DNA of 64,000 bases. Origin: Eledone cirrhosa (Eukaryota). The notes below the pieces were generated by a model that saw nothing but the letters and a program-made list of their open reading frames with translations, was not told the origin of the DNA and ran no database searches. Position numbers and translations under genes: made by a program. The stretch lies in the NCBI GenBank assembly GCA_964016885.1, contig OZ024742.1:268026001-268090000 (forward strand). The letters are read 5' to 3'. Shown piece by piece: positions 1 through 64,000 of this stretch (the first letter of the stretch is position 1; the number at the start of each line of letters is the position of its first letter).

Positions 1-417
1 TCTTTTTATAGTCTTTGTGTAGTTCTTTATAGTTAATTGTTTATACTTGCTCGCGTCCATCTTATACGGCTTCTTGGTTTTGTCAGAGGTGACGAAGAGG
101 TGTGGGTCATTCTTGATCTTGGTGATGAGTGCATCTAGGGATGTTAGGAATGGATTACTGCATCGGTATTTATTCTTGAACTTAATGTTTCTGATCAGTT
201 TCAGCAGGTCCTCCTCAAGGGAGTCTAACAAGGTGTTGTGCGGTGGGTTTCGGTATGTTTTGAAGCCGTACCTATCTTTAGGTTCTGGAAGGTTACGGGT
301 ATTCTTATCTAGGTGGTAGGCCTTCCATCTTACTCTCCGTATAAAGGAGTTGGTGGCATATATAAGTTGTTTGAGGTATGTTTTTCTGCTGGGTAAGGGG
401 ATACACTTGCGAGGCAT
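1..417 (-). mobile_element. N-terminal ORF of a Penelope-like element (Naiad-like), open to the window edge
   Basis: Manual translation from ATG at 417: MPRKCIPLPSRKTYLKQLIYATNSFIRRVRWKAYH...YGFKTYRNPP...LEEDLLKLIRNIKF...LFVTSDKTKKPYKM. This fits the PLE pre-RT pattern (R.RWKA, YGFK, DKT). No stop before position 1, so it is absent from the ORF track. Confidence 0.8.
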
Positions 418-504
418 GGGTAACGGCTTATTCTCCAACATGGTTACAAATAAAGTGAGATACTCTACAATAGGAGCACGGTAATATAAATATATACATA
501 TATA

Positions 505-696
505 CATTTCGTTTCTGAATTTGTTTAGCAAGATTCTTTATCTGAAAACGTGTGTTGAAACCGATATTGTTATACTTTGGGAGGGTCAAGTTGCCAATAA
601 GAAACACAGGCACCAGTTGTATTCACTTCAATTTATTATAAATTTCCGGTTGATTAGTTCCACAACCGGATGGTTGTTCATATATTGTCAAAGTTC
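505..696 (-). mobile_element. Solo 3' pLTR fragment of the Nematis-like PLE family
   Basis: Closely similar to 60138-60357 and to the reverse complement of 63227-63428. Confidence 0.8.
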
Positions 697-1130
697 CTTT
701 GTATATATTTCTTTAAATAAAAAATATATTTCACCAATTAATTGGTAAATCACATTAGTCAAATCCCGGATGGTCACCAAAGGAGAAGATGCAACCATTT
801 GTGTTTACACAGCAAATGCAAACCTGTGAATGACTCGTACCACGTGTTGCATTAAAAAAAAACACACACATCGCACAGCGTCATCCCAGTGGCGTGAATA
901 GGATTATCGACAGCTAGAAATAGCAGCCGAAACCATTCAACTGAGTTAGCTCTACAATGAAGGGGCCGTATATATATCCAAAATTAAATTAAGGGTTGTC
1001 ATGCATTTACTGTGTAAACACAGATGGTTGGATCTTCTTCTTTGGTAACCATCCGGGATTTGACTACTGTGAGTTACCGATTAATTGGTGAATTATATTT
1101 TTTATTTAAGGAAATATATACAAAGAACCT
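691..1130. repeat. Foldback: ~130-bp inverted arms (691-821 / 1001-1130) around a SINE-like spacer
   Basis: Arms are imperfect reverse complements. The spacer ends in caaaattaaattaaggg..gtcatg, which also occurs at ~39934 and ~46117. Confidence 0.75.
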
Positions 1131-1488
1131 TAGCACCGATACACCTAGATCTGACTACAACTATATCGGCCTTAACGACTCCCTAGCAGCACCCAATAGT
1201 GCTGGCAACGGCCACAACAGACGCAATCAACATAACCGCGACATGACTGGGGAACATGCAGGTGCCCCGTACGGGTCACTCGACGACAACAGAAGGCGCT
1301 GCAGCGTACTACTCCGCACGCAGTGGGATATAATGGTACTAACGACAGGTATAGAGGCATAGGTAACAACATATATTTGAAGTTCTAGTTAAACTTTAAT
1401 TAGTTACACACTTTACAAATTATTGCCTGTGATTGTTTCATACGTTTATTTTATATATATATATATATGTCAATCTATTATTTCTAGT

Positions 1489-1567
<79 letters not shown>

Positions 1568-1572
<5 letters not shown>

Positions 1573-4217
1573 CACAATAATCAAGACTATGTTCAAAACA
1601 TTTTATTACAGACAGTCGCTTCTTCCAAACTTTCGTTAGGAATCATCGGAGCACTAGAAAAATTTAGATATATAATTAACTTCCTATTCGACAGAACAAT
1701 CATATAGATACATAGATATTAATATTTTTATCAACAGTTTCATATTTACAGAGTGGTTGGATGTCACCGAGATGACAAGAGAATACTATAACAATTAAAG
1801 AGGCATTAAGGCAGAAAGTTACTCGCAAAATGAGGACATTAACAGTAAATATGCAACCGTATAATGAACCAATATTTAACAGTAATTCCCAATACTTAGC
1901 TAAATCCGGACATAAAAATTAAATTAAATTGTTACCTAAAATATCACCTAGTTACAATATTATTTCTCACAATATGGCCATGAGGAAAAATAATACAAAT
2001 ACTAGCAACTATAACTCTAGTACGAATGGTAATATCAAACTTAACTCGCACCAGAATAAACACCTCAATAATAATATAAACAGAAATATAAACAATACCT
2101 TAAATAAAAATACATAAACAAAAATAGAACTAATACATTTGTGAATCCCTCTTTCAATCAAAACGTCTCTACCAGCTTGCCTAAGGCTTTCTTCTCAATC
2201 CTAGAAAAAACTTCCCAGTCAGCCACAAATACTATAATCTTATCAATAAAAATACCATTAAAATCTCTTACTCTACCACACCTAACATCGCGTACCATAT
2301 AGCTAGTAGTAATTAAAGGAAGATTAATAATTATTTCAAACTAATTAAATCACAACAGTGGGTAAACCTACATAGCAACATAATACCAGAGAATTCTAGT
2401 AGCAATAATAATAATAGCAATAATGAAATTAATAACAATGAGAATGATAATCATCATTACCCTAATGCTATCCCTAACAACATATTAACCGGCAAGCAAA
2501 CAACCAGAATAACTCTAACTGTAGAACAAATAGAACTTGCCCCTTAGGTAAAAATTGCTTAATCAAAGACATCATTTACTCATGCATAATCAATACAAAA
2601 TACTCTTCAAAAACAAATATTGGTTCTACCTTGATCTGCTTTAAGACGAGATATAACTCGCATCTCCACACTTTAAAAAATCGCAATCTAGCCAACTCCA
2701 CTTCTTTATCTAACTATATACAATATCTGAAAACTAAAAATAGACCATATACACTTCAAGGGAACATAATAGATAGGGCCGCATCGTATAAACCACCGAA
2801 TAAATTATGTAACCTCTGCCTTCTAGAGACCCGAAATATAATCTATTCTAAGCTAAACCTCTTAAATAGAAAATCAGAAAATTTTTCCATGTGCCAACAC
2901 TACCACCGACACTCTTTCCACAACTTTAAACCTAGATGCTAGTATATAACAATGTCAGATCTGGATTCCTCACCACCATTAACACTTCACCTCTAGGTTT
3001 TATCAGCATATAATTACCCCCACACCCTCAAACTCTATGATCAGCTCATTCCTCTCTACTTACCTCCTATTTATCTCAAATCTTATACTCTATAATAACT
3101 ATTAAGAAGAAACATAAATTTACCACCATTTAATATAACTACTATAGCTTACATATATTTTATTCAGTAATGAGTAAAAAGTAATATAATGAGACCTTTA
3201 ATGTATTATAGGAAAATAGATTGTATTTAAAATTAAATATATAAATAAATAGCATTATATAAAAGGGATTCACTTATAACATAATATAATGTATATTAGC
3301 ACAAGGAATTTAACTAATTGGAGCTGTAAACAACTATACATTTTTTTCTATTATATACAAATTAATCACTAATTACATTCCCTTTCACATTAGCTCCCCT
3401 TAATATAGATCTCTAACCCACTTCCGGAAATTAAACCGTTAGAAGCATCACTCTAGAACAATCCGAACCCTGGATAAGAGTGTAACAGGACCAATATACA
3501 ATCCATAGTTGTAAATACTTATAAACATTCACTAAAATATAACCAATGTAATGGAAAAGAAAACAATAATATTATTACTCTCAAAACATGCACATTTGAA
3601 CATTACAGGAACAATTATCACACTACATCCACCATAAACTTCATAGAAACTACTTTTAATACACAAACATCTTTGTCTGCTTAATATGCTTGTAAACCTG
3701 TGTTATATTATGTGATACCTTTGACATACTGTAATATATATGCCTAGTACCATTGCTTGTTTCCTACCTAGCTAACCTGTACATGCCCAACACATTTGCA
3801 CACTCTATACGCTTGCATATGTACTGATAATGTCCTCGTTTTCCGAGTAACTTTCTGCCTTAATGACTCATTAATTGTTATACTATTTTCTTATAATCTA
3901 GGTTACATCCACTCCACTCTGTAAATAGGAAACTGTTGATGACAACATTAATATCTATGTATCTATATGATTTTTCTGTCCAATAGGAAGTTAATTATAT
4001 GTCTAAACTTTGCTAGTGCTCCGATGATTCCAAACGAAAGTTTGGAAGAAACGATTGAACATAGTTTTGATTATTGTGTAATTTATATTGCTGTTCTGTA
4101 AAATATCTGATGCACTGATGCATTTACATTGAGCTGCTTTTCCTACTGGTAATAAGGTAGTAATGAATTACTGATCTTTCCTTTTTATAATTATATAAAG
4201 TGGATATATAAGTCTAA

Positions 4218-4225
<8 letters not shown>
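1568..4225 (+). mobile_element. 5'-truncated Naiad-like PLE with an inverted 5' pLTR copy
   Basis: Degenerate frame NPSFNQNVSTSL...KNTIKISYS, then the GIY-YIG region NCRTNRTCPLGKNCLIKDIIY...FKTRYNSH...CNLCLLE...LLNRKSE..CQH, ending at 2942. 1568-1865 is the reverse complement of 3803-4085. (TA)n on both sides. Confidence 0.85.
4016..4056 (+). ncRNA. Degenerate HHR (CCGATGA core) in the pLTR; inverted copy at 1611-1655
   Basis: gtgct CCGATGA ttccaaac-gaaa-gtttggaa GAAAC. The 3' half is deleted here and mutated in the inverted copy. Confidence 0.5.
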
Positions 4226-4273
<48 letters not shown>

Positions 4274-4413
4274 TTACATAGATATATATATATATACTTA
4301 CATACATATATATACATATATATATATGTATGTATATATATTGAGTTAAGAACTCAGGGTAGTCTCTTACAATTAAATAGCTCTAAGAAAAAAGCTTTCC
4401 CGCGCTGTACAAT

Positions 4414-4695
4414 ATAATTGTATAAACAAGAGAGATGAACACTAATATAAACATACATGTGTTTGAATTGTTAGGACCATATTTGCTGGGGTGAAAAAAT
4501 ACTAACTACAGCAATATTTTTGCCCAATATAGGTCTGTTATTTTTCTTAATTTTTCTTAATTTAATATTTAAAGTTAAGGATATCAAACTATATTGCTGT
4601 AGTTAGTATTTTTTACCACAGTGAATTTAGCGCGTACGATTCGAACACATGTATGTTTATATTAGTGTTCATCTATCTTGTTTATTCAATTATAT
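4414..4695. repeat. Inverted repeat with ~105-bp arms (4414-4517 / 4591-4695)
   Basis: gatgaacactaatataaacatacatgtgtt and aaaaaatactaactacagcaatat recur as reverse complements. Confidence 0.8.
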
Positions 4696-4764
4696 ATATA
4701 TATACATACATACATACATACAAATATATATATATATATACATATATATTAAATATATGAAATA

Positions 4765-6862
4765 TAAGAATCAAAGAACTGTTCAAAACATAATTGTGCT
4801 TACAGCTGTTTCCTCCAAACCGAGGTTTGGATTCTTCGGAGCAATTTATTAATGCATGGACAGTTATATGACCTCCTTTTCAGCCAAGAGACATACCGAT
4901 ACATATGCAAATATTGTGGGTCAACATTCATTACAGAATTTAGAGTGGCAGTACACACATCGAGATTACATTCATATTAAGAGGTACAATCAAAAATCAA
5001 AAATACAGGTTAAAATACAACATGAAGATAAGCGGTTATATAGTGCAAATGTTATATGTGTGGCAAGCATGTGCGTCTTGTTTATATAGTGTGGCAGAGA
5101 TATATGTGTGGTAGAGGCACTTAGGTAGGTAAACAAGAGTGTTAGGTTGGTAGATCTGGTGGCAAATTCTTTATATGATTGATATAGTATGTGTGTGGAG
5201 AAATGTTATAAGCATTAAAAATAGTGCAAGCATTAAAAGTGTTAAAAGTATTGGAGATGCACAGCGAAGGGATGTCAAGTATTTCATGTACTTCGACATT
5301 TTCATGGTCAGGGGAGTGTATTTTTCGATTATATGCCCCTCACATAAACCACGACAATTCGATTTTGAGCGTTTGACAATACAGTTGGAGAATCGTAGTC
5401 TGAAGTTCTTTAGTTCAATACAGGAGGCTGTTACGTTTCGAGAAACGACATTGAATACCACCCGGAAGTGTGTGTGTGGCTAAGGGGAGTTAATGCATGC
5501 GGGGAGGTAACTCCGGGGTTTCTATATCTAGCTATTAAAATGTGTCACAATATAGACCCTAATTTCTATGGTGATGCGCATCCTCCAAAAAATGTTTAAA
5601 GCATAAAGTGTATTAACTATAGAGTAGTTTAATTAAGTTATGCTGAAGGTGTTCATATTATTATGGTGGATTAACCCCCATCGTAAGGTGCCACAAATGG
5701 ATATTATAGATGATGAGCGAGGATTCTAAATTAATGATCTCTGTGGTTGTAGTCTACTCATAGGACCAGGCGCGGTGATTGCAGGATTGCTTCAGGACCC
5801 AATGATCTCTGGTAAGTTCTGGGTCATCGCTTGCTACATTGGATGTCGAAAGATAATCATCTCCAGGCTGGCCAGAGGTCAATCCGCAGTCCTCACGACC
5901 CCTCTCTGACCGCCAGATCATCCATATATGTACAACCCGCACGCCAGTTGCAATGCATTCACTCACTGCGCTCAGCATCCTGGTCCTACTGCTCAACAGC
6001 GTTACTAGATTAAATCGTTTTTCATCTGTCTAAGGAAGGTGCTGCCTCCGCACAACACTATCAAACCGATCAATTCATGCTTAAATTACCTATAGAGCGG
6101 TGTAGTGCAGTTCAAGTGGGTGGATGTTGTCACACCTGACGTAGAGGTATAAATGGGTATTCTCCCTGCGAAGGGTTCCAGAGGGATGTCGTTGTTTGTG
6201 TTATATCAGATCAGTTAGTGTTGGGTATGTAGTATAAGGTGTGCCTCTGGTGTTTGATGCTAGATGTGGTGTTAGGTTCCAGTCCGACATTGCTATATAT
6301 TGGGCTTAAAGTTTTGGAAGGAATGTCTGAAGCGGTGCTGGCAAGTTGCAAACACCTCAGATTTTTTGTTAAGTAGGTTCCGGTTGGAGAAGATAATATT
6401 GTGTGTCTCTAGTATACAGAGGTTACAAAATTTATTAGGTGGTTTGTACGGGGTCGCGCTGCCTATCACTTCCCATTTGAGTGTGTATGGTTTATTTTTA
6501 GTTTTTAGATAGTGTATGTAGCTAGAAAGTGAGGTGGAGTTTGCTAGGCTGTGCTTTTTGAACGAGTGGATGTGCGAATTATATCTGATTTTGAAGCAGT
6601 TAGAAGTGGAGCCTACATAGGCTTCTGAAGAGTTGCTAGTCGTGACGGTGCATGAGTATATGATATCCTTGGTTAGGCATTTTTTATCTAAAGGGCAGGT
6701 TCTATTAGCTCTACAGTTACAATTATCCTGTGCATTAGTCTGCTGGTTATAATGCAGTGCGGAAGTCTGTGTGGTAGCTATAGGATTTTGGGTGTTCGGG
6801 TTGTCAACCCTGGTGTTATTACTTATACTAGTGTTATTTCTATTGTTACTGCCGTTGCTAAT
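4765..6862 (-). mobile_element. 5'-truncated Naiad-like PLE: open GIY-YIG frame and long 3' UTR
   Basis: ORF 6293..7033 (its N-terminus reads through TA repeat): CNCRANRTCPLDKKCLTKDIIYSCTV..AYVGST..FKIRYNSH..CNLCILE..LLNKKSE..CQH. Bounded by (TA)n. Confidence 0.88.
4797..4843 (-). ncRNA. Minimal type I HHR with CCGAAGA core
   Basis: tgct CCGAAGA a-tccaaac-ctcg-gtttgga-g GAAAC AGCT GTA agca. Helices I, II and III all pair; the loop is palindromic; the cleavage triplet is GUA. Confidence 0.75.
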
Positions 6863-6869
6863 GTATATA

Positions 6870-6922
<53 letters not shown>

Positions 6923-7014
6923 CAAGGGAAAAGTGGTAAGGAACCAGGTGGACCATAACGCACCAAAGTACTCAATACTTAGGGTAGTAGAGTGGGTAAT
7001 AGGAGTAAGTAAGA

Positions 7015-7107
7015 CCCCGACGGCTGAGCTCAAGCCGTTTCGACGGCTAATTCTGTACTGAATGAAAAATCAGTTCTGGTATTTAAATAGCCGAACTTGT
7101 CAAGGGG
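7015..7107 (-). ncRNA. Type I HHR with U3-A8 core and extended helix II
   Basis: cccc TTGACAA gtt-cggcta...(~38 nt)...tagccg-tc GAAAC GGCT tgagctc AGCC GTC gggg. Confidence 0.75.
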
Positions 7108-7430
7108 CAATTCCATATATGGTCAAAGAGATAATCACCAGGATTGGTCATCCCACAAGGTAGTAGTAATTCTGCGATGGCAAGTTGGTGGGGGAGGTAG
7201 CCAAACCTGCCAGTAGGAGAAAAGGGGAGAGGGGGCGGAGTAGACCCATTCATGCGTTGGTGGTGCCAGCTACAGCTGGGTGTGAGGTCAAAGAGGAAGC
7301 AGGGGGGGGGGGTCAATACGGTAAGTAGAACGATGAAAATGTAAAACTGTAAAAGGTACTGAGAGAGAAAAGAAATATAAGCGGAATCTGGTTACTAAGA
7401 CTTAATTCTCTCGCTATTGCTAGGCTGAAG

Positions 7431-7745
7431 AAATACATAAATAGGTAAATAAGAAATACATAAATAATATTCCACATAAGTAAATAAGAAATACAAAAAT
7501 AATATTCCACATAAGTAAATAAGAAATACATAAAGAATATTCCACATAAGTAAATAAGAAATACGTGAATAATATTCCACATAAGTAAATAAGAAATACA
7601 TAAGTAATATTCCACATAAGTAAATAAGAAATACGGAAATAATATTCCACATAAGTAAATAAGAAATACATAAGTAATATTCCACATAAGTAAATAAGAA
7701 ATACGTAAATAATAAATAATATTCCACAAGAAATACATAAGTGAG
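7431..7745. repeat. 35-bp minisatellite (~9 copies) in the PLE 3' UTR
   Basis: Unit aatattccacataagtaaataagaaatacataaag recurs at 7501, 7536, 7571, 7606, 7641. Confidence 0.9.
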
Positions 7746-8869
7746 TAAATAAACAAATAAGTGAGTAAGGGATGGATAGATAGATTTTTAAAAAATATAT
7801 ATATATATATATATAATGTAGAATAAAAAGAATAGGAAAACAAATGATAATGATAGAAAAAAAACCTAGGTGTGGCGGAGATAAAGGGACCTTTATGCGG
7901 GGTATAAGTGCGTGTATCGTACGGTGACGGGTCAACAGAGGGGGGGGGGGTCGGAATACTACAGAGACCACCACGAAAAAAATAAATAAATAACGGTTTC
8001 TACCCCAAACACCGGGCCAGCAACCACCCAGTGCAAGAAAGTAGACTAGTACGAGAATGTAATTCAGGGTCCCGCAAAAAAATACTGGTGCTAACTCTAA
8101 GGGTACCGCCACGAAACAAAATGTCTTATACAAGCTACATGAAAAGTCGTACGAATTAAAAATAAAGAACGGAAAATTAATACAGAAAAAAGGGAGAAAA
8201 GGGAAAAAGGGAAAAAGAAGAAAGAGATACTGGATCGATAAAAAAAAGTGTAAAGGAAGATCTTACGTCTCCATAGGCAAGCAGGGGTTACCCATTACAA
8301 AATAGGCAAGTGGGGTGTTATAGGCTACCCCCCCCCCCCCCCCGGGTCATTATGGGGTTTGAGGGCGAGGTAAGTCCTACGTAATCGGTGATTACATGCA
8401 GTAACCTATTCATCTTTCTTGTTAAGGAGTTGGTCCGTCGAAAACAGCATTTGTAATGTTTCCTCCGAGCATAAATTGCACGGACGGCGTCCTCCCGTGT
8501 AGGAGTTGGCTCTGGACAGTAATTTCCAAGTGAGATCATAGTTGATGTTGTTGTCCTTGAGGTCCCATATGTGGCCCGAAAGTGTAGTGGTGTGACGCCG
8601 GGCCGGGTTTCGGAAGGTATGTCTGTGTTGGTATAGCCGGGTCTTGAAGTCGCATGCGGTCAATCCTATATAAGCTTTGTTGGAGGTGTCCGTGCTCACG
8701 TTGCACTGGTAGATCACATTACGGTCTCTGCATCTGTTGTCGAGGGGGCAACTTAATCTATCAGGACAGTTGCACCTCCTAGTCCGAGATATATATACAC
8801 ATATATATATATATACACATAGATATATATACACACATATATATATATACATATATATACATATATATA

Positions 8870-8949
<80 letters not shown>

Positions 8950-8980
8950 TATTAACATATATATACATATATATATATAT

Positions 8981-9748
8981 TTTGAAATTTAAACTTGTAT
9001 AGGCACCAGGCCATTGCCGATATACGTCTGTGAGTATAGATATATTACTTTTTAGATCGATACAGGCAGACTATCAGTATTTGAATTAAGATATTTCATT
9101 CTAGTAAATTAATTGTCAATTTGCAGTAAAAACACATAAGTGTTCTCATATATTTATTTATATTAACTTATATTGTACTGCTCAGAAATGCTTCTTTCTT
9201 AGAGGAATAATTGTCATTGACCCCTGAGTGTAAACTCTAAATTATATAATACAAACTGCACCCTCGGTAGAGCTGAATTCGTAATCCCATATAAACGGCT
9301 GTTATTTCTAGCGCCATGAGTATGAACTAGAATGCAGGAAGTAACCGTGTGCAAAAGCACATGTATTTAGCATACGAGAAACCAGACCTTAGATATTTCT
9401 CCGATGTGAAATGACTTTAATTTTTCTGGGTGCCTATTGAGAATCACAGAAAATTAATTATTTCACAACTAATTAATTATGTCATTATTATACCATCCCT
9501 TGTGAAACAGGTTTACGTTCTGAGTTTCGGACTGATCTACGGAAAAGGTTTGAATTTTGAAATTTAAACTTGTATAGCCACCAGGCCATTGACGATATAC
9601 GTCTGTGAGTATAGGTATATTATTTTTTAGATCGATACAGGCAGACTATATGTATTTGAATTAAGATATTTCATTCTAGTAAATTAATTGTCAATTTACA
9701 GTAAAAACACATAAGTGTTCTCATATATTTATTTATATTAACTTATAT
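8981..9748. repeat. Non-coding ~575-bp unit with a ~190-bp terminal direct repeat, in (TA)n
   Basis: 8981-9172 is repeated at ~9556-9748. Confidence 0.85.
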
Positions 9749-9798
9749 TATATATATATACATATATATTTATATATACACATATATATATATGTGTG

Positions 9799-9882
<84 letters not shown>

Positions 9883-10458
9883 TATGTATACATATATATA
9901 TGTATATACATATATATATATACATATATATACATATATATATACATATATATATATACATATATATATATATACATACATATATATATATGAATGCATA
10001 TATATGCATATATATATATACATATATATATATTTATACATATATATGCATATATATATATATATACATATATATAAATATATATACATATATATAAATA
10101 TATATGGTGGCTGCCAACTCGTTTTCGAGTACGGCCACTACTTTATATCCGTGTAGGAGAACCCCTACCGATGCGCTGAACGAGTGTGACTTTTTAGTCC
10201 AGCCAGTGACTTGAAAACTCTGGTGCAGAGAGATCTCCAGATATAAAGCAATGCCTGTGGCGTGAAGCTTTTATAGAGAACAAAGGCACTGCACAAAGCC
10301 AGTCCCACTCTCTTAACCAAGATGATATTTACTAAAAAGAAGAACAAGTAAACATCATTGGATACCATCAGGGTTGCAGGTGTTATGTCAGAGTTTTCGT
10401 TCTCCTAGAATTCTGCCTTGTCAAAGGCTAAGGGGTCATCTCTCCCGTATATACACAG

Positions 10459-10571
<113 letters not shown>

Positions 10572-10589
10572 TTTAATCTGTTAATTTAT

Positions 10590-10792
10590 TAATTTTTTAT
10601 TTGAATGACCCGAATTTTCCTGGTCGGTTTTTTTCGGCCGTGCGATTGATTCTAAGCATCGTCTTTATGTGTTGGTATTTTAACGATAGTTATAGCTCTG
10701 GTTCATCCAAACTGTTGAGCCCTCTGCTACACATGTCGAAGTTTGTTTAACGTTATTTCGTGGGCCGAAATTCTGATTCTCGATTATTTACT
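10590..10792. repeat. Unclassified ~200-bp interspersed repeat; diverged copy at ~28500-28703
   Basis: Colinear motifs gacccgaatt, ggtcg, catcgtct, tttaacg, tagctctggtt, ttgagc and gccgaaat occur in both copies. Confidence 0.65.
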
Positions 10793-10867
10793 TATATATA
10801 TATATATATATACATACATATATAGATACATACATATATATATATATATACATATATATGTATATAC

Positions 10868-10918
<51 letters not shown>

Positions 10919-10949
10919 CATATATATACATGTATATATATACATATAA

Positions 10950-11051
<102 letters not shown>

Positions 11052-11106
11052 GTATATATTTATATGTATATATATACATGTATATATATATATGTATATA
11101 TATATA

Positions 11107-12548
11107 TAGCTTTAAGCTAAACTCCTCAACAAAGATTGGGTTATATGTTAGTATAAACCCAATTTAAGTGTTTGGGGTGCTAACTATATGTATTTTGTGG
11201 AAAGCCAGTTGTATTATTTTATGAGATATAATTAAAGTTAAAATATATCTCTCTTTCCAAACAATTGTTTCATTATAAGTTTTCTACAAATTGGGAGAAA
11301 GTTTCCATTTTATGTAGAAGCCTAACATATATTCATGTAAGAATATATTTAGGTGGGCACTTATAAATCTTCAGAGGAAGCCCATTAAACTTTGATATAA
11401 GAAAAAATTCTTACCGCAGTTAAAAATCTTGTCTGCTAAGCTGCTCCTTCACGCATCGAATGACCGCCAAATTTGAAATTCCAGCAGTCTTTTGACTGAG
11501 GAAGTATCATAGCGTCACGAAGCGATAAAGGGAGACAACCACGAATCACGAGAAAAGAAAATAATATACACGTGGGTTAAATAGTTTTTTCTAAAACATT
11601 ATCAATCCAGCGTGTTAAGAACTCAATTGATATTAAACAAATAAATAAATGTATGCGTGTATTAATTACACACGCATATAGATATTTTCTTAGGCTAAAA
11701 ACAGAAGTGATACCTAAATAACAAACCGCATCTCATAACTGTAGTAAATACGGAAAGTTACGCTTTAAAAGGCATTTGGGAATGTAAATCTCTGCCCAAA
11801 TTAAGAGTAAAATATTTAATACATGCAGGTTAATTAGTTATTTCAAAACCATTATCAATTCCGCGTGTTAAGAACTCAATTAATTTTAAAAAATGAATGT
11901 ATGCATGTAATTATTTACACACGCAATATATATTTTCTTAGGCTAAAAACAGAGAAGTGACAACTAAAAAACCCACCATATCTCATAACAGTAATAATAC
12001 GGAAAGTCATGTTTATAAGATACCTGGAAATAAATACTTCTGGCCAAATCAAGAGTAAAATATTTAATACAATAACAGAGATAGCTTAAAGCTAAACTCC
12101 GACTGGTAACCATCTCACTCAACAAACATTAGGTTATATGTTAGTATAAACCCAATTTAAGTGTTTGGGGTGCTAACTATATGTATTTTGTGGAACGCCA
12201 GTTGTATTATTTTATGAGATATAATGAAAGTTAAAATATATCTCTCTTTCCAAACAATTGTTTCATTATAAGTTTTCTACAAATTGGGAGAAAGTTTCCA
12301 GTTCATGTAGAAGCCTAACATATATTCATATAAGAATATATTTAGGTGGGCACTTATAAATCTTCAGTGGAAACCCATTAAACTTTGATATAAGAAAAAA
12401 TTCTTACCGCAGTTAAAAATCGTGTCTGCTAAGCTGCTCCTTCACGCATCGAATGACCGCCAAATTTGAAATTCCAGCAGTCTTTTGACTGAGGAAGTAT
12501 CATGGCGTCACGAAGCGGGAAAGGGAGACAACCACGAATCACGAGAAA
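11107..12548 (-). mobile_element. Non-coding retrozyme-like element: two ~450-bp direct repeats 993 bp apart, each with an HHR
   Basis: 11107-11555 matches 12082-12548. The spacer holds a ~250-bp tandem duplication. No credible ORF; (TA)n flanks. Confidence 0.75.
12247..12373 (-). ncRNA. Type I HHR with a large branched helix-II insertion (second copy at 11254-11380)
   Basis: tttcca CTGAAGA t-ttataagt...acttataa-t GAAAC AATT GTT tggaaa. Confidence 0.8.
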
Positions 12549-12604
12549 TATGTATATATTTATATGTATATATATATACATGTATATATATATGTATATA
12601 TATG

Positions 12605-12644
<40 letters not shown>

Positions 12645-12851
12645 GATAAGTATGTACACGTACATACATATATGTATACAGACGTACAGTAGTATGTATA
12701 TATATATATATATATGCACACACATATATATGTACGTATGGATTCACCGAACATTTATTATAATGCGCGCTGTGTTTGTAAACAAACATCCCGTATTAAG
12801 CCGTAGTGTCTAGCAACCATTGTTGCTCGTTTGTGCAACACTAACAAAGGA

Positions 12852-12894
12852 ACGCTGTAATACTTTCAAGCTTATTAGCTATCGTCAGCAACGT
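12852..12894 (-). ncRNA. Minimal type I HHR in a ~345-bp element (12735-13080)
   Basis: acgttg CTGACGA t-agct-aata-agct-t GAAA G ta TTA cagcgt; 6-bp helix I. A related end fragment lies at ~19698-19758. Confidence 0.72.
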
Positions 12895-13077
12895 ATACCT
12901 TCCTGCCAGATTGTTGAATGTCTGAAATTATATACTTTCCTTATGCATATTAACGGCTGAGTAGCCCAATTCCCATACAGCCGTACTAAGAGTGAGAAAT
13001 GAAATTTCGTTTCATTTTTTCCGTTTATCGTTTTCGGTGCACCCGGCCGATTAACCCATTCGATATGCAAATTTTGG

Positions 13078-13186
<109 letters not shown>

Positions 13187-13266
13187 CATCTATACATATA
13201 TATATATACATATATACATATATATATACATATATACATCTAGACATATATATGTATATATATACA

Positions 13267-13342
<76 letters not shown>

Positions 13343-13347
<5 letters not shown>

Positions 13348-14376
13348 TATGAAGAGAGAAGAAACATTTAGATATAATTAGTAATAAAATGTATCATACC
13401 TAAACTGCTTCTAGATTCCTCGACAACGTAGTTTCGTGGCATAAACAAAAACAATATATCATAAAGATATAGAGTCCTTGCGAGGTCTGCCGACTTATCA
13501 AGAGGATACCTCATTTTACTAGTCTCAAGAACGCGTCTACACGACGTGAGAAAGAAACCCAAAAGGCGGAGGGGGAGATAGTCACGCGATATAACGGTCG
13601 AGAAACAGAGCTAAGCCTCTTATAACCCCGAAGAAAATACCACGGAGGCGGAGGGGGTATTTATATCGAAGCCGTAGAAGAGGTGGTGAAGGAGGAGAGA
13701 AGTATGAGTAATGGAAGCTTTCCATGCGGATGCATTCATGTATATGTGTGTGTCCGCATGTATCTGTGTGTTTCTAAATATATTGTTAATAACTCCCTCT
13801 GGTCGAGCAATCTTTGAAGTGTGGGGACAGCTGGAAAGCTTCCATTACTCATACTTCTCGCCTCCTTCACCACCTCTTCTACGGCTTCGATATAAATACC
13901 CCCTCCGCCTCCGTGGTATTTTCTTGGGGGTTATAAGAGGCTTAGCTCTGTTGCTCGAACGTTATATCGCGTGACTATCTCCCCCTCCGCCTTTTGGGAT
14001 TCTTTCTCACGTCGTGTAGACGCGTTCTTGAGACTAGTAAAATGAGGTATCCTCTTGATAAGTCGGCAGACCTCGCAAGGACTCTATATCTTTATGATAT
14101 ATTGTTTTTGTTTATGCCACGAAACTACGTAGTCGAGGAATCTAGAAGCAGTTTAGGTATGATACATTTTATTACTAATTATATCTAAATGTTTCTTCTC
14201 TCTTCATAATGTATTTTTAACTCTGATACTGGTTCAGTCTAGTTCAACTGGATTGGTCTGTCCCAGTCATTCATTGAGCAACATCGGTGAAGTTGGCACC
14301 CTTAACTCACAGTTGGGTGCGGATGCATTCATGTATATGTGTGTGTCCGCATGTATCTGTGTGTTTCTAAATATAT

Positions 14377-14380
<4 letters not shown>
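13343..14380. mobile_element. Non-coding HHR element with a near-perfect ~380-bp inverted duplication
   Basis: 13343-13724 is the reverse complement of 13833-14214 (hence the two identical spurious 64-aa ORFs). The end segment 13725-13787 matches 14318-14380. Confidence 0.85.
14050..14139 (+). ncRNA. Type I HHR with U3-A8 core and branched helix II (mirror copy at 13417-13506, minus)
   Basis: tcctc TTGATAA gt(c)ggca..[two hairpins]..tgccac GAAAC TACGTA GTC gagga. Confidence 0.78.
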
Positions 14381-14448
<68 letters not shown>

Positions 14449-14642
14449 TCATATTCTAATGAATATTTCCACCTCTGCGCACCTAACTTCTGCATGAACC
14501 CAGCCACCTAGCTGCTTTCTACTGCATATTGCACATTGACCACATGCCTTTACGCTTTGGCTTCCAACTAATTCACCAATCTCTCCTCTCATATCTCCTT
14601 TCCTATCTCCATCTCTTTCTTTAAGATTGGTTACCCTTGAAC

Positions 14643-14714
<72 letters not shown>

Positions 14715-14715
<1 letters not shown>

Positions 14716-15925
14716 CGAAGTAAATGTGGTAAGGAACCAGATGGTCCATAACGCACCAAAGTACTCAATACTTAGGGTAGTAGAGTGGGAAATAGGAATA
14801 AGTAGGACCCCGACGGCTGAGCTCAAGTCGCTTCGACGGCTAATTCTGGACTAAATGAAAATGTTTAGCCTGGTAATGAATAGCCGAACCTCTCAGGGGG
14901 AAATTCCATATACGGTAAAAGTGATTGTCACAAGGTTTGGTCAAAAGTTTGTTGTTAAGACACATGATTCTATCATGGCATTTTGTGGAAGGTAGTGGTA
15001 GTTGAACATGCCAATAGAAGAAAGAGGGAGAGGGAGTCGAGGAAACCCAGTCAAGAGTTGAAAGTGAAAACTACAGCAGATTCTAAGGATAGTGTATAGA
15101 AGGTCAAACAAAGTATACTAGAGAAGGGGAGAGGGGAAGTTGAAACAATAAGTAAATCTAAATGGAGTAAATATATAAAAAATATAAAAAATATAAAAAA
15201 TATAAAAAATATAAAAAATATAAAAAATATGAAAAATATGAAAAATATAAAAAATATAAAAAATATAAAAAATATAAAAAATATAAAAAATATAAAAAAA
15301 AAATTTCTGGTTACTGGTCCCTTTCCACAATCATCAAATCTCTCACTGGTACTGCTAAGCTATAGAAAAGTTTAATAGGTGGGAAGGAATACTAAATACG
15401 AGATTGTAGTGAAATACTTTTAAGAGGCCATCATTACAGGGGGGGGGGTTCTACCACCATTACAATAGTTAGTAGTAATCGGCCAAAGCTATCTTACAAT
15501 GACAGATCAACAAGTTGAGGACCAACATACTAAAAAAACTAATACGAAATGTCAATTCAGAATCCCGAAACTACTACGAAATATTAATTCAGAATCCCGA
15601 AACATGAATACTAATACAATATATATAAGTACTGCTACAATACATAAATTCTAATACAATCTACATAAATACTCATACAATATATATAAAAAAACTAATA
15701 CAATATATATATGAAAAACTAATACGAAAAATTAATTCAGAATCCCAAAAAATAAATACTAATATACGAGAAACTAAAGCAGAAATACCACTAAGAAATC
15801 TAGAAATCACGGAAATAGGGCATCAAGCAATAAGAAAGCAAGTATCTGGGGTCTAGCACATCTGCTATAAAAAGCGTAATCGGCCAATTCTATCATAAAA
15901 TAAGGGGGGTGGGTACTGATGCTAC
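14715..15925 (-). mobile_element. 3' UTR/pLTR of a relative of the 6921-8788 PLE; degenerate HHR at 14808-14900; 9-bp repeat at 15170-15300
   Basis: 14715-14900 aligns with 6921-7107; (aaaaatata)n has about 14 copies. Confidence 0.75.
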
Positions 15926-16039
15926 ATGTATATATATGTATATATATATACATATATATAGTTACAACTATACATAGATATATATATATACATATATATA
16001 CATATATACATCTATACATATATATATATATATATATAT

Positions 16040-16201
16040 GAAAAAGTAAGACTCCGACGGATGAGCTCAGAAACAGCTGTCGAAACGGCTTGAGCTCTGC
16101 CGTCGGGGTCTTACTTTTTCCTATTTCCCACCCTACTACGCTAAATATTGAGTACACCGGTGCGTTATGGTCCAATTGGTTCCTTACCACAATTCCTTTG
16201 T
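16040..16201 (+). mobile_element. Terminal pLTR fragment of the same family with a short inverted 5' piece
   Basis: gtaagactccgacgg..gagctc pairs with gagctc..ccgtcggggtcttac. The remainder is the reverse complement of 6921-7045. Confidence 0.75.
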
Positions 16202-16213
16202 TATATATATATA

Positions 16214-16313
<100 letters not shown>

Positions 16314-16407
16314 ACATTTATATCTATATATCTCTCTATATATATATACATCTATATATATATATATATACATCTATATATATATATGCATATATATATA
16401 TATATAT

Positions 16408-16852
16408 AAAATCCCTGATCAGCAAAACCTACCCTTTTAAGAAAACCCACTGTACTAATAGGAAATGTATCATATGTAAGGTAAACCCCCGGATAAACTG
16501 TAAAACTAGAAACGTAGTCTATAGCATAAGATGTACAGAGGGTACTTGCAGAAACATGACAAAAACATACATAGGCGAGACAGCTCGTAGCATAGGTAAA
16601 AGGATAGACCAACACTGGGGGGAACTAAAAGGACGAAAAAACGGGTCAGTACTATACGAACAGGCCAGACAATAACACGACGGTAACATAGACAACATAG
16701 AAATTAGAATAATATCTAAAGATAGAAATGACCCAGCAGATAGGCAAATCAGAGAGGCCAGTGAAATAGAACTTAGAAGGCCAAGACTAAACAGAAAGAA
16801 TGAATGGAATAACAACAACACCCAATCAAACAACACTGACCTAAGAGAAGTA

Positions 16853-16887
<35 letters not shown>

Positions 16888-17389
16888 ATACATACACAAG
16901 CACAATAACAACAAACACATATAAACACACACTAGTCACCCAATCATGAACACACATCAAACAAAACACTATACACACACGCAAACGCATGCGCAAAGAA
17001 GACAAATAAAATGAACAAACAAACAAATAAATAAATAAATATATAGCCAGACTAAATAAAAATGGCGTAGACATACAATGCAACGGGAGGAAACAATAGC
17101 ACCACTGACGATGTTGCAGATGTACAACGAAAGAACTCTGATAAACTATATATATGTGTTTGTGTCTATATTGTATCTGTATTATTTTTGACCGCCGGTC
17201 AGTCAATGGCAACATTGAGGACCGAATAAATTAGATTACCGATATAAAAGACACAGAAGCGAAAAGCGAAAACCAACCAAACAGTGAGTGTGTTCTGTTA
17301 TTAATTCTGGCAATATTACACAAATATGACCCACCCCAAGTATAACAATATTTGTTTCGACACACGATTTCATATAAAAAACCTCGCAA

Positions 17390-17393
<4 letters not shown>
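16408..17393 (+). mobile_element. Nematis-like PLE, subfamily A, 3' fragment (Cys linker, GIY-YIG, pLTR with HHR at 17101-17142)
   Basis: [44 protein letters not shown]: acca CTGACGA t-gttg..caac GAAA G aa CTC tgat. Confidence 0.85.
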
Positions 17394-17434
<41 letters not shown>

Positions 17435-17502
17435 TATACATATATACATATACATATATATATATATAAATATATATATATATACATATATACATATATA
17501 TA

Positions 17503-18065
17503 CTCTTTTTTACACTTTTACTATTTTACCTGTTCCAGCCATCCGGCCGAGGCCAAGCTGGGGCACCACCCTTCTTGCTACACATTTTATCTCCAGCCAG
17601 TATTGGTTGGCCACTGATACAATAGTGAGTTCGTTGTTGCTGCCCTTAGCGTTCCCTTGTGCCATGCTGTGGGCTCATCTGGGATCCTGGATAGCAAAGT
17701 GTCGAGATGTTTCTTGAATACTTCCACATACAGACCATGCAGATCTCTGAGATCCTTCGGCAGCTTATTGAAGAGTTGAGGGCCTTGAACCCCAGGCTAT
17801 TGCAATATCTGCTCCTTATTCTAGATGTGGAATACGGGACATTTGGCACCACACAGTGACGTCCTGTTCGACTTTTTGTCTGCTCCCAATGCCAAGATTT
17901 GGTGTTAGTCGCACCAGGATATTCCACATGTAGATCACTGCGTATCTCTCCCGCCTTCGTTCCAAGGAGTAGAGATACAGTTATTTTAGCTTCTCCCTGT
18001 AGCTTATCACCTTCATGGTCGCAATCCTCTTGGTGTAGATTCGCTGGATTGCCTCAAGCTCTGTT
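17503..18065 (-). mobile_element. CR1-type LINE 3' end
   Basis: [63 protein letters not shown], with frameshifts. Confidence 0.8.
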
Positions 18066-19511
<1,446 letters not shown>

Positions 19512-19570
19512 TACATATATATATACATATACATATACGTATATACATATATATATACATATACTTGTAC

Positions 19571-19646
<76 letters not shown>

Positions 19647-19776
19647 TTATATACATATATGTATATATATACATATATATATATACATATATATATATTG
19701 TTTACAAACGAACAAAGCGGGCGCTATAATAAGCGTCCGCTAAACTGATGCGTACATATCTGTATGTGTACATGTA

Positions 19777-19844
<68 letters not shown>

Positions 19845-20200
19845 TATATACATATATATATATATACATATGGCGCAAAACCAATTTTTTATCCACATGA
19901 CCTCTACCGAGCAATCAAAATTGTTTTGACCAAGAATTTTTGCTGGAGCCACTTTTTTAACATAAAAACAGGTAGAATTCCCCAAACTAATCAGATCAGA
20001 GCAAACAGCACGGACACTCTATCTCAAAATTATTTTTGAAAAGCATTTAGAAATGCGCAACCGATAAAAACTTAAAAACTTAAAACCACAACTGAATACT
20101 AACCCATACAATCATTAATACTCTTTTATTCCTAATTAAACCATTTTTCAACTGTGAACAATTTCTCAGCATTTTCTATTCCGTTTACCAATATATATAC

Positions 20201-20237
<37 letters not shown>

Positions 20238-20252
20238 CATATATACATACAT

Positions 20253-20335
<83 letters not shown>

Positions 20336-20350
20336 TATACATATATATAT

Positions 20351-20884
20351 ATAACATTTATATCTCTATATCTCTCTATATATATACATATATATATATA
20401 TACATCTATATATATATATAAGCATATATATATATATATAAAATCCCTGATCAGCAAAACCTACCCTTTTAAGAAAACCCACTGTACTAATAGGAAATGT
20501 ATCATATGTAAGGTAAACACCCGGATAAACTGTAAAACTAGAAACGTAGTCTATAGCATAAGATGTACAGAGGGTACTTGCAGAAACATGACAACAACAT
20601 ACATAGGCGAGACAGCTCGTAGCATAGGTAAAAGGATAGATCAACACTGGGGGGAACTAAAAGGACGAAAAAACGGGTCAGTACTATACGAACATGCCAG
20701 ACAGAAATACGATGGTAACATAGACAACATAGAAATTAGAATAATATCTAAACATAGAAATGAGCCATCAGATAGGCAATTCAGAGAGGCCAGTGAAATA
20801 GAACTTAGAAGGCCAAGACTAAACAGAAAGAATGAATGGAATAACAACAACACCCAATCAAACAACACTGACCTAAGAGAAGTA

Positions 20885-20919
<35 letters not shown>

Positions 20920-21452
20920 ATACATACACAAGCACAATAACAACAAACACATATAAACACACACTAGTCACCCAATCATGAACACACATCAAACAAAACA
21001 CTATACACACACGCAAACGCATGCGCAAAGAAGACAAATAAAATGAACAAACAAACAAATAAATAAATAAATATATAGCCAGACTAAATAAAAATGGCGT
21101 AGACATACAATGCAACGGGAGGAAACAATAGCACCACTGACGTTATTGCAGATGTACAACGAAAGAACTCTGATAAACTATATATATGTGTTTGTGTCTA
21201 TATTGTATCTGTATTATTTTTGACCGCCGGTCAGTCAATGGCAACATTGAGGACCGAATAAATTAGATTACCGATATAAAAGACACAGAAGCGAAAAGCG
21301 AAAACCAAGCAAACGGTGAGTGTGTTCTGTTATTAATTCTGGCAATATTACACAAATATGACCCACCCCAAGTATAACAATATTTTTTTCGACACACGAT
21401 TTCATATAAAAAATCTCGCAAAACTAATTCATCGCCGTTATATATATATACA

Positions 21453-21540
<88 letters not shown>

Positions 21541-23480
21541 TCTCTCTCTCTCTCCCTATATATATATATATATAGATATACATATATACATATACATATA
21601 CATATATATATAAATATATATATATATACATATATACATATATATACTCTTTTTTACACTTTTACTATTTTACCTGTTCCAGCCATCCGGCCGATGCCAA
21701 GCTGGGGCACCACCCTTCTTGCTACACATTTTATCTCCAGCCAGTATTGGTTGGCCACTGATACAATAGTGAGTTCGTTGCTGCTGCCCTTAGCGTTCCC
21801 TCGTTCAATGCTGTGGGCTCATCTGGGATCTCTCAGATCCTTCGGCAGCTTATTGAAGAGTTGAGGGCCTTGAACCCCAGGCTATTGCAATATCTGCTCC
21901 TTATTCTAGATGTGGAATACGGGACATTTGGCACCACACAGTGACGTCCTGTTCGACTTTTTGTCTGCTCCCAATGCCAAGATTTGGTGTTAGTCGCACC
22001 AGGATATTCCACATGTAGATCACTGCGTATCTCTCCCGCCTTCGTTCCAAGGAGTAGAGGTACAGTTATTTTAGCTTCTCCCTGTAGCTTATCACCTTCA
22101 TCGTCGCAATCCTCTTGGTGTAGATTCGCTGGTTTGCCTCAAGCTCTGTTTGCAAACACGCCAACCATAGATTATATGCACTAGACACAGAGCTCTGATT
22201 ATAAACCATTAATAACAAAAAACAATCCTCCATTCCCAATACGCCAAACCCATGCCTTCCTAATACCTGATCCACCGAAATTCAGCTGTTTCGGATCACA
22301 CCAAAATCAACATACTGATTGCGGATTTAGGAAGGGTGATGAGGAACCTGTCCCGCATGTGCAACGACAAAGAACTAGAGAGACACATACAACACTTCAT
22401 CCACCGTATGCAATTCTCTGGTTACAATCAGAGAGATAAAATCAGAGTATATATAGGAGCCAGAACCAAATGGAAAAAAATGGTAAATAATGATACAAAT
22501 GGAACCTGCCCCTTGTATAGGAGAACATTTTGTAATAGAATAGAAAGAACTAGAAATAAGATAATAAAATAATATCATGGCATGATAGCAATAAATACCA
22601 GAGTGTAATGTTCATCAATACAACCCCTAGAGGTGAACTAGCTTACAAATTTAGAAGGGCCCTAGATAAATTTAAACTAAATATTAAGTTAGAAGAAAGA
22701 CCAGGTACCTCCATAAAAACACTTATTAGTAATACATACCCTTTTCAAAGACTTCCCTGTATAGATAGGCCCCATATTAACTGTAAAACTAGAAACATAG
22801 TAGATAGCATAAGATACACTGAGGGACAATGTAAAGATAAGAATATAATGTACATATGTGAGACAGCTCGTAGCATAGGAGAATGATTAAATGAACACTG
22901 GCTAGAAATCCAAGATAGAATAGACTCATCAGTACTCCACCAACATGCTAAAATTGAACATAAGAGCAAATTAGAGAACATAAAAAAAAAAATTTAATCT
23001 ACACACAGAAAAGACGCAATGTTTAGACATATCACAGAGGCAATAAACATAAATAAACTCCAACCAAAATTAAATAGAAAACATGAATAGAATAGCAACA
23101 TCACAACTCACAATTAAGGACGAAATGAAAACACACACACATAGCACAAACAATTAACTAGTAACATATAAATAAACAAATAAATAAACAAATAAAAACA
23201 CACACAGACACCCGGCTGTAACACATGCACGAACTACGTACCCAACACACACAAAAACAAGATAGTGTAGGACAGAATAAAAGAGAGGCACAAAACAAAG
23301 AAAAGAATGCCCAGTCACTGAAGAGGTCACAGAATGTTTGACGATAGAATTTTGACAATATATGAACAACCGTCCGGTTGTGGAACCAACCAACCGACCG
23401 GAAATTTATAATACATTGAAGTTAAAACAATTGGTGCGTGTGTTTCTTATAGGGCAACATGACCCTCACAAAGTATAACA
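20351..23480 (+). repeat. Second copy of block 16312-19398 (PLE-A, CR1, PLE-B)
   Basis: Same order, junctions and truncation points, with scattered substitutions and indels. Confidence 0.92.
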
Positions 23481-23492
23481 TTATGTATATAA

Positions 23493-23549
<57 letters not shown>

Positions 23550-23579
23550 TACATATATATATATACATATACTTATACG

Positions 23580-23630
<51 letters not shown>

Positions 23631-23656
23631 TTATATACATATATGTATATATATAC

Positions 23657-23709
<53 letters not shown>

Positions 23710-23716
23710 TAAATAC

Positions 23717-23779
<63 letters not shown>

Positions 23780-23796
23780 CACATATATATAGATAC

Positions 23797-23827
<31 letters not shown>

Positions 23828-23866
23828 CATATATATATACATATATATATACATATATACATACAT

Positions 23867-25744
<1,878 letters not shown>

Positions 25745-25746
<2 letters not shown>

Positions 25747-26658
25747 TAAAAAATTTAACAGGGACAGAACAGAGAGGCAGTACGACAAATGTTTATTAGA
25801 TTCACGCTCAGGAGAGTGGGGGGGGGGGGGTAGGTGGAGGACGACGTTTCGGGCATAAGCCCTTCTTCAGGTAAGAGTTCAAAAGGTGTGTAGGGGAGTG
25901 GTGGAGAGACATATAGCGAAAGGAAACGGTGCGAATGAAAAATTAACAAATAAAGACAAAAATATAATAAATAATAAATAAAAATAAAGCATGATCAAAA
26001 TACAAGGAATGAGAACATTTAAAAATAAAGGCATGATCAAAATAAACTGAAATTAAAAGGGGGGTAAACAGGTGGTGGAAGGGTGTGGGGTGAGTAGAGG
26101 TGTTGGCGGGTGGAGTGGGGAGAGGGAGACGGGGTGTCCGAGCGGGGAGGGCTGAAGGTGGTGTGTGTGGTTAGGTGTGCGTGTGTGTGTGTGTGTGTGT
26201 ATGTGAAAGTGAGGGTTGGCGGAAGAACGGGGTTACATGTTCAGGAAGGTGTGTGTGGGGAGAGGAATCAGGGGGCTGAGGGTGTAAATATGTGGTGGGA
26301 AGCACGTGTGTGTGGTTTAAGCGTGTTGTGGGTGTGGGTGTGGGTGGCGTGTGGATAAAAAAATTTGTTTTGGGATGTGTGTGTGGGTGAGTTATATAGG
26401 TGATGGTGTTAGAGGATGGTTGAAAAGTGGTAAGTTACACGGATGTATGGAGATTTTGGTTGGAAGTCAAAACGCGTGTGGGTAATCCAAGAAGCGGTGG
26501 TCGGAAGAGGAGAGATGTGGGGTGCGCGCGCAACAGGAAGTGGTCAGCAGTGGGAGTTCTGTGGTCAGTGGGTGCTGAGACAGTGGTCGGAAGGGCATAG
26601 CAGCAGTCAGCGGAATGGTAGGGAGGCGAGGATGGGTACGTGTGAGAGTTGGAGTGAG

Positions 26659-26692
<34 letters not shown>

Positions 26693-27930
26693 TAGTAGGG
26701 GTGTTAGTGTGATGAGTGAGTGTGGAGTGGGGAGAGAAGGGTGTGTGTGGTTCTATGGAGGGAGTGTGGTGTACTGGTGTGTGTGTAGTTTGGTGAGGAG
26801 GTGTTAGTGGGTGTTAGTAGACGGGAGGTGGGGAGGGGTGGAATGCAGGTGTGAGTGGGGGTTAGTGGCGGTAGGGTGTGTAGAGTTGGTGGTGTACGAG
26901 GGTGTGTGGGTACGTGTGCGTGGGGTTGGAGGGTGTTAGTGATGTTAGTTGCGTGTGGGGTGGGTGGTGTAAGTGTGTGCGTGTGATAAGGAGGGGGGAG
27001 GAGGAGAAGAGGGGAGGGAAGGGATGTTAGTATGTTAGTTGGGGAAGGGTGGTTAGATGAGGGGTGGAGTGGGGGTGTTAGTATTGTTAGTGTGGGGTGG
27101 GCGGTGAAAAGGAGGGGTGTGTTAGTGGTGTTAGTGGGGGATAAGTGGGGGAGGGGGGCGGTCGAACGCTAAAGGAATAAGGGTGGGGAGTTCAGGCCGG
27201 GGGGGGGGGGTCTGTAAGATGAAGATAGTACGTTGTTCGACCGTGAGGCGATGGGCGGGTGTTCCGTGGCACTGGAGTAGGCCACAGACTGTGAGATGGT
27301 GTGCGGAGTGTCCAGGGCCACCAAAGTGGCGGGCGATGGGGGAACTGCCCCCGAGACGAATGTCCCGGAGGTGCTCCGTGACTCGGTCCGCCAGGCGGCG
27401 TCCCGTCTGTCCGACATAAGTCGCGCTGCACCTCGTGCAACGAAGTCCGTAGACTAGGTTGGAGGAGGTGCAGCGGAAGGCATGCCGGACCGAGAGAGGG
27501 TGGCCGTTGGGACCCTGGAAGGTGGTGGTGTTGGTGATGTGGGGACAGGTGTTGCAGCGGGGCCTAGAACAGGGGAAGGAACCGGGGGGGAAACGGAGCG
27601 TGGGTTGGGGGGTAGGGAGCTGTGGACGAGGAGGGTGCGGAGATTGCGTGCGCGTATGAAGGAGGGGAGTGGTGGGGTTGGGAAGATGTGGGAGGTGGAG
27701 GGGTCGGACTGGAGGTGTCGGAAGAGGCGGCGGAAGGTGCGGTGGAGGGGTAAGGTGGAGGGGTGGTAGGTGATGGGGAATGGGAGACGGTGGGTGGGTG
27801 TGCGGTGGCGTGGGGTGAGGGTGGTAGAGCGGGGGATAGCACGGGCGCGGGTGAGAGCGGTGTGGACGAGAGAGGGGGGTGGGGGGTAACCTCTGCGGAT
27901 GAAATGGCTGACTAGGGAAAGCGCATCGAA
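25745..27930 (-). mobile_element. Neptune-like PLE, 5'-truncated
   Basis: HFIRRGYP thumb motif; PGSFPCSRPRCNTCPHI..FRCTSSNLVYGLRCTRCSATYVGQTGRRLADRVTEH (ORF 27131..27970). The 3' UTR is C/A-rich. Confidence 0.88.
25840..25872 (-). ncRNA. Minimal PLE HHR core
   Basis: CTGAAGA a-gggc-ttat-gccc GAAACGTC; helix I pairing is not evident. Confidence 0.6.
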
Positions 27931-28216
27931 ATATATATAGCAGTAAATAAAGGATTATGTGTTCATGCAATTGACTTATGTTTCGTCACTATATATATAT
28001 ATAGATTGAAAACTTAATTCGTTTTGTGATATTTCCCAATTTTGCAATATTACACATACTGAATTCATCCGCCAAAAATAAGGGTTGCCTCCCTTGCCTA
28101 GCCCCACGTGGATATTGGTAATGGTTAATTCTTGGCCTGGCACTTGAACTAAAACCTGTTGAGAAAGTGACTTCCTTGTTCAATCATCTTACCAAAAGCT
28201 TAACATTATGTGTCTA

Positions 28217-28401
28217 GGGTGGTGGATTGGCAGTATCGGTAGAGGGTCGGACGCCATGCTTTCCAGCATAGTTACGTCCCTTTACGATCTGAGTTCAAAT
28301 CCCGCCGAGGTTGACTTTGCCTTTCATCCTTATGGGGTCGATAAAATAAAGTACCAGTAATGCACTGGGTAATTGCTGGCCTTGTGTCAAAAGTAGAAAC
28401 A
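28217..28401 (+). mobile_element. tRNA-derived SINE with Nin/Deu-like core and 12-bp TSD
   Basis: A-box-like tggcagtatcgg, B-box gagttcaaatcc, core gcctttcatcc..ggtcgataaaataaagtaccag. TSD attatgtgtcta at 28205 and 28402. Confidence 0.88.
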
Positions 28402-28704
28402 ATTATGTGTCTAAGCGGATAATACTTGATTTAGGAGCCGCAGGAACCCAAATGCTGGATTTTCACAAACCATCCAGGGTCCGGGTAAATTTGTCAATCA
28501 TATTTTTTTTTATTTGTTTGACCCGAATTACTTGGTCGTTTCTATGGCTGTGCGGATAATGGTTTAACCATCGTCTCGGTGTGTTTGGCCTTTTAACGTA
28601 TGTTGTAGCTCTGGTTTGTTACAATCTATTGAGCGCTTGCCACACATCTCGGAAGATGTTTTTCGCTAATTTCCAATAGCCGAAATACGATTATCGGTAA
28701 TTTA

Positions 28705-28748
<44 letters not shown>

Positions 28749-28940
28749 TATATACATGTATAGAGAATATTTTAGTATCGTGAGAGAGTAGAAATTTTAA
28801 AGGGATAAGCGATACATATAGTTAGTTGTCATAAGCTGGTACATTTGTGCCCAATACTTGTGCATACAGGGTTAAATACCGGAGGCGTTAAAATTTAGTT
28901 GGTGAGAATATAAGAAGAGCGGTTAGAAATGAAATAATTA

Positions 28941-29020
28941 CGAAAGAGAATACAGACTGTTAGAACATGTTTATACAATAACATTGTATAAACATGTACT
29001 AATAGTCTGTATTCTCTTTC
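28941..29020. repeat. ~80-bp imperfect palindrome
   Basis: cgaaagagaatacagact..acatgtttatacaat / attgtataaacatgt..agtctgtattctctttcg. Confidence 0.85.
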
Positions 29021-29027
29021 GGAATTC

Positions 29028-29132
<105 letters not shown>

Positions 29133-29159
29133 CGTATATACATATATATATACGTATAT

Positions 29160-29244
<85 letters not shown>

Positions 29245-29394
29245 TACACACATATATATATATATGTGTATATATATATTTAGAGAGAGAGAGTGATATA
29301 TATATATATATATATATACATATATATATACATATATATATATATATACACATACATACATACATACATATATATATATTCATATATATATATA

Positions 29395-29434
<40 letters not shown>

Positions 29435-29444
29435 TATATATATT

Positions 29445-29492
29445 TAGAGAGAGAGAGAAAGAGAGAGTGAGTGAGTGAGTGAGTGAGTGAGT

Positions 29493-29568
<76 letters not shown>
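29445..29568. repeat. (GA)n/(GAGT)n microsatellite
   Basis: Directly visible. Confidence 0.95.
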
Positions 29569-29571
<3 letters not shown>

Positions 29572-32500
29572 TATAGAAGAAAATATTATCATACATCATA
29601 GATATTTGTATTTGTGTATATTCCAAATAAGATCTGCAGAGATAAGAAAATGATATATTAGAAGAACCGTAAAATAGAAAATTGAATTTGATGCAATTCT
29701 GTTTATAGTGTAGAACTATCCAGACTATAGTTACGTATGAATTAAAAGGTTCAGTGCCTGCTTCTACCGAGGCGTGAGTAGAGGTCTCTCTTGAATGCGA
29801 TTTAGCCGATTTACTGCATCTCATAAACATGTAAGAATTATCGACGCATTTACCAAACAGTCGAGATGGACTCACGAATTGGAACAGTCGCTGAACTTGA
29901 TCATTCTCATTCGCCTTGGTATAGCCCCTGGAAAATTACTACACATTAGATCATCTAATTTTTTTTATTCATTCTCCAATTAATGATGCCTGCTTTAGTA
30001 AACTAAAATACATTTCTATTTAAATTAAAGCATGAACTCATGCCAAAACGCAACAGCATTGGAATATAATTTACAGTTTTGTCATTTCAATTTGAAAAAA
30101 TAGCGGTAAGATGTATATGAAATTTTTCCATTTTCCTCATGCAATTAAAATCACGATGTCTAAAACAATAAATACTAAATATTAATACCTGCAGGAGAGT
30201 AAGAATCTATCATGGCGTGTCTCCAATGCAAATATTAAGAAATGCATCTGAATCACCTAGTCACACTTTTATTCTTTAATCTCTTTGCTTTTTCGCACAA
30301 ATTGTTATATGTTGTTTTGTCAACTCTCTTCCATTCTACTGGCCTTAAAACATGTCATTCCTTACTTCAACATTTCTTGTCTTTTATTCCTGATTTATGC
30401 TTCTAATTTTACAAATGATCTTTTATTATATTACATTGTGACCGAAATGCAATATCGACACATTCTGTTATTCTTCAATGCTTTTGTTTTAATAATTTAT
30501 TCGTCATTTTCACCCAATCGTTCCGATTGTACTCACACTGTTTATTCAGTGTTATCAGCAGGTCATTCTATTTCTTTATCCGAGCAAACGTCCTGCTCCC
30601 AGAAAAATTAAACTTGGCCTTTTCCTCCAGCAAACCATATTTGTATTGTTAGTGAGATCTTCCATAGTTTTGTTTACCAATATATATCTATATCTATGAA
30701 AGGATGAATACCAGCGAAATATTCGAATTAAAATTTGTACATGTACCCGGTCGTATATATGATTGTTGACATGTACTAAAATTTAAGCAATAATTTATAA
30801 TTTATTCATACGAATTCGCCCGTTAATTTAACCATCATTTAGGTGTGCTCAACTGAAATAACATATCTGCGATGAAATATCAGAATGTACCTTCAGATGT
30901 CAAAATGTGGAAGAAATATCTTATAAATTATACACGAGTCAAATATATTCCATGTTGATAAAAGATTATCCTACTCAAGCTACACTCATAGAAGTAATTT
31001 ATGCTAGTGGCAGCTGCTTGAAAATGTCATCAAATTTCTTTATATATTTATAACGCACTACATTTTGTGGTGAATATATGGAATGTTAATTGTAGTAAAT
31101 ATTGCGTAGTCTGCAGGAAATACATCTTTTGACGACAAAATGCACACAGAAAAGATGTTACAATTTCCATTATATTCTGAGGAACATTTGCTCCGAAAAT
31201 AAATAATAGACAGGGCTTCAATAAACATTAAATCTGGAATTTTATAGTGTTTCGTTAGAGATTGCTTTCTTTTAAGAGGGCGAATATTAAGTAAATGAAC
31301 ATCAATATTCATGCCTGAAAGTATTAATAGTGCAACTCATATTGAATAGAAATACATTTTCGATGAACCACCCATTGAAAGGTAAACTGCTTTGATGATC
31401 TAAATAACCTATAGTCACCCCATACTCATAAACGAAACTTTGTTTCGAAAATACGACGAACAATGATCAATAAATCTCTTGCAATATTTGAAATGCTATG
31501 TGTATTTAATTATACATTACCCGATATATGACACATAAATGTATATTCAGAAACTTGGAAAGACAAATAATTAATGCATAAACACACATATGAACATATC
31601 TAGGATTGTCGAATGTCTCACGAGAGCATTAGCGTTCTAGATTGGGAAAACATGCATAAACCGTTGCTGTTCCATGGAAAGGCGATATCCAATGCGACTG
31701 GGCACTTTGATATCACATCCTGACATGAAACAGAAAAGACTGAAAGAGACATGATATCCGACACCGTAAACATTCTAAACAAACAAACTATAAACTATGG
31801 ATGGTATATTATTGTTCTACCAAAAACAGTGAAATGTTGACTGCATGTCGACTCAAACTATACAGAGCTGGGACAAACCCTTCGCGGAACATTACATTAT
31901 CCGAGGTTCTAATGATTCTACATATCCCAAAACATGACATATAATTAAAATTACTACTCTTAAAACAATGCAACACTTAATTTGAGTCCATATTCCAGAA
32001 ATGTATCAAACATTTATTCCAGCTAGAAGCATACACTACTTTGTAAAATATAGTACAAATTGTCTTCCCTACACTCATATTCATCGCTACCATGCACAAC
32101 CTCGGTAAATCTCCTCAAATGTATCCATCTATATATCACTAGATACACACTCAGATATATACACACATTAAAATATAAAATCACTGTTAGTCGCTTGAAC
32201 AGAAAAAGGTGTATTAGTGTTGAAAATCACTTGTTCAATTCCTTTCAAATATTACATTCCAAACCTCGCATCACTTCTGGGGTAATTACTTCTCGGGAAA
32301 TCTCTTCCTCATTATCACGTTATTCACAGTCACTCCAAACAATAGTATCTTTTCTGGTCATGCAAACAGCCGCTTTTGTACTCATTTAATACATCGAGAA
32401 GCTGATGGCAACAGCCAGCAGCAGGGTGACTATGACAATTTATTGTGGCTAACTAGATGCAGTTTCATTAGCTATAAGTGTTTTACACTCCTTTTTTATT

Positions 32501-33075
32501 TTATTGACATTTGGTATGACTTTAACCATGCAGATACATTTTGCCATTTATCTAAAATTAGAATTTACACCGCCTGCGACGCCCATTCCTTTACACTTCC
32601 TTTGAATTTCCCCGTCTATCTCCCATCCTTCTCTCTTGCTTTCTATATCTATTCCTCTTCCTTCAATTTCCTTGACCTTATGTTTCACGCATCTTCGGCT
32701 CTTTCTGCAACTGAACTTGCCGCAGCTCATTGTATACCTTCTCGTCTCAGAAAATAATATTATTCTCGTTCCAGAAAACCACACACCGCAACACCTCTCT
32801 AGTCTCTGCGTGGTCTCACACAAGTGTTGGTCAGCCACATACTTCAATAACGAGTAAAAATTAGTCTTTCGGCGTGATGCCACCACTCTAAACGGACTCA
32901 ATTGTACACTATAATTTCTCTAATCTCCATTGAATTTTACAATAAAGAAAATACATGATCGCACACATTACGATATCACACACATGCGCAGCTGCTACAC
33001 ACGCGTCCACACGATATAAGCACACGCATGCTAACATATACATATATCACCCACTACTTATATCTCATGCTAACT

Positions 33076-33188
<113 letters not shown>

Positions 33189-34539
33189 CTATGTACACAC
33201 CATCTCTCATCACATACATGTAAAGTTGTAGCACCGTATCTGATGCATTCCAGTATCTCTTACATCCCAGTCATGGGACATGCAAACATACTAAAACCTC
33301 TACTAGTACGTCTAATTTTATGTGTTTGCACACATAAGTACATAATATTGATAGATGTTTGCGTGTGCAATTACATATACACACACTTAAACGCCTGCAT
33401 ATATACGCAACAGGCCAGCTTGTGTCTCTCCACACGCAACTCTGCAAATGTGCATGAATGTTCACTCACGCACAGAACCAAAACTACGTAGTGAAGAGAC
33501 CTTCAACCACGTAATTGTCTCAAGAACATCACGAACTTCATACTCCCAGAGGTTTGTACCCATACACACAAAAGTATCCCAACTCCTAGATGATTGTGTC
33601 TTTTCTTGTATTTCTTTAATATATGAAACATTCTGACCTGCACTTTTCCAAAATAGCTGAAAAACTATACTCGTGTTTTCCTCTTGAAAATATAATGTCC
33701 CCGTCTTCTTTCTAGAAGTCTATGATCCTATGTCTTCTCTCCTCTTCTGTCTCTCTCATTCTATATTCCTATCAAGTACTGACATCGGAAAGTTTAAGAA
33801 ACTTTCGACGTTTTACCAAAGGCTGATTGTATCGTATTGTCCTACAGTGATGTTCACCTTATTGACTTTTCTCTATACGCCCCTCTTTGTCTCTCTTAAA
33901 CACACATATGTCATGTACATACACACATATATATACATATGTGTGTGGATGTATATAAAGCATACATATTTTCAAATATCAAATATCCTAAATGCGACGA
34001 AAATAGGTAATTTAAAGTTTTAGTTTAAAGGAAATATCAAACATCTAAACTGGCAGGCAGGGGCGGTCAGTTGTGTATTGGTGTAATGGTATACTTGTTT
34101 AAAAGCTTTGCGGATAGGAATACTTCTTCTCCAGCCAGGCTATTTACAAGTTCAAATTGGAGCAGAAAATAAGTTAGTGGGTGGGGGCGGGGTGGGTGGG
34201 TTTGCTGACGTCGTGTTTGCTTTATGAAAGATGAGTAAATGCCACTGTCACGATGAGTAAATGCCACGAAGTCTTAGGTGCTTTTGGCCAATACAATAAA
34301 TTATTATTTGTTTAATAAAGGCACCATTATTATTATCATGCTTGGTTGTTAGGCGAGGAAGACGTGTTTTATGAGCTCTGTATGGTAGTTTTTCCTTTGT
34401 ATTAGTTGTTGCCTTTTGTTTTTGCAAAGGGGAAACAAGACTTCCATATTTGCCCTATGAAGGGAAGACTTTATAATATTTGGACTTTTCGGCCCCAATA
34501 TTTGAACTGTATATTTCTTTCTTAATCTAAAGAAAAAAA

Positions 34540-37230
34540 AATAGACCAGATACGCCCCCAACATTAAATCTGCCGTCTCGTGACAACGACTTAAAGTTAA
34601 TACCCCAACAAACACAGGCACCATTATGGACACACAGAATAATTACAAACACAATATTTAACAAAGAAAATAGCCACACCGATACCAACTCCATGAACAA
34701 CGACAACACCAACAGTAACCTCGAAACAAATGAAGAAAACAACGGCAACAATAACTCCAACAGCTCCAAGAACAACAAAAAAATTGAAAAGAACTAAACA
34801 AACACCAGTTGCAGCAGCGACAAAACCAACTGCACCAAGAATAACAACAGCAACAACAGCAACGATAACAATGTGACCAGCAACAGCAATGCTGCTGTAG
34901 AAATAATAAGGCCATGCTTTAGCTTGAACCTAAGCAAACAGGACAAAACGATTGCCCGTGCATGGAAACCTATTAAACGAAGGAAAACAAGGGTTAACGT
35001 AACCGTCACGGTAGAGGCTATAGAAAAAAGTGGAAATGAGGACGATCATTTTCAGATACATTTCGGTTTAGCCCGAGGTAGAGGCTGTGTATCAGTCTAG
35101 GAACAGAGTACATAACGAAGGGCAGATAATACGAGGCCCTCTTGGTGCTGTTTAAGTCGGAGGCCCTCGCTATGAAAGACTCGGTGGCCACATGTAAAAC
35201 TAGCAAGTTAATTTTGTACACTTCCAACATGGGAAAGAGAATTCCATCAAGACTAGACTGGGACAGTTGTGGAAGGGACAGATGCCGTCTAGATAGAATC
35301 AACAAGAGCAGCCAGGGAGGAATGATCCACCACCTAAACCAGCACCGGCAACAACACAAACATCAACACCAGCTACAACGCCACCACCAATGATGACCAA
35401 ACTTATTAACGCTACCCACCAAACAAAATACACATTGACACAAACACAAACACCACACATACACAGAAACAGTTACAGACACAAACTCCATACCTACAAA
35501 CAAACATAGACACATACAAAACAACACCATCACCACCACAATCACCCAAACGCAAAGAAGTAAAACCACGAATACAACAAAACACACAAAACACATAAAT
35601 ACGCCGTGCATCATTCTTTAGGCGCCTTGAAGCCTCCCTGGAAACGTTTTACGCTTTATTGTTAGCGGGGGACTGGAACGTCATTTTAGACGCGAGCTGA
35701 GATTGCGTGGGAGTTGCTGAACGGATCGGGGGTGGGTGTGGGGGTGCAACAACCTCAAGTATCTGATCAGCCAGTTCCAACTATCTGACAGATACCAATT
35801 AGATATCTCTAATACGCCAGTTTGGAGCTGGACCAACCACATAGGGCATTCTAGATCGTATATAGAAATGATTTTATTAGGTCAATAGAAAAGGATAGGA
35901 TAAGTTGTCCACACTTTCAAACGGTCGCCTATTCAGATCACAATTTTGTGTTCTGAATGGATGACTTAGATAAAACACAGTTGAGGACCTAGTTACTGGA
36001 AGCTGAACATATCGTTTAGGGCACGTAATGCCTTCAGCTACTAAAGTTGCTCGGGCTTTGTTTCGGATCAGATCACCAAATGGGCCGTGAGGAAGCTGTC
36101 TCTGAAAGCCAGGCGGAGGTGGCGAATGCGTATTCAGCGTCCATCGTATACGCCCGCTTGAATATCATGCCTTGCACCCATTCTTATAGTTGGGACAGAT
36201 TCCGTTTGTGAGGGGGTCCATTTGCTAACAGCATTTTTCTACGCAGAGAGCTGGACATGCCATGGCTAATGATGCGCATATATTGTGCCTTAACGGTGAA
36301 CAGGTGTGGTCGCTGTTTGTGAGACAGGCCTTTCAGCAGCTCGTCTCTTTGACTGAGCTGCAATCCTGGGTCAAGAAGATACCGAGACCGGGCGTCTGGC
36401 ATCTAGAATGTTGCCAGGCGCTCACTGCCCTCTACCACGCAGGCAATGCGGTCAGTGGAACTTCTAATCTAGAGTTCCATAGAGGATTAGTGAATGGCAG
36501 GCGCGATGAGGCTACCGGAGAAGGTCTAGACGTCAACGAGATTGAACTAGCCAGTCTTTTCCGGAGGACTTTCGAGCCGGGGACTATGGACAATTTCCAA
36601 CAATCCTTCGCATGGCAGTACTACGGGGCATATCTGCCAGTTCGAAATAAACTCTGTAGACAAACTCAGACGGAGTTGTCCAGGATGTGCGCCGGGCGAC
36701 GAAACCATGTTGCACCTGCTCATCCAGTGCTCGTGTATTGCTGACTTATGGAGTATGTCAAAGAGTTGCTATCGCGTGTTGGACGGATCCGGCTATCGAC
36801 GGGCTCCATAGTGAAGATCGCAACTTTGGAGAGCAGGCAGGTTTCATCTGTTTGATAGTTGTGGCGAAAACGGTTGTGTGGTGAATGCCACTTGTAAAGG
36901 AAGATGAGGGTGGAGAGAGAAATACTGCCCTCCAGAACAATTTTTACAGGGTGGGTGATAGTTGCGAGTATGGCCCGTGTGAAAAGGCCCACTCTGAGCA
37001 TGTGCCTGTTGGCCGAAAGATGGATGGAAAGAGTGACCCTTTCTAGGGTGCTCTTGGATATTATGGTGGGTTGGGATTTGTGGTGTTCCCGACGTCATCC
37101 CAGTTTATCATGCCCCTCTATTGGGTAATTCTGTTGTTGATATTTTTCTTAATTGTTTATGCTTATTTGTTTTACTTTGTATTGTCCTCTATGTTCGGCC
37201 GTTGTGGCCAATAATAAAGAAATTATTATT
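34540..37230 (+). mobile_element. Degenerate, internally deleted Tx1/L1-clade LINE
   Basis: ORF1-like LFKSEALA..SVAT..MGKR. APE remnants LLAGDWNVILD, WSWTNH..SRSY, SDH and YWKLN. The C-terminal part (ORF 36262..36744) is homologous to 52430-52900; an A-rich end lies at ~37211. Confidence 0.75.
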
Positions 37231-37235
37231 ATTAT

Positions 37236-37450
37236 TAAGGACGGTGGATTTGCAGAATCAGTAAAGCGTCAGACACCATGCTTTGCAGCATAGTGTTATG
37301 GCCCTTTATGGTCTGAGTTCAAATCCTCCCAAGATTAGGTTAGCCTTTCATTTTTACAGGGTCGATAAAATAAAGCACCTGTAATGTACTGGAGTAGATT
37401 TAATTGACCCCCCTCCAAATTACTGGTCTTGTGCCTAAATTAGAAACAAT
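37236..37450 (+). mobile_element. SINE of the 28217 family (diverged)
   Basis: ctgagttcaaatcc, gcctttcat..gggtcgataaaataaag, 3' ttagaaacaatt. Confidence 0.82.
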
Positions 37451-38184
37451 TCTTATTATTGTTAATAGAGAACTTCCACATCATAATTCTAAGGTTCACT
37501 TTAGGGATCATTCAAAGAATTGAAGATATAAAACATTATGTATAGTACCACATGAATTTTAAACTTTCACAAACTGAAAGCGAATACAATATGTGGTATA
37601 TATGGAATATTTCTCCGCATAATTTGAATTCACTCCAAATATGTTCACGTTTTACAAAACTTGACGCATAATCATTTCCCACTTGATCGTACTTATCGTA
37701 ATACCAGTAATAGCAACAAAGGTAAAGTAAGCTATACGTGGACCAAAAATGACCTTATTCCATTGGCAATTGTAAACAGAAAGGCATTTTCTAGTACGTT
37801 GTTATATAACGACACTAAAATCTGCGTTTTCACTTGATGTTTGTTTAAAAAATCTCATATACCTGGAGTTAAAAGAATGATAATACTAACAATTATAAAT
37901 TCGCTCGGTCCATTATAGATGGCATAGCACTTATTTTAATGTAAAGAGATTGTTTGATAGTCGCATCAGGGAAAATATCACTAACAGCATTTTGTCAGGT
38001 TCTTGAAACTATCATTCAAAATGAGATGGTTAATTATATTTCGTTTAGGAACAATTATTTTCTGGTATATTAGCATACTGCTTCCGCAAAACAATTGTAC
38101 GTTGATTAGCTGACAACTCGAGATCCATTTAATGCATTAAATACTATTCAAAAACAATATTTCGTTAACCACTTTATATATATG

Positions 38185-38640
38185 TATTTGTATAAAGGCA
38201 TCATGGCGGCAAGAAATTGCCCATCGATCCCATATTCCTGCAGAACATTTTATGGTAGGCCCAGTGGGACGCGATCATATGCCTTTCTGAGGTCAACAAC
38301 ACTAGAATATATCTTCCTCTTGGCAATACTCACACGATTTCTCAAAGTCCTGCCGCAGTGGGAATATTTGGCCGGCCCAGGTGCATCCGGGGTGAAAACC
38401 GTACTGTTCATCAGTTAGCTTAGACTCGACAATATCCCCGCATCTCTTTGGCAGACACTTAACATATACTTAACAAGCAGACCCCTCTATAATTGGAGCA
38501 ATCTCTCTTGTTTTCCTTTCTGAAAATTGGAATTATCAATCCCAATAGTCAATGCTTAGGTGACTTTCCAGAGATCTAGGCCACATAGCACACACGAGTC
38601 AGCCAAAGAACACCAGGCTCATTCTCGTAGACTTTATTTG
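38185..38640 (-). mobile_element. RTE-like LINE RT relic
   Basis: Minus strand YRGVCLLS..., VDLRKAYDRVP..VLQEYGIDG, with stops and frameshifts. Confidence 0.7.
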
Positions 38641-40069
38641 AAGTATTTTCGGGAGGGTGGCGGTGGTTTTGGTGGGGAGTGGTGGTGTTCGTGTTGGAGA
38701 GGGGTGGGGGTTAGTCAACTTTCATAAATGTTTGCTTCGGCGTTGTATTTTAGAAGCTTCCAAAAGGCGAATATGTGGGGTGTAAGATTTTGAGTCCATA
38801 TGTTGCTTAGGTTGGTTTTCACTGAGTACGCTTGTCGTTGTAGATTTTTAAAGTTTTTTCTCTGGCTGTCAAAGCATTGCACTCTCAATGGTTTGGCATA
38901 ATTGATTTAATATTTGAATAATTACCTTTTTTAGGATTCTACTCTTCTTCATGTGGTTCCTTTGTATAATTTTGTTCGTCAGAATTAAGAGCTTGAATGA
39001 TAACTCTTTTAGTGGTGGCAGTTTCGCTCCTCGTGTGCTGGGCATGAATTCAAGGTAAGTTGTTTAATAAACCTCATACGGTTAAAGAATTTGAAAATGC
39101 AATTGGTGTCTTTAAGTAAATTTATTTTCAATAATTTATAACTTTACCGGTTTCACAAGGTTGGAAGTATATTTTGATAAGATGAGAGTCTCCGCGTGAT
39201 TAGACACTGAGTTTAGTGATACTTTCGTGCAAAAAATCGGGAGTATATAAATTCTAATTGAAAAGATTTGAAGCCATGAGTGTGTATGTTTTTCATGAAA
39301 TTGTAGGAATCACAGTGCGGGGTTAGCAAAACGTCGGATTAAAATGAGAGAGGTAGAGAATGGAAGAAAGAGCGTCTAAAGCATGAGATGTGAATTGAGA
39401 GGGGCATATATAGAAAGGGGGAGAAGTAAAGTGAAGAGAGTTAGAGAAAAGCGGGAATGGGAAGAATAGAGTAAAAAAGAAATTATTTGGAGAATAGCGA
39501 AAGATAAAAAAATAAAAAAGATGACGGACACAGGATGGAGAAAGAATGAAGAAAGTAAACTAAAGAGAAATCCAGTTTCGTCATTACGTCTGCAGCTTCT
39601 TTCTAGATCCACAAAAGAAGTACCCATGTATATAACACTAGCCCACGCAGCAGAACCAAAATATCTGTTTGTCTGACGTTCGTACAGTAGAAATACACAA
39701 GACAACGGAAGATAGCAGTGGGACACTTGTGTATCGAACGGTGGTCGTCTGAAAAGGAGGATGTCTGTTTTTCTGACGAGGACAGCAGCAGCAGTAGTTA
39801 AGATGACAGCGGAACTATCAGCAGCAATGGCGGTAGTAACTTGGGAGAGCGACGATAGAGGGGGAAACGAAAAGAGACAGATAGGAAAGGAGAGAATATG
39901 AGACAGATATATTTAGACATATAAATATATATACAAAATTAAATTAAGGGTGTCATGTCTGAGAGACATACGCCATATCCACTGCAGAATATGCTCAAAG
40001 ATCTCCAATGAAAAGATCCGAGCATTTTATATCAATTAGAAAGTGATTTACACACGCACATATATATAT

Positions 40070-40288
40070 ATTGTTATACTTTGGGAGGGTCATGTGGCCA
40101 ATAAGAAAAACACGCACCATGCTTTCACTCCAATTTATTATAAATTAAATTTATAAATTTCCGGTTGGTTGGTTGGATCCACAACCGGACGATTGTTCTT
40201 TCGTCACACATTATGTGACCTCTTTAGTGACTGGGGATACTTTTCTTTGTTTGTGTGCCTCTCCTTTGTTCTGTCCTACGCCATCTTG
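40070..40288 (-). mobile_element. Solo pLTR of Nematis-like subfamily B with a degenerate HHR
   Basis: Aligns with 60197-60446 apart from a deletion. Confidence 0.82.
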
Positions 40289-40344
40289 TAAGATAAAATG
40301 GACACTTATTATATATATATATCAACCTTATTGTATGCACCCCT

Positions 40345-42535
40345 GGCACACCCACCATCCCTTCCTCCCCAAAATACACAAACAAAATTATCCTGGTCGT
40401 CCTATCGTTTCTGCGTGCAGCTGCCCCGCCGAGATAATTTCTGAATATTTAGACACCATCCTCGCCCCGTTGGTCGGCAATCTCCCCTCCCACATCCACG
40501 ATACAAATCATGCCCTTAGACTCTTCAACTCTTTCTCCTTCCCTGCTGGTCCCTCCCACCTTTTCTTTACCCTGGACATCACCTCTCTCTAAACCGTCAT
40601 CCCTCATGATGACGGCCTCCGCGCTCTCCAACATTTTTTAGATTTACCTCCTACCCTTACCCCAGCACCTCACGCTTCTCCGTCTGGCTGAGCTTGTTCT
40701 TACCCTCAATGGATTTTCTTTTTCGGGTGAATTTTATCAGCAGGTCTCTGGGGTAGCGATGGGAACCAGAATGGATCCAAACTATGCCAACTTGTTTGTT
40801 GGCTACGTCGAAGTCCAGATCGTCTCCCAGTAGGCTGGACCGACTACTGAGTTATATGGTCGTTATATCGACGACTGTATCGGCACCACCTCTCTATCAT
40901 GAGAACAACTCGACTGTTTTTTTTCTTTTGTCCAATCTTTCCATCCTGCTCTCAATTTCACCGCCTCCGTCTCCGATTCTTCTGTCACTTTTCTAGATAT
41001 CTCTCTATCTATGATCACTTTCACCCCACCCTCTCTACTTCCATCCTCAATAAACCAATAATTCTCAATCTTACCCCGACTTCACCTCCTCCCATCCAAC
41101 CCACACCAAACACTCCATACCCTATTCCCAATTCCTCAGTCTTCGTCGACTCTGTAACCAAGTCGACGATTTCGAAACCCATTCCGTTTGCATGGCTTCC
41201 TGCTTCATCCAGCGTGTTTATCAACCCAACACCCTGATCCAAGCTGCTCTCACCCGCACCCGTGAAACAGACCACACCACAGCCCTCTCATCTCAGCCCC
41301 GCCCTCCCATCACACGTGTTCATTTCCCTCTCACCTACCACCCTATCACGTTATCACTCCGGCGACATATCCTCCGTTCCTTCTGTATCCTCTCTTCTGA
41401 CCCCGTCACTTCTCACTTTTTTCCAAACACACCCATTACTGCAACATCCGCGATCTCCTGGTCCGCAGTTCCTGTTCGTCCTCTCCAACGACACCACCCG
41501 GCTCTCATCCTTTTTCCCGTTCCCGCTGCAACACTTGTCCCTTTATTTCCACCCTCACCACTCTTACAAGCCCTAACGGGTCTTTCCGTATCCGCCATTC
41601 CTTCACCTTCACATCCACCGAGTTGTCTATGCCCTCCGGTGTTTCCTTTGTGGGTCTTTATATATCGGACAAACGGGACGCCGTATGGCGGACCGTTTTG
41701 CTGAACATTTGAGGCACTTACGATTCGGTTGGATACTCCTGTCGCCCGTCATTTCTGTTCTCCTGGTCATTCTTCCCTACATGTTTCAGTTCTGGGTGTC
41801 CTTTTACATCATGGATCAGAGGCCTCGCGCACCAGGACTGAACAAAGTCTGATTCACCGCCTTGGGTCCTATTCCCGTCTTGGACTCAACTCACCTCCCC
41901 AATTTCTCTAATACCCCGTCCATTATCACACCCCTAGAATCCTATCGCTTTCTCTTGATCATTAGCCGCTTCTCTTACATCTAATGCATGCCGACTATAT
42001 ATGCTCACTCCATTTTTCCCTTCACTGATCTGTATAAACACATACACACCCTTATATTAACATACTTTTGCTCATAGCTTCATAATTACATGCACACACA
42101 CTCTTTTACTCACATATACACACACATTTCTTCTTAGCATCGTACGGACTTATAATAACACACACACACACACATAAACACATGCATACGCACGTGCTCA
42201 AGTATAGCTCTTTTTACAAAACGGTTTATTTTCCATTTCAGGTAAACGCGCTCCATCATCCACTTTTCTAAAAAGTAAATCATACTGAAAACGCCAGCAC
42301 CAACAGTTTTGCAAGAGATGTCAACATGAATGGACCTGTTATTTTTATCTAAAGACATTTTTTTCCAATTCCATCCCGCCCGTCCACTTAATCTATCTTA
42401 TTCCTCATTCTTTCTTATGATGAAGGACTAACGTCCGAAACGTTAAGACAGTCTTCCTGCTATATCAAGAGTTAACCTAATATATACCTTCCATATACTG
42501 GACAGATTGTGTTGTTATTTCTGTTTACCTTTTAC
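40345..42535 (+). mobile_element. Neptune-like PLE pseudogene: RT, GIY-YIG and 3' UTR
   Basis: LPKIHKQNYPGRPIVSACSCP, TLDITSL*, GVAMGTRMDPNYANLFVG, YGRYIDD, YIGQTGRRMADRFAEH; several stops and frameshifts. Confidence 0.9.
42413..42448 (+). ncRNA. Minimal HHR with C3 mutated to A
   Basis: tctt ATGATGA a-ggac-taac-gtcc GAAAC GTT aaga; AACGTT is palindromic. Confidence 0.6.
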
Positions 42536-42621
42536 ATACATATATATATATATATACAGATATAACGTACACTTCTTCTAGCGTTCCTTTAAATAAATAA
42601 ATATATAAAGACTGGAAGAAA

Positions 42622-42687
<66 letters not shown>

Positions 42688-42938
42688 TTGCTTCCAGTCT
42701 TTATATAATTATTTATTTATATATATATATATATATAGTTAAATAATAAACAACATAAGATAATTATTTCATTTACCAGTGGTTTCTTGAGTGGTTGAGT
42801 GTGTGTATGTTTAGGTTCTGGATAATTATCTATATATTTTTCCGCTAAATCCTTTTTGCCCGTATTTTCAGCCTCAATTTCATATTTCCTAAATTTTGTT
42901 TTCAAATCCATATTTAATAAAAACACAATGTTATTTAT

Positions 42939-43000
42939 TCATTCTGACGACTGAAGACAGATATAAATATATCTACCTTCAAGAAACCACTGGTAAATGA
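42939..43000 (+). ncRNA. Canonical type I HHR; inverted partial copy at 42742-42790
   Basis: tcatt CTGACGA c-tgaag..agatat/atatct..cttca-a GAAA CC act GGTA aatga. Confidence 0.82.
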
Positions 43001-43639
43001 AATAATTACCTTATGTTGTTTATTACATAAGCTATGTAGCCTACATAGAGCACTCTCTTTTGCATGTACCTTTCCTACGGAAATACTTCATATATAGTTA
43101 TTTCATCCTCTCTTTCTTTCTTTATTTATTTATTTAGAGGGGCGCTAGAAGTCGAAGTGTACGTTAGATTTGTATGTATAGTGAATGGGTAACCGAGACT
43201 GCACTTGTGTGTATACAAATATACACTTTTTTAATGCGTAGGCATGTAAACATGCCACAAATCAAGAATTTCCCTGTAGATTGAAAACATGATAAACACC
43301 ATTCATCGACATTTGGACTTAGTTGGTCTCTGATCAGAAGACATGTATATAATTCAGAACTAAATTGCAATTAATTAGCTCATTTTGTTATCTAAAAAAT
43401 ATATATATTAAGAAGTGTGCTTGCAGCCGAAGTGTACGAGAAAGTTATATCTGTATATAAACAGAGTTTGTAACTAACATTGCACCAATGTGTATATAAT
43501 TATACACATTTCTGATATTTAGTTTTGTAAAATACGGAAATCCGATTTTCCCTCTAAATTGAAAACAATGATAAACAAAGTTAATCGATTTTCAATTTGT
43601 TCGGAAATTCACATGAAGAAAAATTAGTTCATTCACAGT

Positions 43640-44552
43640 ATAAATCACATCACAGACAGACTGTCTCCTTGAAATATACACTATCGATATTCAATTTTAT
43701 CAGTGACAATCTAATCCTCCGTCTCTGTATTTAACATCTGGATATCGTCCAGGAAGTATATAAATTCTATCCGACGTTGATAATGGTATATGGGATATTA
43801 AGAAGTTTACGCGCCTGTAGCCGACCCGTACTATAACTAAGTTCCTCATGTGTCTGATATCGTTATTTTGTTAACTAGGAGTTGCACAGAACACCACAAA
43901 CATTTTCCACAGCTGTTTGCTCAGCTATCAAGATTGTGTTATTGGAAGAGTGATCCAGGAGAAATAGTTTCAGACAGGCTTTATACATTTTATACATTAT
44001 ATTCTGGCAATGCAATGAGTCAGTAATTTTCCTCCAAGTGAGTATTTTAGTTAAGGGTGATCAGTTTGATAGCTTGCTGGAAGAGGCTGATAAGCTACAT
44101 CCGATAGAAAGTGAATTTTTGTACCAGTAACCTACAATCAAGCAAGTCTCCTCCTGGTATTTTCTGATCTTGAAATGTTCCTATCACAATCTCAAGTGTA
44201 TCATCATTGATACTGTATATTTTTGGTGTAATGCAGAGGTAGATTTTTTATTCGGATCTCTTTCAACCACACATCATCATGTTTGAATTTCTCCATCCCA
44301 CTCTACCCCACACATTTTTCAGCGGCACGAATGTCTTTTTGGGATGGTGCCTCAACGTCATTTATTGATTTGCCCCTCTATACCTCTATCTATATTGACT
44401 GATGTTTGTTTTCAGATGAATCTTTTTTAATACTTTTCCTTTCAGTCACTCTCTTCTGATATCGGATATTTTCACTGACAGTTCTCAGATTTTATTTGAA
44501 GGTGATCAACTTGTATTGAAAGTTTCTGCTGGTACTGTCTCCAACCATCATT
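43640..44552 (-). mobile_element. Highly decayed R4/Dong-like LINE (pre-RT and RT start)
   Basis: Fragments EAPSQKDI, DVWLKEI, IVGYWYKKFTFYR, HSSNNTILIAEQ; many stops. Confidence 0.55.
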
Positions 44553-44622
44553 TCTATTTTATTTTAATTATTTCTTAGTGAGGTGTCAAGTTTTATTTTT
44601 TGTTTTGTTTACATGTGATAAT

Positions 44623-44697
44623 TATGTATGTATGTATGTATGTATGTATGTATGTATGTATGTATGTATGTATGTATGTATGTATGTATGCATGTAT
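44623..44697. repeat. (TATG)n microsatellite
   Basis: Directly visible. Confidence 0.95.
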
Positions 44698-45989
44698 TGG
44701 TTTGATATACAACTGTATATTGCCAAACAGAATTGGCATTATATAAGGATTTCAACGCAATCTTCTAGCGGATTAGAATGAAAAATGAACATGTCAACAT
44801 GTTAATTATATCGTGTTTAATTTCAGATTCATGTGAATCTCCTATCCTTTTATTTCTTCATAAACTACAATATTCCTAATGACCCTTTTGTTAATTCATG
44901 AAAACAATCCAGCATACTTGGCACCTAAATCCTTTCATTTATTGAATGAATTTAACCCAATCGCGCCAAAATTCTTTATAGAATTTTATATTTTTTAGTT
45001 ATCCTAACCACAGGGAAATAAATGCTTGTTGTAGGAGCATGTACGAAGATGAGGTTTTATGAATGAAATGAAGGCGAACGACTCCACTTATTGACAGCGT
45101 TCATGATACATTTTTATTTCTGTAATTGATTTTGTTGTTGCCTCGGTTATTTTAAATGTAATGATGATTGTAGGCGTTTTTTGTGTAATCGATAAAAATA
45201 TCTACTTGTAATAATAATGAAATTGATATTGATAAAGTTAATGATGCTTGCGTTGGTATTGATATCTGTGTTCATAGTAATGACAATATTTAAAGAGGCG
45301 AATATGATGATGACAACAAAGATCTTAATGATTATAACGATGACGATGAGGATGATGAGGATGATGATGATGATGATGGAGTGAAGGAGGAAGCGGAGGT
45401 GGAGGAGGGGGGGGGGGGGGTCTTGAGTATGTTGTGTCTGGTGTTGGCGGTGGTCATGGCAATAGTGGCGGGGTTTGTAGTGTTATTGATAGTGTTGGTG
45501 GTAGTGTTGGTGTTGGTGATAGTGGCGTTATTGCTGAGGTTGATGATAATGATTCTCTTACAATTAGAAATGTCGCTACAGAGAGTACTCTCAGGTGTCG
45601 CTGGATATTTTTGAAATAGCAGCCTACTCTCATTGAAATATATCAATATATTGGATAATGTAACTAGAGTACTCTATTATACTGAAGAATAGTGTAACCG
45701 TGTTTGCTTTGGGCAAAATATATTTTCTCATATGCCTTGCCCAGCGAGGTTCGTTTTGGGTAAATGAGAATAACAAATCAATCAACTGTTCTCCTTGTCT
45801 ACATTCCTTTGAAATATTCAAAGGACTATTACTTGTCTTAAAAAAATACTTTTCATCATGTTATTTCATCGCAGTTATCTCTCTTACACCTTTTGCCTGC
45901 AGATTTGTATTGATTGGGTGAAGTGAGCGTTTCCGTGCATGCGCGTTTATACGGTTGTCTTTCCTATTCCGTACAACCATGACCATTAC

Positions 45990-46025
45990 GAGTTGAGGAT
46001 CCGCTAAGGTGAAACAATTGTTCTC
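45990..46025 (+). ncRNA. Minimal HHR with TTGAGGA core, probably decayed
   Basis: gag TTGAGGA t-cc-gctaa-gg-t GAAAC AATT GTT ctc. Confidence 0.5.
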
Positions 46026-46213
46026 AGTATGGTGAACTAACTGCTGTGTTACTATTTCTATATTTATATATATGTATATATATGTGTGTGTGTGTGTGTG
46101 TGTCTGTGTGTGTAACCAAAATTAAATTAAGGATGTTATGTTTGAGAATATGAGAAACCTTTTACAAATTATCCACTGTAATTGTTTGATGTGTTTATTT
46201 TTAATTTAATGCA

Positions 46214-46256
<43 letters not shown>

Positions 46257-46291
46257 AACACACACACACACATATATATTTATTTATTTAA

Positions 46292-46560
46292 TTATGTCCA
46301 TTAAATGTAATGAAAATTATATAGGGGAAACTAAACTCACCCTTAGAAACAGAATGACAAATCATCGCCAAAAATTACGAGACCCTATCACAAGACAGAT
46401 GCAACACCGTGGACATCTAGACCTATGTGCAAACAATAGAGACCCAAATTCCAAGTCTTCACGCTTTGTTTTTGTTTTGACAATACAACAGACCAAATAC
46501 GAATAAATAAATAAAATATGTTCATTCGAAAATATAGAGCAGCTTTAAATATACTTTAAC
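46292..46560 (+). mobile_element. PLE GIY-YIG C-terminal fragment
   Basis: KCNENYIGETKLTLRNRMTNHRQ...FIRKYRAALN. Confidence 0.75.
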
Positions 46561-46817
46561 ATACGTCAATATGTTAACACCTTCACGTGCTAGCCATCCA
46601 CACACACAACCCCCCCCCCCCCCCCCCCACACACACACAACACTCTTCTCCATATTCGAAAATAAAAGACCAGAGCTAAATATACTTTAACAGATGTTAA
46701 TATTTTAACACCTTGACAGGATAGCCCCCCCCCCCCCTACTACACACACACACACATACTTAACACCCTTCTCTATTTCTACTAATGGAATCAATTTTAT
46801 TTCTATTAAGACGATTA

Positions 46818-47032
46818 GAGCGGTGGATTGGCAGTATGGTACAGGGTCGGACACCCTTCTTTTAAGCATAGAGTTACGGCCCTATACGATGTGAGTTCAA
46901 ATCCCGCCGAGGTTAACTTTGCCTTTCATCCTTACGGCGTCGATAAAATAAGGTACCAGTCACGCACTGTGGTCGATTTAATCGACTTTCCCCTCCCCCA
47001 AAAATTGCTGGCCTTGTGCCTATATAAGAAAC
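46818..47032 (+). mobile_element. SINE of the 28217 family
   Basis: ggtggattggcagtatgg, gagttcaaatcccgccgagg, gcctttcatcc core. Confidence 0.85.
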
Positions 47033-47569
47033 CATCACCAATACTATCGACACAAACAATCAATTTATTTCAGTAGAAAGTCTGAATTTTGACAACCCCA
47101 GCACGACATCACTGCGCAGAACTAATTCTCTGTCTCCCATTTCTGGACCATTCTCTTTTGTTTGGCACAAAACCTTCTATGACTAACCACCCATTTTCGG
47201 TGCCTGTATTATTATGCGTAATCACGTGATTCTCACCAACAAATAAAATAGCAAATACAATAAGAACTTCCAAGCACGAACAGGCGCGAAATTTAATGTA
47301 CTTAATCACGTCTCATTCAACAAACCAAATTACATTTTAAAGAAATAGTATTGTGAGCCACTTTGTTTCGTATAAAACAGAAAGAACTTTCGAACACGAA
47401 CCAGATGCGAGACAAACCACAACAGAAACACAAAGCCTCCATCTCAATTTTACTAAATATTCTTTAAAGAGTTGAATTTTCAATTTTATTTCCTTATAAT
47501 TTCTCCCGTGTGGTACTTCTTTTTAAAAAATGCCACATTTTCTCACACACACACGCACACACACACACG

Positions 47570-47610
<41 letters not shown>

Positions 47611-47619
47611 ACACACACA

Positions 47620-47663
<44 letters not shown>

Positions 47664-47679
47664 TGTGTGTGTTTGTGAA

Positions 47680-47873
47680 AAGTTTAAGGACCCCGACGGC
47701 TGAGCTCCGGCCGTTTCGACAGCTAGGTCCGAACGTTCGGATCTACCTGTCGAAACGGCCGGAGCTCTGCCATCGGGGTCTTGAATCTTTTCATATTACC
47801 CACTCTACTACCCCCCCAAGTATCGAGTATTCTGGTGCGTTATGGTCCACCTGGTATCTTACCACACCCTCTT

Positions 47874-47878
<5 letters not shown>
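47680..47878 (+). mobile_element. pLTR end of the 6921 family with a ~95-bp palindromic 5' junction
   Basis: ccccgacggctgagctccggccgtttcgacag..gaac|gttc..ctgtcgaaacggccggagctctgccatcgggg. Confidence 0.8.
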
Positions 47879-47919
<41 letters not shown>

Positions 47920-47977
47920 GTAGGTCCCGGATTGAATCGGGGATAACCACAGTAAGTAAGGTACTCAATACATGGCA

Positions 47978-48030
47978 GAGCTTCCTGAAGATTTCATCTG
48001 AATGAAACAGTACTAGTCCTGTAGAAGCTC
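47978..48030 (+). ncRNA. Canonical type I HHR in a ~120-bp stand-alone insert
   Basis: gagcttc CTGAAGA t-ttca-tc-tgaa-t GAAAC AG tactagtc CT GTA gaagctc; perfect 7-bp helix I. Confidence 0.85.
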
Positions 48031-48111
48031 CTTCTATAAAATATTAAAAAAAAAATATATATATATATATATGGTTGTTTGTGTGAGTGCGTAATATATA
48101 TACATATATAT

Positions 48112-48800
48112 TGAACACTGAGGTGAACTGGACAAGAAGACTGTTCGTTACTATATGAACACGCCAGTCCAAGACATGTTGGTAATATGGAGAACATAGA
48201 AATTAAAATAATATCTAAACATAGAAACGACTTAACAGGTAGTCAACTTAGGGAAGCAACAGAAATAAAATTAAGAAACCGAAGCTGAACAGAAAATATG
48301 AATGGAATATCAAAAACCATACACAAACACACAATAGTGATCAATGATAAATATAAACAAATATATACAGTAACAACACCCACACATTAACACATACTAA
48401 TGAACAAAGATAGAATACAAACACACACGAATCAGACACGAACACATAAACACACAACAAACAGAAAACACACACAGAAATGTATGCCGAGAGACAAAAA
48501 TAAATAAATAAATAAATAAGTAAAATAGAATAAGAAAACATTACAGCAATGAAACGGGACTAAACATAATAACATCACTGACGACGTCAAAGGTGTGTGA
48601 CAAAAGAACTTTGAGAAATTATATTTATATCTATATTTTTAACTGTTGGTCATTCCATAATAAATATTGATTGCCAGCTGAATTAATTATAGAAATATAA
48701 ACAATATTGAAACGAAAACTAACCCAGAAAAATAGTGAGTGTGTTTTACTATATATTTCTGGCAATATTATAACAGAACCTTTCCCAAATATAACGATAT
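48112..48800 (+). mobile_element. Older Nematis-like PLE 3' fragment
   Basis: LLYEHA..GNMENIEIKIISKHRND; degenerate HHR at ~48574-48614. Confidence 0.75.
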
Positions 48801-49379
48801 TTAGATGTTAATTAAGAAATATATACCATAACGTCAATGCAGACAAAAGTTATAGCCATCATTAGAATGGTGTAAGTGGATATCGAGCGAACAAAAATTA
48901 CATACAGATGTATACATATGTATGTGTGTGTGTGTGTGTGTTTCCCACTGTGCGTTCCGTAGGAATTTATGTACTTCATAATGACTAATAATTTATAGAT
49001 TTACATTGCTAATTTCAAATCAATCCGGAATCACATTTTTCTGTGAAGTATCATACGATTTTTTCTTTCGTCCTCTAATATCTACATAACTAAACGAATA
49101 CGAGAATATTTATGGAAATAAATATGTCACTGGAGAGGCATTTTCGAAGATCACAAATAGAGTCATTTATCATTGGAGAAGATATATCTAAAAAATAGGT
49201 CTTTTACAAAATATAAACTATGATTTTTATAGTCATATAAATATATAATCTCTGTCCTCCCGTATCCTATCGATGTTTCCCTAGTTCTAGAGTCTACTGT
49301 AGCACATTTATATACACAATGTCTTGTCCATACAATTCTGCTTGTAAAATTGCAGATAATTCTCCAGATCAAACCTGAA

Positions 49380-49847
49380 GAGAACTGAGGAACACTTGCG
49401 AGCCATATGTCCTCAGCTACCGAAAAGTGCAATGGGTCGAAGAACTCCACTGCTAACGACGCCGGGGGGGGGGGACTACAACAGACAGCAGCACCGGCAA
49501 CACAAACATTGGCCACCCAGTGGGGAAACGAAGAAAGCTCTACCAGTCCCTCTTCCCTTCCACAAACAAACACACACACAAACATCCACGCCCACACTAA
49601 CACAAAATCACTGCAAGCTGAAACAGAGTCTTTGTCTCCTCATTGTGAAGACGAAGGACAACCAAAAAGCGACAATAAACAAAAGGGCAAACACACAAAA
49701 AAATCCCCACACACCACACACATGCAAACAACCGAAACCACAAAAGACACACACAACAAGCACAGACTCACCCTCAACAATACAAGCACTACCACTACAT
49801 CCACAATCACCAAAAAGAAAACACGCACAACCAAAACAACAAAACAT

Positions 49848-49944
<97 letters not shown>

Positions 49945-52900
49945 CTAAAAAGGCAGTGAAATCATCAACAACACAAACACCACCATTACTTCCAAATAGC
50001 AAGCACAGACACATGAAAACACAGAAATCTTCGTTCTGATAAGAAGGGCAAATGAAAAACTGTTGGCCCTCATAACACGAAACAAAAACACTGATAAGAA
50101 GGGGGATATATTTAGCACCAACACATTCAAAGTACCCGAGGTTTTAATTATGATACAAATGTCGCTGGGCACATACACAATTATTAGAGAGAGCTTTCCA
50201 CATGAAGAGAGAAACCCTGAACATAAGAGCAACAAGCAGACTATTACAGGGGTTCCTCAAAAACCCCACCAACTATGGATGTCGAATCACCCGACCTCCA
50301 CAAGAACGCGGGAGGTAAGTAAATGTTCCTCTCTCTTTCCGCCTACCAACATGGCCTTATTAAGAGTAGGATGTTTAAATGTTCGTGGCCTGGCGTCGGC
50401 CTGGACGCAGGATCGCCTGCTCAACAACCTCATGTCTGGAGATGGATGTAATTGTCCTCAGTGAATGCAGGATTTACGACACGCGCAATCTAGCCCCCAT
50501 TTTCGAAAACTATCGGATCTTCGCATCTGTTAGTCGGTCGGGAATGGGATGTGGGATGGCAGCGCTGTTTAGGAAAGGCTGGATCTCGAGGAAAGTTCGA
50601 TCTTCCGGGACTCAGACGGGATGCGTTTGGTCCTGGATGTGCACAATAGCGAAGGTTGTGCCTTTAGAGTGGTGGCCATCTACGCCCCCATTGGGGTCGG
50701 ACGGCAAGACTTCTTTCGGTGACTGTAAGCCTTTCTGGGTGCGTCTTGCTCTTTACTGTTAGCGGGGGACTAGGACGGCATCTTAGACGCAAGTTGGGAT
50801 TGTGTGGGAATGGCTGAGGAGAGTGGCGGTGAGGTTCAAGCCTCAAGATCCCCATCTACCTATTCCAACTGTCTGAGACGTACCGACTAGATTTGCCTAA
50901 TGCGCAAGTGTGGACCTGGACCAATCGTATAGGGTCATCTACATCGTATATAGGCAGGATTTTCATTAAGAATATAAATAGAAATAGTGTAGATTGTCCA
51001 CGTTTTAAAAAGATCACCTATTCAGATCACAAGTTTGTCCTCTGTATGGTCGACCTAGATTAGACGCGTAGGTTAGGACCTAGTTACTGGAAACTGAATA
51101 TGTCGTTTCTGGCAGGTAAGGCTTACAGGGACCGGGCCAACATTTTATTTTATCAAAAGCTGAATGGGGATCATCAACAACAGGTGGTAGGCGGCTCTCG
51201 AAAAAGAGATTAGAGTAATTTCGATAGGGTTTATCACAGAAGTAGCGTTAGAGAAAAATAGAATGGAAGGGGAGCTAGTAGCTAAGTTAGATGCAATTTG
51301 CAGTGGCATTGCAATTGACGTACTAGTGGCGATAATGGCATTAGACCATTTCTTCAAGGCGAAAGACGAAGGTTGTCGAGCTACGGCACGTGCCCTGAGG
51401 AACGAGGGAAACAAAGCTGTTTGATGGGCCAGCGTTGCAGAGACGCAGCATTGTATCTGATGGCTCGAGACGGACACGAGCTGAGCGATTCCACGTAGGA
51501 GTGTGAGGCCTTTCGCCAGCACTTTGCTCGGTTGTTCGGTGGGTGTGGCCGGTCAAAGAGAGTAGCGGACTTCTGTCTATTGACGGCCGACGCTGTATAC
51601 GCGAAAGGCTGTAAATTTAGCATAAATTCGAGATGACCTTGTCGGCTGCATGAGGCGCAAGTCACCCGGTTTGATGGTCTGCCATACGAGCTTTACATAA
51701 ATATGCCAGACTTCATCTCTGTTCTCCTTGAATCATTCTACTGCAACTGGCAACCGAACAGTAGTATTCCCAGTTCTGTGAGCCGGACCTTAGTGGCATT
51801 GATAAGGAAATACGAGAACAAGAGGGACATATTAGACCACTTCAGGCCCATAACTCTGTTCAACACAGAGTTTAAGATTTTGGCCAAGCTGTTAGTGAAG
51901 TAGCTGGCTTATGCGGACAACATCACCGTGATGGTGTGTCTCCTTAGCGGAGCGAAACTTAACCCAGAAAAGGCGGTGGGCCTGCACCTCGGCACTTGGA
52001 GAGGCAAGTACATGCCGTCCAACTGCGTCGTTGAAAGCTGGACGGATGGACTGGTAAAGTTGCTCGGTGTTTGGTTCGGACCGGACTTCTAGGTAGATGA
52101 GAATTGGGATGAGGTGACGATCAAGGTAGCCAATTTCACCCAGAAATGGGATGGGAGGAGGCTGTCACTGAAAGGTCGACCGGAGATGGCGAATACGTAT
52201 ATCGCGTCCTTCAACTACTACCGCATGACCTTGGTGCATTTCCCCCGTCCGCGCCTCACCAAGTTGGAACAGGTCTTCCTCAACTTCGTGTGGAGGGGAC
52301 ACACTACGTTGCTGAGTCCGTTTATCTGCCGGCAGCACTCACAACTCGGAGGGCTGGGCATGTAGTGGAAAATGATGCGCAGACACGCGGTGAGGCTACG
52401 GCATCTCCAATTATCTGCCTAAACAATGAAGAGTTGTCAGACGTATGTCAGACGTCCCTTTCCGCAACTCGTCTCTTTCTTTGACTGAGCTGTAGTCCTG
52501 GGTCAAGGATAGTAGAGACTGGATGACGGGCATCTGGAATGTTGCCAGACAATCACTGCTCTCTACCAGGCGAGCAATGCGGTCAGTGGAACTTCCACTA
52601 ACGAGTTCTATATAGGATTAGTGCTGGTCAAGTGCGTCGACGCACTAGGAGAGGCTCTGGGCGTCGATGAAGTCGAACTAACCAATCTTTACGGGAAGAC
52701 TTTCGAGGTGGGGATGATGGATAACTTCTAAAAATCCCTCCCTTGGCAGTACTATCGCAGGGCACTGCCTGTTCGGAAGTGCTGTCAGACGGACCCGCCC
52801 GAGATTTGCGCAGAGCGACGAAACCGTTCTGCAAGAACTCGTCCAGTTTCTGTGCATTACTGACTTCTGGAGTTATGTCAAAAAGGTGATGTCGCGACAT

Positions 52901-53400
52901 CAGATCGACCCACCGTCTTCTTTTGGCCAGGAAGAGCAGTTAATTTTCCTCTGTCTAGTGACATTAGTGAAAGAGGTTGTATGGTGAACCAGGTTGAAAC
53001 GGCTTAAGACCGACACTTTTTTCTACAGCCAATCCCACATCAACTTTTCAAATTTCACCTGGAAAGGAAGGTGAGGGAGGAGAGAGAAGTGCTGCCCCCC
53101 CCCCACCACCACCACCACCGTCACCACCACCGTACATTTGCTGAAATGTGGATGAATGTGGCGAGAATGGCCCGTGTGAATTGGCTTACTCAAGGCTGGT
53201 GACTTTGATATGAGGAGAGGGTTTTCTTTTGCGGTCGGGTGGTTATTGATTGGTCGGGTACCTGAGTGGGGTACCTGAGTGAACCATGATTTTTTATCCC
53301 CCCTAGTGGGGAACTTTTACTGTGTTATATGTTTTGTTTATTGTTATTGTTTTCCTATTTTTTAATCGTATTCTGCAAAATTTCACGGGAAATTTTTTTT
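49380..53400 (+). mobile_element. Degenerate Tx1/L1-clade LINE (ORF1 end and ORF2 APE-RT with the RT core deleted)
   Basis: MALLRVGCLNVRGLAS at 50351, MDVIVLSEC, SDHKFV, YWKLN, DGLPYELY, FRPITLFNTEFKILAKLL joined almost directly to AYADNITV. A (CA)n run lies at 49851-49942. Confidence 0.85.
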
Positions 53401-53420
53401 TTGTTAAAACATGGATACCA

Positions 53421-53486
<66 letters not shown>

Positions 53487-53609
53487 CATAGAGAGCGGAA
53501 GACGATGTCAACATTTCAACAAGACAGCGTTCTAGTGAATGTGAATTCAAAAGAAAGTATTTCTAAAGAAAAGAAAAACAATATCCTTTTTAATGATATT
53601 ATTTCAGAT

Positions 53610-53787
53610 GGATTGGCAGTATCGGTAGAGGGTCGGCCGCCATGCTTTCCAGCATAGTTACGTCCCTTTACGATCTGAGTTCAAATCCCGCCGAGGTTGA
53701 CTTTACCTTTTATCCTTACGGGGTCGATAGAATAAAGTACCAGTAATGCACTGGGTAATTGCTGGCCTTGTGCCTAAAGTAGAAACA
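53610..53787 (+). mobile_element. SINE nearly identical to the 28217 copy, with 12-bp TSD
   Basis: TSD attatttcagat at 53598 and 53788. Confidence 0.88.
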
Positions 53788-53819
53788 ATTATTTCAGATT
53801 GAAAACAGCCAAATTGTAC

Positions 53820-55800
53820 GGACACAAACAACGCCACCAACAACACCTTCAATAATAATGACAATAACAACACAGCCATAACAACAATAACAGTAGCAAC
53901 AGTATTAACTAAAACAACAATAATAACAACAGCCACAAAAACAATAAAACTAACAACAATACCAGCACCAACAAGACTAGTAGCAGCAGTAACGGCAGCA
54001 ACAATGGTGCCGCTAAAAAAGGGACCATTTCTTTTGAGGAATATAGGGAATGTAGTCACGGAGGAGGAGATGGCAGTCGCAATGACCATGGTGACTAGAA
54101 AAGAAAAAAAGAATCTCCCTGAAGCTTCCACCAGATATTTTCAAAGATCAACAGCTGTAGACCGTTACATACTGCATAATAAGCAAAAAAAAAGCACATC
54201 GGGTGGAGAGAGTCACGGAGGCTCAAATTCAAAAGGCCTTCGGGTGCTGTTGGGCACGAAAAATCCACATCAACCGAGGCAAAAATATGCCACCGTGGAC
54301 GTACATTTTGCCACCCCCTCAAGAGGTCAAGTATCATTTTTTGGTAACCCTAAAGTGTGAGAAGTGAGTTTTGGTGCCCTCCTATTACGGGCAGAAGATT
54401 GTGAGGGTTAAGTGACACAGGCCCTGCCCGAAATCCACATACCCTGTCTGGCCACATCTGCCCTCACCGGAATCGAGGACAGGACGACGATGCTGCAAGT
54501 GCAAATGATAGGGAGGGAGAACTGGTAAAGTATTGAAATGCAAATGCTAATCTAAACTGACTAGGAGTGTATCGAGGCTATACCCGACGTTATAGACCTC
54601 AAAGAAAGAGTCCAACTCCCCATAAACATGGAAGGAAGGCGTGGAACTGGTATCTCTGTGTGTCAAAGGGACACTTCAAGACCCTTTGCCCGTAGAACAC
54701 AGCAAAGAAGAAGGCCCACTCATTCGAACGCCTGGTCCGCTGCTACCAGGACCAGGGCAGGCAACAAAGGAATCATCCGTAATGACTAGAGGGAAACGTC
54801 CGTGGCACCAATACCAAGGACATGGTCAACTAAAACAGTGGCAGCAGCGACAACAATACCAACAGTCGCAGTAGCTACAGCGGCGACAAAATCACCGGAG
54901 CGGGTTCCACTACCGCCACTAACAGCTGTGGAGGTCATACCCCTCCCATGGAATTCGACATGGAGTGTGAAGCGGGAGTTCAGTGTTAAAGGGTCTGCCC
55001 CAAAAGAAAAGGAAGAAACACTTAGCTTCGCTCGCCAAAAGCACGGGCAAACAGAGCGGGGTAAAGGATGCAAGGCAACATGCAGCGACACAACTACCGT
55101 CGCCATTACCCCTAATAACAACCACACCATCACCAGAAACAACAACATCACAAACATGTCCAGGCCTGCATCAGCGCTATTCCCGACATAATAAACCTCG
55201 GGAATGGCTCCCAATTCCCATATCTATGGAAGGAAGGCGGCTAAAGTGCTACAACTGTGGATCGAAGTCTCACCTCAAGGTCTTCTGTCCACAGAAGATA
55301 TCAAACTGAAGGTGCCTCTCCTTCCAACACCGGAACTAAAGGCAAACAAAGAGGGCTAACAAAGAGAGGTAAAGGCTGCAAGGCGACTTGCAGGAACACC
55401 CCCACAATCAGCATCACCATCACCACCAACATCACCACAAACACCACCATCACAAATACAACAAGACACACATACACTACAGCAGCAACAAGGAAAGAGC
55501 AACAAAACTAAATCCCCCATAATATTACACAGCCATAGACATTGCAAATAAAGAACTCATGGAACATATAGAGCAGCACAAAGACATTACAGATAAAAAT
55601 TACTACACCCCACTGACACGAAGAATATTACCAACAAACGTAAACATTATCGAGATTAAACTGGAACATAAACATTTAAAACAAAAATTACCCAATGCAG
55701 TTGGGGTCTTCAGAGGGTCGCTTACCAAGAGAATATACACGGGTATGATCTTGGAGACACTCATGTCCGGCCGAAGCGGTTGTCCGCAGGATGGTCCAGA
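53820..55800 (+). mobile_element. Tx1-like ORF1 relic with a CCHC zinc knuckle
   Basis: LPIPISMEGRRLKCYNCGSKSHLKVFCP at ~55210-55290. Internal duplications: ~54615 vs ~55210 and ~55050 vs ~55355. Confidence 0.6.
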
Positions 55801-56014
55801 GTGAGCTACTTTGATATTGAGGCTCTGTCTTCTGATGGTTTTGCATATGGCGTTGAGGGTTTCCCGAAAATATTTGGGATCGTTAAATTTGCTGAGGGAA
55901 TATTCTTTTGTTATCTTGGCAATTTCACGTTCTTCATAACGCATTGCTTTTGTTTTCAAACTTTAAATTTGTGTTTCCTATTCAACAATGCTTCAAGCAC
56001 GCTACAAAACTCTG

Positions 56015-56086
<72 letters not shown>

Positions 56087-58817
56087 TCACATATATATAT
56101 ATTACACCCACCCACTTACAGTCATGCTCTGGTGAAGAATTATCTTGTAGTTGGCGGATAGCATGAGGACAAAGCCTTAGGTGGATTTTAAAGTTGATGC
56201 TAACACCATTGGTGCAATATTGGTGGAATATTTTTGACATTATACAAGTGTTGGATAGAGTAGTGTTTGAGTTGTCTTATTCGACTACAAAACTCAAAGT
56301 CGCCTCTCCTTTATTTGATCGCTGGAGTGTTTCAATTTACACAATATATTTTTCGTGTGAGGTGTCCACAGTAGATAACAGTATTCAAGCGGGAACAGGG
56401 CAAAGTTAGAGAAGAGAAGAATGATAAATTGTAATTCTCCGGGAAGGAAACTTCTAAAAATCTAACAACATATTTTGAGGGCCACGTAAACTTTGTTGTT
56501 TATGTGAGTATTCTAGCGTAATTTGCATTCAACAATAATACCAAGTTTTCTTGTGTTGATTGATGTCGTATGGGTTTCACGAGAGAAAAGAGAAAACTTT
56601 CATTCCAAAACCTCCTATTTTTGAAAATTAGGCTGCTTCAAATTTATCTTCCTTTTGTTGCATATTATTTTCTCCCATATGAAATTATATATTCGTATAC
56701 AAATTTCACAAATATGTATGTTTACATAGGCTATTTCTAGCAACCTTAGCCATGCGTATATGCGCTTATAAACCAATTATTGTAGATTAGTACGTGTTTA
56801 TATGAAAGACCGCTTGAAGCATGCAACTACTTCTCGTATAGTATTCGAATAACTGTTATTCTCATCTCACTGTGTTATTCAATACTCCACAGATTTTTAT
56901 AGCATATTTTCAGAGAGAAAAAGCAATTCAAGATATTTACAATTAATTCAAAGTATGATGGAAAGAAATAATTCTAGTACTCAGATTTTCTATTGGAATA
57001 CTATTAGCAAATTAACCTTCATGTTTGTTGTGAAGAAATCTACAGATGCTACATTCTGTAATTATTTTTTGCATTTTGATGTTTTTATTTATTATATCTA
57101 TTTGTTTCAGAAAAAGAAATAAATATCCATATTTGCTACATTAAACAATTTAAATCTTTAGGAATCACTAGGTCAGAATAGAAACTGAAGCACGTATAAT
57201 TGGGGATGGATTATATTTTCTATTGCCATTTTCAAAGACATGACAGCAAAGAGGCAATTTAATGGTGAATTACACATGAAATTTGTCACTGATATCCGTC
57301 AATATCTTTAAACCTGTGAACTGCACTGTGAACTAACTACTAAATGTAATGAATAATTCTGAATATATTTTTGTTTGTTTTCTTTTGTGTATGTAGGTCG
57401 TGTGTTTTCATGAAATGCTGTGCACTGCGGCATAAATGCAGATATTGCCACTCTATATTCGGGTATATGGGCATTTTATTGTTATTGTTGAGTTTTGTAG
57501 TGCCTGTTGCAATTTACTTTCAATTCTACTTTATTTTATATTTTTCAGAATTCAGAATTCTCTAAATTTCCATATTTATACGGAGAATCATTTATCCATA
57601 ATTATATCCATGAATTTGTCAATGTTCGTGTATGTGACTCGACTTATCTTGGTGGTTACTCCCTAAGCAACACTAGGACTATCAACATCTAATAGTATAT
57701 AGTACCAAGCTGAAATTTCCAGAGAAATCATACACCAGACACTGAAAAAGCAGATAATATTTCTGTCTCCTATATTTTAATTGTTAGATGATATCAGATC
57801 TCATTTCTACATGTAAGTGTTGCGAAAGCTTGTTCCCATTTACACAGGAATATCACCTTATTAAATATATTTTTGTATTCACCAATAATGCCGAATATTT
57901 AATAGTAACACAGTCCCATATATGAACATAGCGGTGGGTTCGATAAAATATGAATTCATTTGCATTAGTTTTCAGCAGATGGCCTTAAGAACGAAATGAA
58001 CTCACCTTTATCCTATCTTTCAATGTTTTCAACGGCAAAAATTTAGGATACCCCTCAATATTTAGTGAGTTACATATATCCATCATAATATCTGAGTGTA
58101 AAGAAATAATAACAGTCACACCCATTTCACGTACAATTACAGATGAAGTAAATAGGAGTAATATATTACTGTAGATTCATATGATGGTACACCCCACCGA
58201 CAATCATCTGAACTTTTACCAATGTGAAGAAGTCGTAAACTTGTTAAACCGAAGGATATATCTTAATAAATAATATATATGAATTGAGATGTTATGCTGC
58301 CAATAATTGAAGACGCATGTATAAGTGATATATACTGACAAAATACAATTCCATTACATATTTGTATCTTTTAACTCTATCTATCACTCTTATTGATGGC
58401 ACTGGCATCATCCTGGTCAGCTGTCCCACAGGCATTATCGAACGTAGAACCGAACATATCAAGGATTGTTTTCCCTCGCTGATGGTCATTTGTCAACTCC
58501 TCTGCGTCCTCGATCGTTACGTCAAGCTGCTGGTATGGGGCTTGCTACACGGCCTCTTTTTTCTAAATCAGCCTGGTAGGGTGATTTAGTGGGAGATGGA
58601 AGACATGTCCGTGAGAGCGGATACGCTGAATGGGTGTGAAACAGGTGATTGCTGCTGGCTGATGCGTTCGCTCACACAGCTCTTTGTTTGAGACATAATG
58701 GTAACAACTGGTGTTCTCACTGGTCCCCAGGGATCAATATATGAAACCGTCGATTTTCTTTGCCAGGGTCTTCATGGAGAGGCAACGATACTACTCTATA
58801 GAGAAAACAGAGAGGAG

Positions 58818-60124
58818 AGCATGTGCGACCCAACAGAAATGGAAAGACACATCCAACACTTCATCAACCGCATGCAGTTCTCTGGCTACAACCAAATAGA
58901 CAGAATCAGAGTATACGAAGGAGCCACGGAGAAGTATAAGACCCTCATAGAACTGGACATGAAAGGAATTTGCCCATTATACAGGAGCAAATCATGGAAT
59001 AGCTTAGATAGGGCTAGACATAAGATGGGGAAAGCCACCTCATGGTACGACAACCAGAGATACCAGAGTGTCATGTTTGTGGACGCTACCCCTGGAGGGA
59101 AATTAGCTAACCAGAGTAGAAAGGCCCTGAGAAAGACCCACTTAAAGATTAAGGTGATAGAAAAGTCAGGAACCACCATAAAATCCCTGATCAGCAAAAC
59201 ATACCCTTTTAAGAAAACCCACTGTACTAATAGGAAATGTATCATATGTAAAGTAAACCACCGGATAAACTGTAAAACTAGAAACGTAGTCTATAGCATA
59301 AGATATACAGAGGGTACTTGCCGAAATATGACAATAACATACATAGGCGAGACAGCTCGTAGCATAGGTGAAAGGATATACCAACACTGGGGGAACTAAA
59401 AGGACGAAAAAACGGTTCAGTACTATACGAATATGCCAGACAACAACACGACGGTAACATAGACAACATAGAAATTAGAATAATATGTAAATATGAAATG
59501 ACCCAGCAGATAGGCAAATCAGAGAGGCCAGTGAAATAGAACTTAGAAGGCCAAGGCTAAACAGAAAGAAATGAATGGAATAACAACAACACCCAAACAA
59601 ACAACACTGGCCTAAGAGAAGTATAAATAAATAAATAAATAGGTAAATAAATAAATACATACACAAACACAATAACAACAAACACATATAAACACACACT
59701 AGTAAAGATAGAATACATTAACCAATACACAGTCACCCAAACACGAACACACATCAAACAAAACGCTATACACACACGCAAACGCATGCGCAAAGAACAC
59801 AAAAAACAATGAACAAATAAATAAATATATAAACAGACTAAATAAAGATGGCGTAGACATACATTGCAACGGGAGGAAACAATAGCACCACTGACGATGT
59901 TGCAGATGTACAACGAAATAACTTTGATATACTATATATATGTCTTTGTATCTATTTTGTATCTGTATTTTTGACCGTTGGTCAGTCAATGGCAACATTG
60001 AGGACCGAATTAATTAAATTAACCGATATAAAAGACACAGAAGCGAACAGCGAAAACCAACCAAACAGTGAGTGTGTTCTGTTATTAATTCTGGCAATAT
60101 TATACAAATATGACCCTCCCCAAT
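58818..60124 (+). mobile_element. Nematis-like PLE, subfamily A, 3' part
   Basis: ORF 58698..59399: [58 protein letters not shown] at 59887-59928. Confidence 0.88.
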
Positions 60125-60137
60125 TATATATATATAT

Positions 60138-60446
60138 ATCGTTTCTGAATTTGTTTAGCAAGATTCTTTATCTGAAAACGTGTGTTGAAACCGATATTGT
60201 TATACTTTGGGAGGGTCATGTTGTCAATAAGAAACACACGGACCAGTTGCTTTCACTTCAATTTATTATAATAAATTTATAAATTTAGGAATTTATAAAT
60301 TTCCGGTTGGTTGGTTGGTTCCACAATCAGATGGTTGTTTATATATTGTCAAAGTTATTTCGTCACACATTCTGTGACCTCTTCAGTGACTGGGGATACT
60401 TTTCTTTGTTTTGTGCCTCTCCTTTGTTCTGTCCTACGCCATCTTG
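60138..60446 (-). mobile_element. Solo pLTR of subfamily B (HHR at 60348-60390)
   Basis: Reverse complement of 63138-63428; gtca CTGAAGA g-gtcaca-gaatg-tgtgac GAAA taa CTT tgac. Confidence 0.85.
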
Positions 60447-61016
60447 AGAATTGGTGGGAGCATCAACCACCACCTGTACTTGAAAAAGATCATATCTCAA
60501 TCTTGTGGAACTCTAGCATCCAAAGAGACCGAAAAATAGATGCAAATAGACCTGATATAATACTGAAGGACTATAAAAAGAGGGTATGCCTGATAATTGA
60601 TATGTCCGTTCCAATAGACAAGAATGTATCTATAAAAACATTTGAAAAATTGAGCAAGTATAAGGACCTGGAGATAGAAATTGGAAAAATGTGGAATTTT
60701 GAACTAAAACAATACTAGTGGTTGTAGGCGCTCTAGGAATGATACCTAAGGGGTGTAATGATTACTTATGGCAAATCCCAGAAAACCCGCGTATGAGAGA
60801 AATACAAAAGATGGGAATTGCCCATAAACTAAGGAAGGGTCTGTCAATATAAGTACATCACAAGTCTAAACACCTAAAGATGCATGTGTGTGTATGTATG
60901 TTGTTTATTGAACATGGCGGACCTTGTTGTCTCTTGAGGTCACTGGTTGTGACTTGGTGATAACTCGTATGGACATAAAGCAAGATAAATGCAACTGTAA
61001 TAATAATAATAATAAT
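60447..61016 (+). mobile_element. R4/Dong-like LINE 3' end with restriction-like endonuclease
   Basis: WWEHQP..ILWN..ANRPDIIL..LIIDMSVP..EKLSKYKDLEIEI..VVVGALG, followed by a (TAA)n tail. Confidence 0.85.
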
Positions 61017-61519
61017 GGTTACAAATGGTCACAAATGGGAGAAAACAATAGTCAAATAATTTCGCCACCAACACTCCCACCGCCTTCACCACCACCACCA
61101 CTATCACAACATTTAGCTAGAGACAAACCAACAGCAGCAACAGCACCATCACTACAGTACTACTACCCCATCACCACCGTCACCACTCCATCATCGCTAC
61201 CACCACTATTTTCTCACTACCTCCTGTTAAGAGGGGGAAGTTGTAGTGCCACTACACATGACTAGAAACGAGGAAGTCACCAACAGATATAAATAGACTG
61301 ATTTAGTGACCCGGTCAAACAGCTAACAACAACACCATAATAATTTTTGTCGTTGTATCTCTAAACTCTCTCAAAATGTTAGTTCAAACGAGGTCAAATA
61401 ATAATAATAATAATGAGTTCTGTATTGGCCACAAGGGCTGACATCAAGAAAAACATTACAGACGGCACAGGACGGTACGATGTGGGTTTTGTGCTTGTAT
61501 CTAGGTACATATGACCATA

Positions 61520-63425
61520 ACAACCTCTGCCCCACAATGCCAGCAAGTGGCAGACCACCTACCATTACTTCAATGGCCAAGAAAACCCACACAGAAAGAT
61601 GGAACGGGTGGATCAGAGCCATACGGACCCCCGAAACCAGGATGAACTAAAGAAGATAATCGCACATGCGGTGGGGGCCAGTATGAAACTAACCCTTAAG
61701 GAGCATATGTTCAAATGTAATGGAAAATCATATGCCCAAGGGGAGGGAACAGCCATTGGTGTTAGCATTGCAGGTGACATAGCTCACCTATGTATGGTAT
61801 GGTAGGACAATAAACTTAAGAAACAATTAGAAGACAACAATCTCTTAACTCTGATTATGTACTCCCACTACGGTGATGATATAAACATCGTAGTAAAAAC
61901 ACCTCCACTAGAAAAACAATCACGAATTAGAGAAAAACACCATGGAAAGCATCCATCAAATAGCTAACTCCATCCACCAGAGCATCAAAGTTACTATAGA
62001 CTACCCAAGCAAACACCCCAAACATCTATTACGTACTAGACACAGAGCTCTGGTTAGAAAACATTAATAACAAAAAACAAATCCTCCATTCCCATTATGC
62101 CAAACCCATGACTTCCAAATACCTGATCTACCGAAACTCGGCTGTTTCGGATCACACCAAAATCAACATACTGATTGCGGATTTAGTAAGGGTGATGAGG
62201 AACGTGTCCCGCATGTGCAACCCCAAAGAATTAGAGAGACACATACAACATTTCATCCACCGTATGCAGTTCTATGGCTACAATCAGTGAGTTAAAATCA
62301 GAGTATATAGAGGAGCCAGAACCAAATGGGAAAAAAATCGTAAATAATGATACAAATGGGAACTTCCCCTTGTAGAGTAGCAAATCTTTGAATAGAATAG
62401 AAATAACTAGGAATAAGGTTAATAAAATAAACTCATGGTATGATTGCAATAAATACCAGAGTGTAATGTTCATCAATACAACCCCTAGAGGTGAACTAAC
62501 TAACACATTTAGAAAGGCCCTAGATAAACTTAAACTAAATATTAAGATAGTGGAAAGATCAGGTACCTGCATAGAAACACTAATTAGTAATACATACCAT
62601 TTTCAAAGACCTCCCTGTATAGATAGGAAATGCATAATCTGTAAGCTAAGCCCTCATATTAACTATAAAACTAGAAACATAGTATATAGCATAAGATGTA
62701 CTGATGGACAATGAACAAATCAGAATATAATGTACATAGGTGAGACAGCTGGTAGCATAAACGATTAAATCAACACTGACGAGAACTCCAAGATAGAAAA
62801 GACTCATCAATACTCCACCAACATGCTAAAATAGAACATAAGGGCAAATTAGAGAACATATAGATAAAAAGAGAATCTACACACAGAAAAGACGCAATGC
62901 TTAGAAAAATCACAGAGGTAATAAACTTAAATGAACGCCAACCAACATTAAATAGAAAACATGAATGGAATAGCAACATCACAACTTATAATTAATGACA
63001 AAATGAAAACACACACACACATAGAACAAAAAACTAACTAGTAACATGTAAATAAACAAATAATTAAACAAATAAAAACACACACAGACACCCAAATGTA
63101 ACACATGCGCAAACTAAGCACACATCACACACAAAAACAAAATGGCGTAGGACAGAACAAAGGAGAGGCACAAAACAAAGAAAATAATCCCCAGTCACTG
63201 AAGAGCTCACATAATGTGGGACGAAAGAACTTTGACAATATATGAACATCCGATTGTGGAACCAACCAACGAACCAACCGGAAATTTATAAAATTTATAA
63301 AATCTATAATAAATTGGAGTGAAACATCTAGTGCGTGTGTTTCTTATTGGCAACATGACCTTCCCAAAGTATAACAATATCGGTTTCAACGCACGTTTTC
63401 AGAAAAAGAAACTTGCTAAACAAAT

Positions 63426-63430
<5 letters not shown>
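61520..63430 (+). mobile_element. Nematis-like PLE, subfamily B: RT C-half, GIY-YIG, pLTR (HHR at 63194-63236)
   Basis: YAQGEGTAIGVSIAGDIAHLCMVW*D, YSHYGDD, KPMTSKYLIYRNSA, CIDRKCIIC, YIGETA; several stops. Confidence 0.9.
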
Positions 63431-63467
<37 letters not shown>

Positions 63468-64000
63468 TTTATTTATTATCACAACTATCTGGGGCTGTCA
63501 TGAATATAATGGCGGGTACCAAAGCCCAATACTCTATTCGCAGAAACTTTATAATTCACTAGAAATTGCAAGAATTATTGGTTGATGGGCAAAGCAGCTG
63601 CAGTTATTCTCGTAGATGAATTCAATAACCTCAGATTGACGGGCATATTATAAATGTAATTACTCTTTCTCTTGAAAGAGTGCCTATACAATATCATGTA
63701 CACAAGACACAAGATGCCACGTATACATATATTCATACACACATACATGCATACACACACATATGCATAAATACTTACATGCATACATGCTTACATACAT
63801 ACATTCATGCATACGTACATATATTATACTTCTGGTGGAGCTGTCGGATTGTTGCATGCACTTGAAATAGACATGATATTTAGGGATCACAATAATGTAG
63901 AATGAAAACATTAGATTTCAGTATTATGGAGATGCGGCATTATATATTGTGTAACTCAATATCATTTTGTTTTCCGTCCGTTACTTAATAGTAACTAATT

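Follow-up and report, generated by a model that had tools for sequence, protein, structure and literature searches.

The 64,000-nt stretch of Eledone cirrhosa DNA analyzed here, referred to as the window, carries at 11107..12548 on the minus strand two direct repeats, each with a hammerhead-like core into which almost 100 nt are inserted at helix II. The locus raises the question of what kind of mobile element spreads such a ribozyme, and whether the repeats are those of an LTR element, as a sequence-only reading had suggested. Our analysis makes it likely that the insertion is a 5′-truncated copy of an abundant, non-coding 993-nt tandem unit bearing a type I hammerhead motif with a conserved branched helix II, and that it represents a non-autonomous Penelope-like element (PLE) whose RNA is self-cleaved and probably circularized before reverse transcription. 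Such an element is known in kind, as an animal non-LTR retrozyme or non-autonomous PLE, and is new in the architecture of its ribozyme.

Layout of the insertion and fold of its hammerhead motif

The insertion lies between (TA)n tracts and comprises ~1.4 turns of the unit, truncated at its 5′ end at 12548; no ORF of at least 120 codons was found inside it. The 993-nt unit has a GC content of 31% and is composed of a segment A of ~490 nt, which contains the ribozyme, and two internal segments of ~250 nt, B1 (11809..12071) and B2 (11558..11823), which are 80% identical to each other. The two repeats of the window copy are 97% identical over 431 nt and enclose a middle of ~560 nt. The hammerhead motif is present at 12247..12373 (copy 1, type I) and at 11254..11380 (copy 2), the core of copy 2 (11374-11368) lying 993 nt beyond that of copy 1, which is the spacing proposed earlier. 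All of these features are on the minus strand, the sequence-only reading having given no strand.

In copy 1, CUGAAGA (12367-12361) and GAAAC (12264-12260) form the core, helix I consists of 6 bp (12373-12368 with 12252-12247), and helix III is palindromic with the loop AAUU, the triplet GUU (12255-12253) placing the predicted cut between 12253 and 12252. The helix II domain spans 96 nt (12265..12360) and includes a U.U opposition at its base (12360/12265), an 8-bp closing helix (12359-12352 with 12273-12266), and the hairpins IIa (12346-12314) and IIb (12312-12275). The ~96 nt between CUGAAGA and GAAA, the perfect closing helix, the two hairpins, the palindromic AATT loop, and the 6-bp helix I had all been described from the letters, and each of them is found; folded alone, the 96-nt insert forms a three-way junction with both hairpins (−24.2 kcal/mol). 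The weakening of helix I noted for copy 2 is also real, its first pair being U.U, and the cut of this copy is predicted between 11260 and 11259. That these features are present beyond chance was confirmed, because the core with the start of helix II has at least 1,506 exact matches in the 3.0-Gb source genome against 0 for the reversed control, and because the free position of the core varies. The motif has the type I hammerhead core CUGANGA...GAAA...NUH, with the free position 7 occupied by A in 42 cases, U in 27, and C in 7. Position 17 is U in 83/83, and GUU is a weak cleavage triplet.

Conservation of the fold was assessed in 69 motifs from several subfamilies, namely the two window copies and 67 kept after thinning of 84 distinct motifs; these 84 had been chosen by an intact-core pattern, so the invariance of the core in this alignment is due to that choice. 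Pairing was found in 92.5% of 2,759 cells, against 33-48% in slid controls, helices I, II, and III being paired at 82.6%, 97.1%, and 100%, each with two-sided changes. The closing helix, on whose conservation among copies the sequence-only reading depended, is 97% paired across the 69 copies, and covariation over genomic copies, then proposed as a check, appears as compensatory changes in all five helices of the ribozyme. Two-sided changes affect 11 of 40 pairs (helix I, 1; closing helix, 2; hairpin IIa, 6; hairpin IIb, 1; loop III, 1). For example, a pair of helix I is UA in 45 motifs and CG in 21, one of the closing helix is UA in 44 and AU in 17, and one of loop III is GC in 39 and AU in 28; AAUU is replaced in this loop by GAUC with the palindrome kept, and the GAUC form has 372 matches in the genome. 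The percentage paired and the covariation score were exceeded in 0 of 500 shuffles, and 11 two-sided pairs were reached in 99 of the 500, the two-sided changes representing few subfamily events. In copies picked by their 3′ end alone, the core varies in 1.2% of cells (12/1,042) versus 3.7% for the whole unit.

The unconstrained minimum-energy fold is not the ribozyme for either 151-nt region, and the z scores (−1.33 and −1.89) are unremarkable. In copy 1, an alternative GGG(C/U):GCCC pairing is 1.7 kcal/mol more stable than the ribozyme fold; the possible pseudoknot or inhibitory pairing of UGGG(C/U) (12377-12373) with GCCCA (12351-12347) is conserved, being 89% paired, with 0 two-sided changes, so that covariation gives it no support. 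In copy 2, helix I is not formed in the predicted fold even with the core held unpaired. No hammerhead was among the 130 Rfam matches in the window at E ≤ 1 or among the 8 local matches at E ≤ 10. Helix III consists of 2 bp plus the palindrome and hence is stable only as a dimer. The geometry of such a dimer suggests that each core would cut the site of its partner, and the helix I defect of copy 2 would thus impair cleavage at 12253 in the window locus. We regard the motif as a type I hammerhead with predicted self-cleavage, and the genomic 5′ ends described below suggest, as an indirect sign, that cleavage occurs.

Ends of the family and the template for reverse transcription

In a first search of 30 loci, all but the window copy and locus L010 (28/30) had their 3′ end at unit position 486-493 with (TA)n behind it; copies in these 30 loci were 340-2,608 nt long, up to 2.6 units. 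The fixed end corresponds to 12060..12063 in the window, ~190 nt past the cut, and is the putative start of reverse transcription. The window copy reads through it into the next unit and has an atypical 3′ end (11107..11130), where it carries an 18-nt deletion and stops ~19 nt short of the family end. The fixed 3′ end sits in the descending arm of a long predicted stem-loop (12040-12130, minus strand), which needs the first bases of segment B and may be a protein-binding or initiation signal. (TA)n 3′ flanks were also met in loci picked without TA selection, indicating a (TA)n target preference; target duplications are unreadable in such flanks. Other copies of the family continue into more units on either side and have one fixed 3′ end and scattered 5′ ends, and the two repeats of the window copy are therefore the overlap of a partial tandem, so the earlier term LTR-like describes an appearance only. 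The fixed internal 3′ end, the 5′ truncation, and partial tandems forming pseudo-LTRs are all as in PLEs. Inverted 5′ copies were seen in 0 of 100 young loci and as one pair (L352/L353) among 69 older loci, and a second head-to-head inverted pair of the family was listed in a separate genome search. Older subfamilies have a single B segment and units of ~690-730 nt, the oldest being 71% identical to the window over the ribozyme region.

The 5′ ends were mapped in the first 100 of 305 copies that carry an exact match to a 30-nt tag of the 3′ end plus TA (the young sample) and in 70 of 653 copies of older subfamilies. In the young sample, 87 copies were at risk of ending in the 17 nt 3′ of the predicted cut (12236..12252 in the window), and 18 of them do so (1.8 expected, P = 1.6e-13); L323 and L324 have common flanks and could represent a single event among the 18. 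The same zone one unit further takes 5 of 20 ends (0.4 expected), and the 27 nt 5′ of the cut take 0 of 69 (2.2 expected). The 17-nt zone was fixed after viewing the young sample, and the older sample is therefore an independent test; there, 15 of 60 end in the zone (2.1 expected, P = 1.9e-9) and 2 of 5 one unit further. No mapped copy has its 5′ end exactly at cut+1, the nearest being at +3 to +5. As evidence of cleavage this excess of 5′ ends is indirect and genomic, and it agrees with a circular template. Because the element has no ORF of at least 120 codons, its closing helix is 97% paired in the 69 copies, and its 5′ ends pile up by the cut, the sequence-only reading of a ~1-kb non-coding retrozyme with an unusual ribozyme architecture is supported, its LTR-like part excepted.

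The explanation that we favor is that transcripts with two motifs would fold a dimeric hammerhead via the palindromic helix III, which would release a monomer of ~990 nt, some monomers then being ligated. A Penelope-type RT/GIY-YIG protein acting in trans would open (TA)n DNA with a nick and start synthesis at the fixed internal site. Roughly a fifth of the passes would stop at the cut, with the end trimmed to nearby TA or GA microhomology, and the remaining passes would run through a seamless junction, either halting once back at the start or continuing into another round; further rounds of copying would create the LTR look-alike.

Several observations bear on whether the template is a circle. 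Ends are also enriched at one full turn, both in young copies (6/30; 0.6 expected) and in older ones (4/12; 0.4 expected), and at read-through junctions, found in 99 young loci, the length is intact in 73/73. Units were compared in 35 loci in which at least 120 nt are present twice, one pair of these loci being the same place: in 34 of the 35, the units of one locus differ less than the between-locus median, and in 17 they are the closest of all, several loci of a smaller 19-locus comparison being at or above the between-locus median. Besides one duplicate locus, unit differences shared between loci were limited to two locus pairs, with two sites each. Folded as a circle, the unit has a z score of −4.9 against 25 shuffles (antisense, −3.6). 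Together, these observations agree with one monomer having been copied repeatedly. The circle step itself we rate a little above an even chance, because a constant stop rate is also expected of linear multimers cleaved in part, and because a stop on the second pass fits a plain covalent circle poorly.

The same element might, on the other hand, have an active ribozyme and no circle, the templates being linear multimers that are partly cut or linear monomers copied with end-to-end template jumps, which we hold to be unlikely. The stop rate is similar on the first and second pass (18/87 and 5/20), as independent partial cleavage gives, and unprocessed RNA was the main in vitro substrate of the anole PLE (PMC11167929). 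Young tandem source loci would likewise yield near-identical units, although differences between units are almost never common to several loci; the view of source arrays rests on the first 100 matches listed per pattern, and long arrays are possible beyond these. Linear copying only shortens units, yet multi-turn copies occur in every subfamily examined, and the one-full-turn excess is seen in two age groups, whereas the absence of indels in 73/73 junctions argues against jumping.

A further explanation, which we consider improbable, dispenses with cleavage in vivo, the 5′ ends reflecting a transcription start or stalling of reverse transcription at the folded domain with the help of TA microhomology. 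It would agree with a ribozyme that is not the minimum-energy fold, with the poor in vitro cleavage of PLE hammerheads (PMC4209133), and with the position of most pile-up ends, which lie at cut+12 in a TA run. Nine other TA runs in the unit, one of them longer, nevertheless show no excess (6 ends in 733 passages), which excludes TA microhomology alone as the cause, and ends also occur inside the 3′ strand of helix I (+3 to +6) and in older subfamilies that lack this TA run. The lower variation of the core relative to the unit (1.2% versus 3.7%) and the double change that preserves the palindrome of loop III also speak against it.

Relation to known hammerhead elements

The closest systems are animal non-LTR retrozymes (Cervera and de la Pena 2020, PMC7229834; Li, Clavereau and Pollet 2026, bioRxiv 10.64898/2026.07.22.740005). 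They are likewise non-coding, low-GC tandem units, each with a type I hammerhead; their axolotl motifs share the palindromic loop III and the U.U at the helix II base with the window family, and mobilization by PLEs has been proposed for them, as it is here. Their RNAs include circles (PMC7229834). They differ in unit size, typically 150-450 nt and 51-972 nt in the 2026 survey, compared with 993 nt here (older, ~690-730 nt), and in having a short hairpin as helix II where the window family has a 96-nt three-way junction. Unlike these retrozymes, the window family, known here from genome sequence alone, takes the form of dispersed partial tandems with a fixed 3′ end. Counting against our favored explanation, eight of nine Xenopus dimers failed to cleave in vitro (bioRxiv 10.64898/2026.07.22.740005).

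Hydra-clade PLEs also insert at (TA)n (Craig et al. 2021, PMC8557442), and many of the hammerheads in File S2 of that paper have a U.U at the helix II base, a palindromic AC...GU helix III, and often U at the cleavage position, as here. The window family differs from Hydra-clade elements in having no ORF and in its 96-nt domain, loop 2 being 3-10 nt in Hydra and ~35 nt at its longest in the whole File S2 table. This paper describes the role of the hammerhead in PLEs as unclear. The anole Poseidon element PAc (Frangieh et al. 2024, PMC11167929) resembles the window family in its AT-rich targets and in that its reverse transcription begins at a fixed internal position downstream of the hammerhead. 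PAc, on the other hand, is autonomous, has a small hammerhead, and shows no RNA-seq ends at its cut site, whereas genomic 5′ ends of the window family cluster by the cut. In vitro, PAc, the one PLE that has been reconstituted, did not depend on its hammerhead, which counts against our favored explanation. A natural core split by a large insertion is also found in the discontinuous Clec2 hammerhead (PMC6155905, PMC6765202), which is of type III with an insertion in helix I and belongs to a single-copy mammalian 3′ UTR, whereas the window family has a structured helix II insertion and is mobile.

Plant LTR retrozymes, as covered in the 2026 preprint and PMC7229834, share with the window copy a ~1-kb non-coding unit between two hammerheads but are of type III and have true LTRs, a primer-binding site, a polypurine tract, and 4-bp target duplications, whereas here the ribozyme is of type I and there are no true LTRs. 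A true plant-like LTR retrozyme mobilized by an LTR retrotransposon has a negligible chance of being the right description, for although ~430-nt direct repeats flank a ~560-nt middle in the window copy taken alone, these repeats are tandem-unit overlap, their boundary differs at the 5′ end of each copy, and the ribozyme is of type I.

The palindromic helix III, the U.U at the helix II base, dimeric cleavage, retrozyme circles, and the link to PLEs are already known. A branched helix II of ~100 nt or a pile-up of 5′ ends at a PLE hammerhead was not described in the mostly open-access literature surveyed, and such motifs may have been reported elsewhere. With its 96-nt branched helix II, the motif widens the range of natural hammerhead architectures and would escape standard searches. 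The dispersed copies, thousands in number and sharing one fixed start, constitute a natural run-off assay, in which 5′ ends mark the predicted cut and one full turn. Cleavage in vivo and the circular-template model become directly testable, and the counting test can be used in any genome with such families.

Large helix II motifs in the genome and the search for a partner

A loose pattern with 80-108 nt in helix II gave 3,701 matches versus 108 in the control. The loci examined contained 164 distinct motifs with inserts of 49-98 nt, of which 149 belong to the window family, the others forming three small multi-copy groups and four singletons; further large-helix-II groups, with inserts of 86-116 nt, were seen in other loci. 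Sequence-unrelated families share the large helix II, including one in the 3′ UTR of a Hydra-type RT/GIY-YIG element. For example, an unrelated family with 382 matches is found in L451 ~750 nt downstream of an endonuclease remnant, and among 30 loci with an L451-type remnant, 12 contain the 3′ core at a distance of up to 1.5 kb, both halves being present around 72-82 nt in 7. The 84-aa remnant had no match in a homology search. The 576-aa ORF of L457 contains YRDD, CxCX5C, CxxC, and CxH, marks that section 11 of PMC8557442 assigns to the Hydra clade. It has 138 relatives at E ≤ 1e-20, the named ones including cephalopod and sea cucumber relatives; no Pfam family was found for it, and its clade therefore rests on the motifs.

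The Hydra-type family and the window family share 16/16 nt at the 3′ core, and the similarity of their helices II is weak (2/7 at 10/300 shuffles or better). Of 301 window-family loci, 0 have a Hydra endonuclease remnant upstream that runs into the copy without an intervening TA break. No autonomous element with the 3′ end of the family was found in the loci searched, namely these 301, 50 GIY-YIG loci, 30 Hydra-type loci, and 20 others, which sample the genome. Judged from the sequences, the Hydra clade would be the best candidate partner because of its ribozyme signature and (TA)n targets. In the Hydra-associated family of L421-L450, the 3′ end lies at either ~cut+60 or ~cut+220, and several inverted pairs stand head to head, much as in the PLE "tail" with its two starts.

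The genome also contains RT/GIY-YIG elements of another sort, whose linker is CX2-5CxxC (Neptune/Nematis-like). This linker is found in the open RT+GIY-YIG frames of L151 (938 codons), L152 (844 codons), and L153 (1,096 codons), and L152-type 3′ UTRs exceed 1 kb. The RT/GIY-YIG ORF of L201, upstream of a diverged copy, was rejected as a partner, being a separate element with its own small hammerhead and TA boundary, and large-helix-II motifs near ORFs in L152, L158, and L204 are separate TA-flanked insertions. The reverse transcriptases beside L203 and L206 score as LINE-like, and the one at L206 is accompanied by an AP endonuclease. The endonuclease remnant that follows L184 is found at that locus only, and the weak similarity of segment B to L031, L038, and L050 reflects chance in AT-rich sequence.

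These observations allow a broader proposal, which we put forward tentatively. The genome may hold an undescribed hammerhead class in which helix II is a structured domain of 50-115 nt, missed by Rfam and short-loop descriptors and spread across many Penelope-type families; insertion ends would then record germline self-cleavage and rolling-circle reverse transcription of ribozyme-made circles, and the domain would gate cleavage, perhaps via a GGGC:GCCC switch. If so, such motifs could explain some PLEs reported without a hammerhead or with half a core.

Additional motifs and repeats were seen along the way. L152 contains at 5810-6719 a second non-coding tandem family (459-nt unit, about two turns, TA-flanked), whose hammerhead has a 50-nt helix II. 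A short TA-flanked insertion in L158 (1940-2080, minus strand) has a hammerhead motif with a 116-nt helix II and a GAUC loop, and sequence related to it occurs in L111, L128, L135, L142, and L205. In the window, hammerhead-like small cores in repeated families were picked by eye on the plus strand at 17105, 19236, 23318, 24993, 25560, 47985, 48578, 59891, and 63198 and on the minus strand at 12888, 18850, 22932, 24277, and 60386, those at 12888 and 60386 having passed a helix filter. The 19236-type motif is found in the 3′ UTR of a GIY-YIG element (L204, L040) and the 17105-type motif in L201. The window also contains at 13337-14219 an inverted repeat with 388-nt arms, 98% complementary and 107 nt apart, which resembles head-to-head PLE insertions. 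Long near-perfect hairpins at 15969-16118, 42609-42700, and 47702-47766, which matched unrelated Rfam models below threshold, are probably short foldback insertions.
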